A DNA stretch of 64,000 bases from an uncultured delta proteobacterium. GTDB taxonomy: Bacteria > Myxococcota_A > Polyangia > Polyangiales > Polyangiaceae. The DNA lies in the NCBI GenBank assembly GCA_963782055.1, contig CAWAIF010000003.1:2848001-2912000 (forward strand). Reading direction: 5' to 3'. Every line of letters begins with the position of its first letter. The first letter of the stretch is position 1. Shown piece after piece: positions 1-64,000 of this stretch. The notes beneath the pieces are model-generated. The model searched no databases. It saw only the letters and a list, made by a program, of their open reading frames with translations, and was not told the DNA's origin. The translations under genes and the position numbers were made by a program.

Positions 1-2
1 GC

Positions 3-584
3 AAGAAGCTGCCGGCTCAGCCGTTCGCCGCGTGGATGGCGAAGCTGGGGCTGGGAGCGGGGATGGCGCAGGCCACTCCCCCGGTGGCGGTCCCCCACGC
101 ACCGCCGCACGGCGCCCCCAAACCGCCGGGGCAACCGCAGCCTACAGCGCAGCCGCACGGGGCGAAGGACGACGAACCGCTCCTCGGGCGGCGTCACGAC
201 CGCCGCGACGACGACCTGGATCCGCGCGCGCGGCACGCCGCGCAGCTCGCGCCTCCGGCGTACGTCACGCCGCTCGCGCAGCCCGCGCCCCCGCCACCGG
301 CCGACGCGCCCGCCGCGGCGCAGGCGCACGCCTCGCTGGAGGAGCTGCTGCCCGCCCTGGTGCGTCGCGTGGCCTGGTCGGGGGACGGCAAGCGCGGCAC
401 GGTGCGGATGGAGCTCGGCGCGGGCGAGCTCGCCGGAGCGACGCTGCTCGTGTCCTCCGACGCCGGCCGCGTGCGCGTGGAGCTGAACGCCCCGCCCGGC
501 ACCGACGTCACCGCGTGGAAGGACCGGCTCCGCGCGCGGCTGGAGTCGCGCGGCCTGAGCATCGAGTCGCTCGAAGTGACCTGA
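3..584 (+). CDS. FliK/SctP-like hook- or needle-length control protein, C-terminal part (5' end probably outside the window)
   Basis: Frame is open from base 3. A Pro/Gln-rich linker precedes a FliK_C-like domain (TVRMELGAGELAGATLLVSSDAGRVRVELNA...LRARLESRGLSIESLEV). Confidence 0.6.
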   Translation, partial: KKLPAQPFAAWMAKLGLGAGMAQATPPVAVPHAPPHGAPKPPGQPQPTAQPHGAKDDEPLLGRRHDRRDDDLDPRARHAAQLAPPAYVTPLAQPAPPPPADAPAAAQAHASLEELLPALVRRVAWSGDGKRGTVRMELGAGELAGATLLVSSDAGRVRVELNAPPGTDVTAWKDRLRARLESRGLSIESLEVT

Positions 585-590
585 GCCGGC

Positions 591-1595
591 CTACGCCTCG
601 CCGAGGACGCGCAGGGCGTTGCCGCGAAGGATCTTGCCGATGACGCGCTCGGGGATGCCGGCCTCCAGCATCGCCGCGGTGAGGTGCGGCAGGCCGGTGG
701 GATCGGCCAGCTCCCGCGTCGGGACGATGAAGCCGTCCCAGTCGCTGCCCAGCGCGGGGCAGTCCTCGCCCACCACGTGCAGGATGTGCTTCATGTGCTT
801 GACGACCGGCTCCAGCCCGCCGCCGCCGAGGTAGCGCGGGCAGAAGATGACGCCCACGACGCCCCCGCGGTCCGCCACGGCGCGGAGCTGCTCGTCGTCG
901 ATGTTGCGCCAGTGCTCGAAGGCGCCCAGCACGCCGGTGTGGCTGACGATGAGGGGCCTGGTGGCGATGGCGCACGCGTCCATGAAGCCCGGCTTGTTGA
1001 TGTGAGCGAGGTCGACGATGACGCCCAGCTCCTCGCAGCGCGCCACGACGTCGCGGCCGAAGGGGGTGAGTCCGAGATCGCGGCGGCCGCGGCCGTACGC
1101 GGGGTAGCCGACCTCGTTGGCCGTGAAGTGGAGCAGCCCGAGGTAGCGCAGGCCGCGGCGGCGCCAGCCGTCCAGGCGCCCGATGTCGCCCTCCAGCGCG
1201 TGCGCGCCCTCGACGCCGAGCAGGGCGCCGAGCGCGCCGTCGCGCTGCGCGGCCTCCAGCTCCTCGCGCGTGCGCACCAGGCGCAGGTCGTGGGTGTGAG
1301 AGAGGGTCTGCTCCATCACGTCCAGCTGCTCGTCGATGGCGCGCGCCAGGCCGCGCACGCGGCCGAGGATCGGCAGGCTCACCATGGTGAAGAACTGCGC
1401 CCCCATGCCGCCGTCACGCATGCGAGGGACATCGACGTGGCCGCCCAGCGCGGCGCGCGGCAGGGGCGGCGTGTGGCGGTTGAGCAGGTCGTAGCCGACG
1501 AAGCGCCCCCACATCAGCGTGTCGGCGTGGAGGTCGATCGAGGGGTAGCGCGCGTGGATCGCGAGCGCTTCGGGGGAGACATCGGTCTCGGCCAT
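591..1595 (-). CDS. Membrane dipeptidase (peptidase M19)
   Basis: Motifs DLHADT, GHVDVPRM, LGVEGAH, DLAH, SHTG, RNIDD, GSDWDG. Confidence 0.92.
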   Translation of the reverse strand: MAETDVSPEALAIHARYPSIDLHADTLMWGRFVGYDLLNRHTPPLPRAALGGHVDVPRMRDGGMGAQFFTMVSLPILGRVRGLARAIDEQLDVMEQTLSHTHDLRLVRTREELEAAQRDGALGALLGVEGAHALEGDIGRLDGWRRRGLRYLGLLHFTANEVGYPAYGRGRRDLGLTPFGRDVVARCEELGVIVDLAHINKPGFMDACAIATRPLIVSHTGVLGAFEHWRNIDDEQLRAVADRGGVVGVIFCPRYLGGGGLEPVVKHMKHILHVVGEDCPALGSDWDGFIVPTRELADPTGLPHLTAAMLEAGIPERVIGKILRGNALRVLGEA

Positions 1596-1637
1596 CGCCG
1601 CGGAGCATAGCGCGCGTGTGTGCTAAGGTGCGGCTGC

Positions 1638-2606
1638 ATGGCAGCTCTGCCGCCCCCGATGGTCTGCGAGGACGTGCTCGAGCTCGTCGGCGGGACGCCG
1701 CTGGTGAAGGTCCGCACGCTGGGGCGGGAGGCGCCGCGGGCCGAGGTGTGGGCGAAGATGGAGCAGCAGAACCCCGGTGGCTCGCTGAAGGACCGCATCG
1801 CGGTGGCCATGCTGGACGCCGCCGCGGCCGACGGCCGCCTGCGTCCGGGGGGCGTCGTCATCGAGCCGACGAGCGGCAACACCGGCATCGGCCTGGCCAT
1901 CGCGTGCGCGGTGCGCGGCTACCGGTGCGTGCTGACGATGCCGGAGAGCATGAGCCTGGAGCGCCGGCAGCTTCTGGAGGCGCTGGGCGCCGAGCTCGTG
2001 CTCACCCCCCAGACCGAGCAGATGGAGGGCGCCGTCGCCCGGGCGCAGGCGCTCGCGGCGGAGACCGAGGGCGCCTTCATGCCGCACCAGTTCGAGAACC
2101 CGGAGAACCCGGGTGCGCACGCGCGCACGACGGCGTGGGAAATCCTGGAGTCCATGCGGGAGCTGTCGGTGGACGCGCTCGTCGCCGGCGTGGGGACCGG
2201 CGGCACCATCAGCGGGGTCGGCAAGACGCTGCGCGAGCAGCTGGGCGCGCGCGCGTCCGGCGGGCCCCTCGTCGTGGCGGTCGAGCCGGAGGCGTGCGCC
2301 ACGATCTCCCGCGGCGAGCGCGGCCCGTCCAAGATCCAGGGCCTGGCGGCCGGCTTCGTGCCCTCCAACTACCACCCTGACGTGGTGGACGGCGTGCGCA
2401 CCGTGAGCGACGAAGACGCGTGGCGCACCAAGGTGGCGCTCGCGCGCCGCGAGGGGCTGCTGGTCGGCATCAGCTCGGGGGCCGCCGTGCACGCGGCGCT
2501 CGGGGTGGCGCGGGAGCTCGGGCCCGGCAAGAACGTCGTCACCGTGCTCTGCGACACCGGCGAGCGCTACTTCAGCCTGGCGACGTTCTTCGCGGAGGTC
2601 GCGTGA
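1638..2606 (+). CDS. cysK: Cysteine synthase A (PLP-dependent)
   Basis: NPGGSLKDR (PLP Lys), [37 protein letters not shown] at 1638. Confidence 0.93.
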
Positions 2607-3322
2607 GCGAGCGCCGCGACGCGCGGGTGCTGGTGGTGGGCGTGGGCGGCCTGGGGTGCCCGGCCGCCACCGTGCTCGCGCGCGCCGGCGTTGGTTTGCT
2701 GCTGCTCTGCGACGACGACGTCGTGGAGGAGGCGAACCTGCACCGGCAGGTGCTCTTCGACGCCTCGAGCGTGGGCAAGCCCAAGCTGGAGGAGGCGAAG
2801 GCCGCGCTGGAGCGGCTGGCGCCCGGGACGCGGGTGGAGCTCGCCCGGACGCGCTTCGTGCCCGGCGTCGCGCTGGAGCTGCTGGAGAACGTCGACCTCG
2901 TCGTGGAGGGGGCCGACAATTTCGCGACCAAGTTCCTCGTGGCCGATGCGTGCGGGCTTGCATCGGTGCCTGTCGTGCACGCCGCCGCCATTCGCTGGAA
3001 CGGGACGGCGCTGGCGGTCGCGGCCAAGGGCCGGCCCTGCTACCGGTGCCTCTTCGAGGACATCCCCTTCGAGCAGCAGGCGAGCTGCGCGGAGGCGGGG
3101 GTGGTGGGGCCCATGGTGGGGGTCGTCGGCGCGGTGGCGGCGGACCTGGGGCTGCGGCTGCTGGACGGCGCCGCCGCCGGGACCCTCGTCACCTACGATG
3201 CCCGGACCGACCGCATGCGGCGGCGGGTGGTGCCGCCTCGCCGGGACTGCCCCCTCTGCGCCACTCGCCGCATCGAACGTATCGACGAAACGCGCTACGT
3301 TCGGGGCGACGCGAGCCCCTGA
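2603..3322 (+). CDS. moeB: ThiF/MoeB/E1-family adenylyltransferase lacking the N-terminal RxxRQ segment
   Basis: GVGGLG, NLHRQ, ADNF, CYRC, SCAEAG, CPLC. GTG overlaps the cysK stop (GTGA). Confidence 0.9.
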
Positions 3323-3372
3323 GAGGGCCCTCGCGGACCTCCGAGAGAGAACGGAGCATCCAAGGAGCGATC

Positions 3373-3645
3373 ATGGAAACCATCGTGCGCATCCCCGCCC
3401 CCCTGCGGACCCTCACCGGCGGCAAGGACGAGGTGTCCGCGTCGGGCAAGACGGTCGGAGAGGTCATCGACGATCTGGAGACGAAGCACCCCGGCCTGAA
3501 GGACCGCCTGCTGGACGAGAAGGGCGTGCGGCGCTTCGTCAACATCTACGTGGGCGAGGAGGACGTGCGCTTCCTCGAGGGCCTCGCCACCGAGCTGCGC
3601 GCGGGCGATCAGCTCAGCATCGTGCCCGCCATCGCGGGGGGCTGA
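3373..3645 (+). CDS. Ubiquitin-like sulfur carrier (MoaD/ThiS/CysO family)
   Basis: 90 aa, RFVNIYV...DVRFLEGL...IVPAIAGG with C-terminal GG. AAGGAG RBS upstream. Confidence 0.93.
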   Translation: METIVRIPAPLRTLTGGKDEVSASGKTVGEVIDDLETKHPGLKDRLLDEKGVRRFVNIYVGEEDVRFLEGLATELRAGDQLSIVPAIAGG

Positions 3646-3647
3646 GC

Positions 3648-4004
3648 GTGGCCGACCGTCACGCGCGCCAGATCCGCCTCGCCGAGGTGGGCGAGGAGGG
3701 GCAGGCGCGCCTCGAGCGGGCGAGCGCCCCCATCACCGAGCGTGGCGTCGCCGGCGAGACGATGGCGCGCTACCTGACCGCGGCGGGCATCGGTACGCTG
3801 ACCGTGGACGACGACACGCACGAGCAGGCCGTCCGGGCGATGAGCGATGCCACCGGCGTGGTGCGCGGCCCGGTGGGCGCGCCCGCGCCCGACGGCGACC
3901 TGGACGATCTCCACCCCGCCGCGCGCGACGTGGCCCGGGGCGCGCGCGGCGCGGTGCGGGTGCTGCGGCGGGTGTGGCTGCGCGAGGAGCCGAAGGGGTC
4001 TTGA
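3648..4004 (+). CDS. Small degenerate ThiF/MoeB paralog (inactive E1-like subunit)
   Basis: DRHARQIRLAEVGEEGQARL matches the MoeB N-terminus and AAGIGTLTVDDD is kept. No GxGGxG, NLxRQ or Cys. Fills the gap between cysO and cysM exactly (TTGA overlap). Confidence 0.75.
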   Translation: MADRHARQIRLAEVGEEGQARLERASAPITERGVAGETMARYLTAAGIGTLTVDDDTHEQAVRAMSDATGVVRGPVGAPAPDGDLDDLHPAARDVARGARGAVRVLRRVWLREEPKGS

Positions 4005-4951
4005 GCGGAAGGACGGTCCGCGCCCGCCGCATCGAGTCGGTGGTCGACGCGGTGGGCAACACGCCGCTGGTGCGGCTCCGGCGGGTCGCGCCGGACGCGC
4101 GGGGCGTGTCCGTCTACGCCAAGCTGGAGTTCTGCAACCCCGGCGGGAGCGTGAAGGACCGCGCGGCGCTGCGCATGATCACCGACGCCATGGCCGACGG
4201 CCGCCTGCGCGAGGGCCGGACGCTCATCGACTCCACGAGCGGCAACACCGGCGTCGCCTACTCGCTCTTCGGAGCGGTGTTCGGGCTGAAGGTGCAGCTC
4301 GTGATGCCCTCCAACGTCTCCAGACCGCGCAAGGACATCGCGCGCGCCTTCGGCACCGAGATCGTCTTCTCCGACCCGATGGAGGGCTCGGACGGCGCCA
4401 TCCGGCAGGCGCGGGAGATCGTCGCGGGAGACCCGGGGCGGTACTTCTACCCGGACCAGTACGCCAACCCGTCCAACCCGCTCGCGCACTACGAGGGCAC
4501 CGGCGCGGAGCTGCTGGCCGCGCTGGGGGATCGCATCACCCACTTCGTGGCGGGGCTCGGGACGAGCGGCACGATGATGGGCACCGCTCGCCGGCTGCAC
4601 GAGCGCTCGCCGGCGATCCGGTGCGTGGCGGTCCAGCCGGCGGAGCCCATGCACGGGCTGGAGGGGCTCAAGCACATGGCCACCAGCCTGGTGCCCGCCA
4701 TCTACGACCCGTCGGTGCACGACGAGATCATGGAAGTGACCACCGAGGACGGCTGGGACATGGCCGACCGCCTCGCCGCAGAGGAAGGGCTGCACGTCGG
4801 GCACTCCTCCGGCGCCAACGTGTGGGCGGCGGTCCGCATCGCCGAGGGCCTCGCCGCCGCCGGGCGCGAAGGTTGCGTCGTAGCCGTGGTGGCCGACCGC
4901 GGCGACCGGTATTTCGCGCCGATGAAATGGGAAAGGCGCTACGTTTGGTGA
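4001..4951 (+). CDS. cysM: Cysteine synthase B / CysO-dependent sulfhydrylase
   Basis: NPGGSVKDR, STSGNTG, GLGTSGT, HGLEGLK, SSGAN, DRGDRY. Confidence 0.88.
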   Translation: MSGRTVRARRIESVVDAVGNTPLVRLRRVAPDARGVSVYAKLEFCNPGGSVKDRAALRMITDAMADGRLREGRTLIDSTSGNTGVAYSLFGAVFGLKVQLVMPSNVSRPRKDIARAFGTEIVFSDPMEGSDGAIRQAREIVAGDPGRYFYPDQYANPSNPLAHYEGTGAELLAALGDRITHFVAGLGTSGTMMGTARRLHERSPAIRCVAVQPAEPMHGLEGLKHMATSLVPAIYDPSVHDEIMEVTTEDGWDMADRLAAEEGLHVGHSSGANVWAAVRIAEGLAAAGREGCVVAVVADRGDRYFAPMKWERRYVW

Positions 4952-4957
4952 CCCGAA

Positions 4958-5479
4958 ATGCGTGACGTGGTCAAGCATCCGTGGGCGCGTGACGGCGTGA
5001 GGATGACGCGCGCGGTGGCCCAGCGCGTGGAGCAGGAGGCGATCGCCGCCTACGCGAAGGACGAGGAGAGCTGCGGCCTGCTCGTCGGCCCGTCCGCCGA
5101 CGCGCTCCTGGTCGACGCCACCGTCCCGATGCACAACCGCGCCAACAAGCTGCACGCGCTCGACCCGGAGACGTACCCGCGCACCGGCCGGATGTACTTC
5201 GACATCGACCCGCTCAAGTTCCAGAAGGCCATCGCCGCGGGCGAGGCGGAGGGACGCCCGGTGAAGGTGCTCTACCACTCGCACCTGGACGCGGGCGCTT
5301 ACTTCTCCGAGACGGACGCCGCGGCGACGACGATGGGCGGCGTCGAGCCCGCGTACGACCTGGCGTACCTGGTGACCAGCGTGCGCGAGGGCAAGGTCGA
5401 CGATCGCAAGCTCTTCGTGTGGGACCCGGACGCGCGCGCCTTCGCCCCTGCGCCGCTGGTGGTCGTGGACGCCCCGTGA
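4958..5479 (+). CDS. JAB/MPN (Mov34) metalloprotease, Mec-like CysO-cysteine peptidase
   Basis: EESCG...YHSHLDAGAYFSETD JAMM motif; operon context. Confidence 0.88.
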   Translation: MRDVVKHPWARDGVRMTRAVAQRVEQEAIAAYAKDEESCGLLVGPSADALLVDATVPMHNRANKLHALDPETYPRTGRMYFDIDPLKFQKAIAAGEAEGRPVKVLYHSHLDAGAYFSETDAAATTMGGVEPAYDLAYLVTSVREGKVDDRKLFVWDPDARAFAPAPLVVVDAP

Positions 5480-6765
5480 CGCGCCGGTCGCGAGCCGCCG
5501 GTGCCCTGGTGGTCGGCGTCGCGGCGTGCATGGCGGCGCCGGCGCGGGCGGACCTCCCCAATCTCGCCAATCTCGCCGGTCGCGTGGCGGAGGGATACCA
5601 GGCGGGGGGCGGGCGCGTGGTGACGCTGCCGGCGCGCTTCCTCTACGAGGACGAGACGGTCCCCGTCCGGGTGCCGCCCGCGCAGCAGGCGCGCTGCGTG
5701 ACGGTCGCGCTGGTGGCGGCGCGCGGGCTGTCCTTCCACGTCCACGCGGGCGCCGAGAACGACGACGACGACCAGGTTACCGGCCGCACGTCGAGCGTGG
5801 CCGGCGCGCTCGAGCTCGCGTCGTGCGACGGCCGTGGCTTCGGGCGGCTGCGCATCAAGAGCGACGCAGGCCGCGGCGCCCTCGAGGTGGTGGTGGCGTA
5901 CTCGGACAAGCCGATGCCGGCGCTCCGGTCGCTGCTGCCCGAGCGCGTCGGCGGCCCGGTGCCGCCCGCGATCGACCCCGGGGCGCTGCCTCCCGCCGTC
6001 TCGCCCGAGAAGCGCGCGGAGTCGCTCGAGGCGCGCACCCGCGACGCGGGCGGCACGGTGCTGCCGCGCGGCGCGGCCGTCTCCAACGGCGAGGGCGCCG
6101 GCATCGTGCGCGTGACGCTGGAGCCGGGCTGCCACCGCATCGGGTTCTTCTCCACGGCCGTCGTGGAGGGGAAGCGCAAGGTGCGGCTGGACGTCGACGC
6201 CGACCTGCGCGACGAGCAGGACGACACGGTGCTCGCGCGCGATCGCGGCGAGGCCTCCGACGCGCACCTGGACGCGTGCGTCGGCGCGCGCACGGTGGCG
6301 CTGGCGAGCTGGAGCGGCGCCGCCCCCGGCGCGAGCATCCTGGTGGCGCGGGGGTACTGGCCGCTGCCGGAGAAGCTGCCGCGCGTGTGGGGTCCGGCCG
6401 CGCGCGCGCGCATGGCCTCCGCGCTGCGCGCCCACGGCCTTCGCGGCCCGCGGGAGACGCCGGTGGCGCTCTACGAGGGCGTCGCCGGCGAGACGCTGCT
6501 GGGCGTCCCGTTGGAGGCGGGGGCGTGTTTCGTCGGCGTCGTCGCCGTCACGCGCGGGACACCCCACGGGATGATGCTGCGCGCCGAGGTGGGCGGTCGC
6601 GTCTCGGCCGACGACCGCGGCACGTCCGCGGGCGCAGCCCTGGTCGCCTTCTGCACCCGCGATCACGCGCTCGCCCACGTCACGGTGGACGCGCGCGGCG
6701 CCTCGCTGGCGTGGGGGCTGGCGCTCTACCGCGTGGCGCGCGGGGCGTGGGAGGAGGGGCCGTGA
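5476..6765 (+). CDS. Secreted protein with tandem Cys-containing beta-sandwich (PPC-like) repeats
   Basis: Signal peptide ending in ARA-D. About 3 repeats such as LEPGCHRI...DVDADLRD...LARD...DAHLDAC. GTGA-coupled to neighbours. Confidence 0.65.
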   Translation: MTRRSRAAGALVVGVAACMAAPARADLPNLANLAGRVAEGYQAGGGRVVTLPARFLYEDETVPVRVPPAQQARCVTVALVAARGLSFHVHAGAENDDDDQVTGRTSSVAGALELASCDGRGFGRLRIKSDAGRGALEVVVAYSDKPMPALRSLLPERVGGPVPPAIDPGALPPAVSPEKRAESLEARTRDAGGTVLPRGAAVSNGEGAGIVRVTLEPGCHRIGFFSTAVVEGKRKVRLDVDADLRDEQDDTVLARDRGEASDAHLDACVGARTVALASWSGAAPGASILVARGYWPLPEKLPRVWGPAARARMASALRAHGLRGPRETPVALYEGVAGETLLGVPLEAGACFVGVVAVTRGTPHGMMLRAEVGGRVSADDRGTSAGAALVAFCTRDHALAHVTVDARGASLAWGLALYRVARGAWEEGP

Positions 6766-8435
6766 CGCGCGTCGCGTGGGGCGTGCTCGGCGTCCTCTCG
6801 GTCGCCGCCTGCGGGGGAACGGCGGGGCCCCCCGCCGCCGTCCCGCTCGGCGCGCCGAAGGTGATCCCTGGCGATCTGGACGCGGCGGTGCTGCTGGGGG
6901 ACGCGCCCGCGCGGGCGCGCGCGGCGGGGGCCGGACCGGTGAGCGTCGTCGCGTCGGGCGCGCTGGCGGAGGGCGAGCGCATCGGCGCCTTCGTCGACGT
7001 GCCCGCCGACGCGTGCCTGCTCGCGTACGCGCGTGCGTCCGGCTCGCTGGACGACGCCAATCTGGTCGCCTTCGCCGACGAGGGCAACCCCGTCGCGGCG
7101 GACGAGGCGCCGGACCCCCACCCGACGGTGATGCTCTGCCCGCCTCACCCGAGGCGCGTGTACCTCGCCGCGCACGCGGTGTCGGGGGAGGGGCTGCTCG
7201 CGCTGGCCGCGCAGCTCGTCCCGCGCGAGAAGGCGGCGGCGGTGGCCGAGCAGGTGGGCGCGCGCGGTGGCGGCAATGGCGGCTCGCGCGCCGCGGAGGG
7301 ATGGCCCGGCCTGGACGAAGCGGTGCTCGCGCACCGCGCGGCGCTCGGTGGCAAGTGGGAGGAGTCGCGGCGGGTGGCGGTCACCGTCGACGCCCGCACG
7401 CGATCGGTGGTGCCGGTGTCGATGGACGCCAACCAGTGTCTCGACGTGCTCGTGGTGCCCGACGACGGCGTGGCCCTGCTCGACGTCGTGGTGACCGACG
7501 GCGATGGCCGCTCGGTCGCCCGCGGCGGCGGCGGCCTGCGCGATCGCGCCGCGGTGCTGTGCAGCGCGACGGCGTTCCACGGGACGGTGCTGGTGCGGCC
7601 TCACGTCGGCACCGGACTCGCGGCGGTGGTCGTGTCGCACGCGCCCATCGAGGCGGCGCCGGACCTGAGCGCGAGGCCGGACACGGTCTGGTACGCGACG
7701 ACACGCACGGTGGAGCAGGCGCGCAAGACGCTGGACGCTCGGCTCTCGCGCGAGGGCTACGGGCAGGGCGCGCTCGTCGCCAGCGGGACGCTCGCGCTGG
7801 GCAGGCGCATGACGGTGGCGGTGCTCGGCTCGTCGGGCGCATGCACGCGGGTGGACGTCGTCGCCGGCGCGCCGCTCTCCCTGCTCGACGCGCGCCTCTG
7901 GGACAATCACGGGGCCCTGGCGGCCTCGGGGAGCGGCGCCTCGCAGGTGGTGCTCTTCGCGTGCAGCTCCGCCAAGCTGCACCTGGACATCGACGCGCGC
8001 GGGCGGCCAGGTCCGTTCGGCGTGGTGACGCACAAGGAGAGGTGGCAGAGCGCGCCGCTGCTGGCGAAGCCGCTGGCAGGCTCACGCATGCTGGCGCGGA
8101 GCGTCGACGGCACGCTGGGGCTGGAGCACGGCACGACGGGGGAAGTGCGCGCCCACGCGCTGGACGCCGCCCACCGCGCGGCGTGGGAGGCTACGGCGCC
8201 CGCCGGGGCGTGCGCGGTGGTGGCGGCGGGGGCGCAGGGGCCCGGGAGCGGGGTGCTGCTGCGCGCCTTCGACGCGGGGACGGGGGAGGAGCTGGACCGC
8301 TCCCTCGGCACGACCTCCGCGCGCGTGCGTGCTTGCGCGGGCGCGACGCCGCGCAAGGTGCGCTACGAGCTCACCGTCTCGGCGGGGAAGCTGGACGTGC
8401 TCGTCGGCGAGCGCCGGCAGCCGGCGAAGCCCTGA
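6762..8435 (+). CDS. Lipoprotein with about 4 tandem PPC-like repeats
   Basis: Lipobox VAAC. Repeats DACLLAYA, NQCLDVLV, GACTRVDV, GACAVVAA, each followed by a D-x-D/ARG motif and a second Cys. Confidence 0.68.
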   Translation: MTRVAWGVLGVLSVAACGGTAGPPAAVPLGAPKVIPGDLDAAVLLGDAPARARAAGAGPVSVVASGALAEGERIGAFVDVPADACLLAYARASGSLDDANLVAFADEGNPVAADEAPDPHPTVMLCPPHPRRVYLAAHAVSGEGLLALAAQLVPREKAAAVAEQVGARGGGNGGSRAAEGWPGLDEAVLAHRAALGGKWEESRRVAVTVDARTRSVVPVSMDANQCLDVLVVPDDGVALLDVVVTDGDGRSVARGGGGLRDRAAVLCSATAFHGTVLVRPHVGTGLAAVVVSHAPIEAAPDLSARPDTVWYATTRTVEQARKTLDARLSREGYGQGALVASGTLALGRRMTVAVLGSSGACTRVDVVAGAPLSLLDARLWDNHGALAASGSGASQVVLFACSSAKLHLDIDARGRPGPFGVVTHKERWQSAPLLAKPLAGSRMLARSVDGTLGLEHGTTGEVRAHALDAAHRAAWEATAPAGACAVVAAGAQGPGSGVLLRAFDAGTGEELDRSLGTTSARVRACAGATPRKVRYELTVSAGKLDVLVGERRQPAKP

Positions 8436-8472
8436 TTGAAGCGCCCTCCAGGCGGCGCCTCTGGACGGCTGT

Positions 8473-9675
8473 TCACGCGCGCAGGCGGGCGAGCGCCTCG
8501 TCGGCGCGCTGCGGGTCCACCCCGCTCAGGCAGAGCGCGCGGCCGCGACGAGGAAGGAAGACGACGCGGCACTTGCCGCGTGCCCCCGGCCAGAGGCTGG
8601 AGAGCCCGAGGTCCAGCGCGATCCCTGCGGCGACGATGCCGAGCCCGGCGAGCAGGACCGACGGCGACGCCGAGCGGACGCCGTCCACCACCGCGCCGAC
8701 GCCGACGTACGAGCCCAGCGCGAGGAAGAGCAGGCCGGCGTAGAGGCCGAGGCGCGGGAAGCGAACCTCGCGCGCCGCGCGCACCAGGCCGTCCTTGCCG
8801 ATGGTGATCTCGCGATCACGCAGGGTGCGGCCGAGCAGCTCGGTGCGGGTGCGGATGCGCACGCCGGCGCTGGAGAGGGTGACGTCGGCGGGGCGCCGGT
8901 AGGACAGGACGAAGCGCGCGAGGAGGCGCGCGAGGCCGGTGACGAGGAGCAGGCCGGTGACGGCGAGCAACGTCGTGAGGACGGCGCCGCGCGGCGCCGG
9001 CGCGAGCTCGCCCTCCACGCGTGACTCTCCGGCGGCAGCGCTCGGCGCGAGGATGGCCGCCAGCAGCGGGTCCTGCACGTCCGCGGCGAGCTTCTCCCTC
9101 GCCGTGCGGGCCGCCTTCGCCGAGCTGGTGGCGAGCGCGGCGCACGCGACGGCCATCTGCCCGCGGGTGGCGGTGCGCAGCTTGCCTGCCTCGAAGCGCC
9201 TCACCCTCTCGGCGACGGCGCCCCAGACCTCCTCCGCCCGGGCGCCCAGGGCGCGCGCGACGAGCGGGGTGGCGTCGAAGGCCGTGTCGGAGGCGAGGCG
9301 GACGAGCTCGCCGGCGATGGCCTCGGCGGAGGCGCCCTCCCAGGTGGCGAGAGCGTGGGCGGCCAGCGCCCCGGCCAGGGCGCGCTCGGCGTCGTCCTCC
9401 GGCCCGCGCGACAGCACCGCGGCCACGTCCCCGGCGTCGGTGCCGGTGTCGTCCTCCGAGAGGCCCAGCGCCTCGATCTTCGCGCGAACGGCGTCGCCCT
9501 CCAGGGGCGCGCCGCGCTCCTTCGCGCCGACGCGCAGCGACTCCCGCGCGAGCTTCGCCACGTCCTCGCGGCGCACGAGGGCGTCGATGGCGTCGAAGGC
9601 GGCGATGTCCGCGCCGAGCGACGGCTTCGGGTCGGTTCCCTCGTGGGCATCGCGCTTGGCGTCGGAAGGGGCCAT
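8473..9675 (-). CDS. Hypothetical membrane protein (helical N-terminus, about 3 C-terminal TM helices)
   Basis: Host-like codon bias. Hydrophobic segments VLTTLLAVTGLLLV, LGLYAGLLFLALG, VLLAGLGIVAAG. Start uncertain (9708 or 9675). Confidence 0.7.
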   Translation of the reverse strand: MAPSDAKRDAHEGTDPKPSLGADIAAFDAIDALVRREDVAKLARESLRVGAKERGAPLEGDAVRAKIEALGLSEDDTGTDAGDVAAVLSRGPEDDAERALAGALAAHALATWEGASAEAIAGELVRLASDTAFDATPLVARALGARAEEVWGAVAERVRRFEAGKLRTATRGQMAVACAALATSSAKAARTAREKLAADVQDPLLAAILAPSAAAGESRVEGELAPAPRGAVLTTLLAVTGLLLVTGLARLLARFVLSYRRPADVTLSSAGVRIRTRTELLGRTLRDREITIGKDGLVRAAREVRFPRLGLYAGLLFLALGSYVGVGAVVDGVRSASPSVLLAGLGIVAAGIALDLGLSSLWPGARGKCRVVFLPRRGRALCLSGVDPQRADEALARLRA

Positions 9676-9849
9676 CGGGCTTGCTTCGTCTACTGCAACG
9701 CCCGGCAAAGCTCCACTATTGCGCGCGCCATGCCCGCAGCGAGGCAGGTCGAGGCGACGCCGAGAAGTTGGCCGCCCCCCGTCGGGTTGGCTATGGCCCA
9801 GATATCACGACGCTCGAGCGGGTGCTCGGGCGCGCCGCGAGGAGACGTC

Positions 9850-10110
9850 ATGATCAAGGCCAAAGCCGAGTTGCTGACCGAGCTCAGGGGGATGTTGCGC
9901 GACGTGTTCGTCGCGAAGGCCGCCGGCCAGGAGTACGGCCGGCTCGCGCGTGCTCACGGCTATGTCGACGGCTTCATGAAGGTCATCCTGGACGCCGGCA
10001 TCGCGACCAAGGCCGAGGTGCTGGAGATCGTCGCCGCCGAGCGCGAGCGCGTCTCCGGACCCGCGCTGCGGACCCTCTCCGACCTGGACGCCGAGACCGC
10101 CGCCGCCTGA
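9850..10110 (+). CDS. Small hypothetical protein (86 aa)
   Basis: GAGGAG RBS before ATG 9850; MIKAKAELLTELRG...; strong codon bias. Confidence 0.75.
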   Translation: MIKAKAELLTELRGMLRDVFVAKAAGQEYGRLARAHGYVDGFMKVILDAGIATKAEVLEIVAAERERVSGPALRTLSDLDAETAAA

Positions 10111-10114
10111 CCCC

Positions 10115-13100
10115 TCAGGGGTTGACGAGGGCGACGTCGCCGATGGTGTCCTTGGTCGCCTGATCGGTCTGGCGGTACCAGTTGGCGATCTGCGAGGTGC
10201 CGGGGACGAACTTCGGGAAGAAGCCGGCGAACTTGCCGGTCTGCGCGATGGTCTTTGCCGTCCACGTGTGCGTGCCCGACTGGCCGGGGGCGCCGGTGGC
10301 CACGCGGAGCACGCCGGCCGTCGAGTCCTGGTAGGCGATCTTCACGTTGCCGCTGGCGTCCACCTGCATGGTGGCGTCGTCACCCACGATGTGCTGCCCG
10401 TCGGGGTAGGGCTTGCCGGAGTCGAAGCCGTCGTCGACCACCTCGGGGGCGAGGGGCTGGCCGGCGCCGCCGGGCCAGAGCAGGTACTGCAGGTGCTCCT
10501 GGATGCCGTTGATGTAGGCGACGTGCCAGTCACCGTTCGGCGCGATGAAGAGCGTCGCGGCGATGCCGTCGTCACCGGTGTCGGTGGCGTTGGGGCGGGT
10601 GCCCGTCTCGCCGTCGAGGATCGTCGCCGTCCACTTGCCGCCGGCGTTGGAGACGCCGACGAGGTTGCCGTGGACGCGGTCGTAGATGACGACGCCCAGC
10701 GTCCCGGAGGGCGACGCCGCGAGGCTGATGTAGTCGCCGTAGGCGTTGGGGTAGCTGGTGGGGATGTTGGGGTCGACGATGGCGACGCAGGTCGCGTTGC
10801 CGTTGTCGGTCACGCAGGCGTTGCCCGACGCGCAGGCGGGCTGGCAGCCGCCCACCGTGGGGGTGCAGGTGAAGGTCGTCGCGAGGCACGCCTCGTTGGA
10901 GCCGCAGAACTGGGGCTCGCAGGGGCCGGCGTCGTCCACCGCCGCGTCCTCGAAGGCCCAGTCCGTCGACGACTGCGGCACCGCCGTGCTGGCGCGGCCG
11001 ACCACCACGCGCGCCTTGGTGGCGCCGCCGGTGCCCTTCTCCATCGCCAGGAAGGCGATGACGGGCTTGCCGTTGACCATGATCATCTTCACATAGCGGC
11101 CGATGTCGGCGCCCGCCTTCTGCTGCACGACGTGGATGTTCCACTTCGACCCGTCGAACGCGGCGAACTTGAGCTGCATGTTCGTCGCGTCGTAGTAGGC
11201 GACCATCGGGTTGCCCTGGTCGTCGAGCTGCATCGAGGTCCAGAGGCCGACGTCGTCGCCGGGATCGACGAGGCCGCCGCGCCAGCCGGTGGGGTCGTTG
11301 TCGGGGCAGCTGCCGTCGGTGGGGGCGGGGGGGAGGCCGTCGACCGACTGCCACTGCACGGCCTGCTTGCCGGAGTCCCACTTGCCCACGACCAGGTCGC
11401 CGTAGAGGAAGTTGAAGCCCAGCGTCTCGGAGAGCACCGAGTCGTTGTAGCCGGCGACCCAGATGGTGCCGTCCTTGGCGGCGGCGACCGAGGTGTACGC
11501 GCCGATGAGGCCCATGGGCAGCGCGGAATCGCAAGTCTGCTTGCAGTCGCTGCCGCAGCCGTTGGCGCCTGATCCGTCGTTGCCCCCGCAGTTGCACCCC
11601 GGGTTGAACGCCGCGACCAGCGCGATCGTCCCGAACGTCACCGTGGCGGCGCGGGCAGAACCGATCTTGCGCGCCTCAGCGAAGAAAGGGAGCGGGGCCG
11701 CCCCCGTTCCACGCCGCTCGCCGCGGGGGCTTCCCCCGTGTGCCCGGCGGCGGCGCCAGCCGAGCGCCGCCAGCCCGAGCAGGGCGGGGATGGACCAGAG
11801 CCACGCGTTCTGCGGGGTGGAGCCGGGCGCGCTGCACCCGCACCCGCCGGCGGCGCCGAGGGTCGGGTCGTTGCGGCCGCGGATGAGCCCCTCTTCCTGG
11901 CTCTGCACGTTGCCGTCCTCGTCCTTCACCTCGACGGTGACCGACTGCGCGCCGTCGACGACGGCGGAGGGGATGTCGGCGACGGCGCCCCATGGCGTCC
12001 ACTCGCCCTTCTTGCCGATGGCGTCGGTGACGCGATAGCGCTGCTGCAGCGCGGAGGTGTCGCTCACGATGTCCCAGGCCGAGACGTGGAGGTCCGCTCC
12101 GCTGTGGTCGAGCGTCACGAAGGGCGGCAGCGTGTCGATGGTGAAGGGCACGAGCGCCGGCTCGGCCGACTGGCTCATCTCCTCGCCCTTCACGCGTGCC
12201 CACACCTTGAGGACGTGCTTGCCCTGCAGGAAGAGCGCGTCGTTCTTGATGGTGACGTCGCGGCCGACCTTCCACTCGCTGTGGGTGCCCTCGTCGACGG
12301 CGTAGCTGTACTCGACGACGTGGGCGCCGTTGTCCAGCGAGGAGCCGAACTGCATGTGCAGCTCGGGGAGCTTGGCGCGGTCCGCCGTCGCGAGGCCCAT
12401 CGCCTCCGGCCAGACCTTCTTGTCCAGGACGCGCGCCTGCACGTCCGCCTGCTGGACCGCGTTGCCCTTGGCGAGCGAAAGGTCGGCGAAGATGCCGACG
12501 AAGTCGTCGGAGTCCTTGGTGAGCTTGCGAATGCCGCCGTCGGGGATGGTCATGCCCAGCCCGAAGCTGGCCAGCGAGCTGGAGAGGTCGATGGGCTTGA
12601 TGCTGCCGAGGAACTGGCCGGCGATGCCGCCGAGCAGGGAGCTCAGCGACGTCGCCACGGTGGCGGGATCGTCGGTGAGCAGGCCGGCGTTGGTGACCTT
12701 CGCGTTGGCCACGCCGATGTCGCCGATGATCGGGAGCAGGGCGCCGTTGGGGTTGGTGTTGGGGTCCACCGCGGTCGACAGGTTGACCGGGATGGTCAGG
12801 TCGCCGGTGAAGGTGAAGGCCCGGACGTAGCGATCCATGCTCCAGACGTAGAAGTCGATGGAGAAGGCCTGGAGCGAGATGTTGAGCAGCGGGTCGGTCT
12901 TGAGGTCCGTGCCGCCGCCGATGCTCACGACCGGGGGCTTCTGCGGGCGCGTGGTGATGGCGACGGGCGCGCCCTTCTGCTCGAAGGTGAGCTTCTTGAT
13001 GCTCGGGATGAGCACGCTGAGCAGGCCGCTCTGGAGCTGCGAGACCTGCTCGGTGGAGACGCCCAGACACAGCAGGCCGCTGTTGTAGACGCTGCCGAAC

Positions 13101-14335
13101 GCGTAGTTCAGGAAGCGGCCGGCGAGCGCGATGCCCAGGTCCGGCCCCTTGTCACCCTGCGGCCAGGGGGAGACGGCGTTGGACTCCATCTCGTCGGGGA
13201 TGGGGATGCCGGTCGGGATCTGGTTGTCGAACGCCGGGACGCACCCGCTCTGCGGCTGCGGCAGCGTGCCGCCGAGGAAGCCGAGGGTCATGCCGTTGGG
13301 GGCATTCTTGTTGCCGTCCGGCGGGGCGGTGACGCCGGGGTCGGTCGTCGGGATCATGTTCCCGCCTGCGGCCAGCACGAAGTCCAGCCCGCCCGCGGTG
13401 CCTGGCGAGAGACTCGCCAGCGCGCCGCTCAGGTCCATGTGGCCGTCCATGCCGAGGAGCATGGGGACGCACGTGTTGGGGTCGCTCTTGTAAACGCACT
13501 TGGAGTTGTCGTTGCTCGGCTGCGAGCCCGTCGGGCAGGGCGGGTTCACGTTCGCGGTGGGCTTGGTGCAGAGCTGGCTCTGGAGCGTCGACTTGAGGGT
13601 GTTCTGCAGGGGACCGACGATCTGGCCGACCACGTAGCTCTTGAACAGGTTGACGATCGTCGAGAGGAACCCTCCGCAGAGCTGCACGTGGCCGGAGTCG
13701 ATGGTCGCGCTGACCACCATGTTGGCGGTGTCGATCTTGGTGTAGCCGTCTCGCGGGGCGATGGTCTCGGCCACCAGCGGGAGGATCGCCTCCACCGGGA
13801 AGTCGGCGTAGGTGACGTTGGGCTTGCCGTTGCTGCAGCCGCCGTTGCCGATGCCGATCTCCATGTTGCCGAGGGACGTGTTGACCGGGATGTCGTCCAC
13901 CTTCACCGGCACCGTCCCGCTCACCCGGATGGCGGGCTCGCCGTTGACCGACGTGTACTCCGCCGCGTCCAGGTGCAGCTTGGCGTTGGGCAGGTCGATC
14001 AGCGCCTTGCACTGCGTCGAGTTCGGGTTCTTGCAGATCTCGATGTTGATGAAGGTGATCTTCGTGGTGCTGTGCGGGATGTCGAAGGAGAGCGTCCCGC
14101 CCTGGCCCATCGCCGCCCCGGCGACGGTGCCGAGGTTGTCGCCGAGGAAGTCGAGGCCGTGGCGCGTCACGCGCGCGGCCGCCGCGTTCTCGACGGTGCT
14201 CGCCTTGGGGAACCCGCCGGGGAGGGGAGTGACGCCACAGCCGGCACACCCGCTGGTGCAGCCGCCCCCGCTGCACGCCACCACCGTGAAGACGAAGACA
14301 ATCGCGGACAACCGCCGCCAGAAAGAACGAAGCAT
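10115..14335 (-). CDS. 1406-aa lipoprotein: BPI/LBP-like region, Ig-like region, internal MYXO-CTERM, then beta-propeller-like region with Cys-rich insert
   Basis: N-terminal lipobox VVAC. GGCGCSAPG...WLWSIPALLGLAALGWRRRR at about 11850-11745. Repeated blade motifs (G.Y/WTS, IAYYD...LKFA). GGAGG RBS. Confidence 0.85.
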   Translation of the reverse strand: MLRSFWRRLSAIVFVFTVVACSGGGCTSGCAGCGVTPLPGGFPKASTVENAAAARVTRHGLDFLGDNLGTVAGAAMGQGGTLSFDIPHSTTKITFINIEICKNPNSTQCKALIDLPNAKLHLDAAEYTSVNGEPAIRVSGTVPVKVDDIPVNTSLGNMEIGIGNGGCSNGKPNVTYADFPVEAILPLVAETIAPRDGYTKIDTANMVVSATIDSGHVQLCGGFLSTIVNLFKSYVVGQIVGPLQNTLKSTLQSQLCTKPTANVNPPCPTGSQPSNDNSKCVYKSDPNTCVPMLLGMDGHMDLSGALASLSPGTAGGLDFVLAAGGNMIPTTDPGVTAPPDGNKNAPNGMTLGFLGGTLPQPQSGCVPAFDNQIPTGIPIPDEMESNAVSPWPQGDKGPDLGIALAGRFLNYAFGSVYNSGLLCLGVSTEQVSQLQSGLLSVLIPSIKKLTFEQKGAPVAITTRPQKPPVVSIGGGTDLKTDPLLNISLQAFSIDFYVWSMDRYVRAFTFTGDLTIPVNLSTAVDPNTNPNGALLPIIGDIGVANAKVTNAGLLTDDPATVATSLSSLLGGIAGQFLGSIKPIDLSSSLASFGLGMTIPDGGIRKLTKDSDDFVGIFADLSLAKGNAVQQADVQARVLDKKVWPEAMGLATADRAKLPELHMQFGSSLDNGAHVVEYSYAVDEGTHSEWKVGRDVTIKNDALFLQGKHVLKVWARVKGEEMSQSAEPALVPFTIDTLPPFVTLDHSGADLHVSAWDIVSDTSALQQRYRVTDAIGKKGEWTPWGAVADIPSAVVDGAQSVTVEVKDEDGNVQSQEEGLIRGRNDPTLGAAGGCGCSAPGSTPQNAWLWSIPALLGLAALGWRRRRAHGGSPRGERRGTGAAPLPFFAEARKIGSARAATVTFGTIALVAAFNPGCNCGGNDGSGANGCGSDCKQTCDSALPMGLIGAYTSVAAAKDGTIWVAGYNDSVLSETLGFNFLYGDLVVGKWDSGKQAVQWQSVDGLPPAPTDGSCPDNDPTGWRGGLVDPGDDVGLWTSMQLDDQGNPMVAYYDATNMQLKFAAFDGSKWNIHVVQQKAGADIGRYVKMIMVNGKPVIAFLAMEKGTGGATKARVVVGRASTAVPQSSTDWAFEDAAVDDAGPCEPQFCGSNEACLATTFTCTPTVGGCQPACASGNACVTDNGNATCVAIVDPNIPTSYPNAYGDYISLAASPSGTLGVVIYDRVHGNLVGVSNAGGKWTATILDGETGTRPNATDTGDDGIAATLFIAPNGDWHVAYINGIQEHLQYLLWPGGAGQPLAPEVVDDGFDSGKPYPDGQHIVGDDATMQVDASGNVKIAYQDSTAGVLRVATGAPGQSGTHTWTAKTIAQTGKFAGFFPKFVPGTSQIANWYRQTDQATKDTIGDVALVNP

Positions 14336-14450
14336 GAGTCCTCCGAGTCCGTGCCGTGCGCCGCCAGCGCCCGCGGGTGCGGGACCTTGGAGCTCGAGCA
14401 GCGCCTGGCCGTGTGCCCGGTCAGCCCGCCTCCAGAGGTAGCTCGAGTTT

Positions 14451-14466
14451 ACACCGAATTCGGTGT
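14451..14466. promoter_or_regulatory. Perfect 16-bp palindrome ACACCGAATTCGGTGT upstream of the 1406-aa gene (operator-like)
   Basis: Read directly from the sequence. Abuts a minus-strand TAAACT -10-like hexamer. Confidence 0.45.
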
Positions 14467-14586
14467 CTCGTCCGTCACGATGGTTCGACGCGGAGGTGAT
14501 GAACCATTATCCGTGTGCGAATAGCGGGCGGGGGGGGGCCGGAAGAATTTGCCGCCCTGAGCAAAATCGGGACGCCGTCCGATCGG

Positions 14587-15756
14587 TCACTCTCCGGCGG
14601 CGTCGGCGGCCCCGGCATCCCCCGCATCCGCCCCGCCATCGGCCCCTGCGTCGGCGCCGCTGTCGCTGCCGCCGTCCACCGCGCCGGCCTGGCAGTTGGG
14701 GTCAGCGGAGCCGTCGTTGATCTTCACCGCCGCGGCCGCGAACGCCGCCGACAGCCAGAAGCTGTCCGCGCACCCGCCGGGCGTCTTGGTCGTCGAGCAG
14801 AAGTCGCCGGTCGCGGCGATGTTGCCGTTGGTGTCGCGCATGCACTTGTTGTCCGGACCCTTGGCCGTCTTGGTGAGCACGACGCACAGGCTGGAGGAGA
14901 GGACCGAGACGTCGACCTGGTCGGCGTCTTCCAGCGTCATGTAGCCGCCGATGGCGCCGGCCGTGTGCCACTTGGTGCAGGAGCCCGGGTCGGAGACGAC
15001 GCAGCTCGACGTGAGCGCCTTGCTGTTGAAGCTGCCGATGCAGTTGCCGTCGCTCGAGAGCGTCGCGCTCTGCAGCACGGCATCGCGGATGGGCAGCACG
15101 ATGATGGCGTTGATGTCGCCACCGACGAACACCGGCACGTTGAGCAGCGGGATGGTGTCGGAGGTGAAGGTGTTGCCCGTCGAGTCGAAGGTGATCTTCG
15201 CCTGCTCCGGCTTCACGTCGAGGGTGCCGACCTGCTTGCGGAAGAAGCAGAAGCCCTGGCCGAAGGGGTCGCTCGAGGGGGGTGCGCCGCCGGTGGTGAC
15301 CATCCCGGCGGACTTGTCGATGCGCACCAGCCAGTTGAAGGAGCCATCGCCGCTGGGGTCCCCGCACTCCGGCGCCTTGAGGTCGATGCCCTTGGTGACG
15401 ACCGAGTCCTGGATGACCGCCGAGGTGAGGCTCGCCGGCGCGGTGAGGAAGAGGCGACGCAGGCGCATGTCCAGCGTGGTCTTGCCGGTGTTGTCGGCCA
15501 TGGGCAGGCACGTGTTCGGGTCGCCGCACTTCTGCGTGTCGATGTTGCACACGCCGTCGGTCGCGGGGCAGGAGTTGTCCGACGGGTCGCACGTGGGGGA
15601 GGGGAAGTTGCCCGGGCCGCCGCCGTCGCAGGGGGCCGGCCCCACCGACGGGTTGTACGGGCGTACGCGGTCCGGCGTGCACGCGACGACGAGCGCCGCC
15701 ACCGCGCCCGCCGCGCATCCGGTCACCGAAAGCGCCAGCAAGATCCGCTTCGTCAT
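14587..15756 (-). CDS. Cys-rich lipoprotein with DAG-repeat tail
   Basis: MTKRILLALS...LVVAC lipobox, GAGGGAG RBS, many Cys, C-terminal ADAG repeats. Confidence 0.8.
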   Translation of the reverse strand: MTKRILLALSVTGCAAGAVAALVVACTPDRVRPYNPSVGPAPCDGGGPGNFPSPTCDPSDNSCPATDGVCNIDTQKCGDPNTCLPMADNTGKTTLDMRLRRLFLTAPASLTSAVIQDSVVTKGIDLKAPECGDPSGDGSFNWLVRIDKSAGMVTTGGAPPSSDPFGQGFCFFRKQVGTLDVKPEQAKITFDSTGNTFTSDTIPLLNVPVFVGGDINAIIVLPIRDAVLQSATLSSDGNCIGSFNSKALTSSCVVSDPGSCTKWHTAGAIGGYMTLEDADQVDVSVLSSSLCVVLTKTAKGPDNKCMRDTNGNIAATGDFCSTTKTPGGCADSFWLSAAFAAAAVKINDGSADPNCQAGAVDGGSDSGADAGADGGADAGDAGAADAAGE

Positions 15757-15785
15757 CTCCCTCGTCCTCCCGAAGTCTCCGCCGG

Positions 15786-16724
15786 TCACTCCGGCAAGGT
15801 GAGCGTACCGCCGTACTCGACCATCTTGGCAAATGCCGCGAGCCGCGCCGTCAGATCCTTGCGCTGGGCGGCGAGCAGTCTGCCGGGGCCGATGCCCTCC
15901 ACGCAGAAGGAGGCGAGCGCGGCCGCGAAGAACATGCCCCGGCGCAGGCCCGCGGGGGTGACCTCCCCGTGCCGCGCGAGGTAGCCCATCAGGCCCCCGG
16001 CGAAGGTGTCGCCCGCGCCCGTCGGGTCGAGGACGTCCTCCAGCGGGTAGGCGGGGGCGTAGAAGATGCCCTGCTCATCGAAGAGGAGCGCGCCGTGCTC
16101 GCCCCGCTTGATGATGAGCATCGACGGGCCGCGGGAGCGGATGTCGCGGGCGGCCTTGACCAGGTTGTGGATGCCGGAGAGCTCGCGCGCCTCCTCGTCG
16201 TTGATGACGAGAAGGTCCACGCGCCGGAGCACGTCGGCCAGCGGCTTGGGCTCGCCGGAGATCCAGAAGTTCATCGTGTCGGCCAGGACGAGCTGCGGAC
16301 GCTCCACCTGATCGAGCACCTCCAGCTGCAGGGCCGGGTGGATGTTGCCGAGCAGCACGTAGGGCGTGCTCTTGTAGGCGGTCGGGATCTTCGGCCGGAA
16401 ATCGGCGAAGACGTTGAGGTGCGTCTCCAGGGTGGTGCGGGTCGCCAGATCGTCGGCGTAGCGGCCGCGCCAGCGGAAGGTCTTGCCTTCTGCGTGCTCC
16501 ACGCCGGCGAGGTCCACGCCTCGGGCGCGCATCAGCTCCAGGTGGGCGGCGGGGAAGTCGGCGCCCACCACGCCGACGACGCGCACCGGCGCGAGCATGG
16601 ACGCGGCGAGGGACGAGTACGTCGCCGCGCCTCCGAGGACATCGTTGAAGGTGCCCGTGGGCATCTCGAGGTCGTCGAACGCGAGCGATCCGACGACGAG
16701 CAGGGGGGACGTTTGAGGCTGCAC
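15786..16724 (-). CDS. PfkB-family carbohydrate/nucleoside kinase
   Basis: VGSLAFD, GGAATY, INDEEA, KRGEHG, DPTGAGDTFAGG. GTG at 16724 with GGAG RBS. Confidence 0.92.
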   Translation of the reverse strand: MQPQTSPLLVVGSLAFDDLEMPTGTFNDVLGGAATYSSLAASMLAPVRVVGVVGADFPAAHLELMRARGVDLAGVEHAEGKTFRWRGRYADDLATRTTLETHLNVFADFRPKIPTAYKSTPYVLLGNIHPALQLEVLDQVERPQLVLADTMNFWISGEPKPLADVLRRVDLLVINDEEARELSGIHNLVKAARDIRSRGPSMLIIKRGEHGALLFDEQGIFYAPAYPLEDVLDPTGAGDTFAGGLMGYLARHGEVTPAGLRRGMFFAAALASFCVEGIGPGRLLAAQRKDLTARLAAFAKMVEYGGTLTLPE

Positions 16725-16756
16725 GGCGTTCTCCGGGGTGGCTGGCCCCGCTTCTA

Positions 16757-17647
16757 CTACGAAAGGCCCGGCAAAAGCCACGACAGGCGAGCCTTCGCGG
16801 CGACAGAAATGCGATCGGGCGCCGTCATCACCGCGCCGGCGAGCGCGCCGTGGGCGCGGCTCTCGCGCGGGTCGAACAGGTTGCCGGCCAGCGCGCCGAT
16901 CGCGCGGCGCGCGGTGGCGACGTTCTTCTGCATCACCGCGACCACGGCCTCCACCGTGACGTCCTCCGCGGATACGTGCCAGCAGTCGTAGTCGGTGGCG
17001 AGGGCGACGGTGCAGAAGGGCAGCTCCGCCTCGCGCGCGAGCTTGGCCTCCGGCATGGACGTCATGCCGATCACCGACACGCCCCAGGAACGGTAGAGCA
17101 GGCTCTCGGCGCGGGTGGAGAACTGCGGCCCGTCGATGCAGACGTAGGTGCCGCCGCGGTGCACGCCGCGCGGGCCCTTCGCGTGGACGGAGGTGGACGC
17201 CTCGGCCGCCGCCGTGGCGAGCTTCTCGCAGACCGGGTCGGCGAAGGCGACGTGCGCGGCGATGTCCTCGTCGAAGAAGGTGGAGACGCGCCGCCGGGTG
17301 AGGTCGATGTACTGGTCGACCAGGACGAAGTCGCCCGGCTCGATCTCCTCCTTCATGGATCCGACCGCGCTCACGCTGACCAGGTGCGTCGCGCCGAGCT
17401 TCTTCAGGGCGCACACGTTCGCCCGGAAGTTGATGGAGTGCGGGGGCACGCGGTGTCCGCGGCCGTGGCGCGGCAAGAACAGCAGCGTCGTCGGGCCGGA
17501 GGGCGTCTGCAGCGTGCCGCGCACCACCGCGTCGCTCGGTGGGCCGTAGGGGGTGTCGACCGTCAGCTCCTCGACGCCCTGCAGGCCGTCCATCTCGTAG
17601 AGGCCGCTGCCGCCGAGCACGGCGAGGGTGTGGCGCGGCGCCGTCAC
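16757..17647 (-). CDS. mtnP: S-methyl-5'-thioadenosine phosphorylase
   Basis: LGGSGLY, TPYGPPS, PRHGRGH, GPQFSTRAES, GMTSMPEAKLAREAE, TDYDCW. Confidence 0.93.
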   Translation of the reverse strand: MTAPRHTLAVLGGSGLYEMDGLQGVEELTVDTPYGPPSDAVVRGTLQTPSGPTTLLFLPRHGRGHRVPPHSINFRANVCALKKLGATHLVSVSAVGSMKEEIEPGDFVLVDQYIDLTRRRVSTFFDEDIAAHVAFADPVCEKLATAAAEASTSVHAKGPRGVHRGGTYVCIDGPQFSTRAESLLYRSWGVSVIGMTSMPEAKLAREAELPFCTVALATDYDCWHVSAEDVTVEAVVAVMQKNVATARRAIGALAGNLFDPRESRAHGALAGAVMTAPDRISVAAKARLSWLLPGLS

Positions 17648-18294
17648 GGCTCCTCCTTCTCGGGGCGCAAAGAGCCGTGGCGCAGGAGCATCTCGGCAAG
17701 GCGGGCGCGCCGTGGCCGCCGGGAGCGCTCCGCCAGGACGATGGCGCGCAGGGTGTCGGCGGCGCGGTCCACGTCGTCGTTGACGATCACGTAGTCGAAG
17801 AGGGCATAGTGCTCGATCTCCCGCTTGGCGACCTGGAAGCGGCGCTGCACCACCTCCTCGCTGTCGCTGCGTCGCCCGCGCAGGCGGCGCAGGAGCTCGT
17901 CCATCGAGGGGGGCAGGATGAAGACGCCCACCACGTCCGCCACCTTGGCGCGGATCTGCCGCGCGCCCTGGTAGTCGATGTCGAAGATGATCCCGCCGCA
18001 GCCCGCCGTCTTGCGGGCGCGGTCCACCTCGGCGATCGATGTACCATACAAGTTGCCGTGGACCTCCGCCCACTCCATGAAGGCGTCCTCGGCGACGAGC
18101 CGCTCGAAGGCGGGGCGGTCCACGAAGTGGTAGTCGGTGCCGTCCTTCTCGTTCGCGCGGGGCGGCCGGGTGGTGTGGGACACCGAGAAGGCCAGCTCCG
18201 GGAAGGCGGCCTGCAGCCGCCGCGTGAGGGTGGTCTTCCCGGCGCCGCTCGGCGACGAGAGGATGAGCAGGACGAACTCGGACGGGGCGACCAT
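17644..18294 (-). CDS. gmk: Guanylate kinase
   Basis: SSPSGAGKTT, SHTTRPPR, EVHGNLYGT, DIDYQGA. Confidence 0.96.
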   Translation of the reverse strand: MVAPSEFVLLILSSPSGAGKTTLTRRLQAAFPELAFSVSHTTRPPRANEKDGTDYHFVDRPAFERLVAEDAFMEWAEVHGNLYGTSIAEVDRARKTAGCGGIIFDIDYQGARQIRAKVADVVGVFILPPSMDELLRRLRGRRSDSEEVVQRRFQVAKREIEHYALFDYVIVNDDVDRAADTLRAIVLAERSRRPRRARLAEMLLRHGSLRPEKEEP

Positions 18295-18342
18295 CGCGGG
18301 ACAGGCAACGCTAGTGCAACGCCGCCCGTTCTGGAACAGCGA

Positions 18343-19215
18343 TCACTCCACGTTCTGCACCTGCTCGCGCATCCGCTCGATTTCCGCTTTCATGTCCACC
18401 ACCGCGTGGGCGATGGAGGCGTCGGCGCTCTTCGACCCGATGGTGTTCACCTCGCGCGTGAGCTCCTGGAGCAGGAAGTCGATCTTGCGGCCGATGGGCC
18501 CGCTCTCGACCAGCAGGCCGGCGAGCTGGTCGGTGTGGATGCCGAGGCGCGTCAGCTCCTCGGCGATGTCGGAGCGGTCGGCGAAGAGGGCGATCTCCTG
18601 CTCCAGGCGCGTCTCGTCGAGCTGGGCGTCCAGGGAGGCGCGGAGCCGGTCGGCGCGCTCCTTCAGGCGCTTGCGGTGCTGCTCGACCACCTCCGGGGCG
18701 CGCTTGGTCACGGCCGCGGCGATGCCCCGCAGCACGTCCACGCGCGCCCCGAGGTCGCGCGCGAGCGCCTGGCCCTCGCGCTCGCGCATGGTGTCGAGCT
18801 CGTCGGCGGCGGAGGTGAAGGCCGCCCGCAGCGCCTCGCGCACCGGGCCCTGCGAGTCGCCCTCGGCCGCCGCGAAGAGGTCGGGGACGAGCGAGAGGAG
18901 GGAGAGCGGCACCTGCGCCCCGGGGGCCAGCTCGTCGCGCAGGGCGGTGAGCTCGGCCCAGGCGGCGCGGGCGCGGGCGCGGTCGAGCCTCGGCGCGCCG
19001 AGGGCCACGCCGTCCACGCGGACCGCGACCTCCACCCGACCGCGCGAGAGGCGCTCGCGGCACAGGTGCTCGACGAAGCCGGCGAGGTCGAGCAGCTCGC
19101 GCGGCATGCGCACCCGGACGTCGAGGAAGCGGTGGTTCAGCGCGCGGATGTCGACCGAGACCTTGCCGGTGCCGACAGGGTGCTCCCCCCCTCCGAAGCC
19201 GGTCATGCTCCGCAT
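18343..19215 (-). CDS. yicC: YicC/YloC family endoribonuclease
   Basis: MRSMTGFG, NHRFLD, DIAEELTRL, GRKIDFLLQE...REVNTIGSK, REQVQNVE. Confidence 0.95.
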   Translation of the reverse strand: MRSMTGFGGGEHPVGTGKVSVDIRALNHRFLDVRVRMPRELLDLAGFVEHLCRERLSRGRVEVAVRVDGVALGAPRLDRARARAAWAELTALRDELAPGAQVPLSLLSLVPDLFAAAEGDSQGPVREALRAAFTSAADELDTMREREGQALARDLGARVDVLRGIAAAVTKRAPEVVEQHRKRLKERADRLRASLDAQLDETRLEQEIALFADRSDIAEELTRLGIHTDQLAGLLVESGPIGRKIDFLLQELTREVNTIGSKSADASIAHAVVDMKAEIERMREQVQNVE

Positions 19216-19326
19216 GAAGATTAGCCTACCGCCAGCATATGGTTGAGGCGGCCCGCCGTCCACCCCGGAGGCGCGCTTTTGGCGGCTGGCCCCGCGGGAG
19301 CGCCAGACCTCAGCGTCGACGTCCTC

Positions 19327-19839
19327 TCAGCCGAGGCCCTTCTTTCGCTTGATGATCTCCATCATGCGACCGTACTCCACGTCCCACTCGCGCGAGCCTT
19401 CCTTGACGTGCTTGAGCTGCGCGCGGACCTCGCCGTCGAGCTCGCCGTCGGCGTTCATGTGCTTCTTGAAGATGGGGGCCATCTTCCGGCGCAGCACGAC
19501 GTCCTCGGAGTAGATCTCGTCGACGTTGCTGGAGTGGCCGAAGATCTCGACGACCTGGTCGAGCAGGTAGTCGAGCGCATCCTCCCCCACCTTGATGCCC
19601 TTGGAGTCCGCCACCTGGGCGCGCACGCGGTTGAAGTCCCCGCCGGAGCGGCCGGTGCGGTCGAGCAGCTCACGGGTGCGCTCGTTCACCTCCTTCTCCG
19701 TCTGCACGTACTGGCGGAGCACGGCCTCGACGTCGAGCTCTACCTCGCGAGGGTTCTCCGCTTCGATGTCGCCCGCGGCGAGGAGGGTACGGACGACCTC
19801 GCTGGCTATGGGCCCGATCCGTCCTGCAAAGAGTCGCAT
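19327..19839 (-). CDS. DUF507 family protein
   Basis: MRLFAGRIGPIA...VDEIYSEDVVLRRK...EGSREWDVEY...KKGL; typical yicC-gmk context. Confidence 0.8.
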   Translation of the reverse strand: MRLFAGRIGPIASEVVRTLLAAGDIEAENPREVELDVEAVLRQYVQTEKEVNERTRELLDRTGRSGGDFNRVRAQVADSKGIKVGEDALDYLLDQVVEIFGHSSNVDEIYSEDVVLRRKMAPIFKKHMNADGELDGEVRAQLKHVKEGSREWDVEYGRMMEIIKRKKGLG

Positions 19840-19899
19840 GTGGCCTACGCTACCTCGGCCCGGTCCAAGCGCTCTCCCTTTTTTGGTATCGTCGTGCGG

Positions 19900-20979
19900 A
19901 TGGCGACCTGCGCGTGGTGCATGGCGAAGATGGCCGACGCGCGGGCGCCCTGCCCGAGCTGCGGGCGGAGCTCCGACGATCTCATCGCGGGCGACGGTCC
20001 CGCCCTGGAGCCGTCCTCCCCCGCCATGGTGGTGCCCGACCTGGTGATCCCACAGCCGCGCGCCTCCAGGCCCGCGCTGGCCGCGCCGACGCCGGCGGTC
20101 CCGCCGCCCGCGCCCTCCGGGCCGAGCGCCTTCGACGACGAGGACCTCGGCGGCGGGGCGGACCTGCAGCTCGACCTGAGCGGCGCCGTCGCCGCGCCGC
20201 CGAAGCCGGCGGTCACCTCGCCGGCCACCGGCGGAGGCTTCAGTCCCTTCGACGACGACGAGATGATGGGCAGCGGCGTCTCGCTGGACCTGGACATGAG
20301 CGGCGGCGGGCTCCCGCCCCGCATCTCCGGCGCCTCGCTGCCGCCGGCGGTCTCCTCCGGGAGCCTGCCGCCTTCGCCGGTCTCCCAGCGCTCCCTGCCG
20401 CCGGTCTCGCAGCGATCGCTGCCGCCTGCCGCCGACGCCTCCCCGGGGACCGCGCCGGGGGTGGACCCCTTCGAGGCGCGCGCGCTGGCGGACTTCGGCC
20501 CTCCGCCGGACGTCTTCTGGCGCGCGCCGATGTACGCCCTCCGCGTGGTGCGCCGCCGGGCGGAGCTGCGCCGCGCGCTCGCCCTGCGCAAGGACGAGTC
20601 CGCCGACGCCGCGCGCCGGGCCGAGGACGCCCTCGTCGCCTTCGCCGAGCGGGCGCGACCGATCGCCGAGAGCGCGGGCGGACGGGGCCTGGATGACGTG
20701 CGGGCGGCGGAGGACCTGATGCGCGGCCGCGACTCGGCGCTCGCCGCCGAGATGGATGCCCACAAGGGAGCGCTCGCGGAGGTGGACGCGCGCCTGGCGC
20801 CCGTCGAGGCGGAGCTCGCCGCGGCGAAACAGGAGGAGGAGAAGATCGCGCGGGAGCTCGCCGCGGCCGAGGAGGTCAGGAGGCGCGCGGAGGCGAAGGT
20901 GAAGCGCGCGGAGATCGAGATCCGCAACGCCACGCAGCTCCTGGCGTCGCGCCGCGCCCCGCAGGGGGCGCCGCAGTGA
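19900..20979 (+). CDS. Zn-ribbon / low-complexity / coiled-coil protein
   Basis: CAWC...CPSCG at the N-terminus, Pro/Ser repeats (SLPP), C-terminal heptad helix. Confidence 0.72.
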   Translation: MATCAWCMAKMADARAPCPSCGRSSDDLIAGDGPALEPSSPAMVVPDLVIPQPRASRPALAAPTPAVPPPAPSGPSAFDDEDLGGGADLQLDLSGAVAAPPKPAVTSPATGGGFSPFDDDEMMGSGVSLDLDMSGGGLPPRISGASLPPAVSSGSLPPSPVSQRSLPPVSQRSLPPAADASPGTAPGVDPFEARALADFGPPPDVFWRAPMYALRVVRRRAELRRALALRKDESADAARRAEDALVAFAERARPIAESAGGRGLDDVRAAEDLMRGRDSALAAEMDAHKGALAEVDARLAPVEAELAAAKQEEEKIARELAAAEEVRRRAEAKVKRAEIEIRNATQLLASRRAPQGAPQ

Positions 20980-21527
20980 GCCAGTCCGGGGCGAGCGACG
21001 CCGCGCTGGAGGCGCAGATCGCCGCGCGCACGGCCGAGCGCGATGGCTTCGCCGCGGAGGTCCGCGCGCAGGAGGCGGTCGTGGCCGAGGTGCAGAACCG
21101 GCTGACGGCGGCGCGCCGGCGCGTGGCCGACGCGCAGGGGCGGGTCAACGCGCTGCGCGGGGAGCGCAAGGCGCTGGAGGATCGCTTCGGCCGGCAGGTG
21201 GGCACGCGGTCGGAGGGGGTGGAGGAGGCGCGGCGGCACCTGCGCCTCGCCCTCGCCGGCTTCGCCCGCGCCGCCATCATGGACCAGTCCGCGTACGGGG
21301 CGGACTTCGACGCCGCGCGGGAGGAGGTCAATCGCGCCGCCGACCTCGCCGCGCGCAAGGCGAGGGACGTCTCGCTCCACGAGGCGGCGCTGGAGTCGCA
21401 CGACCGCTCCAAGGTGACCCTCGGCTTCGTGCTCGCAGGCGCCGCCGTCGTGCTGGTGCTGGTGCTGCTGCTCTTCCCCTTCCTCTACCGCGCGGTGGTG
21501 GTGCCCGGCTCACCGGCGGCGCCGTGA
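20976..21527 (+). CDS. Coiled-coil protein with C-terminal TM anchor
   Basis: GTGA overlap with the upstream gene; heptad helices; LGFVLAGAAVVLVLVLLLFPFLY. Confidence 0.72.
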   Translation: MSQSGASDAALEAQIAARTAERDGFAAEVRAQEAVVAEVQNRLTAARRRVADAQGRVNALRGERKALEDRFGRQVGTRSEGVEEARRHLRLALAGFARAAIMDQSAYGADFDAAREEVNRAADLAARKARDVSLHEAALESHDRSKVTLGFVLAGAAVVLVLVLLLFPFLYRAVVVPGSPAAP

Positions 21528-22709
21528 CGGCGGGGGCGTGCTCTTGGGCGGGGGCGCCCTGGAGGGCGTGCTGCGCGGCGGGGGCGCCTTCGAGGGCGCG
21601 GGGCGCGATGGCGCCGGCTTCTCGACGGCCGGCGGCGTCGCGGGGGAGCGCACCAGCCTCGGCTCCCGCAGCCCCATCTGCAGCCGCCGCATGACGGCGC
21701 GCTTCTGCCGCTCCTTGTACTTGGCGTGGGAGGCCTCGCCGCGCTCGTTCTTCGCCTCCGTCTCGCGGTCGATGACCTGGAACTCGCAGATGACGAAGAC
21801 GACAGGCGCGAGCGGCCACGCGCTGCTCGGCGCGCGCTCCAGCATCTCGCGCGGGAGGCGGATGGGCATGTCCACGACGAAGTGGATGACGCGGTAGCTG
21901 TCCGCGCTGAAGCGGTTGTCGCTGGGGGTGAGGTCGTCGTCCTTGCCGCCCTGCATGCTCGGCAGCATCGGCCGCAGGTTCGGGTGCTTCTCCGCGTAGC
22001 CGCGGATGTGGAACATCGAGTTGATGCTCTCGCCCGGGATGACGTAGTTGAACGGGAAGAGGTGCGTCGTCAGGTACTGCATGACGGAGAAGATGTCCTC
22101 GTAGCTGCGCGTGACGATGCGGAAGCGCAGCTTGTCGTAGATCTGCGCCGCCACCGTCTCCTGCTTGGAGAGGAGCTTGGTGTAGAGCGAGTCCTTGTTC
22201 TTCCGGCCGCCGACGAACTCCAGGATGGGGAAGCCGTGGGCGAGCATGCCGCCGATGACCCGGTAGACCTTCTCCTCCACCATGTGGAAGACCTCCTGGT
22301 CGGAGAGCGGCAGCATGAACAGCAGCTCGCGCCCCTCCAGGTGGTGGATGATGTGCATGCACTTGAGGATGGTGCACGCGCACGTCTGGCGGTGCCCGCG
22401 CGTCGAGGCGACGAGCATCAGCTCCTCGATCGTGGCCCGCTCGATGGGCTTGGGGATCGGGAACTCGAAGTGGCGGCGCAGGTAGTCGATCGCCTCCTTC
22501 TTGATGGCGTCGATGCGCCGCCGGTCAGCCGGCTCGTCGGGGTGGAACTCCTGCGCGCGCAAGAACTCGTCCACCTGCGCCTCGTCCTTGAAGTCCAGGC
22601 GATGCCAGTCGATGACGGAGTCACCCCGGAGGACGAGGCGCACGGCCTCCAGGTCCATCAGGGTGAACTCGTCGAGCCGCTTGAGCCGCTCGCTCGGGGT
22701 CGCTGCCAT
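21510..22709 (-). CDS. TIGR04552-like protein with RelA/SpoT-type nucleotidyltransferase motifs
   Basis: LRGDSVIDWHRL N-terminus; RKNKDSLYTKLLSK, IYDKLRFRIV, YRVIHF, EFQVID, SHAKYK. Confidence 0.82.
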   Translation of the reverse strand: MAATPSERLKRLDEFTLMDLEAVRLVLRGDSVIDWHRLDFKDEAQVDEFLRAQEFHPDEPADRRRIDAIKKEAIDYLRRHFEFPIPKPIERATIEELMLVASTRGHRQTCACTILKCMHIIHHLEGRELLFMLPLSDQEVFHMVEEKVYRVIGGMLAHGFPILEFVGGRKNKDSLYTKLLSKQETVAAQIYDKLRFRIVTRSYEDIFSVMQYLTTHLFPFNYVIPGESINSMFHIRGYAEKHPNLRPMLPSMQGGKDDDLTPSDNRFSADSYRVIHFVVDMPIRLPREMLERAPSSAWPLAPVVFVICEFQVIDRETEAKNERGEASHAKYKERQKRAVMRRLQMGLREPRLVRSPATPPAVEKPAPSRPAPSKAPPPRSTPSRAPPPKSTPPPSRRRR

Positions 22710-22737
22710 GGTGCAGGCTGTGGCGTATACCACGCGG

Positions 22738-23613
22738 GTGCGTTCCACGCGTGGCGAGCGAGAGGCGAGGCGGCTGACGGCCGTCGGCGAGGCCCTGGAG
22801 GCCGTGCGCCGGCGCTGCGACGTGCCGACCCGTCTCGCCGCCGATCCGGTCGGGATCGTGCGGCGCTTCGAGACGCCGGAGGATCGCGAGATCGTCGGGC
22901 TCCTCGCCGCGTGCATCGCCTTCGGCAAGGTGGCGTCCATCCGCCACAAGCTGGAGGACGCGCTGGCGCGGCTGGGGCCGAGCCCGGCCCGGGCTGCCGA
23001 CGACGCCGCCGGGACGGCCCGGCGGCTTCGCGGGTGGGTGCACCGCGTCTTCCGGGGGGAAGACATCGCCCGCCTGCTCGTCGGCGCGCGCCGTGTCCAG
23101 CGCGCGGAGGGCTCGCTGGGGCGCGCCTTCGCCTCGGCCCTGCGCGCGCGGGGGGAGCTGCGCCCCGCGCTCGCCCACTTCTGCGAGGCCATCCGGGAGG
23201 CGGGGGGGCTGCGGCCGCTCCCCGGGCGCCGCGGTCCCTCGCACCTGCTGCCTGACCCGATGGGCGGGGGAGGGAGCAAGCGCCTGCTGCTCTACCTCCG
23301 CTGGATGGTCCGCCCCGCCGACGGCGTCGACCTCGGGCTGTGGGACGTGCCCGCCGGCGTCCTCATCTGCCCGGTGGACACCCACATCCACAAGCTCGGC
23401 CGTAACCTCGGCTTCACCCGCCGCCGCGCCGTGACCTGGCAGACCGCGGAGGAGATCACCGCCGGCCTGGCGCGCTACGACGCCGCCGACCCTGTGAAGT
23501 ACGACTTCGCCCTCTGCCACATGGGGATGCTCCAGCGGTGCCCATCGCGCCGGGAGGCAGCCCGGTGCGAGGGTTGCGGGGTCAAGAGTGTCTGCCGCCA
23601 CTGGGCGCGATAA
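22738..23613 (+). CDS. TIGR02757-like HhH-GPD / endonuclease III superfamily protein
   Basis: DPVGIV, DREIVG, KRLLLYLRWMVR, DLGLW, PVDTH, DPVKYDFAL, C-terminal C...CEGC...C cluster. Start uncertain (22708-22738). Confidence 0.85.
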   Translation: MRSTRGEREARRLTAVGEALEAVRRRCDVPTRLAADPVGIVRRFETPEDREIVGLLAACIAFGKVASIRHKLEDALARLGPSPARAADDAAGTARRLRGWVHRVFRGEDIARLLVGARRVQRAEGSLGRAFASALRARGELRPALAHFCEAIREAGGLRPLPGRRGPSHLLPDPMGGGGSKRLLLYLRWMVRPADGVDLGLWDVPAGVLICPVDTHIHKLGRNLGFTRRRAVTWQTAEEITAGLARYDAADPVKYDFALCHMGMLQRCPSRREAARCEGCGVKSVCRHWAR

Positions 23614-23697
23614 TCCGCTTGGCGGCGGCGCCAGGGCGTGAGACCGTCGCACCAAGGCTCCGCGTCGCCACGCGACCGGGCCCGCGCACCATCGCTC

Positions 23698-24828
23698 ATG
23701 GCTCCGGAGGCAAAAGAGTTCTCGCTCGACGCGGTGCGCACCGACGGCTGGTTCGAGCGCATCGGCGAGGGCATCGGCAGCTTCCAGGCGCTCTGCGAGA
23801 TCGTCGGGGAGCGCTTCTTCGCCTTCTCCATCATCGTCGGCGCGCGCATCACCGCGCTGACCGTGGACCGCCGCGCGCCCGACCAGACGCTGGTCGACTT
23901 CGTCGTGGGGCTGGGGGAGGTGGACACCGACCTCGAGCCGCAGCGCCTCACCCTCGCCGACTTCCGTCGCCGCCTCGTCGGCGCGCTGCTCGTCGAGGAG
24001 GACCGCGATCAGCCGCGTCCCACCCGCGAGACGGACACCGAGGCCATCCAGCTCTTCATCGGCGTGCGCTACCTGCTGCTCGCGCCGCTCTACGGCTACT
24101 CGCTGCGCACGCTGGTGGTGCCCGGTGACGACGACGAGCCCGCGCGCGTGCTGCTCTCGCGCGACGGCGCCGACGAGGAGTACGACCTCGACGCCTTCCG
24201 CATGCGCGTGCGCGCGCACGTGCGCGAGGAGCTGGAGCGCACGACCGCCGGACAGCGGAGCGCCATCGACCTCTCCAAGGTGGCCGAGGCGGAGTCCGCC
24301 GCCCTGCGCGGCGAGTGGGCACGCGTGGTGCAGCTCCTCGGCGCGTGGCCGGCCCCGCTCGCCATCTTCCTGCGCACGCCGGAGGGCCAGCTCCTCGCCC
24401 CCGACGCCCGCGCGCTCATCTCGAAGGGGCTCGGCCTGCTCGGCTCGGCGTGCGTGCACCTCGGGGAGGTCGAGCAGGCGGAGGAGGTCTTCCGCATCGG
24501 CATCCAGTACGCGCAGGAGGGCATGGCCGCGGCCGATCTGTTCCGCCGGCTGGGCGAGGCGCTCCTCAAGAGCGAGCGCCCCGGCGAGGCGGTGGGCCCG
24601 CTGCGTCGCGCGGTCGCCTTCGGCGGCGCGCGCGTGGACGTGATGCCGCTGCTCGGCCGCGCCTTCGTCGCCCGCAAGCGCTACGTCGCCGCCTACGCCT
24701 GCCTGCGCGAGGCCATCGCCGCCGGCGCCTCCGAGCGCGACTTCACCGACGAGCTGCGCGAGATCGAGAACGCCCTGGGCCCCGCGCTCACCGCGTTGAA
24801 GGCCATGCGCCTCGCCCGGCCGGCGTGA
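23698..24828 (+). CDS. TPR-containing conserved protein
   Basis: C-terminal TPR-like repeats (LGSACVHLGEVEQAEEVF, LGEALLKSERPGEAVGPL, LGRAFVARKRYVAAYACL). Confidence 0.8.
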   Translation: MAPEAKEFSLDAVRTDGWFERIGEGIGSFQALCEIVGERFFAFSIIVGARITALTVDRRAPDQTLVDFVVGLGEVDTDLEPQRLTLADFRRRLVGALLVEEDRDQPRPTRETDTEAIQLFIGVRYLLLAPLYGYSLRTLVVPGDDDEPARVLLSRDGADEEYDLDAFRMRVRAHVREELERTTAGQRSAIDLSKVAEAESAALRGEWARVVQLLGAWPAPLAIFLRTPEGQLLAPDARALISKGLGLLGSACVHLGEVEQAEEVFRIGIQYAQEGMAAADLFRRLGEALLKSERPGEAVGPLRRAVAFGGARVDVMPLLGRAFVARKRYVAAYACLREAIAAGASERDFTDELREIENALGPALTALKAMRLARPA

Positions 24829-24932
24829 CTCGTCCCGGCCGCGGGTAGGCAGGGTTGCAGCGGGCCCTGGTTGGCGCGACAATTCTTCGGCTGCCGCGTG
24901 ACGGGACGCGGGGCGGCTGAAGGAGGCTCGTC

Positions 24933-26741
24933 ATGCGCTTGCGCGGCTGGATGTGTGTGGGCTCCGCGCTGCTCTGCTTTGCTTGCGGCGGCAACGGCGA
25001 CAACCCGTTCGCGGACGGAGGAGGGGTGCCGGACGGCGGGAGCGTCGACGGCGACGTGGGCGACGCGCCGCAGTTCGGCGGCGGCGACGCGGAGGCGGGC
25101 TCCGGCTGCACCAAGTGCTCCGGCGACCTCCACAGCGTCCTCGACTGCAACGACGACCACGTCATCCAGACGTGCTCAGGTAACCAGGGCTGCGGGCCGG
25201 GCGGGTGCATCGACGCGTGCGCGAGCGCCGCCGCCAACAAGAGCTCCATCGGCTGCGACTACTACGCCATTCCCGCCGACGGATGGAGCAACATCCCCGA
25301 GTTCAACGCCGGCACGAGCGACGGCTCCTGCTTCGCCGCGTTCGTCACCAACAACTGGGGCGCGCCGATGAAGGTGAGCCTCCAGTTCGACGGGCAGACG
25401 ATCGACGGCACCGCCCACGCGTACATCCCGCAGGGCAAGGGCAACAACATCACCTACCAGGCGGTGCCGCAGACCGGCATCCCGCCGAACCAGATGGCGA
25501 TCGTCTTCCTCGCGCAGTACGGCGGGGCGGCCGCCTTCAAGACGCTGTGCCCGACCTCGGTGAGCCCCGCCATCACCAGCGTCGACGTCGGCGTCCACGG
25601 CACCGGGCTCGGTCACGCGGTGCGCCTGCAGACCTCGGTGCCGGCGGTGGTCTACGACATCTACCCGTACGGCGGCGCGCTCAGCTACACCGCGAGCGCC
25701 ACGCTGCTCCTGCCCACCACCGCGTGGGACACCAACTACCTCGCCGTCACCGCCTGGCACGGCTTCGGCACCGGCTACTCGCGGCCGAGCAACGTCTCCA
25801 TCGTGGGCACCGAGGACAACACGCAGGTCACCATCAGCCCGACCGCCGCCATCGTCGCGCGGACCACCGGGCAGTACGGGACCGTGGCCGGCACGGGCAA
25901 GGGCGTGCCCCACACCTACACGCTCGGCCAGGGTCAGGTGCTGCAGTTCGTCCAGATGGAGGACCTGAGCGGCAGCCCCATCCAGTCGGACAAGCCCGTC
26001 GGCGTCTGGGGCGGCCACTACTGCATGAACATCCCCGACACCGCGGGCGCGTGCGACGCCGCGCACCAGGAGATCCCGCCGGTGAAGGCGCTCGGCCACG
26101 AGTACGTCGCGGTGGCGCACCGCCCGCGCTCGAACGGAGACAACCCGCCGTGGCGCATCCTGGGCGCGGTGGACGGCACGACGCTCACCTACGACCCGCA
26201 GGTCGCGGGCGCGCCGGCCACGCTGAGCAGCGGCCAGCTCGTCGAGTTCAACGCGACCGGGCCCTTCACGGTGAAGTCGCAGGACGACAAGCACCCGTTC
26301 TACCTCGCCGGCCACATGACCGGCGCGTCCGCCGGCGGGGGCGGCAGCCTGGGCGATCCGGAGACGGTCAACGTCATCCCGCCGGAGGAGTTCCTCGCCA
26401 ACTACATCTTCTTCACCGACCCCACCTACGCCGAGACCAACCTCGTGGTCATCCGCAAGAAGGCGCAGAACGGCTTCAGCGACGTCACGCTGGACTGTCT
26501 CGGCACCCTCACCGGGTGGCAGGCCGTGGGCGGCGGCGGGCAGTATGAGTACACCCGCGTCGACCTGCAGAAGGGGCACCAGCCGGTGGGCAACTGCGAC
26601 AACGGCCTGCACACCATGAAGAGCGACACGCCCTTCGGCATCACGGTGTGGGGCTTCGACACCACCGTCAGCTACGCGTACCCGGCGGGCGCCAGCGTCA
26701 AGCCCATCAACACCGTGGTGGTCCCCCCTGTCCCGAAGTGA
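24933..26741 (+). CDS. IgGFc-binding-protein-like lipoprotein
   Basis: Lipobox CFAC; SSIGCDYY, ASATLLLPTTAW, DLSGSPIQSDKPVGVWGG, QEIPPV..LG..Y, VSYAYPAG. Confidence 0.85.
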   Translation: MRLRGWMCVGSALLCFACGGNGDNPFADGGGVPDGGSVDGDVGDAPQFGGGDAEAGSGCTKCSGDLHSVLDCNDDHVIQTCSGNQGCGPGGCIDACASAAANKSSIGCDYYAIPADGWSNIPEFNAGTSDGSCFAAFVTNNWGAPMKVSLQFDGQTIDGTAHAYIPQGKGNNITYQAVPQTGIPPNQMAIVFLAQYGGAAAFKTLCPTSVSPAITSVDVGVHGTGLGHAVRLQTSVPAVVYDIYPYGGALSYTASATLLLPTTAWDTNYLAVTAWHGFGTGYSRPSNVSIVGTEDNTQVTISPTAAIVARTTGQYGTVAGTGKGVPHTYTLGQGQVLQFVQMEDLSGSPIQSDKPVGVWGGHYCMNIPDTAGACDAAHQEIPPVKALGHEYVAVAHRPRSNGDNPPWRILGAVDGTTLTYDPQVAGAPATLSSGQLVEFNATGPFTVKSQDDKHPFYLAGHMTGASAGGGGSLGDPETVNVIPPEEFLANYIFFTDPTYAETNLVVIRKKAQNGFSDVTLDCLGTLTGWQAVGGGGQYEYTRVDLQKGHQPVGNCDNGLHTMKSDTPFGITVWGFDTTVSYAYPAGASVKPINTVVVPPVPK

Positions 26742-26757
26742 GGCGAGCCGTACGCCG

Positions 26758-26802
26758 CTCCCCGCGGCCCCGCACGCGTGACGTGCGGCGGACCGCAGGG
26801 AG
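26758..26802. terminator. Imperfect inverted repeat between convergent genes
   Basis: CTCCC..CCGCACG-cgtga-CGTGCGG..GGGAG; no U-tract. Confidence 0.4.
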
Positions 26803-26821
26803 TGCGCGTGGCGCAGGGGCT

Positions 26822-27376
26822 CTACAGCAGCGAGATGTCCACCCGCCGGTCCTGGGCCCACGTGGACTCGTCGGTGCCGGTCGCGTCCAGCTTCCCGCGC
26901 GAGGTGGCCTGGAGCTGATGCTCCGCCACGCCTCGCGACTCGAGGTACTGGGCGACGCTGCCCGAGCGGTGTGCGCCGAGCACGAAGTTGTACTCGGTCT
27001 CGCCGCGCGGGTCCGCGCGGCCGATGAGCGCGACCGACCGCCCCTCGAGAGGCCCGGTCTTCAGGCACTCGGCGACCTTGTCCAGCAGGGTGTAGTCCTC
27101 GGGCATCAGGTCGGAGGTGTCGAAGTCGAAGTGCGGGGCGCGGCTCGCGACGGGCTGGTGCACCGCGGTGAGGTCGATCTTGCAGGCGGAGATGATCTCT
27201 CCGGACACCTTGAGGCGAGGCGTTCGGATCGGGGGGGTGGACGTCACGGTAAGCGTCGAGGTCGGCTCCGCGGCGGGCGGGGCCTCCTCGTGGGCGCACC
27301 CCAGCAGGGTGGTTCCGGCTGCGAGGACGATCGCCGCGCCGAACGAACGCACCCAGTGTGGCTGAGCGTTCTTCAT
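26822..27376 (-). CDS. OmpA/Pal-family peptidoglycan-associated lipoprotein
   Basis: Lipobox LLGC; HFDFD, GRADPRGETEYNFVLG..R, SRGKLDA, DRRVD. Confidence 0.9.
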   Translation of the reverse strand: MKNAQPHWVRSFGAAIVLAAGTTLLGCAHEEAPPAAEPTSTLTVTSTPPIRTPRLKVSGEIISACKIDLTAVHQPVASRAPHFDFDTSDLMPEDYTLLDKVAECLKTGPLEGRSVALIGRADPRGETEYNFVLGAHRSGSVAQYLESRGVAEHQLQATSRGKLDATGTDESTWAQDRRVDISLL

Positions 27377-27494
27377 GGCGGACTCCTTTCTTCCAGACGA
27401 GGGTGCATCCCACGTGCCACCGGTGAATTCACTTCATTGCCGCAGGGGCGGCGCGTGCCGCCCGTGCGATGAGGGGTGCATCCGTGCAGTCCCG

Positions 27495-27523
27495 TTGACA
27501 TCCCCAGCCCCTGCGACTACTCA
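27495..27523 (+). promoter_or_regulatory. Putative sigma70 promoter of the nuo operon
   Basis: TTGACA-17 nt-TACTCA upstream of nuoA; the -10 is imperfect. Confidence 0.45.
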
Positions 27524-27613
27524 CCCAGGGCGAGTGTCCACGCGAAAAGCCGGGAAAATTGCGTTGTCTGGCCCCGGCAGAGCCGCCCCCCGCCGTGGAC
27601 GTCGCGAGCCCGC

Positions 27614-27979
27614 ATGATCTTCGCCACCTACGCCCCCATCTTCCTCGTCATCGCCATCGCCTTCGTCCTGGCCCTGGTCTTCTTCTTCGGCCACGGGCTG
27701 CTCGGCAAGAAGGCGAAGTTCAGCGAGGAGCGCATGCAGCCGTACGAGTCGGGCTCCCCGAGCGACGGCGGTCAACACGTCAAGCTGAGCGTCAAGTTCT
27801 ACCTGACGGCCATCCTCTTCGTCGTCTTCGACATCGAGGTCGTCTTCATCTACCCGTGGGCGATCCACTTCAAGGAGCTCGGGTGGCTCGGGCTGGGGAG
27901 CATGGTCGGCTTCCTGACCGTCATCATCGTGGCCCTCGTGTACGTCTGGCGTAAGGGCGCCCTGGAGTGGGAGAGCTGA
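27614..27979 (+). CDS. nuoA: NADH-quinone oxidoreductase subunit A
   Basis: PYESG, KFYLTAILFVVFDIEVVFIYPWA, WRKGALEW. Confidence 0.96.
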   Translation: MIFATYAPIFLVIAIAFVLALVFFFGHGLLGKKAKFSEERMQPYESGSPSDGGQHVKLSVKFYLTAILFVVFDIEVVFIYPWAIHFKELGWLGLGSMVGFLTVIIVALVYVWRKGALEWES

Positions 27980-27980
27980 C

Positions 27981-28828
<848 letters not shown>

Positions 28829-28832
<4 letters not shown>

Positions 28833-29422
28833 GCACCGTCGCGATCGAGAAGCTGAAGGCCCACCTCGGCGAAGCGGTCATCGAGACGCACGATCACCTG
28901 GGTGACGACACCGCGGTGGTGACGCCGGAGGCCTGGAAGGCCGCCTGCAAGCTGCTGCGGGAAGACTCCTCGCTGGACTTCAACCTCTTCGTGGACCTCT
29001 GCGCGGTCGACTACCCCGAGCGTCTGCCCCGCTTCGAGGTCGTCCTGCACCTGTACTCGGTGACCAGGCGCCACCGCATCCGCCTCAAGACTCGTGTCGG
29101 CGACGAAGAGGGCGAAGGCGCCGAGCTGGACTCCATCGTCTCCATCTGGCCGGGCGCCAACTGGCTGGAGCGCGAGACCTTCGACATGATGGGCGTGGTC
29201 TTCAAGGGTCACCCCGACCTGCGCCGCATCCTGATGTACCCCGAGTTCGTGGGGCACCCGCTGCGCAAGGACTACCCGGCGCAGAAGACGCAGCCGCTCA
29301 TCCCGTATCGCACCGAGGACGAGGCCGGCGTCATCCTGGACAAGCTGGCCCCCTTCGGCGCCGACGAGGGCATGGCCTTCGGCCGCAGGTGGTACGAGCC
29401 CGAGACCGGGGGCGAGAGCTGA
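28829..29422 (+). CDS. nuoC: NADH-quinone oxidoreductase subunit C
   Basis: DLCAVDY, ANWLERETFDMMG, HPDLRRIL, GHPLRKDYP. Confidence 0.96.
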
Positions 29423-30636
29423 TGGAACCCGTCGATCTGGAACTCGAAGAAGGCGAGCTGGAGCTTCCCTCGGAGCCCATGCACCTCAACATGGGCCCGT
29501 CGCACCCGGCGATGCACGGCACCGTGCGCGTCGTGCTGGAGCTCTCCGGCGAGAACATCGTGAAGGCCGACGTGCAGGTGGGCTACCTGCACCGCGGCTT
29601 CGAGAAGATGTGCGAGCGCGGCACGTGGGCGCAGGTCTTCCCCTACGCCGACAGGCTCAACTACGTCTCGCCCATGCTCAACAACGTGGGCTTCGCCCTC
29701 GCCGTCGAGAAGATGTGCGGCATCGAGGTCCCCGAGCGCTGCCAGTGGTACCGCATGATCCTCGGCGAGCTGGCGCGCATCAGCGACCACCTCACCTGCG
29801 ACGGTGCCATGGCGATGGAGCTCGGCGCCTTCACGCCCTTCCTCTGGTGGATGCGCGCCCGCGAGATGGTCTGGGACGTCCTGGAGGAGGAGACCGGCGC
29901 CCGCCTGACGCACTCCTTCGGCCGCATCGGCGGCATGGCCAAACCCCCGACGCCCGGCCTGGGCGAGATGGTCCGCGGCGTCGTGCCGAAGATCCTCTCC
30001 ATCGTGAACGAGGGCGAGAAGATGCTGCTCACCAACCGCATCTTCATGGACCGCATGGAGAACGTCGGGGTGATCAGCGGCGACGACGCGCTCGCCCTCG
30101 GCTGGACGGGCCCCTGCCTGCGCGCGTCGGGCGTGCCCTACGACATCCGCAAGGCGCACCCGTACCTCAAGTACGACGAGGTCGACTTCGAGGTCCCCGT
30201 CGGCACCCGCGGCGACACCCTGGACCGCTTCCTCGTGCGCCTCGCCGAGATGCGCCAGAGCGCGCACATCCTCGCGCAGTGCATCGACCGCATGCCCGAT
30301 GAAGGCCCGGTCAACGCCGACGACCCGCGTGTCGTCCTGCCCGAGAAGCACGATGTCTACACGACCATCGAGGCCACCATCCAGCACTTCAAGGTGGTGA
30401 TGGAGGGCGCCAAGGTCCCCGCCGGCGAGTGCTACTCCTACACCGAGGGTGGCAACGGCGAGCTGGGCTTCTACCTCGTATCCGACGGGAGCGGCACGCC
30501 CTACCGCGTCCGCATCCGGCCACCTTGCTTCACCATCGTCAGCGGGCTGGAGAGGCTCATCACCGGGCGCATGCTGAGCGACATCATCCCGACGTTCGGG
30601 TCGCTCAACATGATCGGCGGGGAGTGCGACCATTGA
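29422..30636 (+). CDS. nuoD: NADH-quinone oxidoreductase subunit D
   Basis: NMGPSHPAMHG, GYLHRGFEK, DRLNY, PYRVRIRPP, GECDH. Confidence 0.96.
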   Translation: MEPVDLELEEGELELPSEPMHLNMGPSHPAMHGTVRVVLELSGENIVKADVQVGYLHRGFEKMCERGTWAQVFPYADRLNYVSPMLNNVGFALAVEKMCGIEVPERCQWYRMILGELARISDHLTCDGAMAMELGAFTPFLWWMRAREMVWDVLEEETGARLTHSFGRIGGMAKPPTPGLGEMVRGVVPKILSIVNEGEKMLLTNRIFMDRMENVGVISGDDALALGWTGPCLRASGVPYDIRKAHPYLKYDEVDFEVPVGTRGDTLDRFLVRLAEMRQSAHILAQCIDRMPDEGPVNADDPRVVLPEKHDVYTTIEATIQHFKVVMEGAKVPAGECYSYTEGGNGELGFYLVSDGSGTPYRVRIRPPCFTIVSGLERLITGRMLSDIIPTFGSLNMIGGECDH

Positions 30637-30699
30637 GGCCGGCCGCAGGCCGAACGGCGCGAAGACTGAGTCCGGCGAACTGAGCGAGAAACAGCGACC

Positions 30700-32295
30700 A
30701 TGCCCACCTTCAAGCTCGACGGAAAAGAGATCCCCTTCCAGCCCGGCGAGACCATCATCACCGCCGCCTGGAAGCAGGGCATCGAGATCCCACACTACTG
30801 CTGGCACCCGGGCCTCTCGGTGGCCGCCAACTGCCGCATGTGCCTGGTGGAGATCGTCCCCGGGCCGAACCAGCGCGCCATGCTGCTGGACATCCTGGAG
30901 TGGGACGCCGCCGCACACGACTACACGCCGGTCCGCAAGCCGAAGCTCCAGCCCGCCTGCCAGATCCAGGCCGCCGAGGGCATGGAGGTCCGCTCCGACT
31001 CGAGCGAGCACGTGCGCACCGCCCGCAAGGACGTGCAGGAGTTCTTGCTCCTCAACCACCCGGTGGACTGCCCCATCTGCGATCAATCGGGCGAGTGCAA
31101 GCTGCAGGACTACTGGCTGGAGCACGGCCAGTACCACAAGCGCCGCCGCGACGAGCCGGTGCACAAGCCGAAGGGCGTGGTCTTCGGGCCGACCATCGTC
31201 TACGACGCCGAGCGCTGCGTGATGTGCACGCGCTGCATCCGCTTCATGGACGAGGTGGCGAAGGACCCCGTCCTCGACATGCGCGAGCGCGGCAACCTGC
31301 GCGAGATCACCGTCTCCCCCGGCAAGGAGCTCACCGGCAAGTACACCTTCATGGTGGAGCAGGTGTGCCCCGTCGGCGCGCTCACCACCAAGGACTTCCG
31401 CTTCAAGGCGCGCGTGTGGTTCTTGCGCGGCGCCAAGAGCGTCTGCCAGGGCTGCGCGACGGGCTGCAACGCATGGCTGGACTTCGACCCGCGCCACAAC
31501 CTGGCCGAACGCTACCGCTCCCGGGAGAACGACGAGGTCAACAAGTTCTGGATGTGCGACGACGGCATGCTGACCTACAAGCGCGCCCACGAGGGCCGCG
31601 TGGTCGACCCGCGCACCAAGAAGGTCGCCTCCCTGGCGAAGGCGCACGCCCGGGCGAAGGAGCTGCTCGAGGGCGTCCCGCCGGAGTCGGTCGCCATCCT
31701 GCTCTCGGCGCAGCACAGCCTGGAGGACAACTGGGCGGCGCGCGAGCTCGGGCGCATGCTCGGCGCGCAGAACGCCTTCTTCACCGCCGCGCCCGACGGC
31801 TACGAGGACGACATCCTCATCCACAAGGACAAGAACTCCAACCGCGAGGGCGTCAAGGTGATCGCGCCGGAGGCGAAGCCCTTCGCCGACCTGCTCTCGG
31901 CGATCGCCGACGGCGGCGTGCGACACGTCATCGCGCTGGGCGGGGAGACCCCCGGCGGCGAGTCCGACGGCGAGGCGCTCAAGAAGCTGGACGCCCTCAT
32001 CACCATCGCCGCCCACGAGAGCGCCCTCACCCGGGCCGCCCACGTCGTGCTCCCGGCCACGTCCTGGGCGGAGCACTCCGGCACCTACGTCAACGCCAAG
32101 GGCCTGCGCCAGGTCGCCGAGAAGGCGCTCGAGCCCCAGGGCACGAGCGAGCCGGGCTGGCGTCAGCTCGCCGAGCTCGCCACGGCGCTCGGCTACGAGC
32201 CCACCTGGAGCAAGCTCAAGGAGATCCGCGTGAAGCTGGGCACGCCGGATCCCAAGCTCGAAGTCCTCCCCACCACCTCCACCCAGCTGGTGTGA
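30700..32295 (+). CDS. nuoG: NADH-quinone oxidoreductase subunit G (short form)
   Basis: IPHYCWH, CRMC, NHPVDCPICDQSGEC, RCVMCTRC, CPVGAL, CQGCATGC. Confidence 0.92.
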   Translation: MPTFKLDGKEIPFQPGETIITAAWKQGIEIPHYCWHPGLSVAANCRMCLVEIVPGPNQRAMLLDILEWDAAAHDYTPVRKPKLQPACQIQAAEGMEVRSDSSEHVRTARKDVQEFLLLNHPVDCPICDQSGECKLQDYWLEHGQYHKRRRDEPVHKPKGVVFGPTIVYDAERCVMCTRCIRFMDEVAKDPVLDMRERGNLREITVSPGKELTGKYTFMVEQVCPVGALTTKDFRFKARVWFLRGAKSVCQGCATGCNAWLDFDPRHNLAERYRSRENDEVNKFWMCDDGMLTYKRAHEGRVVDPRTKKVASLAKAHARAKELLEGVPPESVAILLSAQHSLEDNWAARELGRMLGAQNAFFTAAPDGYEDDILIHKDKNSNREGVKVIAPEAKPFADLLSAIADGGVRHVIALGGETPGGESDGEALKKLDALITIAAHESALTRAAHVVLPATSWAEHSGTYVNAKGLRQVAEKALEPQGTSEPGWRQLAELATALGYEPTWSKLKEIRVKLGTPDPKLEVLPTTSTQLV

Positions 32296-32297
32296 CG

Positions 32298-33665
32298 ATG
32301 ACGTGGTCGATGATCGGTTGGACCTTCCTCAAGATCGCCATCATGGTGGGCGTGGTCGTCAACGGCGCCGCCATCCTCACCTGGTACGACCGCCGCGGCG
32401 GCGCGCTGATGCAGGATCGCGTCGGCCCCAACCGCGCCGTCGTGAAGGTGTTCGGCCGCGAGTTCCGGCTCGCGGGCATGCTCCATCCCCTGGCGGACGG
32501 CCTGAAGTTCTTCTTCAAGGAGGACTACATGCCGCCGCGCGCCGACAAGCTGCTCTTCGGCCTGGCGCCCATCCTCTCCATGATGCCCGTCATCGCGCTC
32601 GTCGCGGTGATCCCCTTCGGGGACACGGTCTGCCCGAACGAGTTCGTGCACGGCGCCATCGTCTCGCGCTACGGCGTGTGCGGCGTGGAGCTCGGCGCTC
32701 ACCACACGGTCTGGGCGCCCATCCAGCTCATGGTGGCGCCGCTCAACGTGGGCCTGCTCTACATCTTCGCCATGGCGGGGCAGGGCATCGTCGGCGCGGC
32801 GATCGCCGGCTGGTCCAGCGACAACAAGTACTCCCTGATGGGAGCGCTGCGCGCCGCCAGCCAGATGGTCAGCTACGAGGTGGCCATGGGCCTGTCCCTC
32901 GTCGGCACCATGATGCTCTACGGCACCATCCGCCTGGACGACATGGTCCGCTGGCAGGGCGAGCACACCTGGGGCATCTTCGTCCAGCCGCTGGCGTTCT
33001 TCCTCTTCTTCGCCGCGGTCACCGCCGAGTCGAAGCGCATCCCCTTCGATCTGCCGGAGGCGGAGAGCGAGCTGGTGAGCGGGTACTTCACCGAGTACTC
33101 GGGCATGAAGTTCGGCATGTTCTACTTCGCCGAGTACATGGAGGTCATCACCAGCTCGATGCTGATCGTGACCCTCTTCCTCGGCGGGTGGGAGCTGCCC
33201 TTCTTGCACCGCGACGGCCTGACGATCGCCTTCGGCGGGCAGACCCTGCTTCACGCCGGCATCGCGCACTGGGGGATGATCCTCATCAACGTGCTCGCCT
33301 TCTTCGGCAAGGTCGCCGTGATCTGCCTCGTGCAGGCGCAGATCCGCTGGAGCCTCCCGCGCTTCCGCTACGACCAGCTCCAGAAGCTCGGCTGGCGGGT
33401 GATGCTGCCGCTCGCCCTGGCCAACCTGCTGGTGACGGCGGTGGCGTACCTCGCCGTGGACCACGCCGGCGCCAACCTCTGGAACGGCCTGGACATCGTC
33501 GCGGAGTTGACCCAGGCGATCGTGGCGGTCCTGGTGACCTACGGCGTGCTGCGCGGCATCGTGGGGTTCTTCAGACCGCAGCAGCACCAACCCTGGATCG
33601 TCGGCTCCGAGGCCAAGCTCGCCTCGGCCGCCGGCGGGACGGCCACCGGGCCGATGCAGCGCTGA
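32298..33665 (+). CDS. nuoH: NADH-quinone oxidoreductase subunit H
   Basis: QDRVGPN, ADGLKFFFKED, RAASQMVSYE, PFDLPEAESELVSGY, PRFRYDQL. Confidence 0.96.
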   Translation: MTWSMIGWTFLKIAIMVGVVVNGAAILTWYDRRGGALMQDRVGPNRAVVKVFGREFRLAGMLHPLADGLKFFFKEDYMPPRADKLLFGLAPILSMMPVIALVAVIPFGDTVCPNEFVHGAIVSRYGVCGVELGAHHTVWAPIQLMVAPLNVGLLYIFAMAGQGIVGAAIAGWSSDNKYSLMGALRAASQMVSYEVAMGLSLVGTMMLYGTIRLDDMVRWQGEHTWGIFVQPLAFFLFFAAVTAESKRIPFDLPEAESELVSGYFTEYSGMKFGMFYFAEYMEVITSSMLIVTLFLGGWELPFLHRDGLTIAFGGQTLLHAGIAHWGMILINVLAFFGKVAVICLVQAQIRWSLPRFRYDQLQKLGWRVMLPLALANLLVTAVAYLAVDHAGANLWNGLDIVAELTQAIVAVLVTYGVLRGIVGFFRPQQHQPWIVGSEAKLASAAGGTATGPMQR

Positions 33666-33679
33666 CGGGAGAATCATTG

Positions 33680-34336
33680 ATGGGTCAAGCATTTCCCAAG
33701 AAGCCGCCCCAGCCCCCGAAGGCGACGCCCGTCGTCCACGCCGAGCGGACCTTCACCACGCAGGCCTACCTCCCCGCGATCTTCGAGGGCCTCTCGCAGT
33801 CCTTCCGGCATCTATTCCGCAACGCGCGGCAGGTGATCCGGGGCCAGCAGCCCGACCCGATCACCGAGCGCCTGGAGGACGGGGTCACGACGATCTCCTA
33901 CCCGGAGCAGCGGCGCCCCTACCCGGAGCGCTTCCGCGGTGTCCACCGCCTGACGCAGCGAGAGGACGGCAGCCCCCGCTGCGTGGCGTGCCTCTGCTGC
34001 TCCACGGCGTGCCCGGCGCAGTGCATCTTCATCGAGCCGGGGGAGTACGAGCCGGGCGACAAGCGCCGGGGCTACGAGCGCTACCCGGTCAAGTTCGTCA
34101 TCGACGAGCTACGCTGTATCTTCTGCGGGTACTGCGTCGAGGCCTGCCCCTGCGACGCCATCCGCATGGATACAGGCGCCCACGCCGCCCCGTACGACTC
34201 GCGCGAGCAGTTCATCTACGCCAAGGAGCTCCTGCTCCACATCCCGGGCCGGGACGGCAATTTCCTCACCGAGAACCCGCGCCACGAGCCCGGGGATGCC
34301 ACGCACCCCGGCCTGACGCGCGAGCACAGGCACTGA
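33680..34336 (+). CDS. nuoI: NADH-quinone oxidoreductase subunit I
   Basis: TISYPE, RFRGVH, CVACLCCSTACP, CIFCGYCVEACP. Confidence 0.95.
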   Translation: MGQAFPKKPPQPPKATPVVHAERTFTTQAYLPAIFEGLSQSFRHLFRNARQVIRGQQPDPITERLEDGVTTISYPEQRRPYPERFRGVHRLTQREDGSPRCVACLCCSTACPAQCIFIEPGEYEPGDKRRGYERYPVKFVIDELRCIFCGYCVEACPCDAIRMDTGAHAAPYDSREQFIYAKELLLHIPGRDGNFLTENPRHEPGDATHPGLTREHRH

Positions 34337-34556
34337 GAGGTCGCAGGGGCGGCGCCCTCCGCCTCTCCCCACGCGGGCCCCTCGCGGGCGTGGCCGGCTG
34401 ACGTCAGCGGGCGACGTGACCGGCGGCGCGATTGACGCGGGGCATCGTGGCCGTCTTTCCGTGCGTATCGGGTAGCTTGTGCCGGCTCCTTTCCGGTACC
34501 ATCGCGGCCCACAACGCGCGCCCGGTGTCGTCGTGCCCGGGCGCCGGGAGACCACC

Positions 34557-37500
34557 TTGAGCGCCAACATCGACATCCTGCGCAGTGAGCTCGAGCGGCT
34601 TTTCTCGCTCGAGGAGATGACGCAAATCAGCGAGCTCGTCGGCCTGGGGCCGGAGCAGGTCGGAGGTCAGACGGCGAAGGCCACCTTCGCCCGCGCGCTC
34701 GCCGAGCACTGCGTGGAGGGCGATCGCGTCGAGGCCCTGGTCGACGCGGTGCTGTCGATGCGCAAGGAGGTCGACCCGCGCCTGCGCGACGTCGCCGCGC
34801 TGCTCGGTGAGCCGGAGCTCCCGCCCGGCAAGGAGTTCGGTGCGTTCACCATCGACAAGAAGCTCTCCGCCACCGAGATGGGCGTCGTCTACCTCGCCAA
34901 GCGCGACGGCACCGCGCACATCCTCAAGACCCTGCGCCGCGAGGCCGCGCGCGATCGCCGCGCCGTGCACCGCTTCCTCACGCGCAACCGCCTCGTCGCC
35001 AAGGTCCAGCACGAGGGTCTGCCCAAGAACATCGACGCCGGAGAGGTGGAGGGCACCTTCTACGTCGCCTACGAGAACGTCGACGCGCAGCCGCTCGCCG
35101 CGCGCTTCGCGCGGACCGGGCCGTCGCACATCAACGAGCTGCGCCCCATCCTGCGCGGCATCCTGGAGCCGCTCGCCGCGCTCCACAAGGCGCAGCTCTC
35201 CCACGGCGACCTGAAGCTGGATCACGCTCTCGTCGCGCGCGGCGGCGACGCCCACTCGGCGAAGGTCGTGCTCATCGACTTCGGCGGGGATCGCCTTCGC
35301 CCGCGCATGACCCCCACGACGGGGCAGTTCGGGCTGCTCGCCGTCTACGGCTCCCCCAAGACGATCGCCCCCGAGCAGGTGCGCGGCAAGCCGGGGGACG
35401 CCAAGACCGACGTCTACGCCTTCGGGGCGATGCTCTACGAGCTGCTCAGCGGCAAGCCGGTCTTCCCCGCCGACAGCCCCTCCGACGCCGCGTTCGCGCA
35501 CCTCAAGGAGACGCCGGAGCCGCCCAGCTCCAAGGCCCCGCGCGGCTGGGTCACCAAGGAGGTCGACGCCTTCGTCCTCTCGCTGCTCGCGAAGGATCCC
35601 GCGCAGCGCCCGCGCGACGCCGCCGCCCTGCTCGACGTGATGGAGACGCTCGGCAAGCCCGCCGCCGCCGCCAAGGCGCCCGCGCAGCTCCTCCCGCAGG
35701 AGAAGGTGGACGAGCTGGTGGACGCGCTCGTCGCCATGCCGGAGGACGCCGAGGCGGCCATCGCCCTGGAGAAGGCGGTGGACCAGGTGGCCGACCCGGC
35801 CAAGATCGCCGAGGCCTTCGCCATCGCCGCCGATCAGCTCGAGGTCAAGACCGACGACGACAAGGAGACCAAGAAGAGCCTGCTCTACCGCGCCGCGCGC
35901 ATCTTCGACAACCAGGCGAAGGACAAGCCCAGGGCCGAGGACATGTACTCGCTCATCTGCGAGGTCGACCCCGACGACGACGTCGCCCAGGTCGCCCTGG
36001 AGGAGGTGCGCAAGGCGCAGGGCAAGTACGAGGAGATCGTCGAGATGCTCCTCGGCCGCAGCGAGAAGGCGGAGCCCGGCGAGGCGCGCGCCCGCATCAT
36101 GTCGGAGATCGGCCGCCTCTACACCTCCGAGCTGGACGACGCGGAGCAGGCGCTCGTCGCCTACACGCAGGCGCTGTGCGAGCTCCCCACCGACGACGAG
36201 ATCGTCTCGGAGGTGGAGCGCCTGGCCGGCCACAAGGCCGAGCGCTGGCACGAGGTGCTCGGCACGCTGACGGAGGCGGTGAAGATCGAGGGCCTCGCCG
36301 CCGCCGACCGCAACGCGCTGCTCGCGCTGGCGGGCCGGTGGTACGAGAGCAAGATCTCCCGCGCCGACATGGCGCTGATGGCCTACCAGCAGATCATGGT
36401 GACCGACCCGGCGAGCGACGTGGCCACCGAGGGCCTCACCAACATCTACCGCAAGGCGCAGCAGTGGCCGGAGCTCGCCGCCATCCTGCTCGCGCGCGCC
36501 GACGCCGCCGGCGCGAGCCCCAAGGGCCGCGACCTGCGCACCGAGGCCGGCGAGATCTTCGAGAACAAGCTGGGCGACGTGAAGCGCGCCAAGGACATCT
36601 ACGGCGCGGTGCTCGCCGACGACCCGGGCCACGCCCGCGCGGGGGAGGCTCTCGCTCGGATCGCCGAGCGGGAAGGGGACTTCCAGACGCTCGTCACCCT
36701 CCTGGAGAGCCGCGCGGAGGCCCGCCGCGGCCAGGAGCGCGCCGAGATCCTCGGCAAGATCGCCGAGGCGTACGAGGACCACCTCGGCGATCTGAACGAG
36801 GCCACCCGCCGCTACGAGGCCGTGCTCGCCATCGACCCGGAGAACCTCGGCGCCCTCAAGGGCCTCGACCGCATCTTCAACCGCACCGGCCGCTACCGCG
36901 AGCTCCTGGAGGTCCTGGAGCGGCAGGTGAGCGTCGCCGCCACCCCGCGCCAGAAGATCAACCTCTTCGAGCGCATGGCCGCGCTCTACGACGAGGAGTT
37001 CCTCGACCACGCGAAGGCCGCCGAGGCTCTGGAGTCCATCCTGGCGATCGACGCGGCGAACGACGGAGCCCTCACCGGGCTGGCCCGCCATTACCGCGCG
37101 CAGGGCAAGTGGGAAGAGGTCGTGAAGCTCTACGAGCGGCACGCCGCCACGACGACCGACGAGTCCCGCCGCGTCGAGCTGCTGCTCACCCGCGCGCGCA
37201 CCCTCGCCGACCAGGTGGGCTCGCCGGAGCGCGCCACGCACGCCTACGAGCAGGTCCTGGAGATGGTGCCCGGCCACGGCGGCGCGCTGGAGGCGCTCGC
37301 CCGCCTCCGCGAGGCCAGCGGCGACGCCAACGCCGCCCTCACGGCCATCGAGGCCCTCGCCGCCAAGGCGCAGACGCCCGAGCAGAAGGCGGAGACGTGG
37401 ATCCGCGCGGCCAAGCTGCTGGAGTCGCGCGGGGACCGCGACGGCGCGATCGAGCGCTACAAGCTCGCCCTCGAGGCGAACCCCAAGGACACCTTCGCGA

Positions 37501-39944
37501 GCGCCGCCCTGCGCGCCGCTTACGCCGCGCGCGGTGACGCGTCGTCGGTCGTCGACCTCATCGAGAAGGAGCTCGCCGTCGCCGAGGGCAACATGGCCAA
37601 GGCGCGCCTTCAGGCGGAGCTCGCCAAGCTGTATCGCAACCAGCTCAAGGAGGAGGTCAAGGCGGAGAACAGCGCCAAGCTCGCCGTCGAGCTCGACCCC
37701 ACCAACTCCGACGCGCAGATGGTCCTGGGCGATCTCGCCTACGACAAGCAGCGCTACCTCGAGGCGTCCAAGTACTACGAGCAGCTCGTCGGCCGCTCCG
37801 GCGTCCTCGCGAAGGAGGACGCCATCCGCGTGCTGCTTCGCTTCGTGGAGGCTGCGGGAAAGATCACGCCGAGCACGACGATGGCGCCGCCCTCCGGCTC
37901 GTCGCCCGACCTCTCCGGCTCCGGCCCGAAGCCCGCGGCCAACCCGCGCGTTCTCGTGGCGGTGGAGGCCCTGCAGAAGCTCGCCCCCGGCGACATGGAG
38001 ACGGGCGCCCAGGCCGCCAAGGCCGTCTTCGAGTTCGGCGACCCGCAGACCGCCCGCAAGATGTACGAGGAGCTGCTCGACAAGTTCGGCTCCAAGATGG
38101 TCGGCAGCGATCGCGCCGAGGCCCTCTACGGCCTGGGCGAGAGCGCCCGCCGCAACGGCGACGTGGACTTCGCCATCAAGCCGCTCAAGGAGGCGTGCGA
38201 CGCCGACCCGTCCAACCCGCGGCCGCTGCGCGCCCTCGCCCGCTGCTACGAGGCCAAGGAGAACTGGAAGGAGGCGATCCGCATCAAGCGCCGCCGCCTG
38301 GACATGGCCGTCGGCGGGGAGCGCTTCGAGCTGCTCCTGGAGATCGGCGACATGGAGTCGCAGAAGCTCTCCGACCGCGCCGGCGCTTCCAAGACGTACG
38401 CCGCCGCCCTGGAGGAGCGCCCGGACGACCGCAAGCTGCTCACCCGCCTGATGCAGCTCTACTCGGAGGAGAAGGACTGGACCAAGCTGGTCGAGGTCGT
38501 GCTCCGCCTCGCCGATTTCGTCGAGGACCCGAAGCAGCGGGCCAAGTACATGCAGACGGCCGCGACGATCTCGGCGCGACAGATCGGCGACGTCGACACC
38601 GCGCTCACCTACTACGACCGCGCGCTGGAGTTCGACCCGACGCTGAGCAAAGCCAACGAGGAGGCTCTCGAGCTGTGCAAGCAGAAGGGCGACCACGACG
38701 GCGTCGAGCGCATGCTGCAGCTCCAGCTCGAGCAGGCGAAGCAGGCGCAGGACCGCGTGAAGATCCCGCGCATCCTGGACCAGCTCGCGGACCTCTATCA
38801 CAAGTTCCTCGGCGAGCCGGAGATGGCCATCGACGCCTACGAGGCGGCGCAGGCCTTCGATCCGGACAACAAGGAGCGCGGGGAGGTGCTCGCCGAGCTC
38901 TACGCGAGCGACGTCACGCAGTACCTGGACAAGGCGGTCAAGGCGCAGACGGTCATCTTGCGCAAGAACCCTTACCGCGTGGAGAGCTACAAGCTGCTCC
39001 GCCGCCTCTACACCGAGGGCAAGCGCCCCGACCCGGCGTGGTGCCTCTGTCAGGCGCTGAGCGTGCTCAACCTCGCGGAGCCGGACGAGGAGCGCTTCTA
39101 CCGCCGCCACAAGGCGGACAACGCGGCGCCTGCCCAGTCTGCGCTCAACGAGGAGGACTGGCAGGCGCTCGCCCACTACGAGCAGGACGTGGTGCTCACC
39201 CGCATCTTCGCGATGATCCAGCCGACGATCATCCGCACGCGCACCCAGCCCCTGGAGCAGCTCGGCTACGACCCGCGCTACGCGATCGACCTCTCCCTGC
39301 ACCCGTACCCGGTCTCGCAGACCCTGTACTACGTCCAGGGCGTGCTCGGCATGCAGGCGCCGATGGTCTTCCAGAACCCGAACGACCCGGCGGGTCTGGG
39401 CTTCATCCACGCGCACACGCCGGCGATCGTCCTCGGCCGCGCCGCCTTCGAGGCGCAGGTCCCCACGCAGTCGATGGCCTTCGTCGCCGGGCGCCACCTC
39501 GCCTACTACCGGCCCGGCTACTACGTGCGTCACCTCATCCCCACGGGCACCGGGCTCAAGGCGTGGCTCTTCGCCGCGATCAAGACCTGCGTGCCGCAGT
39601 TTCCCATCTCGGCCGACCTGCAGGGCCCGGTGCAGGAGTCCATGCAGGCGATGGCGCCGGACTTCCACGGCGCCCAGAAGGAGCGCCTCTCCAGCCTCGT
39701 CTCCAAGCTAATCCAGACCGGCGCCTCCCTCGACCTGAAGAAGTGGACCGCGTCGATCGATCTCACCGCCGACCGCGCCGGCTTCCTGCTCGCTCACGAC
39801 CTGCAGATGGCGACGGAGGTGATCCGCGCCACCGAAGACGGTGCGAGCGTCCCCGGCAAGGAGCGAGTAAAAGAGGTGGTGCTCTTCAGCGTGAGCGAGG
39901 AATACTTCGGGCTTCGCCAGAAGCTCGGCATCGCCATCGAATAA
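34557..39944 (+). CDS. Large multidomain protein: EAD-like N-terminus, Ser/Thr kinase-like domain, long TPR array, degenerate M48-like C-terminus
   Basis: TTG start with GGAG RBS. HGDLK, DFG, IAPE, DVYAFG; many TPR repeats (..LAIDPEN..AL..L.R); TADRAGFLL. Confidence 0.88.
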   Translation: MSANIDILRSELERLFSLEEMTQISELVGLGPEQVGGQTAKATFARALAEHCVEGDRVEALVDAVLSMRKEVDPRLRDVAALLGEPELPPGKEFGAFTIDKKLSATEMGVVYLAKRDGTAHILKTLRREAARDRRAVHRFLTRNRLVAKVQHEGLPKNIDAGEVEGTFYVAYENVDAQPLAARFARTGPSHINELRPILRGILEPLAALHKAQLSHGDLKLDHALVARGGDAHSAKVVLIDFGGDRLRPRMTPTTGQFGLLAVYGSPKTIAPEQVRGKPGDAKTDVYAFGAMLYELLSGKPVFPADSPSDAAFAHLKETPEPPSSKAPRGWVTKEVDAFVLSLLAKDPAQRPRDAAALLDVMETLGKPAAAAKAPAQLLPQEKVDELVDALVAMPEDAEAAIALEKAVDQVADPAKIAEAFAIAADQLEVKTDDDKETKKSLLYRAARIFDNQAKDKPRAEDMYSLICEVDPDDDVAQVALEEVRKAQGKYEEIVEMLLGRSEKAEPGEARARIMSEIGRLYTSELDDAEQALVAYTQALCELPTDDEIVSEVERLAGHKAERWHEVLGTLTEAVKIEGLAAADRNALLALAGRWYESKISRADMALMAYQQIMVTDPASDVATEGLTNIYRKAQQWPELAAILLARADAAGASPKGRDLRTEAGEIFENKLGDVKRAKDIYGAVLADDPGHARAGEALARIAEREGDFQTLVTLLESRAEARRGQERAEILGKIAEAYEDHLGDLNEATRRYEAVLAIDPENLGALKGLDRIFNRTGRYRELLEVLERQVSVAATPRQKINLFERMAALYDEEFLDHAKAAEALESILAIDAANDGALTGLARHYRAQGKWEEVVKLYERHAATTTDESRRVELLLTRARTLADQVGSPERATHAYEQVLEMVPGHGGALEALARLREASGDANAALTAIEALAAKAQTPEQKAETWIRAAKLLESRGDRDGAIERYKLALEANPKDTFASAALRAAYAARGDASSVVDLIEKELAVAEGNMAKARLQAELAKLYRNQLKEEVKAENSAKLAVELDPTNSDAQMVLGDLAYDKQRYLEASKYYEQLVGRSGVLAKEDAIRVLLRFVEAAGKITPSTTMAPPSGSSPDLSGSGPKPAANPRVLVAVEALQKLAPGDMETGAQAAKAVFEFGDPQTARKMYEELLDKFGSKMVGSDRAEALYGLGESARRNGDVDFAIKPLKEACDADPSNPRPLRALARCYEAKENWKEAIRIKRRRLDMAVGGERFELLLEIGDMESQKLSDRAGASKTYAAALEERPDDRKLLTRLMQLYSEEKDWTKLVEVVLRLADFVEDPKQRAKYMQTAATISARQIGDVDTALTYYDRALEFDPTLSKANEEALELCKQKGDHDGVERMLQLQLEQAKQAQDRVKIPRILDQLADLYHKFLGEPEMAIDAYEAAQAFDPDNKERGEVLAELYASDVTQYLDKAVKAQTVILRKNPYRVESYKLLRRLYTEGKRPDPAWCLCQALSVLNLAEPDEERFYRRHKADNAAPAQSALNEEDWQALAHYEQDVVLTRIFAMIQPTIIRTRTQPLEQLGYDPRYAIDLSLHPYPVSQTLYYVQGVLGMQAPMVFQNPNDPAGLGFIHAHTPAIVLGRAAFEAQVPTQSMAFVAGRHLAYYRPGYYVRHLIPTGTGLKAWLFAAIKTCVPQFPISADLQGPVQESMQAMAPDFHGAQKERLSSLVSKLIQTGASLDLKKWTASIDLTADRAGFLLAHDLQMATEVIRATEDGASVPGKERVKEVVLFSVSEEYFGLRQKLGIAIE

Positions 39945-39964
39945 GGACAGGGGGACCACCCACC

Positions 39965-40753
39965 ATGCGCAAATTGATCATCATCGCGGCGGCGTGCGCG
40001 CTCGTCGCCTGCAGCTCCGACGACACCAACAACAACGGCGACGCGGGCGGCGGCAACGACGCGGGCGGTGAGGCCGCGGGCAACATGGCGACGCAGACCG
40101 GCCGGATCGTCGACTTCGACAACAGCGCGCCGGTCAAGGGAGCGACGATCACCCTCAGCCCGCTCAACATCACCACCACGACCGACAACAAGGGCGCCTA
40201 CAGCGTCTCGGTGCCGAAGGGCACGCCCTACACGATGAGCGTGACGGCCCCGACGTACCTGAAGCTCATCGAGCAGGAGTGGCAGCTCAGCGGCGACACC
40301 GACCGGGGGGACACCAGCTTCGTGTCCACGGCGACGGAGAGCACCCTGCAGCTCACCCTGAGCGGGTACGACAGCTCGCTCGCCGTGCTCAGCGTGCAGG
40401 CGATCGCCACCGGGAGCTGCACCTCGGTGACGGGCGCGACCATCGCCATCGAGCCGCCCGGGCAGTCCAAGGTGAAGTACTTCGCCGGCGGTTTCCCCAG
40501 CAACACCGCGACGGCCGTCACCGACGGCCAGCTCCCCTCGGTCATCATCTACAACATCGACCCCACCGCGCCGTTCAAGGTCGTCGTGACCCCTCCCGAC
40601 GCCGACGCGGGCGCCGACGCCGGCCCGGCGAGCAGCTGCAAGGCCGCAGCCTTCCCCTTCGTCGACCCGAAGCTCGCGACGGTCACCTACACGGGCAACG
40701 TCACCGTCGAGCCCACCGACGCGGCGTCGTTCATGCGCGTGTACATGGAGTGA
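39965..40753 (+). CDS. Lipoprotein with carboxypeptidase-regulatory-like beta-sandwich
   Basis: Lipobox LVAC; TGRIVD...PVKGATITL...TTTTDNKGAYSV. Confidence 0.8.
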   Translation: MRKLIIIAAACALVACSSDDTNNNGDAGGGNDAGGEAAGNMATQTGRIVDFDNSAPVKGATITLSPLNITTTTDNKGAYSVSVPKGTPYTMSVTAPTYLKLIEQEWQLSGDTDRGDTSFVSTATESTLQLTLSGYDSSLAVLSVQAIATGSCTSVTGATIAIEPPGQSKVKYFAGGFPSNTATAVTDGQLPSVIIYNIDPTAPFKVVVTPPDADAGADAGPASSCKAAAFPFVDPKLATVTYTGNVTVEPTDAASFMRVYME

Positions 40754-42108
40754 TGCGAAGCGGCCCGGTCCTCGCGCTCGCGCTGCTCTCGGCGTGCAGC
40801 GGCTGCAAGAGCGAGAAGGCGCCGTCCGCCGCGAAGGACACGCCTCCGCCGTCGCCGGCCGCGGTGCACGATGCGGCCCCGGAGGCCGCGGTCGCGCCCA
40901 CCATCCCGAAGGACCTCAACGTCCTGCTCATCACCATCGACTGCCTGCGCGCCGACATGCCGTGGGAGGGCTACAAGCGCCCCATCGCTCCCCGCCTGAC
41001 GAAGCTCGCCGAGAAGGCGGTCGTGTACACGCACGAGTACTCGATGTCGTCGTACACATCGATGAGCCTCGGCGGCATGCTCGGCGGCAAGCCCCCCGGG
41101 GAGCTTCTGCGCAGCGGGTACTTCTTCGGCATCTACCCCCGCAAGAACCTCTTTTACCCGGAGATCCTCCAGAAGGCGGGCATCCACACCGTCACCGCGC
41201 ACGCGCACGGCTACTTCAAGACCGCCGGCTTCGATCAGGGCTTCGACGACTACGAGATGGTCCCGAACCTGAAGTGGAACGCCCAGACGGACGAGAACAT
41301 CACCTCGCCCCAGCTCGAGGGCATCGCCGAGAAGCAGCTCGGCGATCCCAAGAACGACAACCACCGCTTCTTCGCCTGGTACCACTTCCTCGACCCGCAC
41401 GATCAGTACCTGCCGCACGAGGGGATCTTCTACGGCAACACCTACCGCGACAAGTACGACGCCGAGGTCACCTTCACCAACCGCTACATCGGCAAGCTCC
41501 TGGACTTCGTGAAGAGCGAGCCGTGGGGCGCGCGCACCGCCATCATCGTGACGGCGGACCACGGGGAGGCCTTCGGCGAACACGGGATGCTGCGCCACGG
41601 CTTCCAGGTCTGGGAGAACCTCATCCGCGTGCCGCTCCTGGTGGTGATCCCGGGCATCAAGCCGCGCCGCATCGACCTGCCGCGCAGCGCGGTGGACATC
41701 GCGCCGACGCTGCTGGACCTCTTCGGCCTCCCGCCCGAGCCGACCTTCGAGGGCCGCTCGCTGTTGCCCGAGCTGCGCGGCGAGTGCGACGCCGGCGACG
41801 ATTGCGGCCCGCGCGACGTGCTGGTCGATCTCCCCGCGACCAGCGACAGCGACCGCCGCCGCGCCCTCATCCACGGCCACATGAAGATCATCGCCTTCGG
41901 CGAGAGCGAGTACATGCAGGTCTTCGACCTGGACGCCGACCCCGGCGAGGAGCACCCCATCGTCAAGGGGCCGGAGTACCAGGACATGGTGAAGCGCTAC
42001 CGCGCTCGCGTGAAGACGATGAAGGACCTGGAGCCCTACTCGTGCAACAAGGGGTGCCTCAACGGGGCGTACTCCAAGCCCGCCGACGCCGGCGCCGCCG
42101 GCAAGTGA
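40753..42108 (+). CDS. Sulfatase / alkaline-phosphatase superfamily lipoprotein (Thr at the nucleophile position)
   Basis: NVLLITIDCLRAD, HFLDPHDQY, TADHGEAFGEHG, RVPL. The CxPxR position reads SYTSMS. Confidence 0.85.
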   Translation: MRSGPVLALALLSACSGCKSEKAPSAAKDTPPPSPAAVHDAAPEAAVAPTIPKDLNVLLITIDCLRADMPWEGYKRPIAPRLTKLAEKAVVYTHEYSMSSYTSMSLGGMLGGKPPGELLRSGYFFGIYPRKNLFYPEILQKAGIHTVTAHAHGYFKTAGFDQGFDDYEMVPNLKWNAQTDENITSPQLEGIAEKQLGDPKNDNHRFFAWYHFLDPHDQYLPHEGIFYGNTYRDKYDAEVTFTNRYIGKLLDFVKSEPWGARTAIIVTADHGEAFGEHGMLRHGFQVWENLIRVPLLVVIPGIKPRRIDLPRSAVDIAPTLLDLFGLPPEPTFEGRSLLPELRGECDAGDDCGPRDVLVDLPATSDSDRRRALIHGHMKIIAFGESEYMQVFDLDADPGEEHPIVKGPEYQDMVKRYRARVKTMKDLEPYSCNKGCLNGAYSKPADAGAAGK

Positions 42109-42124
42109 ACCGAGGCCAGTCGCC

Positions 42125-42898
42125 ATGCCCGTCACGCCCATCCCGTGTCTGAAGGACAACTACGCGTACCTCGTCACGTGCCCCCGCACCGGCGAGCACG
42201 CCGTCGTGGACGTCTCGGAGGCCGCCCCGGTGCTCGCGGCGCTCCGGTCACACGACGCCCGGCCGAGGGCGATCTGGTCCACGCACCACCACTTCGATCA
42301 CGTCGGCGGCAACGAGGAGCTCGCGGGCGAGGTGGCCGGCGTGGAGGTCTGCGGTCACGCCTCGGACCGCGGCCGGATCCCCGCGCAGACGCGCTTCCTG
42401 GAGGAGGGGGACGAGCTCGCCCTCGGCGACCTGCGCGCCCGCATCCTGCACATCCCCGGGCACACGCTCGGCGCCGTCGCCTACGTGGTCGAGGGCGACG
42501 GCGCGCCGATGGTCTTCACCGGTGACACCCTCTTCGTCGCCGGCTGCGGCCGGCTCTTCGAGGGCACGCCGGTGATGATGCACGCGTCGCTCTCCAAGCT
42601 CGCCGCGCTCCCCCCGGAGACACGCGTCTACTGCGGGCACGAGTACACGCAGGCCAACCTGCGCTTCGCCGCCCACGTCGAGCCGCACAACGCCGCGGTG
42701 GCCCGCGCGCGGGAGCGGGCGGACACCCTTCGAGCGAAGGGCGAGCCCACGGTGCCGTCCACCATCGGCGAGGAGCTGCAGCACAACCCCTTCCTGCGCG
42801 TCCGCTCCGAGGAGATCCGCCGTACCCTCCACGTCGATCCCGGCGCCGACGCGGCGGCGGCCTTCGGCGCCATCCGCGCGGCGAAGGACTCCTTCTGA
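42125..42898 (+). CDS. gloB: Hydroxyacylglutathione hydrolase (glyoxalase II)
   Basis: DNYAYL, THHHFDHVGG, PGHTLG, GDTLFVAGCGRLFEG, CGHEYT, NPFLR. Confidence 0.95.
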   Translation: MPVTPIPCLKDNYAYLVTCPRTGEHAVVDVSEAAPVLAALRSHDARPRAIWSTHHHFDHVGGNEELAGEVAGVEVCGHASDRGRIPAQTRFLEEGDELALGDLRARILHIPGHTLGAVAYVVEGDGAPMVFTGDTLFVAGCGRLFEGTPVMMHASLSKLAALPPETRVYCGHEYTQANLRFAAHVEPHNAAVARARERADTLRAKGEPTVPSTIGEELQHNPFLRVRSEEIRRTLHVDPGADAAAAFGAIRAAKDSF

Positions 42899-42970
42899 AG
42901 CGAAGCTCCCCCTTCGGGCTCTCCGTGCTGGACGCCCGAGGCGCAGCGGGGGGCCCTCACTCCGATCCTC

Positions 42971-44131
42971 TCAGTCCTCGCCGCCGCTCTCCACGTGCTC
43001 GCGGATGGCCTCGCGCTCGCGGGCGACGTGGGCGCTCACCGCGGAGAAGAGGCGCGGGTTGGCGATCCAGTGCGCCGAGTGGGTGATCGTCGGGACGAAC
43101 CCGCGCACCCGCTTGTGCTCGCCGCCGGCGCCCGGCTCGAACGCCTCCAGCCCGTGCGCGATGCAGTGCGCGATGCCCTCGTAGTAGCAGACGTTGAAAT
43201 GCAGGAAGGGCATCTCCACCGTCGCCCCCCAGTAGCGGCCGTACAGGCGCTTGCCCTTCTGCACGTTGAAGGCGCCGGCGATGGGGCGTTCCCCCTCGCG
43301 CGCGATGACCCACGCCAGCCGGTGGCGGAAGCGCTCGGCCACCAGCTCGAAGAAGCGCGGGGTGAGGTACCGCCGGCCCCAGACGAACTTGTCCACCGTG
43401 CTCCGGTAGAATCGATACATCGCGCGCACGATCTCCGGCGTGATCGCCTCCGGCGCGAGCGTCTCGATGGTCACGCCGTCCTTCCCCGCCTGCGCGCGCT
43501 CCCGCCGGAGCTGCGTGCGCTTCTTCGACTTGAAGGTCGCCACGAAGTCGTCGAACGACGCGTAGCCATGGTTGTGCCAGTGGTACTGCACGCCGTAGCG
43601 CTCCACGTACCCCGCGCGCGTCCAGCCCGCGGCCTCCTCCGCGCGCGGGAAGAGCGCATGCACCGAGTGGGCCCCGAGCTCGCCGGCGATCTCCCGCGCG
43701 GCCGCCGCCATCACGGGGACGAGCGCGGCGCGGTCCTCGCCCGGCGCCACCAGCACGCGCTCGCCGGTCACCGGCGAGAAGGGGACCGCCACCACCAGCT
43801 TGGGGTAGTAGCGCGTGCGCATGCGGTGGGCGAGGTCCGCCCAGGACCAGTCGAAGACGAACTCCCCCTCGCTGTTGTCCTTGAGGTAGGCGGGCGCCGC
43901 GGCCACCAGCCGCTCCTCGCCTCCGCCCGTGCGGAAGAGCGCCAGGTGCGCGGGCACCCAGGCGGCGGCGTGCTCTCCGTCGCCGCCGACGCACCCGGCC
44001 TCCTCCATGCAATCGAGCCACGTCCACTCGACGAAGGGCGAGCCCTCCTCGCCCACCAGGGCGTCCCACGCGTGCTCGGAGACTTCACGCACGCGGGACA
44101 GGACGCGTAGCTCGAAGCCGGGCGCGCTCAG
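42971..44131 (-). CDS. GNAT / FemAB-like (DUF482-type) protein; probable CTG start
   Basis: YLKDNSEGEFVFDWSWA, YYPKLVVAVPFSPVTG, LYGRYWG, LHFNVCYY, EPGAGGEHK. First canonical start is GTG 44092. Confidence 0.88.
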   Translation of the reverse strand: MSAPGFELRVLSRVREVSEHAWDALVGEEGSPFVEWTWLDCMEEAGCVGGDGEHAAAWVPAHLALFRTGGGEERLVAAAPAYLKDNSEGEFVFDWSWADLAHRMRTRYYPKLVVAVPFSPVTGERVLVAPGEDRAALVPVMAAAAREIAGELGAHSVHALFPRAEEAAGWTRAGYVERYGVQYHWHNHGYASFDDFVATFKSKKRTQLRRERAQAGKDGVTIETLAPEAITPEIVRAMYRFYRSTVDKFVWGRRYLTPRFFELVAERFRHRLAWVIAREGERPIAGAFNVQKGKRLYGRYWGATVEMPFLHFNVCYYEGIAHCIAHGLEAFEPGAGGEHKRVRGFVPTITHSAHWIANPRLFSAVSAHVAREREAIREHVESGGED

Positions 44132-44757
44132 GACTTGGGGTCCTCGCGGCAGAGCACGAAGTAGGCGTCGATGAACTTGCCGCCCTTGATGGCCCGGCCG
44201 ACGCTGACGTGCTTCGACACGCCGCGCATCACGTCCACCATCCCGGCGTAGACGAAGCGCCCGGCGCGCCGCTCGTTGGGGACGATGGATGGCCAGGCCT
44301 CCGGCTTCGCGGGCGGCAGGCGCGTGTAGTCGATGTCCAGCTCCCCCTCCGAGTCCTGCCGGCCCTCCGGCTCGTGCATCACGTAGTAGCCGGGCCCGGT
44401 GAACGCCTTGGTCGGGAAGACGCCGTCGGGCGCCTGCTCGTTGTAACCCCAGAGCTCCTTCTTTCCCCCGTTGTCGCCGTTCGGCTTGGGCTTACAGAAG
44501 CGCTTCTGGAAGTGGGTGAGGGCGGGCAGGGAGTTCTTGCCCCAGTGCACCACCTCCACGAGCGGATCCACGTCGCTCGGCACGAAGTCGTCGAAGCTCA
44601 GCGTCTTGAAGCCCTTGCACTTCTCGAAGAGCCGCCGCTGCTTGTCGTGGTCCCAGTGCAGGATGGTGTCGAGCCGCCCGACGTGGCCGAGCCCGTCGAG
44701 CACCTCGGCCAGGCGGGGCAGGTCGATGTCGCCTTCGAAGAGGACGTCCAGGTTCAT
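44128..44757 (-). CDS. Hypothetical protein
   Basis: MNLDVLFEGD...GKNSLP...FQKRFC...GYNEQ...TGPGYY...DYTRLP; strong codon bias. Confidence 0.78.
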   Translation of the reverse strand: MNLDVLFEGDIDLPRLAEVLDGLGHVGRLDTILHWDHDKQRRLFEKCKGFKTLSFDDFVPSDVDPLVEVVHWGKNSLPALTHFQKRFCKPKPNGDNGGKKELWGYNEQAPDGVFPTKAFTGPGYYVMHEPEGRQDSEGELDIDYTRLPPAKPEAWPSIVPNERRAGRFVYAGMVDVMRGVSKHVSVGRAIKGGKFIDAYFVLCREDPKS

Positions 44758-44813
44758 CGAGGCAGTAGGTGTAGCGCACCCCGGGCTCCGCGTACACGTC
44801 CCGCCGCCCGCGC

Positions 44814-45539
44814 TCACGGCGGCGGGGGGATCGTCCTCGTCCACGTACCCAGATACCGCCCCCGCACCAGCGGGTGCTGCTCGAAGGCGTCCGGCGGCTC
44901 GGTCAGCGCCACCGCCCCATCCAGGAGCAAGGAGGCCCGATCGCAGACGCGCAGCGCCTCGGCGACGTGGTGGTCCGCCAGCACCACCGCCGCGCCGCCC
45001 CTGGCCAGCCGGCGAAGCAGCTCCCCCAGGTGCGCGGCGCCCGCCGGGTCCACCCCGGCGAAAGGCTCGTCGCAGATGAGCACCGCCGGCGAGTGCGTGA
45101 CCGCCCGCGCGAACTCCAGCCGCCGCCGCTCCCCGGCGCTCAGATCGCCCGCGCGCACGTCCAGCCGCGCGCCGAGCTCCACGCCCTCCGCCTCCTCGAC
45201 CACGTCGCGCTCCGCCCCGGCGATGCGGTGGAAGGTGCGCAGGTTCTCCCGCACGGTGAGGTCCAGCAGCACGCTCGGTGTCTGCGGGATGTAGCCCACC
45301 CCGGCGCGCGCGCGCCGCCAGAGCGGCCACGCCGTCACGTCCTGCTCCCCGAGACGCACCGTGCCGGCGGCGACGGGCACCTCGCCCACCAGCGCGCCGA
45401 AGAGCGTCGACTTGCCCGCGCCCGACGGGCCCAGCACCCCGAGGACCTCGCCTGGGCGCACCTCCACGTCGACGTCCCGCAGGATCACCTTGCCCCCGCG
45501 CTCCACGCGCAGACCGCGCCCTTGCAGGGTGGGGCTCAC
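44814..45539 (-). CDS. lptB: LPS export ABC ATPase, LptB-like
   Basis: GPSGAGKST, RRARAGVGYIPQ, LSAGERRRLE, DEPFAGVDP; coupled to an lptA-like gene. Confidence 0.8.
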   Translation of the reverse strand: MSPTLQGRGLRVERGGKVILRDVDVEVRPGEVLGVLGPSGAGKSTLFGALVGEVPVAAGTVRLGEQDVTAWPLWRRARAGVGYIPQTPSVLLDLTVRENLRTFHRIAGAERDVVEEAEGVELGARLDVRAGDLSAGERRRLEFARAVTHSPAVLICDEPFAGVDPAGAAHLGELLRRLARGGAAVVLADHHVAEALRVCDRASLLLDGAVALTEPPDAFEQHPLVRGRYLGTWTRTIPPPP

Positions 45540-46009
45540 CGGGCGGGCGGAACGGGGATGGACCCCTTCACCTGGGACATGGACACTCTGCCGCTGCCAA
45601 TGTCGATCGTCGCGCGGTCTGCCTGCAGCCAGCCCTGCCCGCGCGTGAGGCGGACGCCCCCGCGCAGATCCAGGACCTGCTTGGCGAGATCGAGCTCCAC
45701 CTCCGGCGCCTCGGCGTGGACACCGCGCACGTCGGCCGCCACCCCGCCGGAGCCCTTGGCCCACTTCACGTGCGGCGTGTTGTCGAACTTCAGATCGATG
45801 CGCGGGCAGCTCACCTTGAGGTCGCCCTTGGTCAGCGAGACGTTGCCGGTGAGCAGCGCCTCGCCGGCGGCGACGTCCACGTCCAGCTTGTCGGCCTGGA
45901 GGTTCATCGCGTCGCCGCCCCCGACGGCGAGGATCGGGTCGGCGCTCGACGCCGCGGGCGCCGACACGATGGCGGCGCCGACGGCCAACGCGAGGTGCCA
46001 GGCACGCAT
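45536..46009 (-). CDS. lptA: LptA/OstA family protein
   Basis: Signal peptide; QADKLDVD...LTGNVSLTKGD...LRGGVRLTRGQGWLQADRATID beta-jellyroll pattern. Confidence 0.75.
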   Translation of the reverse strand: MRAWHLALAVGAAIVSAPAASSADPILAVGGGDAMNLQADKLDVDVAAGEALLTGNVSLTKGDLKVSCPRIDLKFDNTPHVKWAKGSGGVAADVRGVHAEAPEVELDLAKQVLDLRGGVRLTRGQGWLQADRATIDIGSGRVSMSQVKGSIPVPPAR

Positions 46010-46080
46010 GAATTAAGAGGTGCCTCAAGCGCGTGCGTTGTGCAAGCACTACCGCGGGCGCTCCTCGCGGGCGCTGGACC

Positions 46081-48612
46081 TCAGGTCACCTGGAGCAGGC
46101 GCGCGATCGCCTCCAGCTCGGCCGCGGCACCGGAGACACGCGGCGCCGCCGGCGCGACGGCGCCCTGGGCCGCGAGCTCCTCCACCAGGCAGGCCACCGC
46201 CGAGGTGGCGAGCGCCCCCGTGGGGACCTCCTCCGGGGAAGCCAGCACCGCCGCGCGCACCACCGCCCGCGCGAGGTGACGCCAGCGATCCGCCGGATCG
46301 CGCTCGGACTCCGGCGCCGGCGCCTGCTCGCCGCGCGCGAGGTCGGCCATCGCCCCCGCGAGCGGGACCCCCAGCCGCGCGAGCGCGCGGTCCACCCGGT
46401 AGCGCGAGAGGACCGCGTCGGCGCCGCCGCCGGAGGCGTCTCGCCCGCTCACGACGTCGGCGAGATCACGCTGGAGGAGCTGCGCGTGCGGCGCGAGGCG
46501 CTCCGCCACGGAGGCCTCCGCCGCGGCCGGATCGCCATCCAGCCGCGCGGCGGCGACGACCATCGCGCGCCGCCTCTCGTCCTCGCGCGCCGCCTGCTGC
46601 TCCTCCTCCCGCGCCGCCTCCCGCGCGCGCTGGGAGAGGCGCCCCGCCACCTTCGCCGCGCGCCGACGCAGCGCGCGTTCCTTCAGCTCGTCGCTCTTGC
46701 CCACGACCTCCTCGTCGAGCAGCATCTGCACCGCGCCCCACCCGGAGGCCGCCAGCGCCTCGGCGTCGCCCAGCTTCCCCGCCAGCGCCTGCCGCGCGGA
46801 GAGCGCGATGGGTGGCGCGTGCGAGCGCAGCCCCACCTCCTCCACCGAGCGGCTCACCAGCTCCATCACCCGCTGCAGATCCTCCGGCTTCAGCCGGTCC
46901 GCCTTGTTCACCAGCATCTGCACGGGCAGGCCGGAGGCCTTCGCCTCCTCCAGGATGGTGCGCTCGGTCTGCTTGAGCGGCTGGTTGGCGTCCAGCAGCC
47001 AGATCGCGGCGTCTGCCTCCTCGAAGGCAGACCGCGCCGCCTCGGTGTGGCGCGTGTCGGGCGCGTTGAAGCCGGGCGTATCCAGGATCTCGACGCGCGT
47101 CAGCGACGCGATGGGCAGGAGGATCTCCACGCGCCGCACCGTCGAGGTGTCCATGGTCTTCAGCGTCGCCCGCAGATCGGCGGCCGGCACGATGCGCTCC
47201 GGCGGCGAGCCCTCCGCGGGCTCCAGCGCGATCCGCGCGATGGGATCCGGGCCGTAGCGCAGGTGATGGAGCGTCGCCGTCGTGGGCAGCACGCCCGTCG
47301 GTGCCACCTCCGCGCCCACCAGCGCGTTGATGAAGGTGCTCTTGCCCGCGTTGAACTCGCCGACGATCGCCACGCGCACCGGCCTCGCGCGCTCGGCGGA
47401 GACCGCCGCCACCTGGGCGATGGCCTCCAGATCGTGCAGCGCCCGCGCGTGGGCGTCCAGCCGTCCGAGCAGATCGTCCCAGCGGGCGCGGCCCCCCGCG
47501 GGCAGCCAGACGCGCAAGAGCGCGTCCCGCCGCGTCTCGGCGATGGGCAGCACCCGCGGCGAGGCGATCTGCTGCAGCGCGTCCAGCCCCGCCCCGACGG
47601 CGGACGGGTCGTCGGTGGCCGGCGGCAGACGCCGTGCGTCCTCGACCTCCGCCTCGTGCACGCCCTCGAGCGCGCCCAGCGCCGCCGCCATCGTCGCCTC
47701 GTCGGCGTCCTCCAGCGCGGCGTCCAGCAGCGGCCGCGCGGCGCTCGTGTCGCCACCCCGCACCGCGTCCAGCAGCGCCTTGCGCGCCTCCTCGCGCGCG
47801 CCGGACGCCCGCGCGAACGCCGCCCGCCACCGCGCCAGGTCGCCCTCGCCGCGCGCCGCTACCACCACCTGCACCCGCGCGAGCGTCTCCGGGTCGGCCT
47901 TCACCCAGGCCACCGTCGAGGAGAGCAGCTCGCTCGCGCCCGGGGTGTCGAGCACGTAGGCGCGCAGCAGCGGCGCGAAGGCCGCGGCGTCGCCCGCCAT
48001 CGCCCGCGCGCGTCCCAGCGCGAGGGCCGCCCGCCCGTCCGTCGGCTCCGCCTCGAACGTCCCGAGGAGCGCCAGCGCGCCCTTGCCGTCCCCCTGGGCG
48101 AGGCGCGCCTCCGCTCGCCGCAGCGTCACGGCCTGCGAGGCGTCCCCCGCGGCGCGCGCCAGCCAGAGCTCCGCGCGCGCGCCGTCGCCCGCCGCCAGGT
48201 CCATGTCCGCCAGCGCGAGCAGGGCGTCGCGCCTCTCCTCGCTCCCACCCTCCGCCACAGCGAGCGCGCGCACGTCCGCGTCGCGCACCTCGTCGTCCGA
48301 CGCGCCGGTCCGCGCGCGCGCGCGCGCCAGCCGCAGCCACACCTCCGCCTGCGACGGCGCCCGCTTCGCCAGGTCCTCCAGCGTGAGGTGCGCCTCGGCG
48401 TCCAGGCCGCCCGCCTCGCACGCGTCGGCCAGCAGCGCCAGCCCGAGCGGCGAACCCGGGACCCGCGACAGCACGGCGTGCGCCGCCGCCCGCGCGCGCA
48501 TCGCGTCCCCGCGCGCCAGGGCCTCCTCGCCGTCGCGGAATCGCTCGTCCTGGCCGGCGAGCACGATCTCCACGCGGCCGAGCCAGCGGCCGATCGTCTC
48601 TGCCAGGCGCAT
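46081..48612 (-). CDS. TPR-fused dynamin-like GTPase
   Basis: G1 GEFNAGKST, G2 PTT, G3 DTPG, G4 NKAD, LSARQAL; N-terminal about 400 aa of TPR-like helices. Confidence 0.82.
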   Translation of the reverse strand: MRLAETIGRWLGRVEIVLAGQDERFRDGEEALARGDAMRARAAAHAVLSRVPGSPLGLALLADACEAGGLDAEAHLTLEDLAKRAPSQAEVWLRLARARARTGASDDEVRDADVRALAVAEGGSEERRDALLALADMDLAAGDGARAELWLARAAGDASQAVTLRRAEARLAQGDGKGALALLGTFEAEPTDGRAALALGRARAMAGDAAAFAPLLRAYVLDTPGASELLSSTVAWVKADPETLARVQVVVAARGEGDLARWRAAFARASGAREEARKALLDAVRGGDTSAARPLLDAALEDADEATMAAALGALEGVHEAEVEDARRLPPATDDPSAVGAGLDALQQIASPRVLPIAETRRDALLRVWLPAGGRARWDDLLGRLDAHARALHDLEAIAQVAAVSAERARPVRVAIVGEFNAGKSTFINALVGAEVAPTGVLPTTATLHHLRYGPDPIARIALEPAEGSPPERIVPAADLRATLKTMDTSTVRRVEILLPIASLTRVEILDTPGFNAPDTRHTEAARSAFEEADAAIWLLDANQPLKQTERTILEEAKASGLPVQMLVNKADRLKPEDLQRVMELVSRSVEEVGLRSHAPPIALSARQALAGKLGDAEALAASGWGAVQMLLDEEVVGKSDELKERALRRRAAKVAGRLSQRAREAAREEEQQAAREDERRRAMVVAAARLDGDPAAAEASVAERLAPHAQLLQRDLADVVSGRDASGGGADAVLSRYRVDRALARLGVPLAGAMADLARGEQAPAPESERDPADRWRHLARAVVRAAVLASPEEVPTGALATSAVACLVEELAAQGAVAPAAPRVSGAAAELEAIARLLQVT

Positions 48613-48691
48613 CGGGCGCGACGATAGCAGCGGCCCCACGTCGAATCCAGACGCCGGGGACCGCGAGGCGCGCCATACTTCCCGGCCCGTC

Positions 48692-49646
<955 letters not shown>

Positions 49647-49654
<8 letters not shown>

Positions 49655-50750
49655 CGCCTCCTCGTCCGAGCGCGTGGCCGCCGGGCCGCCGTCGCGCGCG
49701 CGAGAGCAGCGCGGCAAGGCGTCGGCGCTGTGGCACCTGGTGCTCGCCCGGTGGCGCAGCTTCTACCGTGAGCCGAGCACGGTCTTCTGGGCCTTCGGCT
49801 TCCCCATCATCCTCTCCATCGCCCTCGGCATCGCCTTCCGGAGCCGCCCGCCAGAGCCGGTGCTCGCCGCCGTCGAGGCGGCGCCGGGGGCCGCCGCCGA
49901 GCGCGCGAGCCTCGCGGCGAGCCAGGGCATCGACGCCAGGGTGATGCCCCGCGCCGAGGCGCGCGCGGCGCTGCGCTCCGGGCGCGTCGCGGTCGTCGTG
50001 GAGCGCGGCGCGTCCGGCGAGCACGTCTACCGCTATGACCCCACGCGCCCGGAGAGCCGGCTGGCGCGGGCGCTGGTCGACGACGCGCTGCAGAAGGCGG
50101 ACGGCCGCGTGGACGCGACCCCCTCCCGGGACGCCCGCGTCACCGCGATCGGTGCAAGGTACATCGATTTCCTCTTCCCCGGCCTGCTGGGCATGGGCCT
50201 GATGGGCAGCGGCCTCTGGGGCATCGGCTTCGTGCTGGTGGAGATGCGCACCCAGCGGCTGCTCAAGCGCCTCGCCGCCACGCCGATGCGGCGCGCCGAC
50301 TTCCTGCTGTCCTTCCTGCTGTCGCGCTCGGCCATCCTGGTGGTGGAGCTGCCCGCCATGCTCGCCTTCGCCTACCTCGCCTTCGGCGTCGTCGTGCGCG
50401 GCTCCTGGCCGGCCCTCATCACCGTCGCCGTGCTCGGGGCGCTCCTCTTCGCCGGGATGGGCCTGCTGGTCGCCAGTCGCGCGCGCAACACCCAGACGGT
50501 GAGCGGCCTCATCAACCTCGCGTCCATGCCGATGTACCTGTGCTCCGGTGTCTTCTTCTCCACGGCGCGCTTCCCCGACGCGATGCAGCCCTTCATCAAG
50601 GCGCTCCCCCTGACAGCGCTGAACGACGCCCTGCGCGCCATCATCAACGACGGCGCCGGCTTCCCGCAGGTCGCCCTCCCGATCGGCATCATGCTGGCGT
50701 GGGGCGTCGGCTGCTTCGCCCTGTCCCTGCGCATCTTCCGCTGGCAGTAG
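49647..50750 (+). CDS. ABC-2 type transporter permease
   Basis: REPSTVFWAFGFP, RYIDFLFPG, LKRLAATP, about 6 TM helices, ends FRWQ. Confidence 0.9.
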
Positions 50751-50829
50751 CGCTTTTCTCGCAACCGGGCCTTACCTCCGGGCGATGGGCCTCCCGCGCG
50801 GCGAACGGATCGCGGCGCAGGAGACGATC

Positions 50830-52482
50830 ATGCGCACTGTGGCTTCTCTCGTGGTTCTCGGTTCTCTGCTGGTGGCGTGCGGTTCGGCAGGCTTCGACCC
50901 GGGCACCGGTGACGCCGGGCCGTCCAACCCGGGCGTCGGCGGGGGCGGCGGACAGGACGCCGGGGCCGACGCGACCGACGCGGGCGTGCCCGAGATCGAC
51001 GCGGCGCTCCCGCCGCAGTGCGACGGCGACAAGCTGCCGACGGACGACACGTGTGTCGTGAGCGAGGCCGCGGGCGTGTTCGTGTCGTCCTCGCTGGGCA
51101 GCAGCAGCGGCAACGGCTCGCGCCAGCACCCGCTCGCGTCGCTCGGCGCCGCGATCCAGCTCGCCAAGTCGCAGAGCAAGCGCGTCTACGCGTGCGCGGA
51201 GACGTACCCCGAGGCGATCACCCTGGCCGACGGCGTCTCGGTGTTCGGCTACTTCGACTGCAACAACGGGTGGACCGTCGGCTCCTCCCACGCGAAGGTC
51301 CAGTCGCCGACGAGCCCCGCGGCGACGGCGAGTGGCATCGGCACGCCGACGCGCGTGGAGGCCGTCGACATCGTCGCCCCCAACTTCACGACCGGCTCGC
51401 AGACCTCGATTGGTCTGCTGGCGAAGAGCTCTCCCGCCCTGCACATGATCCACGGCGTGGTCCACGCCGGCACGGGCGGCAAGGGCGCGGACGGCGCCAA
51501 TGGCATCCAGCTCACCGACAGCGGCAGCGCGAAGGATGGTCAGGACGGCGCGGGCTACGAGGCGTGCGTCGGCACGGTCCTCGAGATTGCCCTGTGCGAG
51601 ACCGCCCACAACACGCGGGCCGGCGGCACCAACCAGTGCAACGGCGAGGCAGGCCACGACCCGGGTCCGGGCGGCAGCGGTGGCACTGGTGGCAAGTACG
51701 ACATCGCCCTCGGCTGGGAGAGCCTCGACCCCAAGCCGTCCAACGGTGGGCTCCCGGCGGCCACGCCTCAGACGGCGGCGGGCGGCATCATCAATGGCGT
51801 GCTTCCGCAGGCTGGCAAGCAGGGTGCGAGCGGCAGCAACGGTGTGTCGGGCTCGAGCATGGGCGCGCTCTCGTCGACTGGCTACACGCCGAGCAACGGC
51901 ACGTCGGGCACCGCCGGCAAGCCTGGGCAGGGCGGCGGCGGGGGCGCCGGTATCGGCCTCGACCAGCTGACCGCCAATGACCCTCAGAACCAGGCATACT
52001 GGCCGAGCACCTTTGCCCAGGCCCACGGCGGCAGCGTCAAGGCGTGGGGGACGAGCGGCGGCGGTGGTGGTGCGGGCGGCTGCCCCGGGCTCCCGGGGGG
52101 CGCGGGAAGGGGTGGCGGTGCCAGCATCGCGGTCCTCGCGACTGACAGCCCCATGACTCTGGAGGACGTGAACATCGAGTCCAGCACCGGCGGCGCCGCG
52201 GGCAAGGCGGGCGTCTTCAGCATGGCGCGGGTGGGTGGCGACGGCGGCAGCTCGCCGTACGAGAGCGGCGCGAGCGGTGGCGCGGGTGGCTACGCCGGCG
52301 TGAGCGGCAACGGCGGCGGCGGTCCGTCGTTGGGCATCGTCTACCACGGCGCGGCGGTGCAGCTCCTCGCCAGCACCGTCACGCCGGGCGCCGGCGGCGC
52401 GGGCGTCGCGCAGCGGATCATCAACACGTTCACCATCCCCGCCTCGCCTACCGGGAAGAGCGCGGACCTCTACTCCTTCTGA
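50830..52482 (+). CDS. Gly-rich (PE-PGRS-like) surface lipoprotein
   Basis: Lipobox LVAC; GVFVSSSLG...GSRQHPLASLGAAI (right-handed beta-helix N-cap-like); GGxGG repeats. GGAG RBS. Confidence 0.82.
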   Translation: MRTVASLVVLGSLLVACGSAGFDPGTGDAGPSNPGVGGGGGQDAGADATDAGVPEIDAALPPQCDGDKLPTDDTCVVSEAAGVFVSSSLGSSSGNGSRQHPLASLGAAIQLAKSQSKRVYACAETYPEAITLADGVSVFGYFDCNNGWTVGSSHAKVQSPTSPAATASGIGTPTRVEAVDIVAPNFTTGSQTSIGLLAKSSPALHMIHGVVHAGTGGKGADGANGIQLTDSGSAKDGQDGAGYEACVGTVLEIALCETAHNTRAGGTNQCNGEAGHDPGPGGSGGTGGKYDIALGWESLDPKPSNGGLPAATPQTAAGGIINGVLPQAGKQGASGSNGVSGSSMGALSSTGYTPSNGTSGTAGKPGQGGGGGAGIGLDQLTANDPQNQAYWPSTFAQAHGGSVKAWGTSGGGGGAGGCPGLPGGAGRGGGASIAVLATDSPMTLEDVNIESSTGGAAGKAGVFSMARVGGDGGSSPYESGASGGAGGYAGVSGNGGGGPSLGIVYHGAAVQLLASTVTPGAGGAGVAQRIINTFTIPASPTGKSADLYSF

Positions 52483-53369
52483 ACCTCGTGCTCGAGGAGG
52501 CGCTTCATCCGCGCCTCCTCGACGCGCAGCACGAGCACCTTCTCCTTCTCCACGACGACCGCGCCGGGCGCTGCCCCGCGCGGTTTTCGTACGTGCTTGC
52601 GCAGGGCGTACGACACCTCCACCACCGGCTCGCCCCGCGCGTCGGAGAAGTGCGCGGCGAGGTGCGCGGCGTCGACGAGTCGGTCCGGCGGGCACGGCTT
52701 GTTGCGCGGGATGGGCGCGATGACGTGCGCCCCCGGTACGCCGCGCGCGTGCAGCCACAGGTGGTACGGGCGCGCGACCTGGAAGGTGAGCTCGTCGTTG
52801 TGACGCGCGCCGCGGCCGACGAGGACGGGCCCGCCGCTCGCCTCGAAGGATCGGTACGGCGGCTTCGGCTGCTGCGGGCGTGCGGGGGCGCTCGCGGAGG
52901 GCGGTCGCGGGAGCAGGCTCCCGGCGGCGGCGTCCAGCGCGTCGACGTCGGGCGCCTCGGTCACGCGCGCCGCGGCGGCGTCCAGCGCCTCCAGCTCCCC
53001 TCGGGTCGCGTCGCGCCGCGCGACGACCTTCGGCTCGCCGCCGCGGAGGCGGCGCGCGTTGCGAAAGATCGCCTCGAGCTGATCGCGCGCGGGCTTGCTC
53101 GGGTCGAGCGGGATCTCCACCGTCCGCGCGTCGTCGCTCGCGTAGTCGATGACGTGCATGGAGCGCGCCCCGCGAGGCACGCGACCAGCCTCCGGGGCGG
53201 CGTACGCGGCCAGCCGGGCGAGCTCCCCCGCGTCCGCGATGCGCGCCAGATCGGCGTCGATCGCCGCGGCGCGCCGCGCCACCCGCGCACGCTTCTTGCG
53301 CAGCGCGGCGAGCGCGCGGGCGCGCGCGAGCTCCAGGTCGGGGGCGGTCGCGTCGTGGGGTGGGCGCAT
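52470..53369 (-). CDS. NFACT-R (DUF814) protein, truncated RqcH/FbpA-like
   Basis: VEIPLDP...IFRNARRL, VLVGRGARHNDELT, LWLHARGVPGAHV, AAHFS, VRKPRGAAPG. Confidence 0.85.
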   Translation of the reverse strand: MRPPHDATAPDLELARARALAALRKKRARVARRAAAIDADLARIADAGELARLAAYAAPEAGRVPRGARSMHVIDYASDDARTVEIPLDPSKPARDQLEAIFRNARRLRGGEPKVVARRDATRGELEALDAAAARVTEAPDVDALDAAAGSLLPRPPSASAPARPQQPKPPYRSFEASGGPVLVGRGARHNDELTFQVARPYHLWLHARGVPGAHVIAPIPRNKPCPPDRLVDAAHLAAHFSDARGEPVVEVSYALRKHVRKPRGAAPGAVVVEKEKVLVLRVEEARMKRLLEHEVQKE

Positions 53370-53402
53370 CGCGTGCGGCTGGTCTATAGTCCATCGGCGG
53401 CG

Positions 53403-55082
53403 ATGCGCGGGGCAACGTTCCCTTCGGGGCAGGTGAGCATGGCGTTGCCCAAGGCGCTGCTCGCCTATCTGGACGCCCGGCGCGGCCCGGAGGTGGCGGA
53501 GCGCTGGCTGCGCGACGCCGGGCTCAAGCGCGCGGACATGGAGAACGAGACGCACACCCTGCCTGTGGCGGCGCTCCGGGCCACGCTGGACGCCTTCGTC
53601 GGCGTCGCCTCGCGCGAGGCCATCGTGGACGTGTGGCCGTTCCTGCTCGAGCCCGCGACGCTCGGCGCGTACGTACGCGTCTTCCGCGGCGTGCACGCGC
53701 CGGAGCAGGCCTTCTCCCGGCTGGGCGCCTCGGAGAGCGAGTACGGGCGCACCGCGCGCTGGGAGGTGCTGGAGGCGCGGCGCGGCTACTGGCGCGGCCG
53801 CGTGCTGATCACCCACGATCCGACCCTCGAGGAGAACGGCCTGCTCGCGCTGATCCGCGCCGCCGAGCTCAAGGCGCTCCCGGCGCTCTTCGGCTTCGGG
53901 CCGGGGGAGGTCGTCGCCCGCGGCACGGTGGTGCAGGAGCAGAGCTCGCTCGCGCAGGAGTACGAGGTGCGCTGGCGGGTGCCGCGCCCGCCGGTGTGGG
54001 CGGCGCTGGGGGCGCTGATGGGTACGCTCTGTGGCTCGCTGGCCTTCGCCTTTCACACCGGCCCGGTCAGCCGCACGGAGGCGGTGGTCTTCGGCGCGGT
54101 GCTCGGCGGGATGACCGCGGCGTTCGCCTCCCGCGCGGCGCTCCGGCACGCCGGCGCGCGCGGACAGGCCAAGCGCGTCGCCGCGCTGGAGCGCACGCTG
54201 GAGCTGCGGGAGGCGCGCGAGATCGCCAAGCCGGGGGAGGCGCTCGTCGCGGGTCAGTACCGCATCAAGCAGCGCATGGGGGCCGGCGCGAGCGGCGTGA
54301 TCTACGAGGCGGAGCGCGTCTCGGACGGCCTGCCCGTCGCGCTCAAGCTGCTGCGTGTCGCCGCCGCGCACGAGGCCATCGCGTCGGACCGCCTGCGGCG
54401 GGAGGCGGAGGCGCTTCGCCTCGCGTGGCACCCCAACGTGGTGGAGATCGTCGACGACGGTTACTTGCCCGACGGCACGTCGTACCTGGCGCTCGAGCTG
54501 CTGGCCGGCGAGTCGCTCGCCGCGCGCGTGCGCTCCGGCGGGCGCATGCGGTGGGAGGAGCTGCAGCCGATCGCGCTGCAGATCTGCGAGGCGCTGGTCG
54601 CGGTGCACGCGGCCGGGGTGGTCCACCGCGACATCAAGCCGGCGAACCTCTTCCTGGTGAAGGGCGCGGACGGCCGGGAGCGCGTCAAGCTGGTCGACTT
54701 CGGCATCGCACACGTGGAGTGGGAGGAGACGCGCATCACCAACATCGGCTCGCCGCTCGGTACGCCGGGGTACATGTCGCCGGAGCAGGAGTCGGGAGGG
54801 CAGATCGACGCGCGAAGCGACCTGTTCGCGCTGGGCGCGGTGCTCTACGAGTGCCTGGTGGGCGAGCCGCCTCCGCCGACGCCGAGCGGGATGTGGCTCG
54901 CGCAGGGAGACGGCGCGGGGCGGGCGCGGGCGGACCCGGCGTGGGAGCTCATCCCCCAGGCGTGGCGGCCGATCATCCAGCGGGCGCTGGCGCCGGCGCG
55001 GGAGGACCGCTTCGAGGACGCCCGCGCCTTCGCCCGGGCGGTGCGCGGCCTGACGCCCGAGGCAGGCGCCGCGACGTCGTGA
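53403..55082 (+). CDS. Membrane Ser/Thr protein kinase with N-terminal sensor-like domain
   Basis: GAGASGVIY, VALK, HRDIKPAN, DFG, GTPGYMSPE; two TM helices before the kinase domain. Confidence 0.9.
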   Translation: MRGATFPSGQVSMALPKALLAYLDARRGPEVAERWLRDAGLKRADMENETHTLPVAALRATLDAFVGVASREAIVDVWPFLLEPATLGAYVRVFRGVHAPEQAFSRLGASESEYGRTARWEVLEARRGYWRGRVLITHDPTLEENGLLALIRAAELKALPALFGFGPGEVVARGTVVQEQSSLAQEYEVRWRVPRPPVWAALGALMGTLCGSLAFAFHTGPVSRTEAVVFGAVLGGMTAAFASRAALRHAGARGQAKRVAALERTLELREAREIAKPGEALVAGQYRIKQRMGAGASGVIYEAERVSDGLPVALKLLRVAAAHEAIASDRLRREAEALRLAWHPNVVEIVDDGYLPDGTSYLALELLAGESLAARVRSGGRMRWEELQPIALQICEALVAVHAAGVVHRDIKPANLFLVKGADGRERVKLVDFGIAHVEWEETRITNIGSPLGTPGYMSPEQESGGQIDARSDLFALGAVLYECLVGEPPPPTPSGMWLAQGDGAGRARADPAWELIPQAWRPIIQRALAPAREDRFEDARAFARAVRGLTPEAGAATS

Positions 55083-55122
55083 CCCGATTGCGCGGCGGCG
55101 ACGACAGTCTATAGATCGACCG

Positions 55123-56205
55123 ATGCGCGCCTCGCCGTACGCCCTGCCCGCGGCTGCCCTGGTGGTCCTCGTCGCCGCGTGCGGTGGGAGCAAGGCGTCG
55201 TCGCCCCCGCCGAGCGCGGCGCCGCCGCCGTATCCGGGGTACGGGTCGGCGCCGCCGCAGGGGTACCCGAACGGGTATCCACCGCCGCAGGGGTATCCGC
55301 CGCCCTACGCGTCGGCGCCGCCGCAGGGGTACCCGCCGCCGCAGGGCTATCCGCCGCCGCAGGGGTACCCGCCGCCGGCGGCCACCGCCGCTCCGCCGGC
55401 GTCGCGCCCGCTGCTGCCGCCGCTGGTGGGGACCGCCGCCTGGCAGGGGGAGGTGCGCGCGGTCCTGGCGGAGCTCATCAATCACCTGCAGCCGATCAAC
55501 GCGAACAAGGTCCGCGGCATCCCGCTGCAGGTCGATCCGGATCCGACGGAGGTGAACGCCTACGCCGGGTGCGACGGGCAGGGCAAGCCGTTCCTCGCCG
55601 CGACCGAGGGTCTGCTGGAGGCGGTGGACGCCATCTCGCAGACACGCGCCACCGACGAGCTGTACGGCACCCACACCTACGACGCGTACACGCAGGCGGT
55701 GATCCCCGGCATGCTGCAGCCGAAGGGTGGGAGCGCGGCGCTGCCCGTCGGCATCATCCCGGTGCAGTACGCGTTCTCGCCGCAGCGGCTCTCGCACGCG
55801 CACGAGCTCTTCGACGACATCGTGGCGTTCACCTTCGGTCACGAGCTGGCGCACCACTACCTCGGCCACACGGGCTGCGCGATCGGGGAGTCGCCGCTGG
55901 TCCAGGGGCTCGCCGTCATCGGTCACATCGGCTCGGCGGTGGCGCCCATCTTCAATCAGCCTGCCGAGTACGCGGCGGACAACGTCGGCCTGTTCAACGT
56001 GATGGATACGGGCCGTGCGCGGCGCCCCGGCTACGAGTACACGGAGAAGGGCGGGCTGCTGCTGCTCGACTTCTTCGCCCGGATGGAGGCGCAGGCAGGG
56101 GGCGGCGTGCTGACGGCCTTCTCCCGCAGCCACCCGCCGTCGCGGGATCGCATCACGTGGGTCCAGGGCTTCGCGGCCGCGTGGCGCGCGCAGCACCCGG
56201 GCTGA
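55123..56205 (+). CDS. M48-family zinc metalloprotease lipoprotein
   Basis: Lipobox VAAC, VNAYA, GHELAHH, EYAAD, SHPPSRDRI. Confidence 0.87.
   Translation: MRASPYALPAAALVVLVAACGGSKASSPPPSAAPPPYPGYGSAPPQGYPNGYPPPQGYPPPYASAPPQGYPPPQGYPPPQGYPPPAATAAPPASRPLLPPLVGTAAWQGEVRAVLAELINHLQPINANKVRGIPLQVDPDPTEVNAYAGCDGQGKPFLAATEGLLEAVDAISQTRATDELYGTHTYDAYTQAVIPGMLQPKGGSAALPVGIIPVQYAFSPQRLSHAHELFDDIVAFTFGHELAHHYLGHTGCAIGESPLVQGLAVIGHIGSAVAPIFNQPAEYAADNVGLFNVMDTGRARRPGYEYTEKGGLLLLDFFARMEAQAGGGVLTAFSRSHPPSRDRITWVQGFAAAWRAQHPG
55250..55378 (+). repeat. Intragenic PPPQGY tandem repeats (18-nt unit)
   Basis: CCGCCGCAGGG(G/C)TA(C/T) occurs five times. Confidence 0.85.
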
Positions 56206-56250
56206 TCGCCGGGCGCGGAACTCGCGACGCCCCCGGGTGTCCGAAGGGCC

Positions 56251-57321
56251 GTGAGAGCGGCGTGGACGAGCCTGGCGCTGGTGGCGACCCTCGGGGCGTG
56301 CGGCGGCGGTGCCCGCGCGGTGCCGGAGGTGGTGGTCGTGCCTCCGGCGCCGGTCGCGGCGGCGTCGCCGGCCGTCGCGGTGCGCACGCCCTCGTGCCGC
56401 GTGGCCGGCACCGGCGATCTCGCCGACGCGGGGTCGAGCTTCGCGGTCTACCCGTCGCGGTGGGCCTCGGGGGCCGCGTTCGTCGTGCGCGAGCCGTGGA
56501 GGGTGCACGTGACGTGGTGGGACCTGCCGCGCGCTGGCGGCGGCGAAGGGCCGCGCGCGCGCGTCGAGCTGGGGGGACAGCACCTGGTGCGCTACGACGG
56601 CTACGCCTCGCTCGAGGGCCGCACCTTCCAGGTGCGAAGGCGGGCGTTCGTCGTGCCGGACCACGTGTGGATCACGGGCGGCTCGTCCGTCGCGCTCGTC
56701 GGCGCGCGCGGTGACGAGGTGGTGGTGCGCGCCACGACCGCCTTCGCGAGCCCGGGTGAGGTGACGGCGGTCACCCGCTGCGACAACGTCGCGTACGAGC
56801 CGGAGGAGCTGCCGGCGCCGGTGGGGGAGGGGACGGCGCCCTCCGGCACGTTCGTGCAGAACCACGACGACACGCTGCTGCTCGCCGCGTCGCCAGGGGG
56901 CGCGCGGGCGATGACGCTGATCCTTCAGCCCGACACCGTCCTCTCGCTCGACGTGCTGGGTACGCAGCCAGGGTGGGTGCGCGTCGGCGGCGCATACCGC
57001 GGGGTGGGCTTCGACGGGTGGGTGGGCGAGCGGGAGGTGACGCAGCTGAGGTTCAGGGTCGGCCTGGGGAGGACGTTCTCGTCCGTGTGCGGGGGCGCCG
57101 TCGTGACGGACGGGACGGAGGCGACGGTCACGCACGACGCGCCGCTCTACCTGGGCAAGGACGGCTCGTCGCCGCTCGCCGGCGCGACGGTCGAGCAGGG
57201 GGCGCGCGTGATGCTCGTCGGCGGGCGGGAGCACGGCCGGGTGCAGTTCACGTTCGAGGACGGGGAGATCGCCGCGCCGGCGGGCGATGCCTTCTGGGTC
57301 GCGGCGGATGCGCTCGAGTGA
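56251..57321 (+). CDS. Hypothetical lipoprotein, possibly tandem SH3-like domains
   Basis: Lipobox LGAC; LDVLGTQPGWVRV...FDGWV pattern. Confidence 0.68.
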   Translation: MRAAWTSLALVATLGACGGGARAVPEVVVVPPAPVAAASPAVAVRTPSCRVAGTGDLADAGSSFAVYPSRWASGAAFVVREPWRVHVTWWDLPRAGGGEGPRARVELGGQHLVRYDGYASLEGRTFQVRRRAFVVPDHVWITGGSSVALVGARGDEVVVRATTAFASPGEVTAVTRCDNVAYEPEELPAPVGEGTAPSGTFVQNHDDTLLLAASPGGARAMTLILQPDTVLSLDVLGTQPGWVRVGGAYRGVGFDGWVGEREVTQLRFRVGLGRTFSSVCGGAVVTDGTEATVTHDAPLYLGKDGSSPLAGATVEQGARVMLVGGREHGRVQFTFEDGEIAAPAGDAFWVAADALE

Positions 57322-57330
57322 GGGCGGGCC

Positions 57331-58821
57331 TCAATCGAAATAGCCCCAGACGCGCGTCTCCTCGCCGTCCATGCGGACCAGCGCCAGCGCGCCCGCCGGG
57401 TCCCACGCGAGGACCCAGTCGCACGGCGCGGCCTCGGGCCTGCCGCGCCACCACGCCACGTGCTCCAGGCGCACCACGCCCCCCAGCACACGCAGCCCGG
57501 CGCGCGGGCGTGACCGGGCGCGCGCCGGGAGGAGGCGCAGAGGCTCGGGGGCATCGAAGACCAGGCGCGCCTCGCCGAAGGGCGTGCGCGCGGGGGGCGT
57601 GCTCCCGGGAGGCAGGAGCGACGAGCGCTCGTCCATGACGTGGGAGTCCACGATGGCGAGGGTGCCGACGGCGTCGTCGCCGAGGAGCGCGGCGAGCTCG
57701 GCCACCAGCCTGGGCAGCGCGGTCCGGGCGCGGCTCTCGGCGAGGAAGAGGTCGCGCGTCTGCTCCTTGCGCGCCACGAGCTCCGGCGCGCGCAGGACCA
57801 CCGCGAGCACCGGCGCCGTGAGCGGGACCTTCTCCATGCGCGCGCGCAGCACCGCGAGCAGGTCGTCGGCGCCGTGCACCGGCGCCGCGAGGCCAAGGCC
57901 CACCACCTGCGTGCGCGAGGCGCCCTCCGCCACCATGGCGCGGTCCAGCTCGAGCACCACCTCGAGCCTCGCGGCGAGCGCGGCGCGCCCGAGCAGCCGC
58001 GCGGCGACGCGATCGCAGAGGGTCTTGAGGACGAAGAGGAGCGGCGCGAGCGACTCCAGCGCCCACTCCAGCTCCACGCGCTCCTCCAGCACCTCCGGCA
58101 GCGGGTGAGGCGCGAGCGGGGTGCGATCGTCGCCGTCGAGCAGGGCGAAGACGCGCGGCGCGCGCTCGCCGAGGCGCGTGCCGAGCGAGGCGCGGGGCAG
58201 CCGCTGCATCTGCCAAAGGGTGCGGATGCCCAGCTTGCGGAGCCAGTCGTGCGTCGGCTCGTCCAGCCGGAGGGCGGCCACCGGCAGCGCGCGCGCGGCC
58301 CGCGGGGCGTCATCCACCACGACGCGCGTCGCGACGCCGAACGTGGCCACCGCCCAGGCGATCTCCGGACCCGGCGCGATCGCGGTGCGGCACGCGTGAC
58401 CCATGAGCGCGACGCGCGCCTCCATCACCGCGAGGAGCGCGGCCTCGCCGCCGTGCAGGTGGGCGCAGCCGGTCACGTCGACGAGCACCGTGTCGCGATC
58501 CATCCAGATCGAGGTGGTCGCGCCGAAGGCGTAGAGCGCCTCGGCGAGAGCGGCGAGGGCATCGCGGCTCGCCGCCTCGCGCAGCACGCGGACCCGGAGC
58601 TCGGCGCAGCGCGCGCGCGCCTGCGCGAGCGTCATGCCGTCGCGGACGCCGCACGCGGTCGCCTCGGCGGAGGCCTCGCGCAGGCGTGTGTTGCCCGAGA
58701 CGGCGTGCTCGGCCGCCTCGGTCACGACGACCGCGACGGGCGCGCGTGCGAGCTCCGGGTGTCCCGCGCGGGCGAGCTCCACGCGCAAAAACGGCAAGAC
58801 GACGGCGGCGACGCGGCGCAA
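57331..58821 (-). CDS. imuB: Y-family polymerase-like accessory protein ImuB
   Basis: GVRDGMTLAQARARC, LVDVTGCAHLHGGEAALL, LPVAALRL, LGIRT, WGYFD; follows imuA. Confidence 0.88.
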   Translation of the reverse strand: MRRVAAVVLPFLRVELARAGHPELARAPVAVVVTEAAEHAVSGNTRLREASAEATACGVRDGMTLAQARARCAELRVRVLREAASRDALAALAEALYAFGATTSIWMDRDTVLVDVTGCAHLHGGEAALLAVMEARVALMGHACRTAIAPGPEIAWAVATFGVATRVVVDDAPRAARALPVAALRLDEPTHDWLRKLGIRTLWQMQRLPRASLGTRLGERAPRVFALLDGDDRTPLAPHPLPEVLEERVELEWALESLAPLLFVLKTLCDRVAARLLGRAALAARLEVVLELDRAMVAEGASRTQVVGLGLAAPVHGADDLLAVLRARMEKVPLTAPVLAVVLRAPELVARKEQTRDLFLAESRARTALPRLVAELAALLGDDAVGTLAIVDSHVMDERSSLLPPGSTPPARTPFGEARLVFDAPEPLRLLPARARSRPRAGLRVLGGVVRLEHVAWWRGRPEAAPCDWVLAWDPAGALALVRMDGEETRVWGYFD

Positions 58822-58839
58822 GGACCCACCTCCACCGGC

Positions 58840-59526
58840 TCACGCGCCCTTCGGGCCGTGGGCGTGAGGCGCGGGGATCTCCGTCTTGGCGTGCCCGAGG
58901 CGACCGTGGCGCTCCTTGGTGATGCGCAGGACGAGGGACGCGGTGGTGCGGGCGACCTCCAGCCGGAGAGCGACGGGCCACGGCTCGCCGGCGCGCGCGT
59001 GAGCCTCGGTGAGCAGCAGCACGGTGGTGCCGGAGGGCTCGGCCGAGAGCGCCAGCTTGCGCACCAGCGCGCCACCGCGCTCGGCCCGGCGTCGCGCCGC
59101 CTCGACGTCGACCACGACGATGTCGAACGCGCCGGACGCGGTGACCTTCACCAGCACGCGGGCGAGCTCTCCCGGGGGCGGGCGCACGACGAGCAGGCGC
59201 GAGAGATCGATCCCCGCGCGCACGAGGCCTGGCGCGTAGAGGGTGCGGGTGGCGTCGATCCAGGCGCAGTGGGCGCCGGCGCCGCGCGCGTGAGCCGCGC
59301 GGACGGCCGCCGCGGCGATGGCCGTGGCGCCGGCGAAGGAGCCAGGCGCGCCGTGCGAGACGATCTCCACGACGCCGTGAGGTAGGCCCCCGTCGGGAAG
59401 GAAGGCGTCGAGCTCCGGCCAGTCGCATGGGCGGTGCGGCGGCACATGCAGGTCGACGCCCAGCCGGACGCCGCCCTGGGAGGCGAGACGTGCACGCAGG
59501 AGCTCCAGCTTGGCGATGGCGACCAT
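58840..59526 (-). CDS. imuA: RecA-like ImuA
   Basis: LDAFLPDGGLPHGVVEI, CAWID...LYAPGL...GIDLSRLLVVRP, SGAFDIVVVD. Confidence 0.85.
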   Translation of the reverse strand: MVAIAKLELLRARLASQGGVRLGVDLHVPPHRPCDWPELDAFLPDGGLPHGVVEIVSHGAPGSFAGATAIAAAAVRAAHARGAGAHCAWIDATRTLYAPGLVRAGIDLSRLLVVRPPPGELARVLVKVTASGAFDIVVVDVEAARRRAERGGALVRKLALSAEPSGTTVLLLTEAHARAGEPWPVALRLEVARTTASLVLRITKERHGRLGHAKTEIPAPHAHGPKGA

Positions 59527-59529
59527 GGA

Positions 59530-59545
59530 CTGAACAAAGTATCAG
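59530..59545 (-). promoter_or_regulatory. LexA (SOS) box upstream of imuA
   Basis: Minus strand CTGATACTTTGTTCAG, 3 nt before ATG; resembles the M. xanthus CTRHAMRYBYGTTCAGS box. Confidence 0.8.
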
Positions 59546-59790
59546 TGCCAGCATCCCGTCGCCAGCCCCCTCGATGGGCCCCCTCCCACGATTTGCCGGC
59601 CAACGTCGCATTGCTGCCATGCTTGCAATGGATCCTGGGGGCGGGCCGACCGGACGGTCTGATCCGCGATGCGCTCTGGCGAGCATGAGCGCCGCCTGCG
59701 GCGCGAGTGCGCGCACGCTTGCAATGGGACGTCTGGGGCACTTGTGCTGGTGGGGGACCGCATGGGGATCGCGTGGTAAGAAACCCCTCG

Positions 59791-60645
59791 ATGTCACCAG
59801 ACACCGCCCTGCAGAGCCTCCGCGACCTCATCCGCGGGATGGGCTCGGTGCTCGTTTGCTACTCCGGTGGCGTGGACAGCGCCGTCGTCCTGGCCGTCGC
59901 CCACCGCGAGCTGGGCGAACGGGCGGTCGGGATGACCGCGGTGAGCCCGAGCCTGGCGCCCTTCGAGAAGGAGGCGGCCGCCTCCATCGCCCGGCAGATC
60001 GGCGCCCGCCACGAGCTCGTCGAGTCACACGAGATCGACGACCCGAGCTACCAGCGCAACGACACCGATCGCTGCTTCCACTGCAAGAGCGAGCTCTACT
60101 CCATCAGCGCGCGCAAGCGTGAGGAGTGGCGGCTGGATCACGTGGTCAACGGCGTGAACGCCGACGACCTCGGCGACCATCGCCCCGGCCTGGAGGCGGC
60201 GAAGAACGCCGGCGTGCGCAGCCCCCTCGTGGAGGCCGGGCTGCACAAGGACGACGTTCGCGGGGTCGCGGCGCTGCTCGGCCTCTCGGTCTGGGACAAG
60301 CCCGCCTCGGCGTGCCTCTCCAGCCGCATCCCCTTCGGCACCGCGGTCACGCGCGAGCGCCTCGCGCAGATCGGCGGGCTGGAGGCGGAGCTCCACGCGC
60401 TGGGGCTGCGCCAGGTCCGCGTGCGGTGGCACGAGCTGGGGAGCGCCGCCGCCGGCACCCGCGGCGGGGCCATCGCCCGCGTGGAGGTCGGTCAGGCGGA
60501 GATGCCGCGCGCCTTCGAGGTGCGGGAGGCCGTCGTGGAGGCCGGCAAGCGCTTCGGTTTCGTCTACGTGACGCTGGACCTGCAGGGCTACCGGACGGGC
60601 AGCCACAACGAGGTCCTGCTCGGACGCAATCTGCGCGTCGTGTAG
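59791..60645 (+). CDS. larE: ATP-dependent sulfur transferase LarE (PP-loop)
   Basis: YSGGVDS, RCFHCK, DDLGDHRPG, WDKPASACLSSRIPFG, VTLDLQGYRTGS. Confidence 0.92.
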   Translation: MSPDTALQSLRDLIRGMGSVLVCYSGGVDSAVVLAVAHRELGERAVGMTAVSPSLAPFEKEAAASIARQIGARHELVESHEIDDPSYQRNDTDRCFHCKSELYSISARKREEWRLDHVVNGVNADDLGDHRPGLEAAKNAGVRSPLVEAGLHKDDVRGVAALLGLSVWDKPASACLSSRIPFGTAVTRERLAQIGGLEAELHALGLRQVRVRWHELGSAAAGTRGGAIARVEVGQAEMPRAFEVREAVVEAGKRFGFVYVTLDLQGYRTGSHNEVLLGRNLRVV

Positions 60646-60649
60646 CCAC

Positions 60650-60673
60650 CGATCGCGAGCATGCTCGCGATCG
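60650..60673. repeat. Perfect 24-bp palindrome after larE
   Basis: CGATCGCGAGCATGCTCGCGATCG read directly. Confidence 0.85.
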
Positions 60674-60832
60674 TGCGCCGCCACGCCCGACCGACCCTGC
60701 GCGTGCGAAGACACCTCGCGGTGCGCAGCCCAATTCGCAGCGAAAGAGACTGGATTCCCCGCGCGAAATCTGACATTTGACGGGCGAAAAGAGCCGGCAA
60801 AAGGCTTGCATCCGAGGAGCTCCCGCCGACCG

Positions 60833-61825
60833 ATGGACAACGCACGCAAAGACCGTGAGCTCATCGCCGCGACGCGGCCGTTCGCGGTGGAGGACAAGGT
60901 CAAGAGCTGGTTCGCCGTGCTGAGCACCCTGGTGCTGCTCGGCGCGACGGTGGCCTTCGCCTTCGTGACTCCCCGCACGCCGCTCGGCTGGGCCGGGCGG
61001 GGCGCGGCGAGCGTCGTCGCGGGGCTGCTCGTCGTGCGGACGTTCATCCTCTACCACGACCACCTGCACGGCTCGCTGCTGCGCGGGTCGAGCGTGGCGC
61101 GCGCCATCTTCACCTTCTACGGCATGCTGATCATGACCCCGCCGAAGGTGTGGCGGGAGACGCACAACTACCACCACGCCAACACGGCGAAGATCGTCGG
61201 CTCGCACGTCGGCTCCTACATGATGGTGACCACCAACATGTGGGCGAAGATGAAGCCGCGCGAGCGGGTCATGTACAAGGTGATCCGCCACCCCCTCACC
61301 ATCGTGGGCGGCTACTTCACCCTCTTCATGCTCGGCATGGGCGTCTCGCCCTTCATGCGCGCGCCGAAGAAGCACTGGGCGTCTCTTGCCGGCGTGCTGC
61401 TCAACTGGGTGCTCACCGCGCTCGTCGTGTGGAAGCTCGGCGTGCTCGCCTTCCTCTTCGGGATGTTCCTGCCGCTCTCCATCGCGATGGCGATGGGCGG
61501 ATACCTCTTCTACGCGCAGCACAACTTCCCCGACGCCTTCATCCAGCCGCGCGAGACGTGGAGCTACGCGCGCGCGGCGCTGGAGTCCTCGAGCTACATG
61601 GAGATGGGCCGGGTGATGCGCTACTTCACCGGCAACATCGGCTACCACCACATCCACCACCTCAACCCGACGATCCCCTTCTATCGACTCCCGGAGGCGA
61701 TGGCGGCGATCCCCGAGCTGCAGAACCCGTCGAAGACCTCGCTCAAGCCGGGCGACGTGCTCGCGTGCTTCCGGCAGAAGCTCTGGGATCCGGAGCGCGG
61801 GCAGATGGTCGGCTACCCGTCCTGA
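60833..61825 (+). CDS. Fatty acid desaturase (Des-like)
   Basis: His boxes HDHLH, HNYHH, HHIHH; GNIGYHH...IPFYRL; TM helices. Confidence 0.92.
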   Translation: MDNARKDRELIAATRPFAVEDKVKSWFAVLSTLVLLGATVAFAFVTPRTPLGWAGRGAASVVAGLLVVRTFILYHDHLHGSLLRGSSVARAIFTFYGMLIMTPPKVWRETHNYHHANTAKIVGSHVGSYMMVTTNMWAKMKPRERVMYKVIRHPLTIVGGYFTLFMLGMGVSPFMRAPKKHWASLAGVLLNWVLTALVVWKLGVLAFLFGMFLPLSIAMAMGGYLFYAQHNFPDAFIQPRETWSYARAALESSSYMEMGRVMRYFTGNIGYHHIHHLNPTIPFYRLPEAMAAIPELQNPSKTSLKPGDVLACFRQKLWDPERGQMVGYPS

Positions 61826-61832
61826 CGCCCCG

Positions 61833-62705
61833 TCACAGCGTCGGCGGGGGCGTCGTGGAGACCTCACGGAGCTCGCCGGTCGCGTCGAAGAAGTACGCGC
61901 GGTGTTGCTCGCCCGTCGGCTGCTCCCACACCAGCCACAGCGTCGGCACCGCGTAGGTGCGCACGTCGAAGCGTGAGAGGCCGGTCGTCATCTCGTTGCG
62001 CGCGCCGAGGCACGCCGTCAGCGCGTCGCCGAAGAAGAAGCCGTGGAAGCCGTCCTCCGCGCGCGCAGCGGACGCGCCCCGGTACGCGCTGGAGACGAAG
62101 CCCGGCTGGGGGTCGAAGGCGAGCGTGTCCGGCCAGCGCGAGTCGGCGTCGAGCTGCGACTCGATGAAGCCGCGCACCAGGCCGACTTGCGGCACGAAGA
62201 CGCGACGCAGGCGCACCGGCTTGTCGGTGACGTAGCGCACCGCGCAGGCGACGACCTGCGTCGTGCCCTCGCACATGGTGCAGACCGAGAAGCCGGTGCC
62301 TCTGCACGCGGTGCACCCCCCGAGCAGCGTGGAGACGAAGTCGTCGACCGGCGCGCCCGCGCCGGTGCCGATGCACGTCGGGCAGGGGCCGAGGCCCGGG
62401 CGCAGCACACAGTTCATGCAGCGCCCGCGGCGGGCGGGCGTGTCATCGTCCAGCACCTTGAACGTCGTCTCCACGAGGCCTCGCGTGAGATCCGGCGGGG
62501 GGACGTGGCCCTTCGGGTAGGCGTCGTAGAGGCGCGGGGAGAGCTCCACCGGGTCCGACCACTCCTCGCGGCGGAGGCCGTCGACCTGCACCACGATGGG
62601 CGCGATGCCGAAGACCCGCGTGGGGCTGGGCGGCGGCAGCGCGCCGCCGCGCGCGGAGAGGAAGGCGTTGATGCGCTCGAGGGTGGGCAGGAGATGCTCG
62701 GCCAC
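61833..62705 (-). CDS. Hypothetical protein with DnaJ-type CxxCxGxG zinc finger
   Basis: CMNC, CPTCIGTG, CTACRGTG, CTMCEGT. Start is approximate (GTG 62705). Confidence 0.68.
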   Translation of the reverse strand: MAEHLLPTLERINAFLSARGGALPPPSPTRVFGIAPIVVQVDGLRREEWSDPVELSPRLYDAYPKGHVPPPDLTRGLVETTFKVLDDDTPARRGRCMNCVLRPGLGPCPTCIGTGAGAPVDDFVSTLLGGCTACRGTGFSVCTMCEGTTQVVACAVRYVTDKPVRLRRVFVPQVGLVRGFIESQLDADSRWPDTLAFDPQPGFVSSAYRGASAARAEDGFHGFFFGDALTACLGARNEMTTGLSRFDVRTYAVPTLWLVWEQPTGEQHRAYFFDATGELREVSTTPPPTL

Positions 62706-62742
62706 AGCTGCCCATCGTCGTCGGTTGCGCGCCGCAAGAGTA

Positions 62743-62758
62743 CTGGTATTGTGTTCAG
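62743..62758 (+). promoter_or_regulatory. LexA (SOS) box upstream of dnaE2
   Basis: CTGGTATTGTGTTCAG, 4 nt before ATG; near-identical to the imuA box. Confidence 0.8.
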
Positions 62759-62762
62759 TATC

Positions 62763-64000
62763 ATGTGGGTCGAGCTCGCCGCCCGCTCCAACTTCTCCTT
62801 CTTGCAGGCGGCTTCCAGCCCGGAGGAGCTGGTGCGTCGCGCCGCCTCCCTCGGGCAGGACGCCCTCGGCCTGGCCGATCGCGACGGCCTCTACGGCATC
62901 GTGCGCGCCCATCTGGAGGCGGAGCAGGCCGGCGTGCGGCTGGTCGTGGGGTGCGAGCTCACGATCGACCCCGCTGGCTCGCTCCTGGTGCACGTCCAGA
63001 ACCATGCAGGATACACCAATCTCTGTCGCATCCTCACCGAGAGCCACGCGCGGCACCCCAAGGCCCAGCGCAAGAAGGCGCGCGACGGCCAGCCTGCCAA
63101 CCTCCACGCCGGGGTGGCTCTCGACTTCGTCTGCGCGCACGCCGAGGGGCTCTTCTGCACCGCGCTGCCCAGGCCGCGGCCGCTCCCCGCCTTCGACCGG
63201 GCGGAGCTCGAGCGGCTGCACGAGGCCTTCGGCGCGCGGCTGAGCGTGGGGGCGCACCGCCACCTGGACGGCGAGGACGACCGCCGCCTGCGCGCCGCGC
63301 GCGAGGTGCACGCCGCGCTGGGCATCCCGGTGCTGGCGCACAACGCCGTGCGCCACGCGACGCGGGAGGAGAAGCCGGTGCTGGACGTGCTGCACTGCAT
63401 CCGCGAGGGCGTCACGCTGGACGCCGCCGGCCGCGCCCTCGCGCCCAACGCCGAGGCGTGTCTGAAGACCGAGGCGGAGATGCGCGAGCTCTTCCCCGAC
63501 GACGCCGCGTGGCTCGCCCGCGCGCGGGAGGTGGCGGACGCCTGCCGCTTCACCATGCGCGAGCTGCGCTACCGCTTCCCGTGCGAGGTCCCGCCGGGGG
63601 AGACGCCCGACCAGACCCTCCGCCGCCTGACGCTGGAGGGCGCGCGCAACCGCTACGCCGGGCCCATGCCGGAGAAGGTGGCGCGGCAGGTGGACAAGGA
63701 GCTCGCCGTCATCGAGCAGCTGGAGGTGGCGCCGTACTTCCTCTCGGCGCGGGAGATCGTGGAGATCGCCCGCGCGCGCGACATCCTCTGCCAGGGCCGG
63801 GGGAGCGCGGCCAACAGCGCGGTCTGCTACTGCCTGGGCGTCACCGCGGTGGACCCGTCGCGCTCCAGCCTGCTCTTCGAGCGCTTCCTCTCGCTGGAGC
63901 GGCGCGAGCCGCCGGACATCGACGTGGACTTCGAGCACGAGCGGCGCGAGGAGGTCATCCAGGAGATCTACCGTCGCCACGGGCGCGATCGCGCGGCGAT
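62763..64000 (+). CDS. dnaE2: Error-prone DNA polymerase DnaE2/ImuC (runs off the window; absent from the ORF track)
   Basis: MWVELAARSNFSFLQAASSPEELV, LADRDGLYGIVRAH, CQGRGSAANSAVCYCLG, LFERFLS..R.EPPDIDVDFEHERREEVIQ. Confidence 0.95.
   Translation, partial: MWVELAARSNFSFLQAASSPEELVRRAASLGQDALGLADRDGLYGIVRAHLEAEQAGVRLVVGCELTIDPAGSLLVHVQNHAGYTNLCRILTESHARHPKAQRKKARDGQPANLHAGVALDFVCAHAEGLFCTALPRPRPLPAFDRAELERLHEAFGARLSVGAHRHLDGEDDRRLRAAREVHAALGIPVLAHNAVRHATREEKPVLDVLHCIREGVTLDAAGRALAPNAEACLKTEAEMRELFPDDAAWLARAREVADACRFTMRELRYRFPCEVPPGETPDQTLRRLTLEGARNRYAGPMPEKVARQVDKELAVIEQLEVAPYFLSAREIVEIARARDILCQGRGSAANSAVCYCLGVTAVDPSRSSLLFERFLSLERREPPDIDVDFEHERREEVIQEIYRRHGRDRAA

Follow-up and report, generated by a model that had tools for sequence, protein, structure and literature searches.

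E1 enzymes are the textbook example of a shift from symmetric bacterial homodimers, such as MoeB and ThiF, to the asymmetric pairs of active and inactive subunits seen in eukaryotes. A gene cluster in a stretch of 64,000 nucleotides from an uncultured delta proteobacterium of the family Polyangiaceae (the whole of this stretch is here called the window) raises the question of whether a comparable asymmetry also exists in bacteria. It encodes a short E1 without the N-terminal helices that bear the arginine finger and, just past the gene for a ubiquitin-like carrier, a small protein that opens with such helices. As set out below, the two probably constitute an asymmetric two-gene E1, in which the small partner supplies the arginine-bearing helix, within a CysO-type route to cysteine.

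The short E1 and its gene neighborhood

The genes of this myxobacterial cysteine cluster follow the order cysK-E1-cysO-small-cysM-mec (Table 1). The product of the first is recovered by the NCBIfam model TIGR01139 cysK at 362 bits (cut-off 351), and 22 of 30 related loci have a homolog of it 5' of the short E1. The E1 gene has a GTG start codon overlapping the stop codon of cysK (GTGA), and the in-frame sequence 5' of this start is inside cysK. CysO matches the NCBIfam SAMP1 model at 62.3 bits (cut-off 60) and terminates in AIAGG, i.e. in a Gly-Gly end. The small ORF likewise starts at a GTG, with the gap of 2 nucleotides from the cysO stop codon that a preliminary description of the locus had pointed out; the TTGA overlap with the next gene, which was also claimed there, holds provided that TTG 4001 serves as the cysM start codon, the alternative being an in-frame GTG at 3974. 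For the cysM product the best NCBIfam model is TIGR01138 cysM (336 bits, under its cut-off of 394 bits); a homolog of this gene is found 3' of the small ORF in 22 of the 30 loci, and we presume its product to be a cysteine synthase dependent on the CysO thiocarboxylate. The Mec-like protease also matches the NCBIfam desampylase model (E 4.5e-9, under that model's cut-off).

Table 1. Genes of the cluster, with their positions in the window and best-supporting matches.
Feature	Position	Strand	Match
cysK-type cysteine synthase, 328 aa, first cluster gene	1620..2606	+	Pfam PALP 257 bits
Catalytic short E1, MoeB/ThiF-type adenylation domain, 239 aa	2603..3322	+	Pfam ThiF 200.6 bits
CysO/SAMP-like ubiquitin-fold sulfur carrier, 90 aa	3373..3645	+	Pfam ThiS 65.3 bits
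Putative mini inactive E1 subunit (small protein), 118 aa	3648..4004	+	ThiF positions 1-53
cysM-type PLP enzyme	4001..4951	+	Pfam PALP 213.7 bits
Mec-like JAMM/MPN metalloprotease, 173 aa	4958..5479	+	Pfam Prok-JAB 42.8 bits (cut-off 25)

The clustering of a Gly-Gly ubiquitin-fold carrier with a JAMM protease is a feature of CysO-type pathways, and the cluster is predicted to encode a CysO-type, protein-thiocarboxylate route to cysteine. No E2-like gene is present in it. In Mycobacterium tuberculosis the CysO-CysM-Mec pathway operates with MoeZ, a full-length E1 with a rhodanese domain fused to it. The myxobacterial cluster resembles this system in combining the carrier, a CysM-type PLP enzyme and a JAMM protease, but it additionally includes cysK, and its E1, unlike MoeZ, lacks both the finger helix and a rhodanese: Pfam detects no domain beyond ThiF in it, nor in the small protein. 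In distant relatives of the short E1 a TusA domain is present in place of the rhodanese. To our knowledge the mycobacterial CysO system has no counterpart of the small protein.

The short E1 opens with strand beta1 of the adenylation domain and its Gly loop (GVGGLG at 13-18) and covers positions 19-237 of the 238 positions of the Pfam ThiF model (cut-off 28.1 bits). Its residues 5-220 align with residues 30-248 of MoeB (1jw9_B; E 9.4e-40), and hence MoeB residues 1-29, R14 included, have no counterpart in it. The remainder of the enzyme displays the NLHRQ (45-49), CYRC (146-149), SCAEAG (161-166) and CPLC (216-219) motifs, which provide two CxxC zinc pairs (C146/C149 and C216/C219) and the loop cysteine C162, and its R48, K61 and D105 correspond to the ATP-binding R73, K86 and D130 of MoeB. 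We found orthologs in 30 of 41 related genomes; in all 30 the residues G13, G15, G16, D37, D39, N45, R48, Q49, K61 and D105 are invariant, as are C146, C149, C162 and C216, with C219 nearly so. The fold and all the ATP, zinc and Cys residues are shared with the MoeB and ThiF of Escherichia coli (PDB 1jw9/1jwa and 1zud). None of the 30 orthologs, by contrast with MoeB, has an RxxRQ arginine-finger helix just upstream of the Gly loop. The motifs and the missing helix are therefore as the preliminary description had reported them for the gene at 2603, and the latter is a property of the orthologs as well. The enzyme has kept a full adenylation site along with its zinc site and Cys loop, and has lost the N-terminal finger helices, which in the MoeB and ThiF homodimers extend across the dimer and set an arginine on the ATP of the neighboring protomer.

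The small protein and its relationship to the E1

The product of the small ORF carries DRHARQIRLAEVGEEGQARL, and its arginine-finger helices are marked by R4, R7 and Q8, followed by G15, G18 and Q19. Residues 4-57 align with MoeB 11-65 such that R7 falls on MoeB R14, which bears out the earlier suggestion that this ORF holds the segment missing from the E1. The match to Pfam ThiF (PF00899) is confined to positions 1-53 (E 2.2e-6) and its 27.4 bits lie under the cut-off of 28.1; the NCBIfam MoeB/ThiF models match with E-values down to 3e-10, at scores far under their whole-protein cut-offs. Where GxGGxG would stand the protein has ERGVAGE, and it contains no Cys, both of which had been recognized previously. 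Given that it lacks the nucleotide-binding Gly loop, it is predicted to be without catalytic competence.

The architecture of the small protein comprises the arginine-finger helices, a degenerate half-Rossmann unit of the form beta1-alphaA-beta2(-alphaB-beta3) and a C-terminal GAxxAxxxLR helix. Its AF2 model (pLDDT 91.3), when compared with known structures using VIA-align, matched Uba4 (Z 11.7, 117 residues, rmsd 3.2), MoeB 1jwa_B (Z 10.0, 114 residues, rmsd 3.1, the overlay ranging over MoeB residues 6-217), APPBP1 (Z 9.2), SAE1 (Z 8.6) and PDB 8tz0 (Z 8.4), indicating an adenylation-domain fold of which about half is present. It is a pared-down paralog that has retained only the finger helices, one half of the Rossmann sheet and the helix on the dimer axis. 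A comparison of the small family with the short-E1 family by hhalign gave one weak match of 38 columns (E 0.027) across beta1-alphaA-beta2 and detected no homology of the C-terminal helices. As a consequence, the resemblance of the C-terminal helix to the MoeB dimer helix, which had been proposed earlier, rests on the structural alignment and on the symmetry of the predicted contacts, both of which speak for it. Since ThiF positions 19-53 occur in both genes, the comparison of the sequences points to a duplication with reciprocal loss, as opposed to a simple split, as the likely origin of the pair. In this respect the "split" E1 of the preliminary description was imprecisely named, although the active/inactive pair that it envisaged finds computational support. 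After the loss of catalysis in one protomer, the active protomer would have had no further need of the helices with which it had served the dead site.

The small proteins form a family with at least 150 standalone representatives at 50% identity, 91-145 aa in length and with full-length profile matches; the profile search yielded 966 matches at E <= 1e-10. Among 156 members R7 is retained in 154, Q8 in 138 (with His in 18), G18 and Q19 in 155 each, Y42 in 154, G47 in all 156, G98 in 151 and A102 in 153. GxGGxG occurs in just two of the 156, and there is no conservation at the beta2 Asp positions. A homolog is detectable with an HMM directly 3' of cysO in 28 of the 30 loci, three of the 28 having contributed to the building of that HMM; of the other two, one ends too early and the second (L048) has a homolog recognizable only by eye. 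Four genomes assigned to different families within the phylum share the order E1-cysO-small-mec, and a single MAG has the small ORF continuing in frame into Mec with no intervening stop codon. The small gene has a median dN/dS of 0.25 (range 0.14-0.40) over 56 pairs from one sister genus; in the genus of the window the small proteins have diverged too far (36-48% identity) for such an estimate. The earlier view that the gene is maintained, and not debris, is thus upheld by its conservation as well as by purifying selection.

With regard to phyletic spread, a locus search with an 11-sequence alignment returned full-length small-protein matches only in MAGs labeled Polyangiaceae, Labilithrix, Polyangiales, Myxococcales and "Deltaproteobacteria". 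Its matches from other phyla proved to be the N-termini of ordinary MoeB/ThiF genes. A phylum-wide profile search (E <= 1e-12) had matches in 64 of 251 genomes, a tally that we rejected as a count of the small family because this search also catches the N-termini of full-length E1s; indeed, five of the ten loci fetched from it (L139-L143) encode ordinary full-length enzymes.

Predicted complex, natural fusions and competing explanations

Prediction of the proposed heterodimer gave an ipSAE of 0.92 for the E1 with the small protein, as against 0.05 for the best of three controls, in runs that used custom alignments and an ATP and lie outside the calibration of the tool, in which 116 of 157 solved complexes and 2 of 215 mismatched pairs had attained this mark. 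At least 98% of contacts agreed between the runs, with a partner pLDDT of at least 89. The high score may reflect memory of the solved MoeB, ThiF and E1 dimers. In the predicted complex the tightest contacts are those of helix 88-103 of the small protein against E1 residues 170-181, and small-protein residues 2-11 contact E1 residues 43-53. A pseudo-twofold map takes residue j of the small protein to residue j+78 of the E1, whereby G98, A99, A102, L106 and R107 are placed on G176, A177, A180, L184 and R185, respectively. Under this map the contacts (E1 residue first) are twofold-symmetric, with 174-99 paired with 177-96 and 181-92 with 170-103, and with 177-99 on the axis. Because the small protein is predicted to bind at the twofold interface itself, its binding and the homodimerization of the E1 would be mutually exclusive.

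These models allow a mechanism to be proposed, in which the small protein would stand in for the second protomer at the twofold interface of the E1, with its C-terminal helix packing antiparallel to E1 helix 170-184. The RxxRQ helix, with R7 as the equivalent of MoeB R14, would then be set beside the NLHRQ ATP motif of the E1, and the resulting heterodimer, with its one site, would adenylate the C-terminal Gly-Gly of CysO. In favor of a finger acting in trans, the available text of PMC13139853 (2026) has ThiF R11 working from the neighboring subunit and equates MoeB R14 with it. Within this scheme we infer the physical binding of the two proteins, the contact of the arginine with ATP, the requirement of the small protein for activity and the sulfur donor.

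In-frame fusions of the E1 to the small protein occur naturally in two distant lineages. The instances are found on contig L038 of genome G009, in the proteins P0160 (359 aa) and P0163 (366 aa; from an NCBI record of a Polyangiaceae MAG), and in G051, which belongs to a distant family. In these fusions the active domain precedes the inactive one, and such a fusion fixes the ratio of the two at 1:1. An AF2 model of P0160 has a confident E1 domain, with pLDDT of 29-80 for the small domain and linker and a pTM of 0.76, and is uninformative on the docking of the domains, its input alignment having covered just the E1 part. A joint MAFFT alignment of the fusion with both families was discarded, the small proteins having landed on the E1 part. 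An active/inactive, pseudo-symmetric heterodimer is supported, at the level of modeling and comparative analysis, by the predicted complex, the match to the MoeB fold and the natural fusions.

A different explanation, which we consider unlikely, is that the short E1 functions as a finger-less homodimer and that the small protein is a non-catalytic accessory, for instance a regulator acting by titration of the E1 or an adaptor for Mec or CysM. It would be compatible with the available text of PMC13139853, according to which the fingers ThiF R11 and MoeB R14 are not essential and E. coli TcdA is without a finger; going by that account, the missing arginine need not disable the short E1. Compatible with it, too, are the preservation in the E1 of the interface helix on its side of the dimer, where G173, G176, A177 and A180 are nearly invariant in the 30 orthologs, and the one case of read-through into Mec. 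However, conservation in the small family peaks precisely at the arginine-finger motif and the interface helix, the predicted site would preclude homodimerization, and the fusions impose an equal ratio of the two. There is a smaller chance still that an alpha2-beta2 assembly is formed, in which the E1 homodimerizes and, in the manner of split-protein complementation, each small protein simply fills the truncation gap with its N-terminal helices. While the E1 is indeed shorter than MoeB at the N-terminus by just about 29 residues and the small protein opens with that segment, its duplicate of ThiF 19-53 and its conserved C-terminal helix would find no room beside a full second protomer, and the tightest predicted contacts lie beyond the N-terminal helices.

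It is very improbable that the small protein partners another E1 or some other protein, its position in the cluster reflecting mere co-regulation. The genome does encode a second complete ThiF-family enzyme elsewhere, a rhodanese-MoeB of 406 aa, but this has a finger helix of its own (RYSRH); moreover, at all evaluable loci the small gene lies in synteny with the short E1, two lineages have the pair fused, and a complex-prediction control with chain 1 swapped for an unrelated protein (other than the 406-aa paralog) scored 0.00. Finally, the notion that the small ORF is a decaying, functionless 5' remnant of a full-length E1 gene, which its confinement to ThiF positions 1-53 and its score just below the Pfam cut-off might evoke, can practically be dismissed in view of the many diverged standalone representatives with near-invariant motifs, the low dN/dS, the confident compact AF2 fold and the synteny kept across the order and beyond.

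Relationship to known E1 systems and implications

The asymmetric two-gene E1 favored here invites comparison with the eukaryotic heterodimers APPBP1-UBA3 (NEDD8) and SAE1-SAE2 (SUMO), in which the inactive subunit reportedly gives the arginine. It shares with them the combination of one active and one inactive adenylation-fold subunit, here in a dimer that is predicted. In contrast to them it has no catalytic-cysteine domain, UFD, E2 or thioester relay, its inactive subunit measures 91-145 aa as opposed to more than 300 aa, its product is presumably a thiocarboxylate and not a conjugate, and its origin would be an independent one within Myxococcota. The system would resemble a heterodimeric E1 functionally, but lies outside the eukaryotic heterodimeric-E1 clade. 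The fusions (P0160, P0163 and that of G051) recall the single-chain active/inactive organization of Uba1 (IAD-AAD) and of PDB 8tz0, which we take to be the E1 of a bacterial antiphage system with an inactive and an active adenylation domain in a single chain; they differ from both in the active-then-inactive order, the minimal inactive domain and the absence of an E2 or cysteine domain.

As regards bacterial enzymes, the accessible part of a recent review (PMC12355090, JBC 2025) describes MoeB and ThiF as symmetric homodimers with both protomers active and each with a finger helix, and hUBA1 as holding the gamma-phosphate site with Arg57 and Arg515. In the present case, by contrast, finger helix and catalytic site are encoded by separate genes, and of one protomer about 100 residues remain. 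A further parallel is the yeast Tcd1-Tcd2 system of ct6A synthesis, which, as far as the available text of PMC13139853 goes, is a heterodimer of ThiF-family paralogs whose non-catalytic partner gives the arginine finger to the ATP site of the catalytic one. There, both subunits are full-size and the substrate is tRNA t6A instead of a ubiquitin-fold protein, and the finger is described as non-essential, the R59A change in Tcd1 lowering activity by just 26%.

We found no description of a two-gene bacterial sulfur-carrier E1 in the literature searched, which perhaps did not cover older comparative-genomics papers on E1-like proteins. We advance, as a proposal that might fall either way, that this protein of about 100 residues is the smallest natural inactive adenylation domain, that it acts as an obligatory stoichiometric activator by which a helix-less MoeB-type enzyme becomes a one-site heterodimeric E1, and that it originated in Myxococcota independently of eukaryotes, through duplication and reciprocal loss, and was re-fused to the E1 in some lineages.

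The transition from a symmetric to an asymmetric E1 appears to have happened independently in bacteria, inside a cysteine-biosynthesis operon. If this is true, E1 asymmetry evolved convergently in a sulfur-carrier system of primary metabolism, and the minimal second protomer for an E1 would come down to the finger helices, one half of the Rossmann sheet and the helix on the axis. If confirmed, the pair would offer a minimal and tractable system in which to dissect the role of the second protomer, be it in providing the arginine finger, in dimer stability or in carrier binding, as well as a clean test of the importance of the finger in a setting where selection kept mainly the finger. It would also entail a correction in annotation, for hundreds of small proteins that are presently unnamed or labeled "adenylyltransferase" are without the Gly loop for ATP binding.

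The short E1 and its gene neighborhood

The ThiF-family E1 of the cluster covers only positions 19-237 of the 238 in the Pfam ThiF profile (200.6 bits). In an alignment with E. coli MoeB its residues 5-220 correspond to MoeB residues 30-248 (E 9.4e-40), with MoeB R73, K86 and D130 matching its R48, K61 and D105, and it has nothing equivalent to MoeB residues 1-29. The missing RxxRQ segment lies in the 118-aa product of the small ORF, in which residues 4-57 match MoeB 11-65 and R7 falls on the finger arginine R14, and whose sequence contains neither a GxGGxG motif nor a Cys. The small ORF scores just under the ThiF cut-off (27.4 against 28.1 bits, E 2.2e-6) and matches several NCBIfam models (MoeB, ThiF, UbaA; best E 3e-10). 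The preliminary description had proposed a catalytic MoeB that begins at the Gly-loop strand and lacks the finger helix, paired with a small inactive partner that carries it; all its sequence details proved correct.

Features of the cluster and of related loci (positions count within the window unless a locus is named)
Feature	Source	Position	Strand	Remarks
M19 membrane dipeptidase homolog	window	591-1595	-	Pfam Peptidase_M19, 261.6 bits
cysK	window	1620-2606	+	first of a tight operon-like gene row
ThiF-family E1, 239 aa	window	2603-3322	+	Pfam ThiF
E1 tail, residues 220-239	window	3260-3319		past the second CxxC
cysO, ubiquitin-fold carrier	window	3373-3645	+	C-terminal GG
small ORF, 118 aa	window	3648-4004	+	ThiF profile positions 1-53
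cysM-type PLP enzyme	window	start 4001 or 3974, end 4951	+
JAMM/Mec protease	window	4958-5479	+
second E1, 406 aa	same genome, G000:C3:6156609-6157829	L021 1081-2301	+	complete
E1-small fusion	G009	L038 3-944	-	~25-residue linker
E1-small fusion	G051	L138 3601-4851	-
apparent E1-cysO fusion	G002	L026 about 1498-2445	+	316 aa, end AIAGG
small ORF in frame with Mec/JAMM	G013	L035 369-1193	-	275 aa, no stop codon between
short E1 with C-terminal TusA	G163	L134 4306-5220	-	Pfam TusA, 51.6 bits
short E1 with C-terminal TusA	G218	L137 1065-2219	-	Pfam TusA, 50.1 bits

In this region of 74% G+C the cysK stop codon shares bases with the GTG start of the E1 gene (GTGA), and the small ORF starts 2 nt past the carrier stop codon. 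The dipeptidase homolog gene adjoins cysK on its upstream side in divergent orientation and may be connected with the salvage of dipeptides that contain Cys.

Orthologs of the short E1 were recovered from 30 of 41 related genomes (45-70% identity). Their Gly loop begins 2-21 residues after the chosen start codon, and none of the 30 genes at the extracted loci encodes an in-frame RxxRQ helix ahead of it. A quick maximum-likelihood tree groups these 30 E1s, all from the order, in a single clade (SH-aLRT 96), apart from the full-length rhodanese-MoeB paralogs that their genomes also encode; all short E1s, including those beyond the order's clade, may have a single origin. The clade also has a conserved tail, beginning where MoeB terminates, with the consensus I......RY and a nearly invariant Y232 across the 30 orthologs; it lies outside the predicted small-subunit interface.

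A family of reduced adenylation domains

A search with the small-ORF profile against 1.84 billion representatives gave 9158 matches with E <= 1e-3, of which 966 had E <= 1e-10. All of the top 150 are 91-145 aa long and cover the whole profile; in public sources these proteins are unnamed or labelled adenylyltransferase or hypothetical. Across a family alignment of 156 members, the residues kept are R4 (147 members), R7 (154), Q8 (138, with His in 18), L11 (153), G15 (152), G18 and Q19 (155 each), Y42 (154), G47 (all), G98 (151), A99 (146) and A102 (153). Given that GxGGxG occurs in only two members and that the β2 aspartates vary, what selection has kept is the finger helices, along with two of the fold's helices, and not nucleotide binding. 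Purifying selection is also evident in a median dN/dS of 0.25 (range 0.14-0.40; Nei-Gojobori), obtained for the small gene from 13 genomes of one sister genus of the window's own, using the 56 of 78 pairs with dS of 0.05-2.

The AlphaFold2 model of the small protein (pLDDT 91.3, pTM 0.84) has two N-terminal helices followed by β1, αA, β2, αB, β3 and a long C-terminal helix (90-111). Nearly all of it superposes on E1 adenylation domains in VIA-align: Uba4 (6yub_B, Z 11.7, rmsd 3.2, 117 residues aligned within chain range 10..237), MoeB (1jwa_B, Z 10.0, rmsd 3.1, 114 residues within 6..217), APPBP1 (Z 9.2) and SAE1 (Z 8.6). As these matches span the adenylation domain, the small protein is an adenylation domain minus its middle. 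Judging from the model, its C-terminal helix corresponds to the MoeB helix finishing near residue 217, the counterpart of E1 residues 170-187, a homology that hhalign alone did not pick up between the small and E1 families.

Gene order and natural fusions

A small-ORF homolog immediately follows cysO in 28 of the 30 short-E1 loci by HMM, three of which had supplied sequences to that HMM. Of the other two, L025 stops within cysO, and L048 has at the expected place an ORF with RRFVRQ...GAFAAVETIK that was seen by eye. The E1 gene is preceded by cysK in 22 of the 30 loci, and the small ORF is followed by cysM in 22 and directly by mec in three. The order E1-cysO-small-mec recurs in four genomes from three other families in a wider phylum sample, where the tally of profile matches is swollen by the N-termini of ordinary E1s. 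In L035, where the small ORF runs into the protease, cysM is absent between them, and in L037 and L042 too the small gene has mec directly after it in place of cysM. The cysO ortholog of L027 (G019) ends in AIAGGRG and not GG; its two additional residues would need trimming before activation, presumably by the JAMM protease.

Natural gene fusion is classical evidence for the joint action of two proteins at 1:1. In a genome of the window's family (G009) the E1 continues in frame through the linker into the small domain, and a second such fusion comes from a distant family of the phylum (G051); neither has cysO between the two parts. Complete fusions are P0160 (359 aa, on two contigs) and P0163 (366 aa), the latter an NCBI record from a Polyangiaceae MAG annotated only as "HesA/MoeB/ThiF family protein". 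In the window's family the fused E1 is nested among unfused E1s on the quick tree, and this fusion is therefore secondary. AlphaFold2 was uninformative for the small domain of the natural fusion. Separately, in a genome of the window's genus (G002), a short E1 runs in frame into cysO with no stop codon, an apparent fusion that may be a MAG assembly error.

A proposed one-site heterodimer and its possible sulfur supply

A model of the complex with ATP, built from alignments of 30 rows for the E1 and 31 rows for the small protein, had an ipSAE of 0.92 (runs 0.93, 0.92 and 0.92), against 0.05 in the best of three controls, with at least 98% contact agreement between runs and a partner pLDDT of at least 89. 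Of 157 solved complexes 116 attain the ipSAE mark, as do 2 of 215 mismatched pairs. The modeling tool warns that a pair like a solved complex can score high by memorization, and structures are known for the dimers of MoeB and of ThiF as well as for heterodimeric E1s; the value therefore speaks for likeness and not for binding. The predicted interface comprises E1 residues 20-29, 43-53, 131-132, 162-184 and 200-205 and small-protein residues 2-11, 34-47, 64-65, 84-107 and 111. The finger helix (2-11) contacts the E1 NLHRQ segment (43-53), home of the ATP-binding R48. The closest contacts set small residues 88-103 antiparallel to E1 170-181, and mapping residue j of the small protein to E1 j+78 overlays a common G-A-x-x-A-x-x-x-L-R pattern (G98/A99/A102/L106/R107 onto G176/A177/A180/L184/R185). 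Under this mapping the listed contacts come in mirror pairs (174-99/177-96, 181-92/170-103, 178-96/174-100, with 177-99 on the axis), which would fit a pseudo-twofold axis between homologous helices.

The best reading of the cluster E1 is a one-site heterodimer, in which the large subunit would bind ATP and the CysO tail while the small subunit would stand in for the second protomer and give the finger helices in trans. In a symmetric ancestor the N-terminal helices of each protomer would have acted on the site of the other; once one site died, the helices of the active protomer, left without a target, could have been lost, and the dead protomer reduced to finger helices and interface. The analysis shows the sequences with their conservation, synteny and fusions, the fold and the predicted interface; from there we infer that the two proteins bind, that R7 contacts ATP and that the small subunit may be necessary. 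PMC13139853 describes ThiF R11 as working from the adjacent subunit and MoeB R14 as the same arginine finger. The main counter-evidence to an obligate partner is in that paper too: the MoeB and ThiF fingers are not essential, the R59A change in Tcd1 costs only 26% of its activity, and the finger is absent from E. coli TcdA.

In working mode the pair would resemble APPBP1-UBA3, SAE1-SAE2 and yeast Tcd1-Tcd2, but it falls outside the eukaryotic E1 clade and has no cysteine domain, UFD or E2; nor is the E1 a MoeZ-type enzyme. MoeB and ThiF are described in a 2025 review (PMC12355090) as homodimers with both protomers active, and the literature searched yielded no account of a bacterial sulfur-carrier E1 encoded by two genes.

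In the more distant families with the order E1-cysO-small-mec the short E1 bears a C-terminal TusA domain, which suggests a route of sulfur to the carrier there; the window's E1 has neither this domain nor a rhodanese domain. The second E1 of the same genome consists of an N-terminal rhodanese domain followed by a MoeB with its own RYSRHILLPEVGEAGQ helix (RYSRH). This rhodanese-MoeB may donate the sulfur or activate MoaD/ThiS, and its presence means that the organism keeps the canonical form of the enzyme too.
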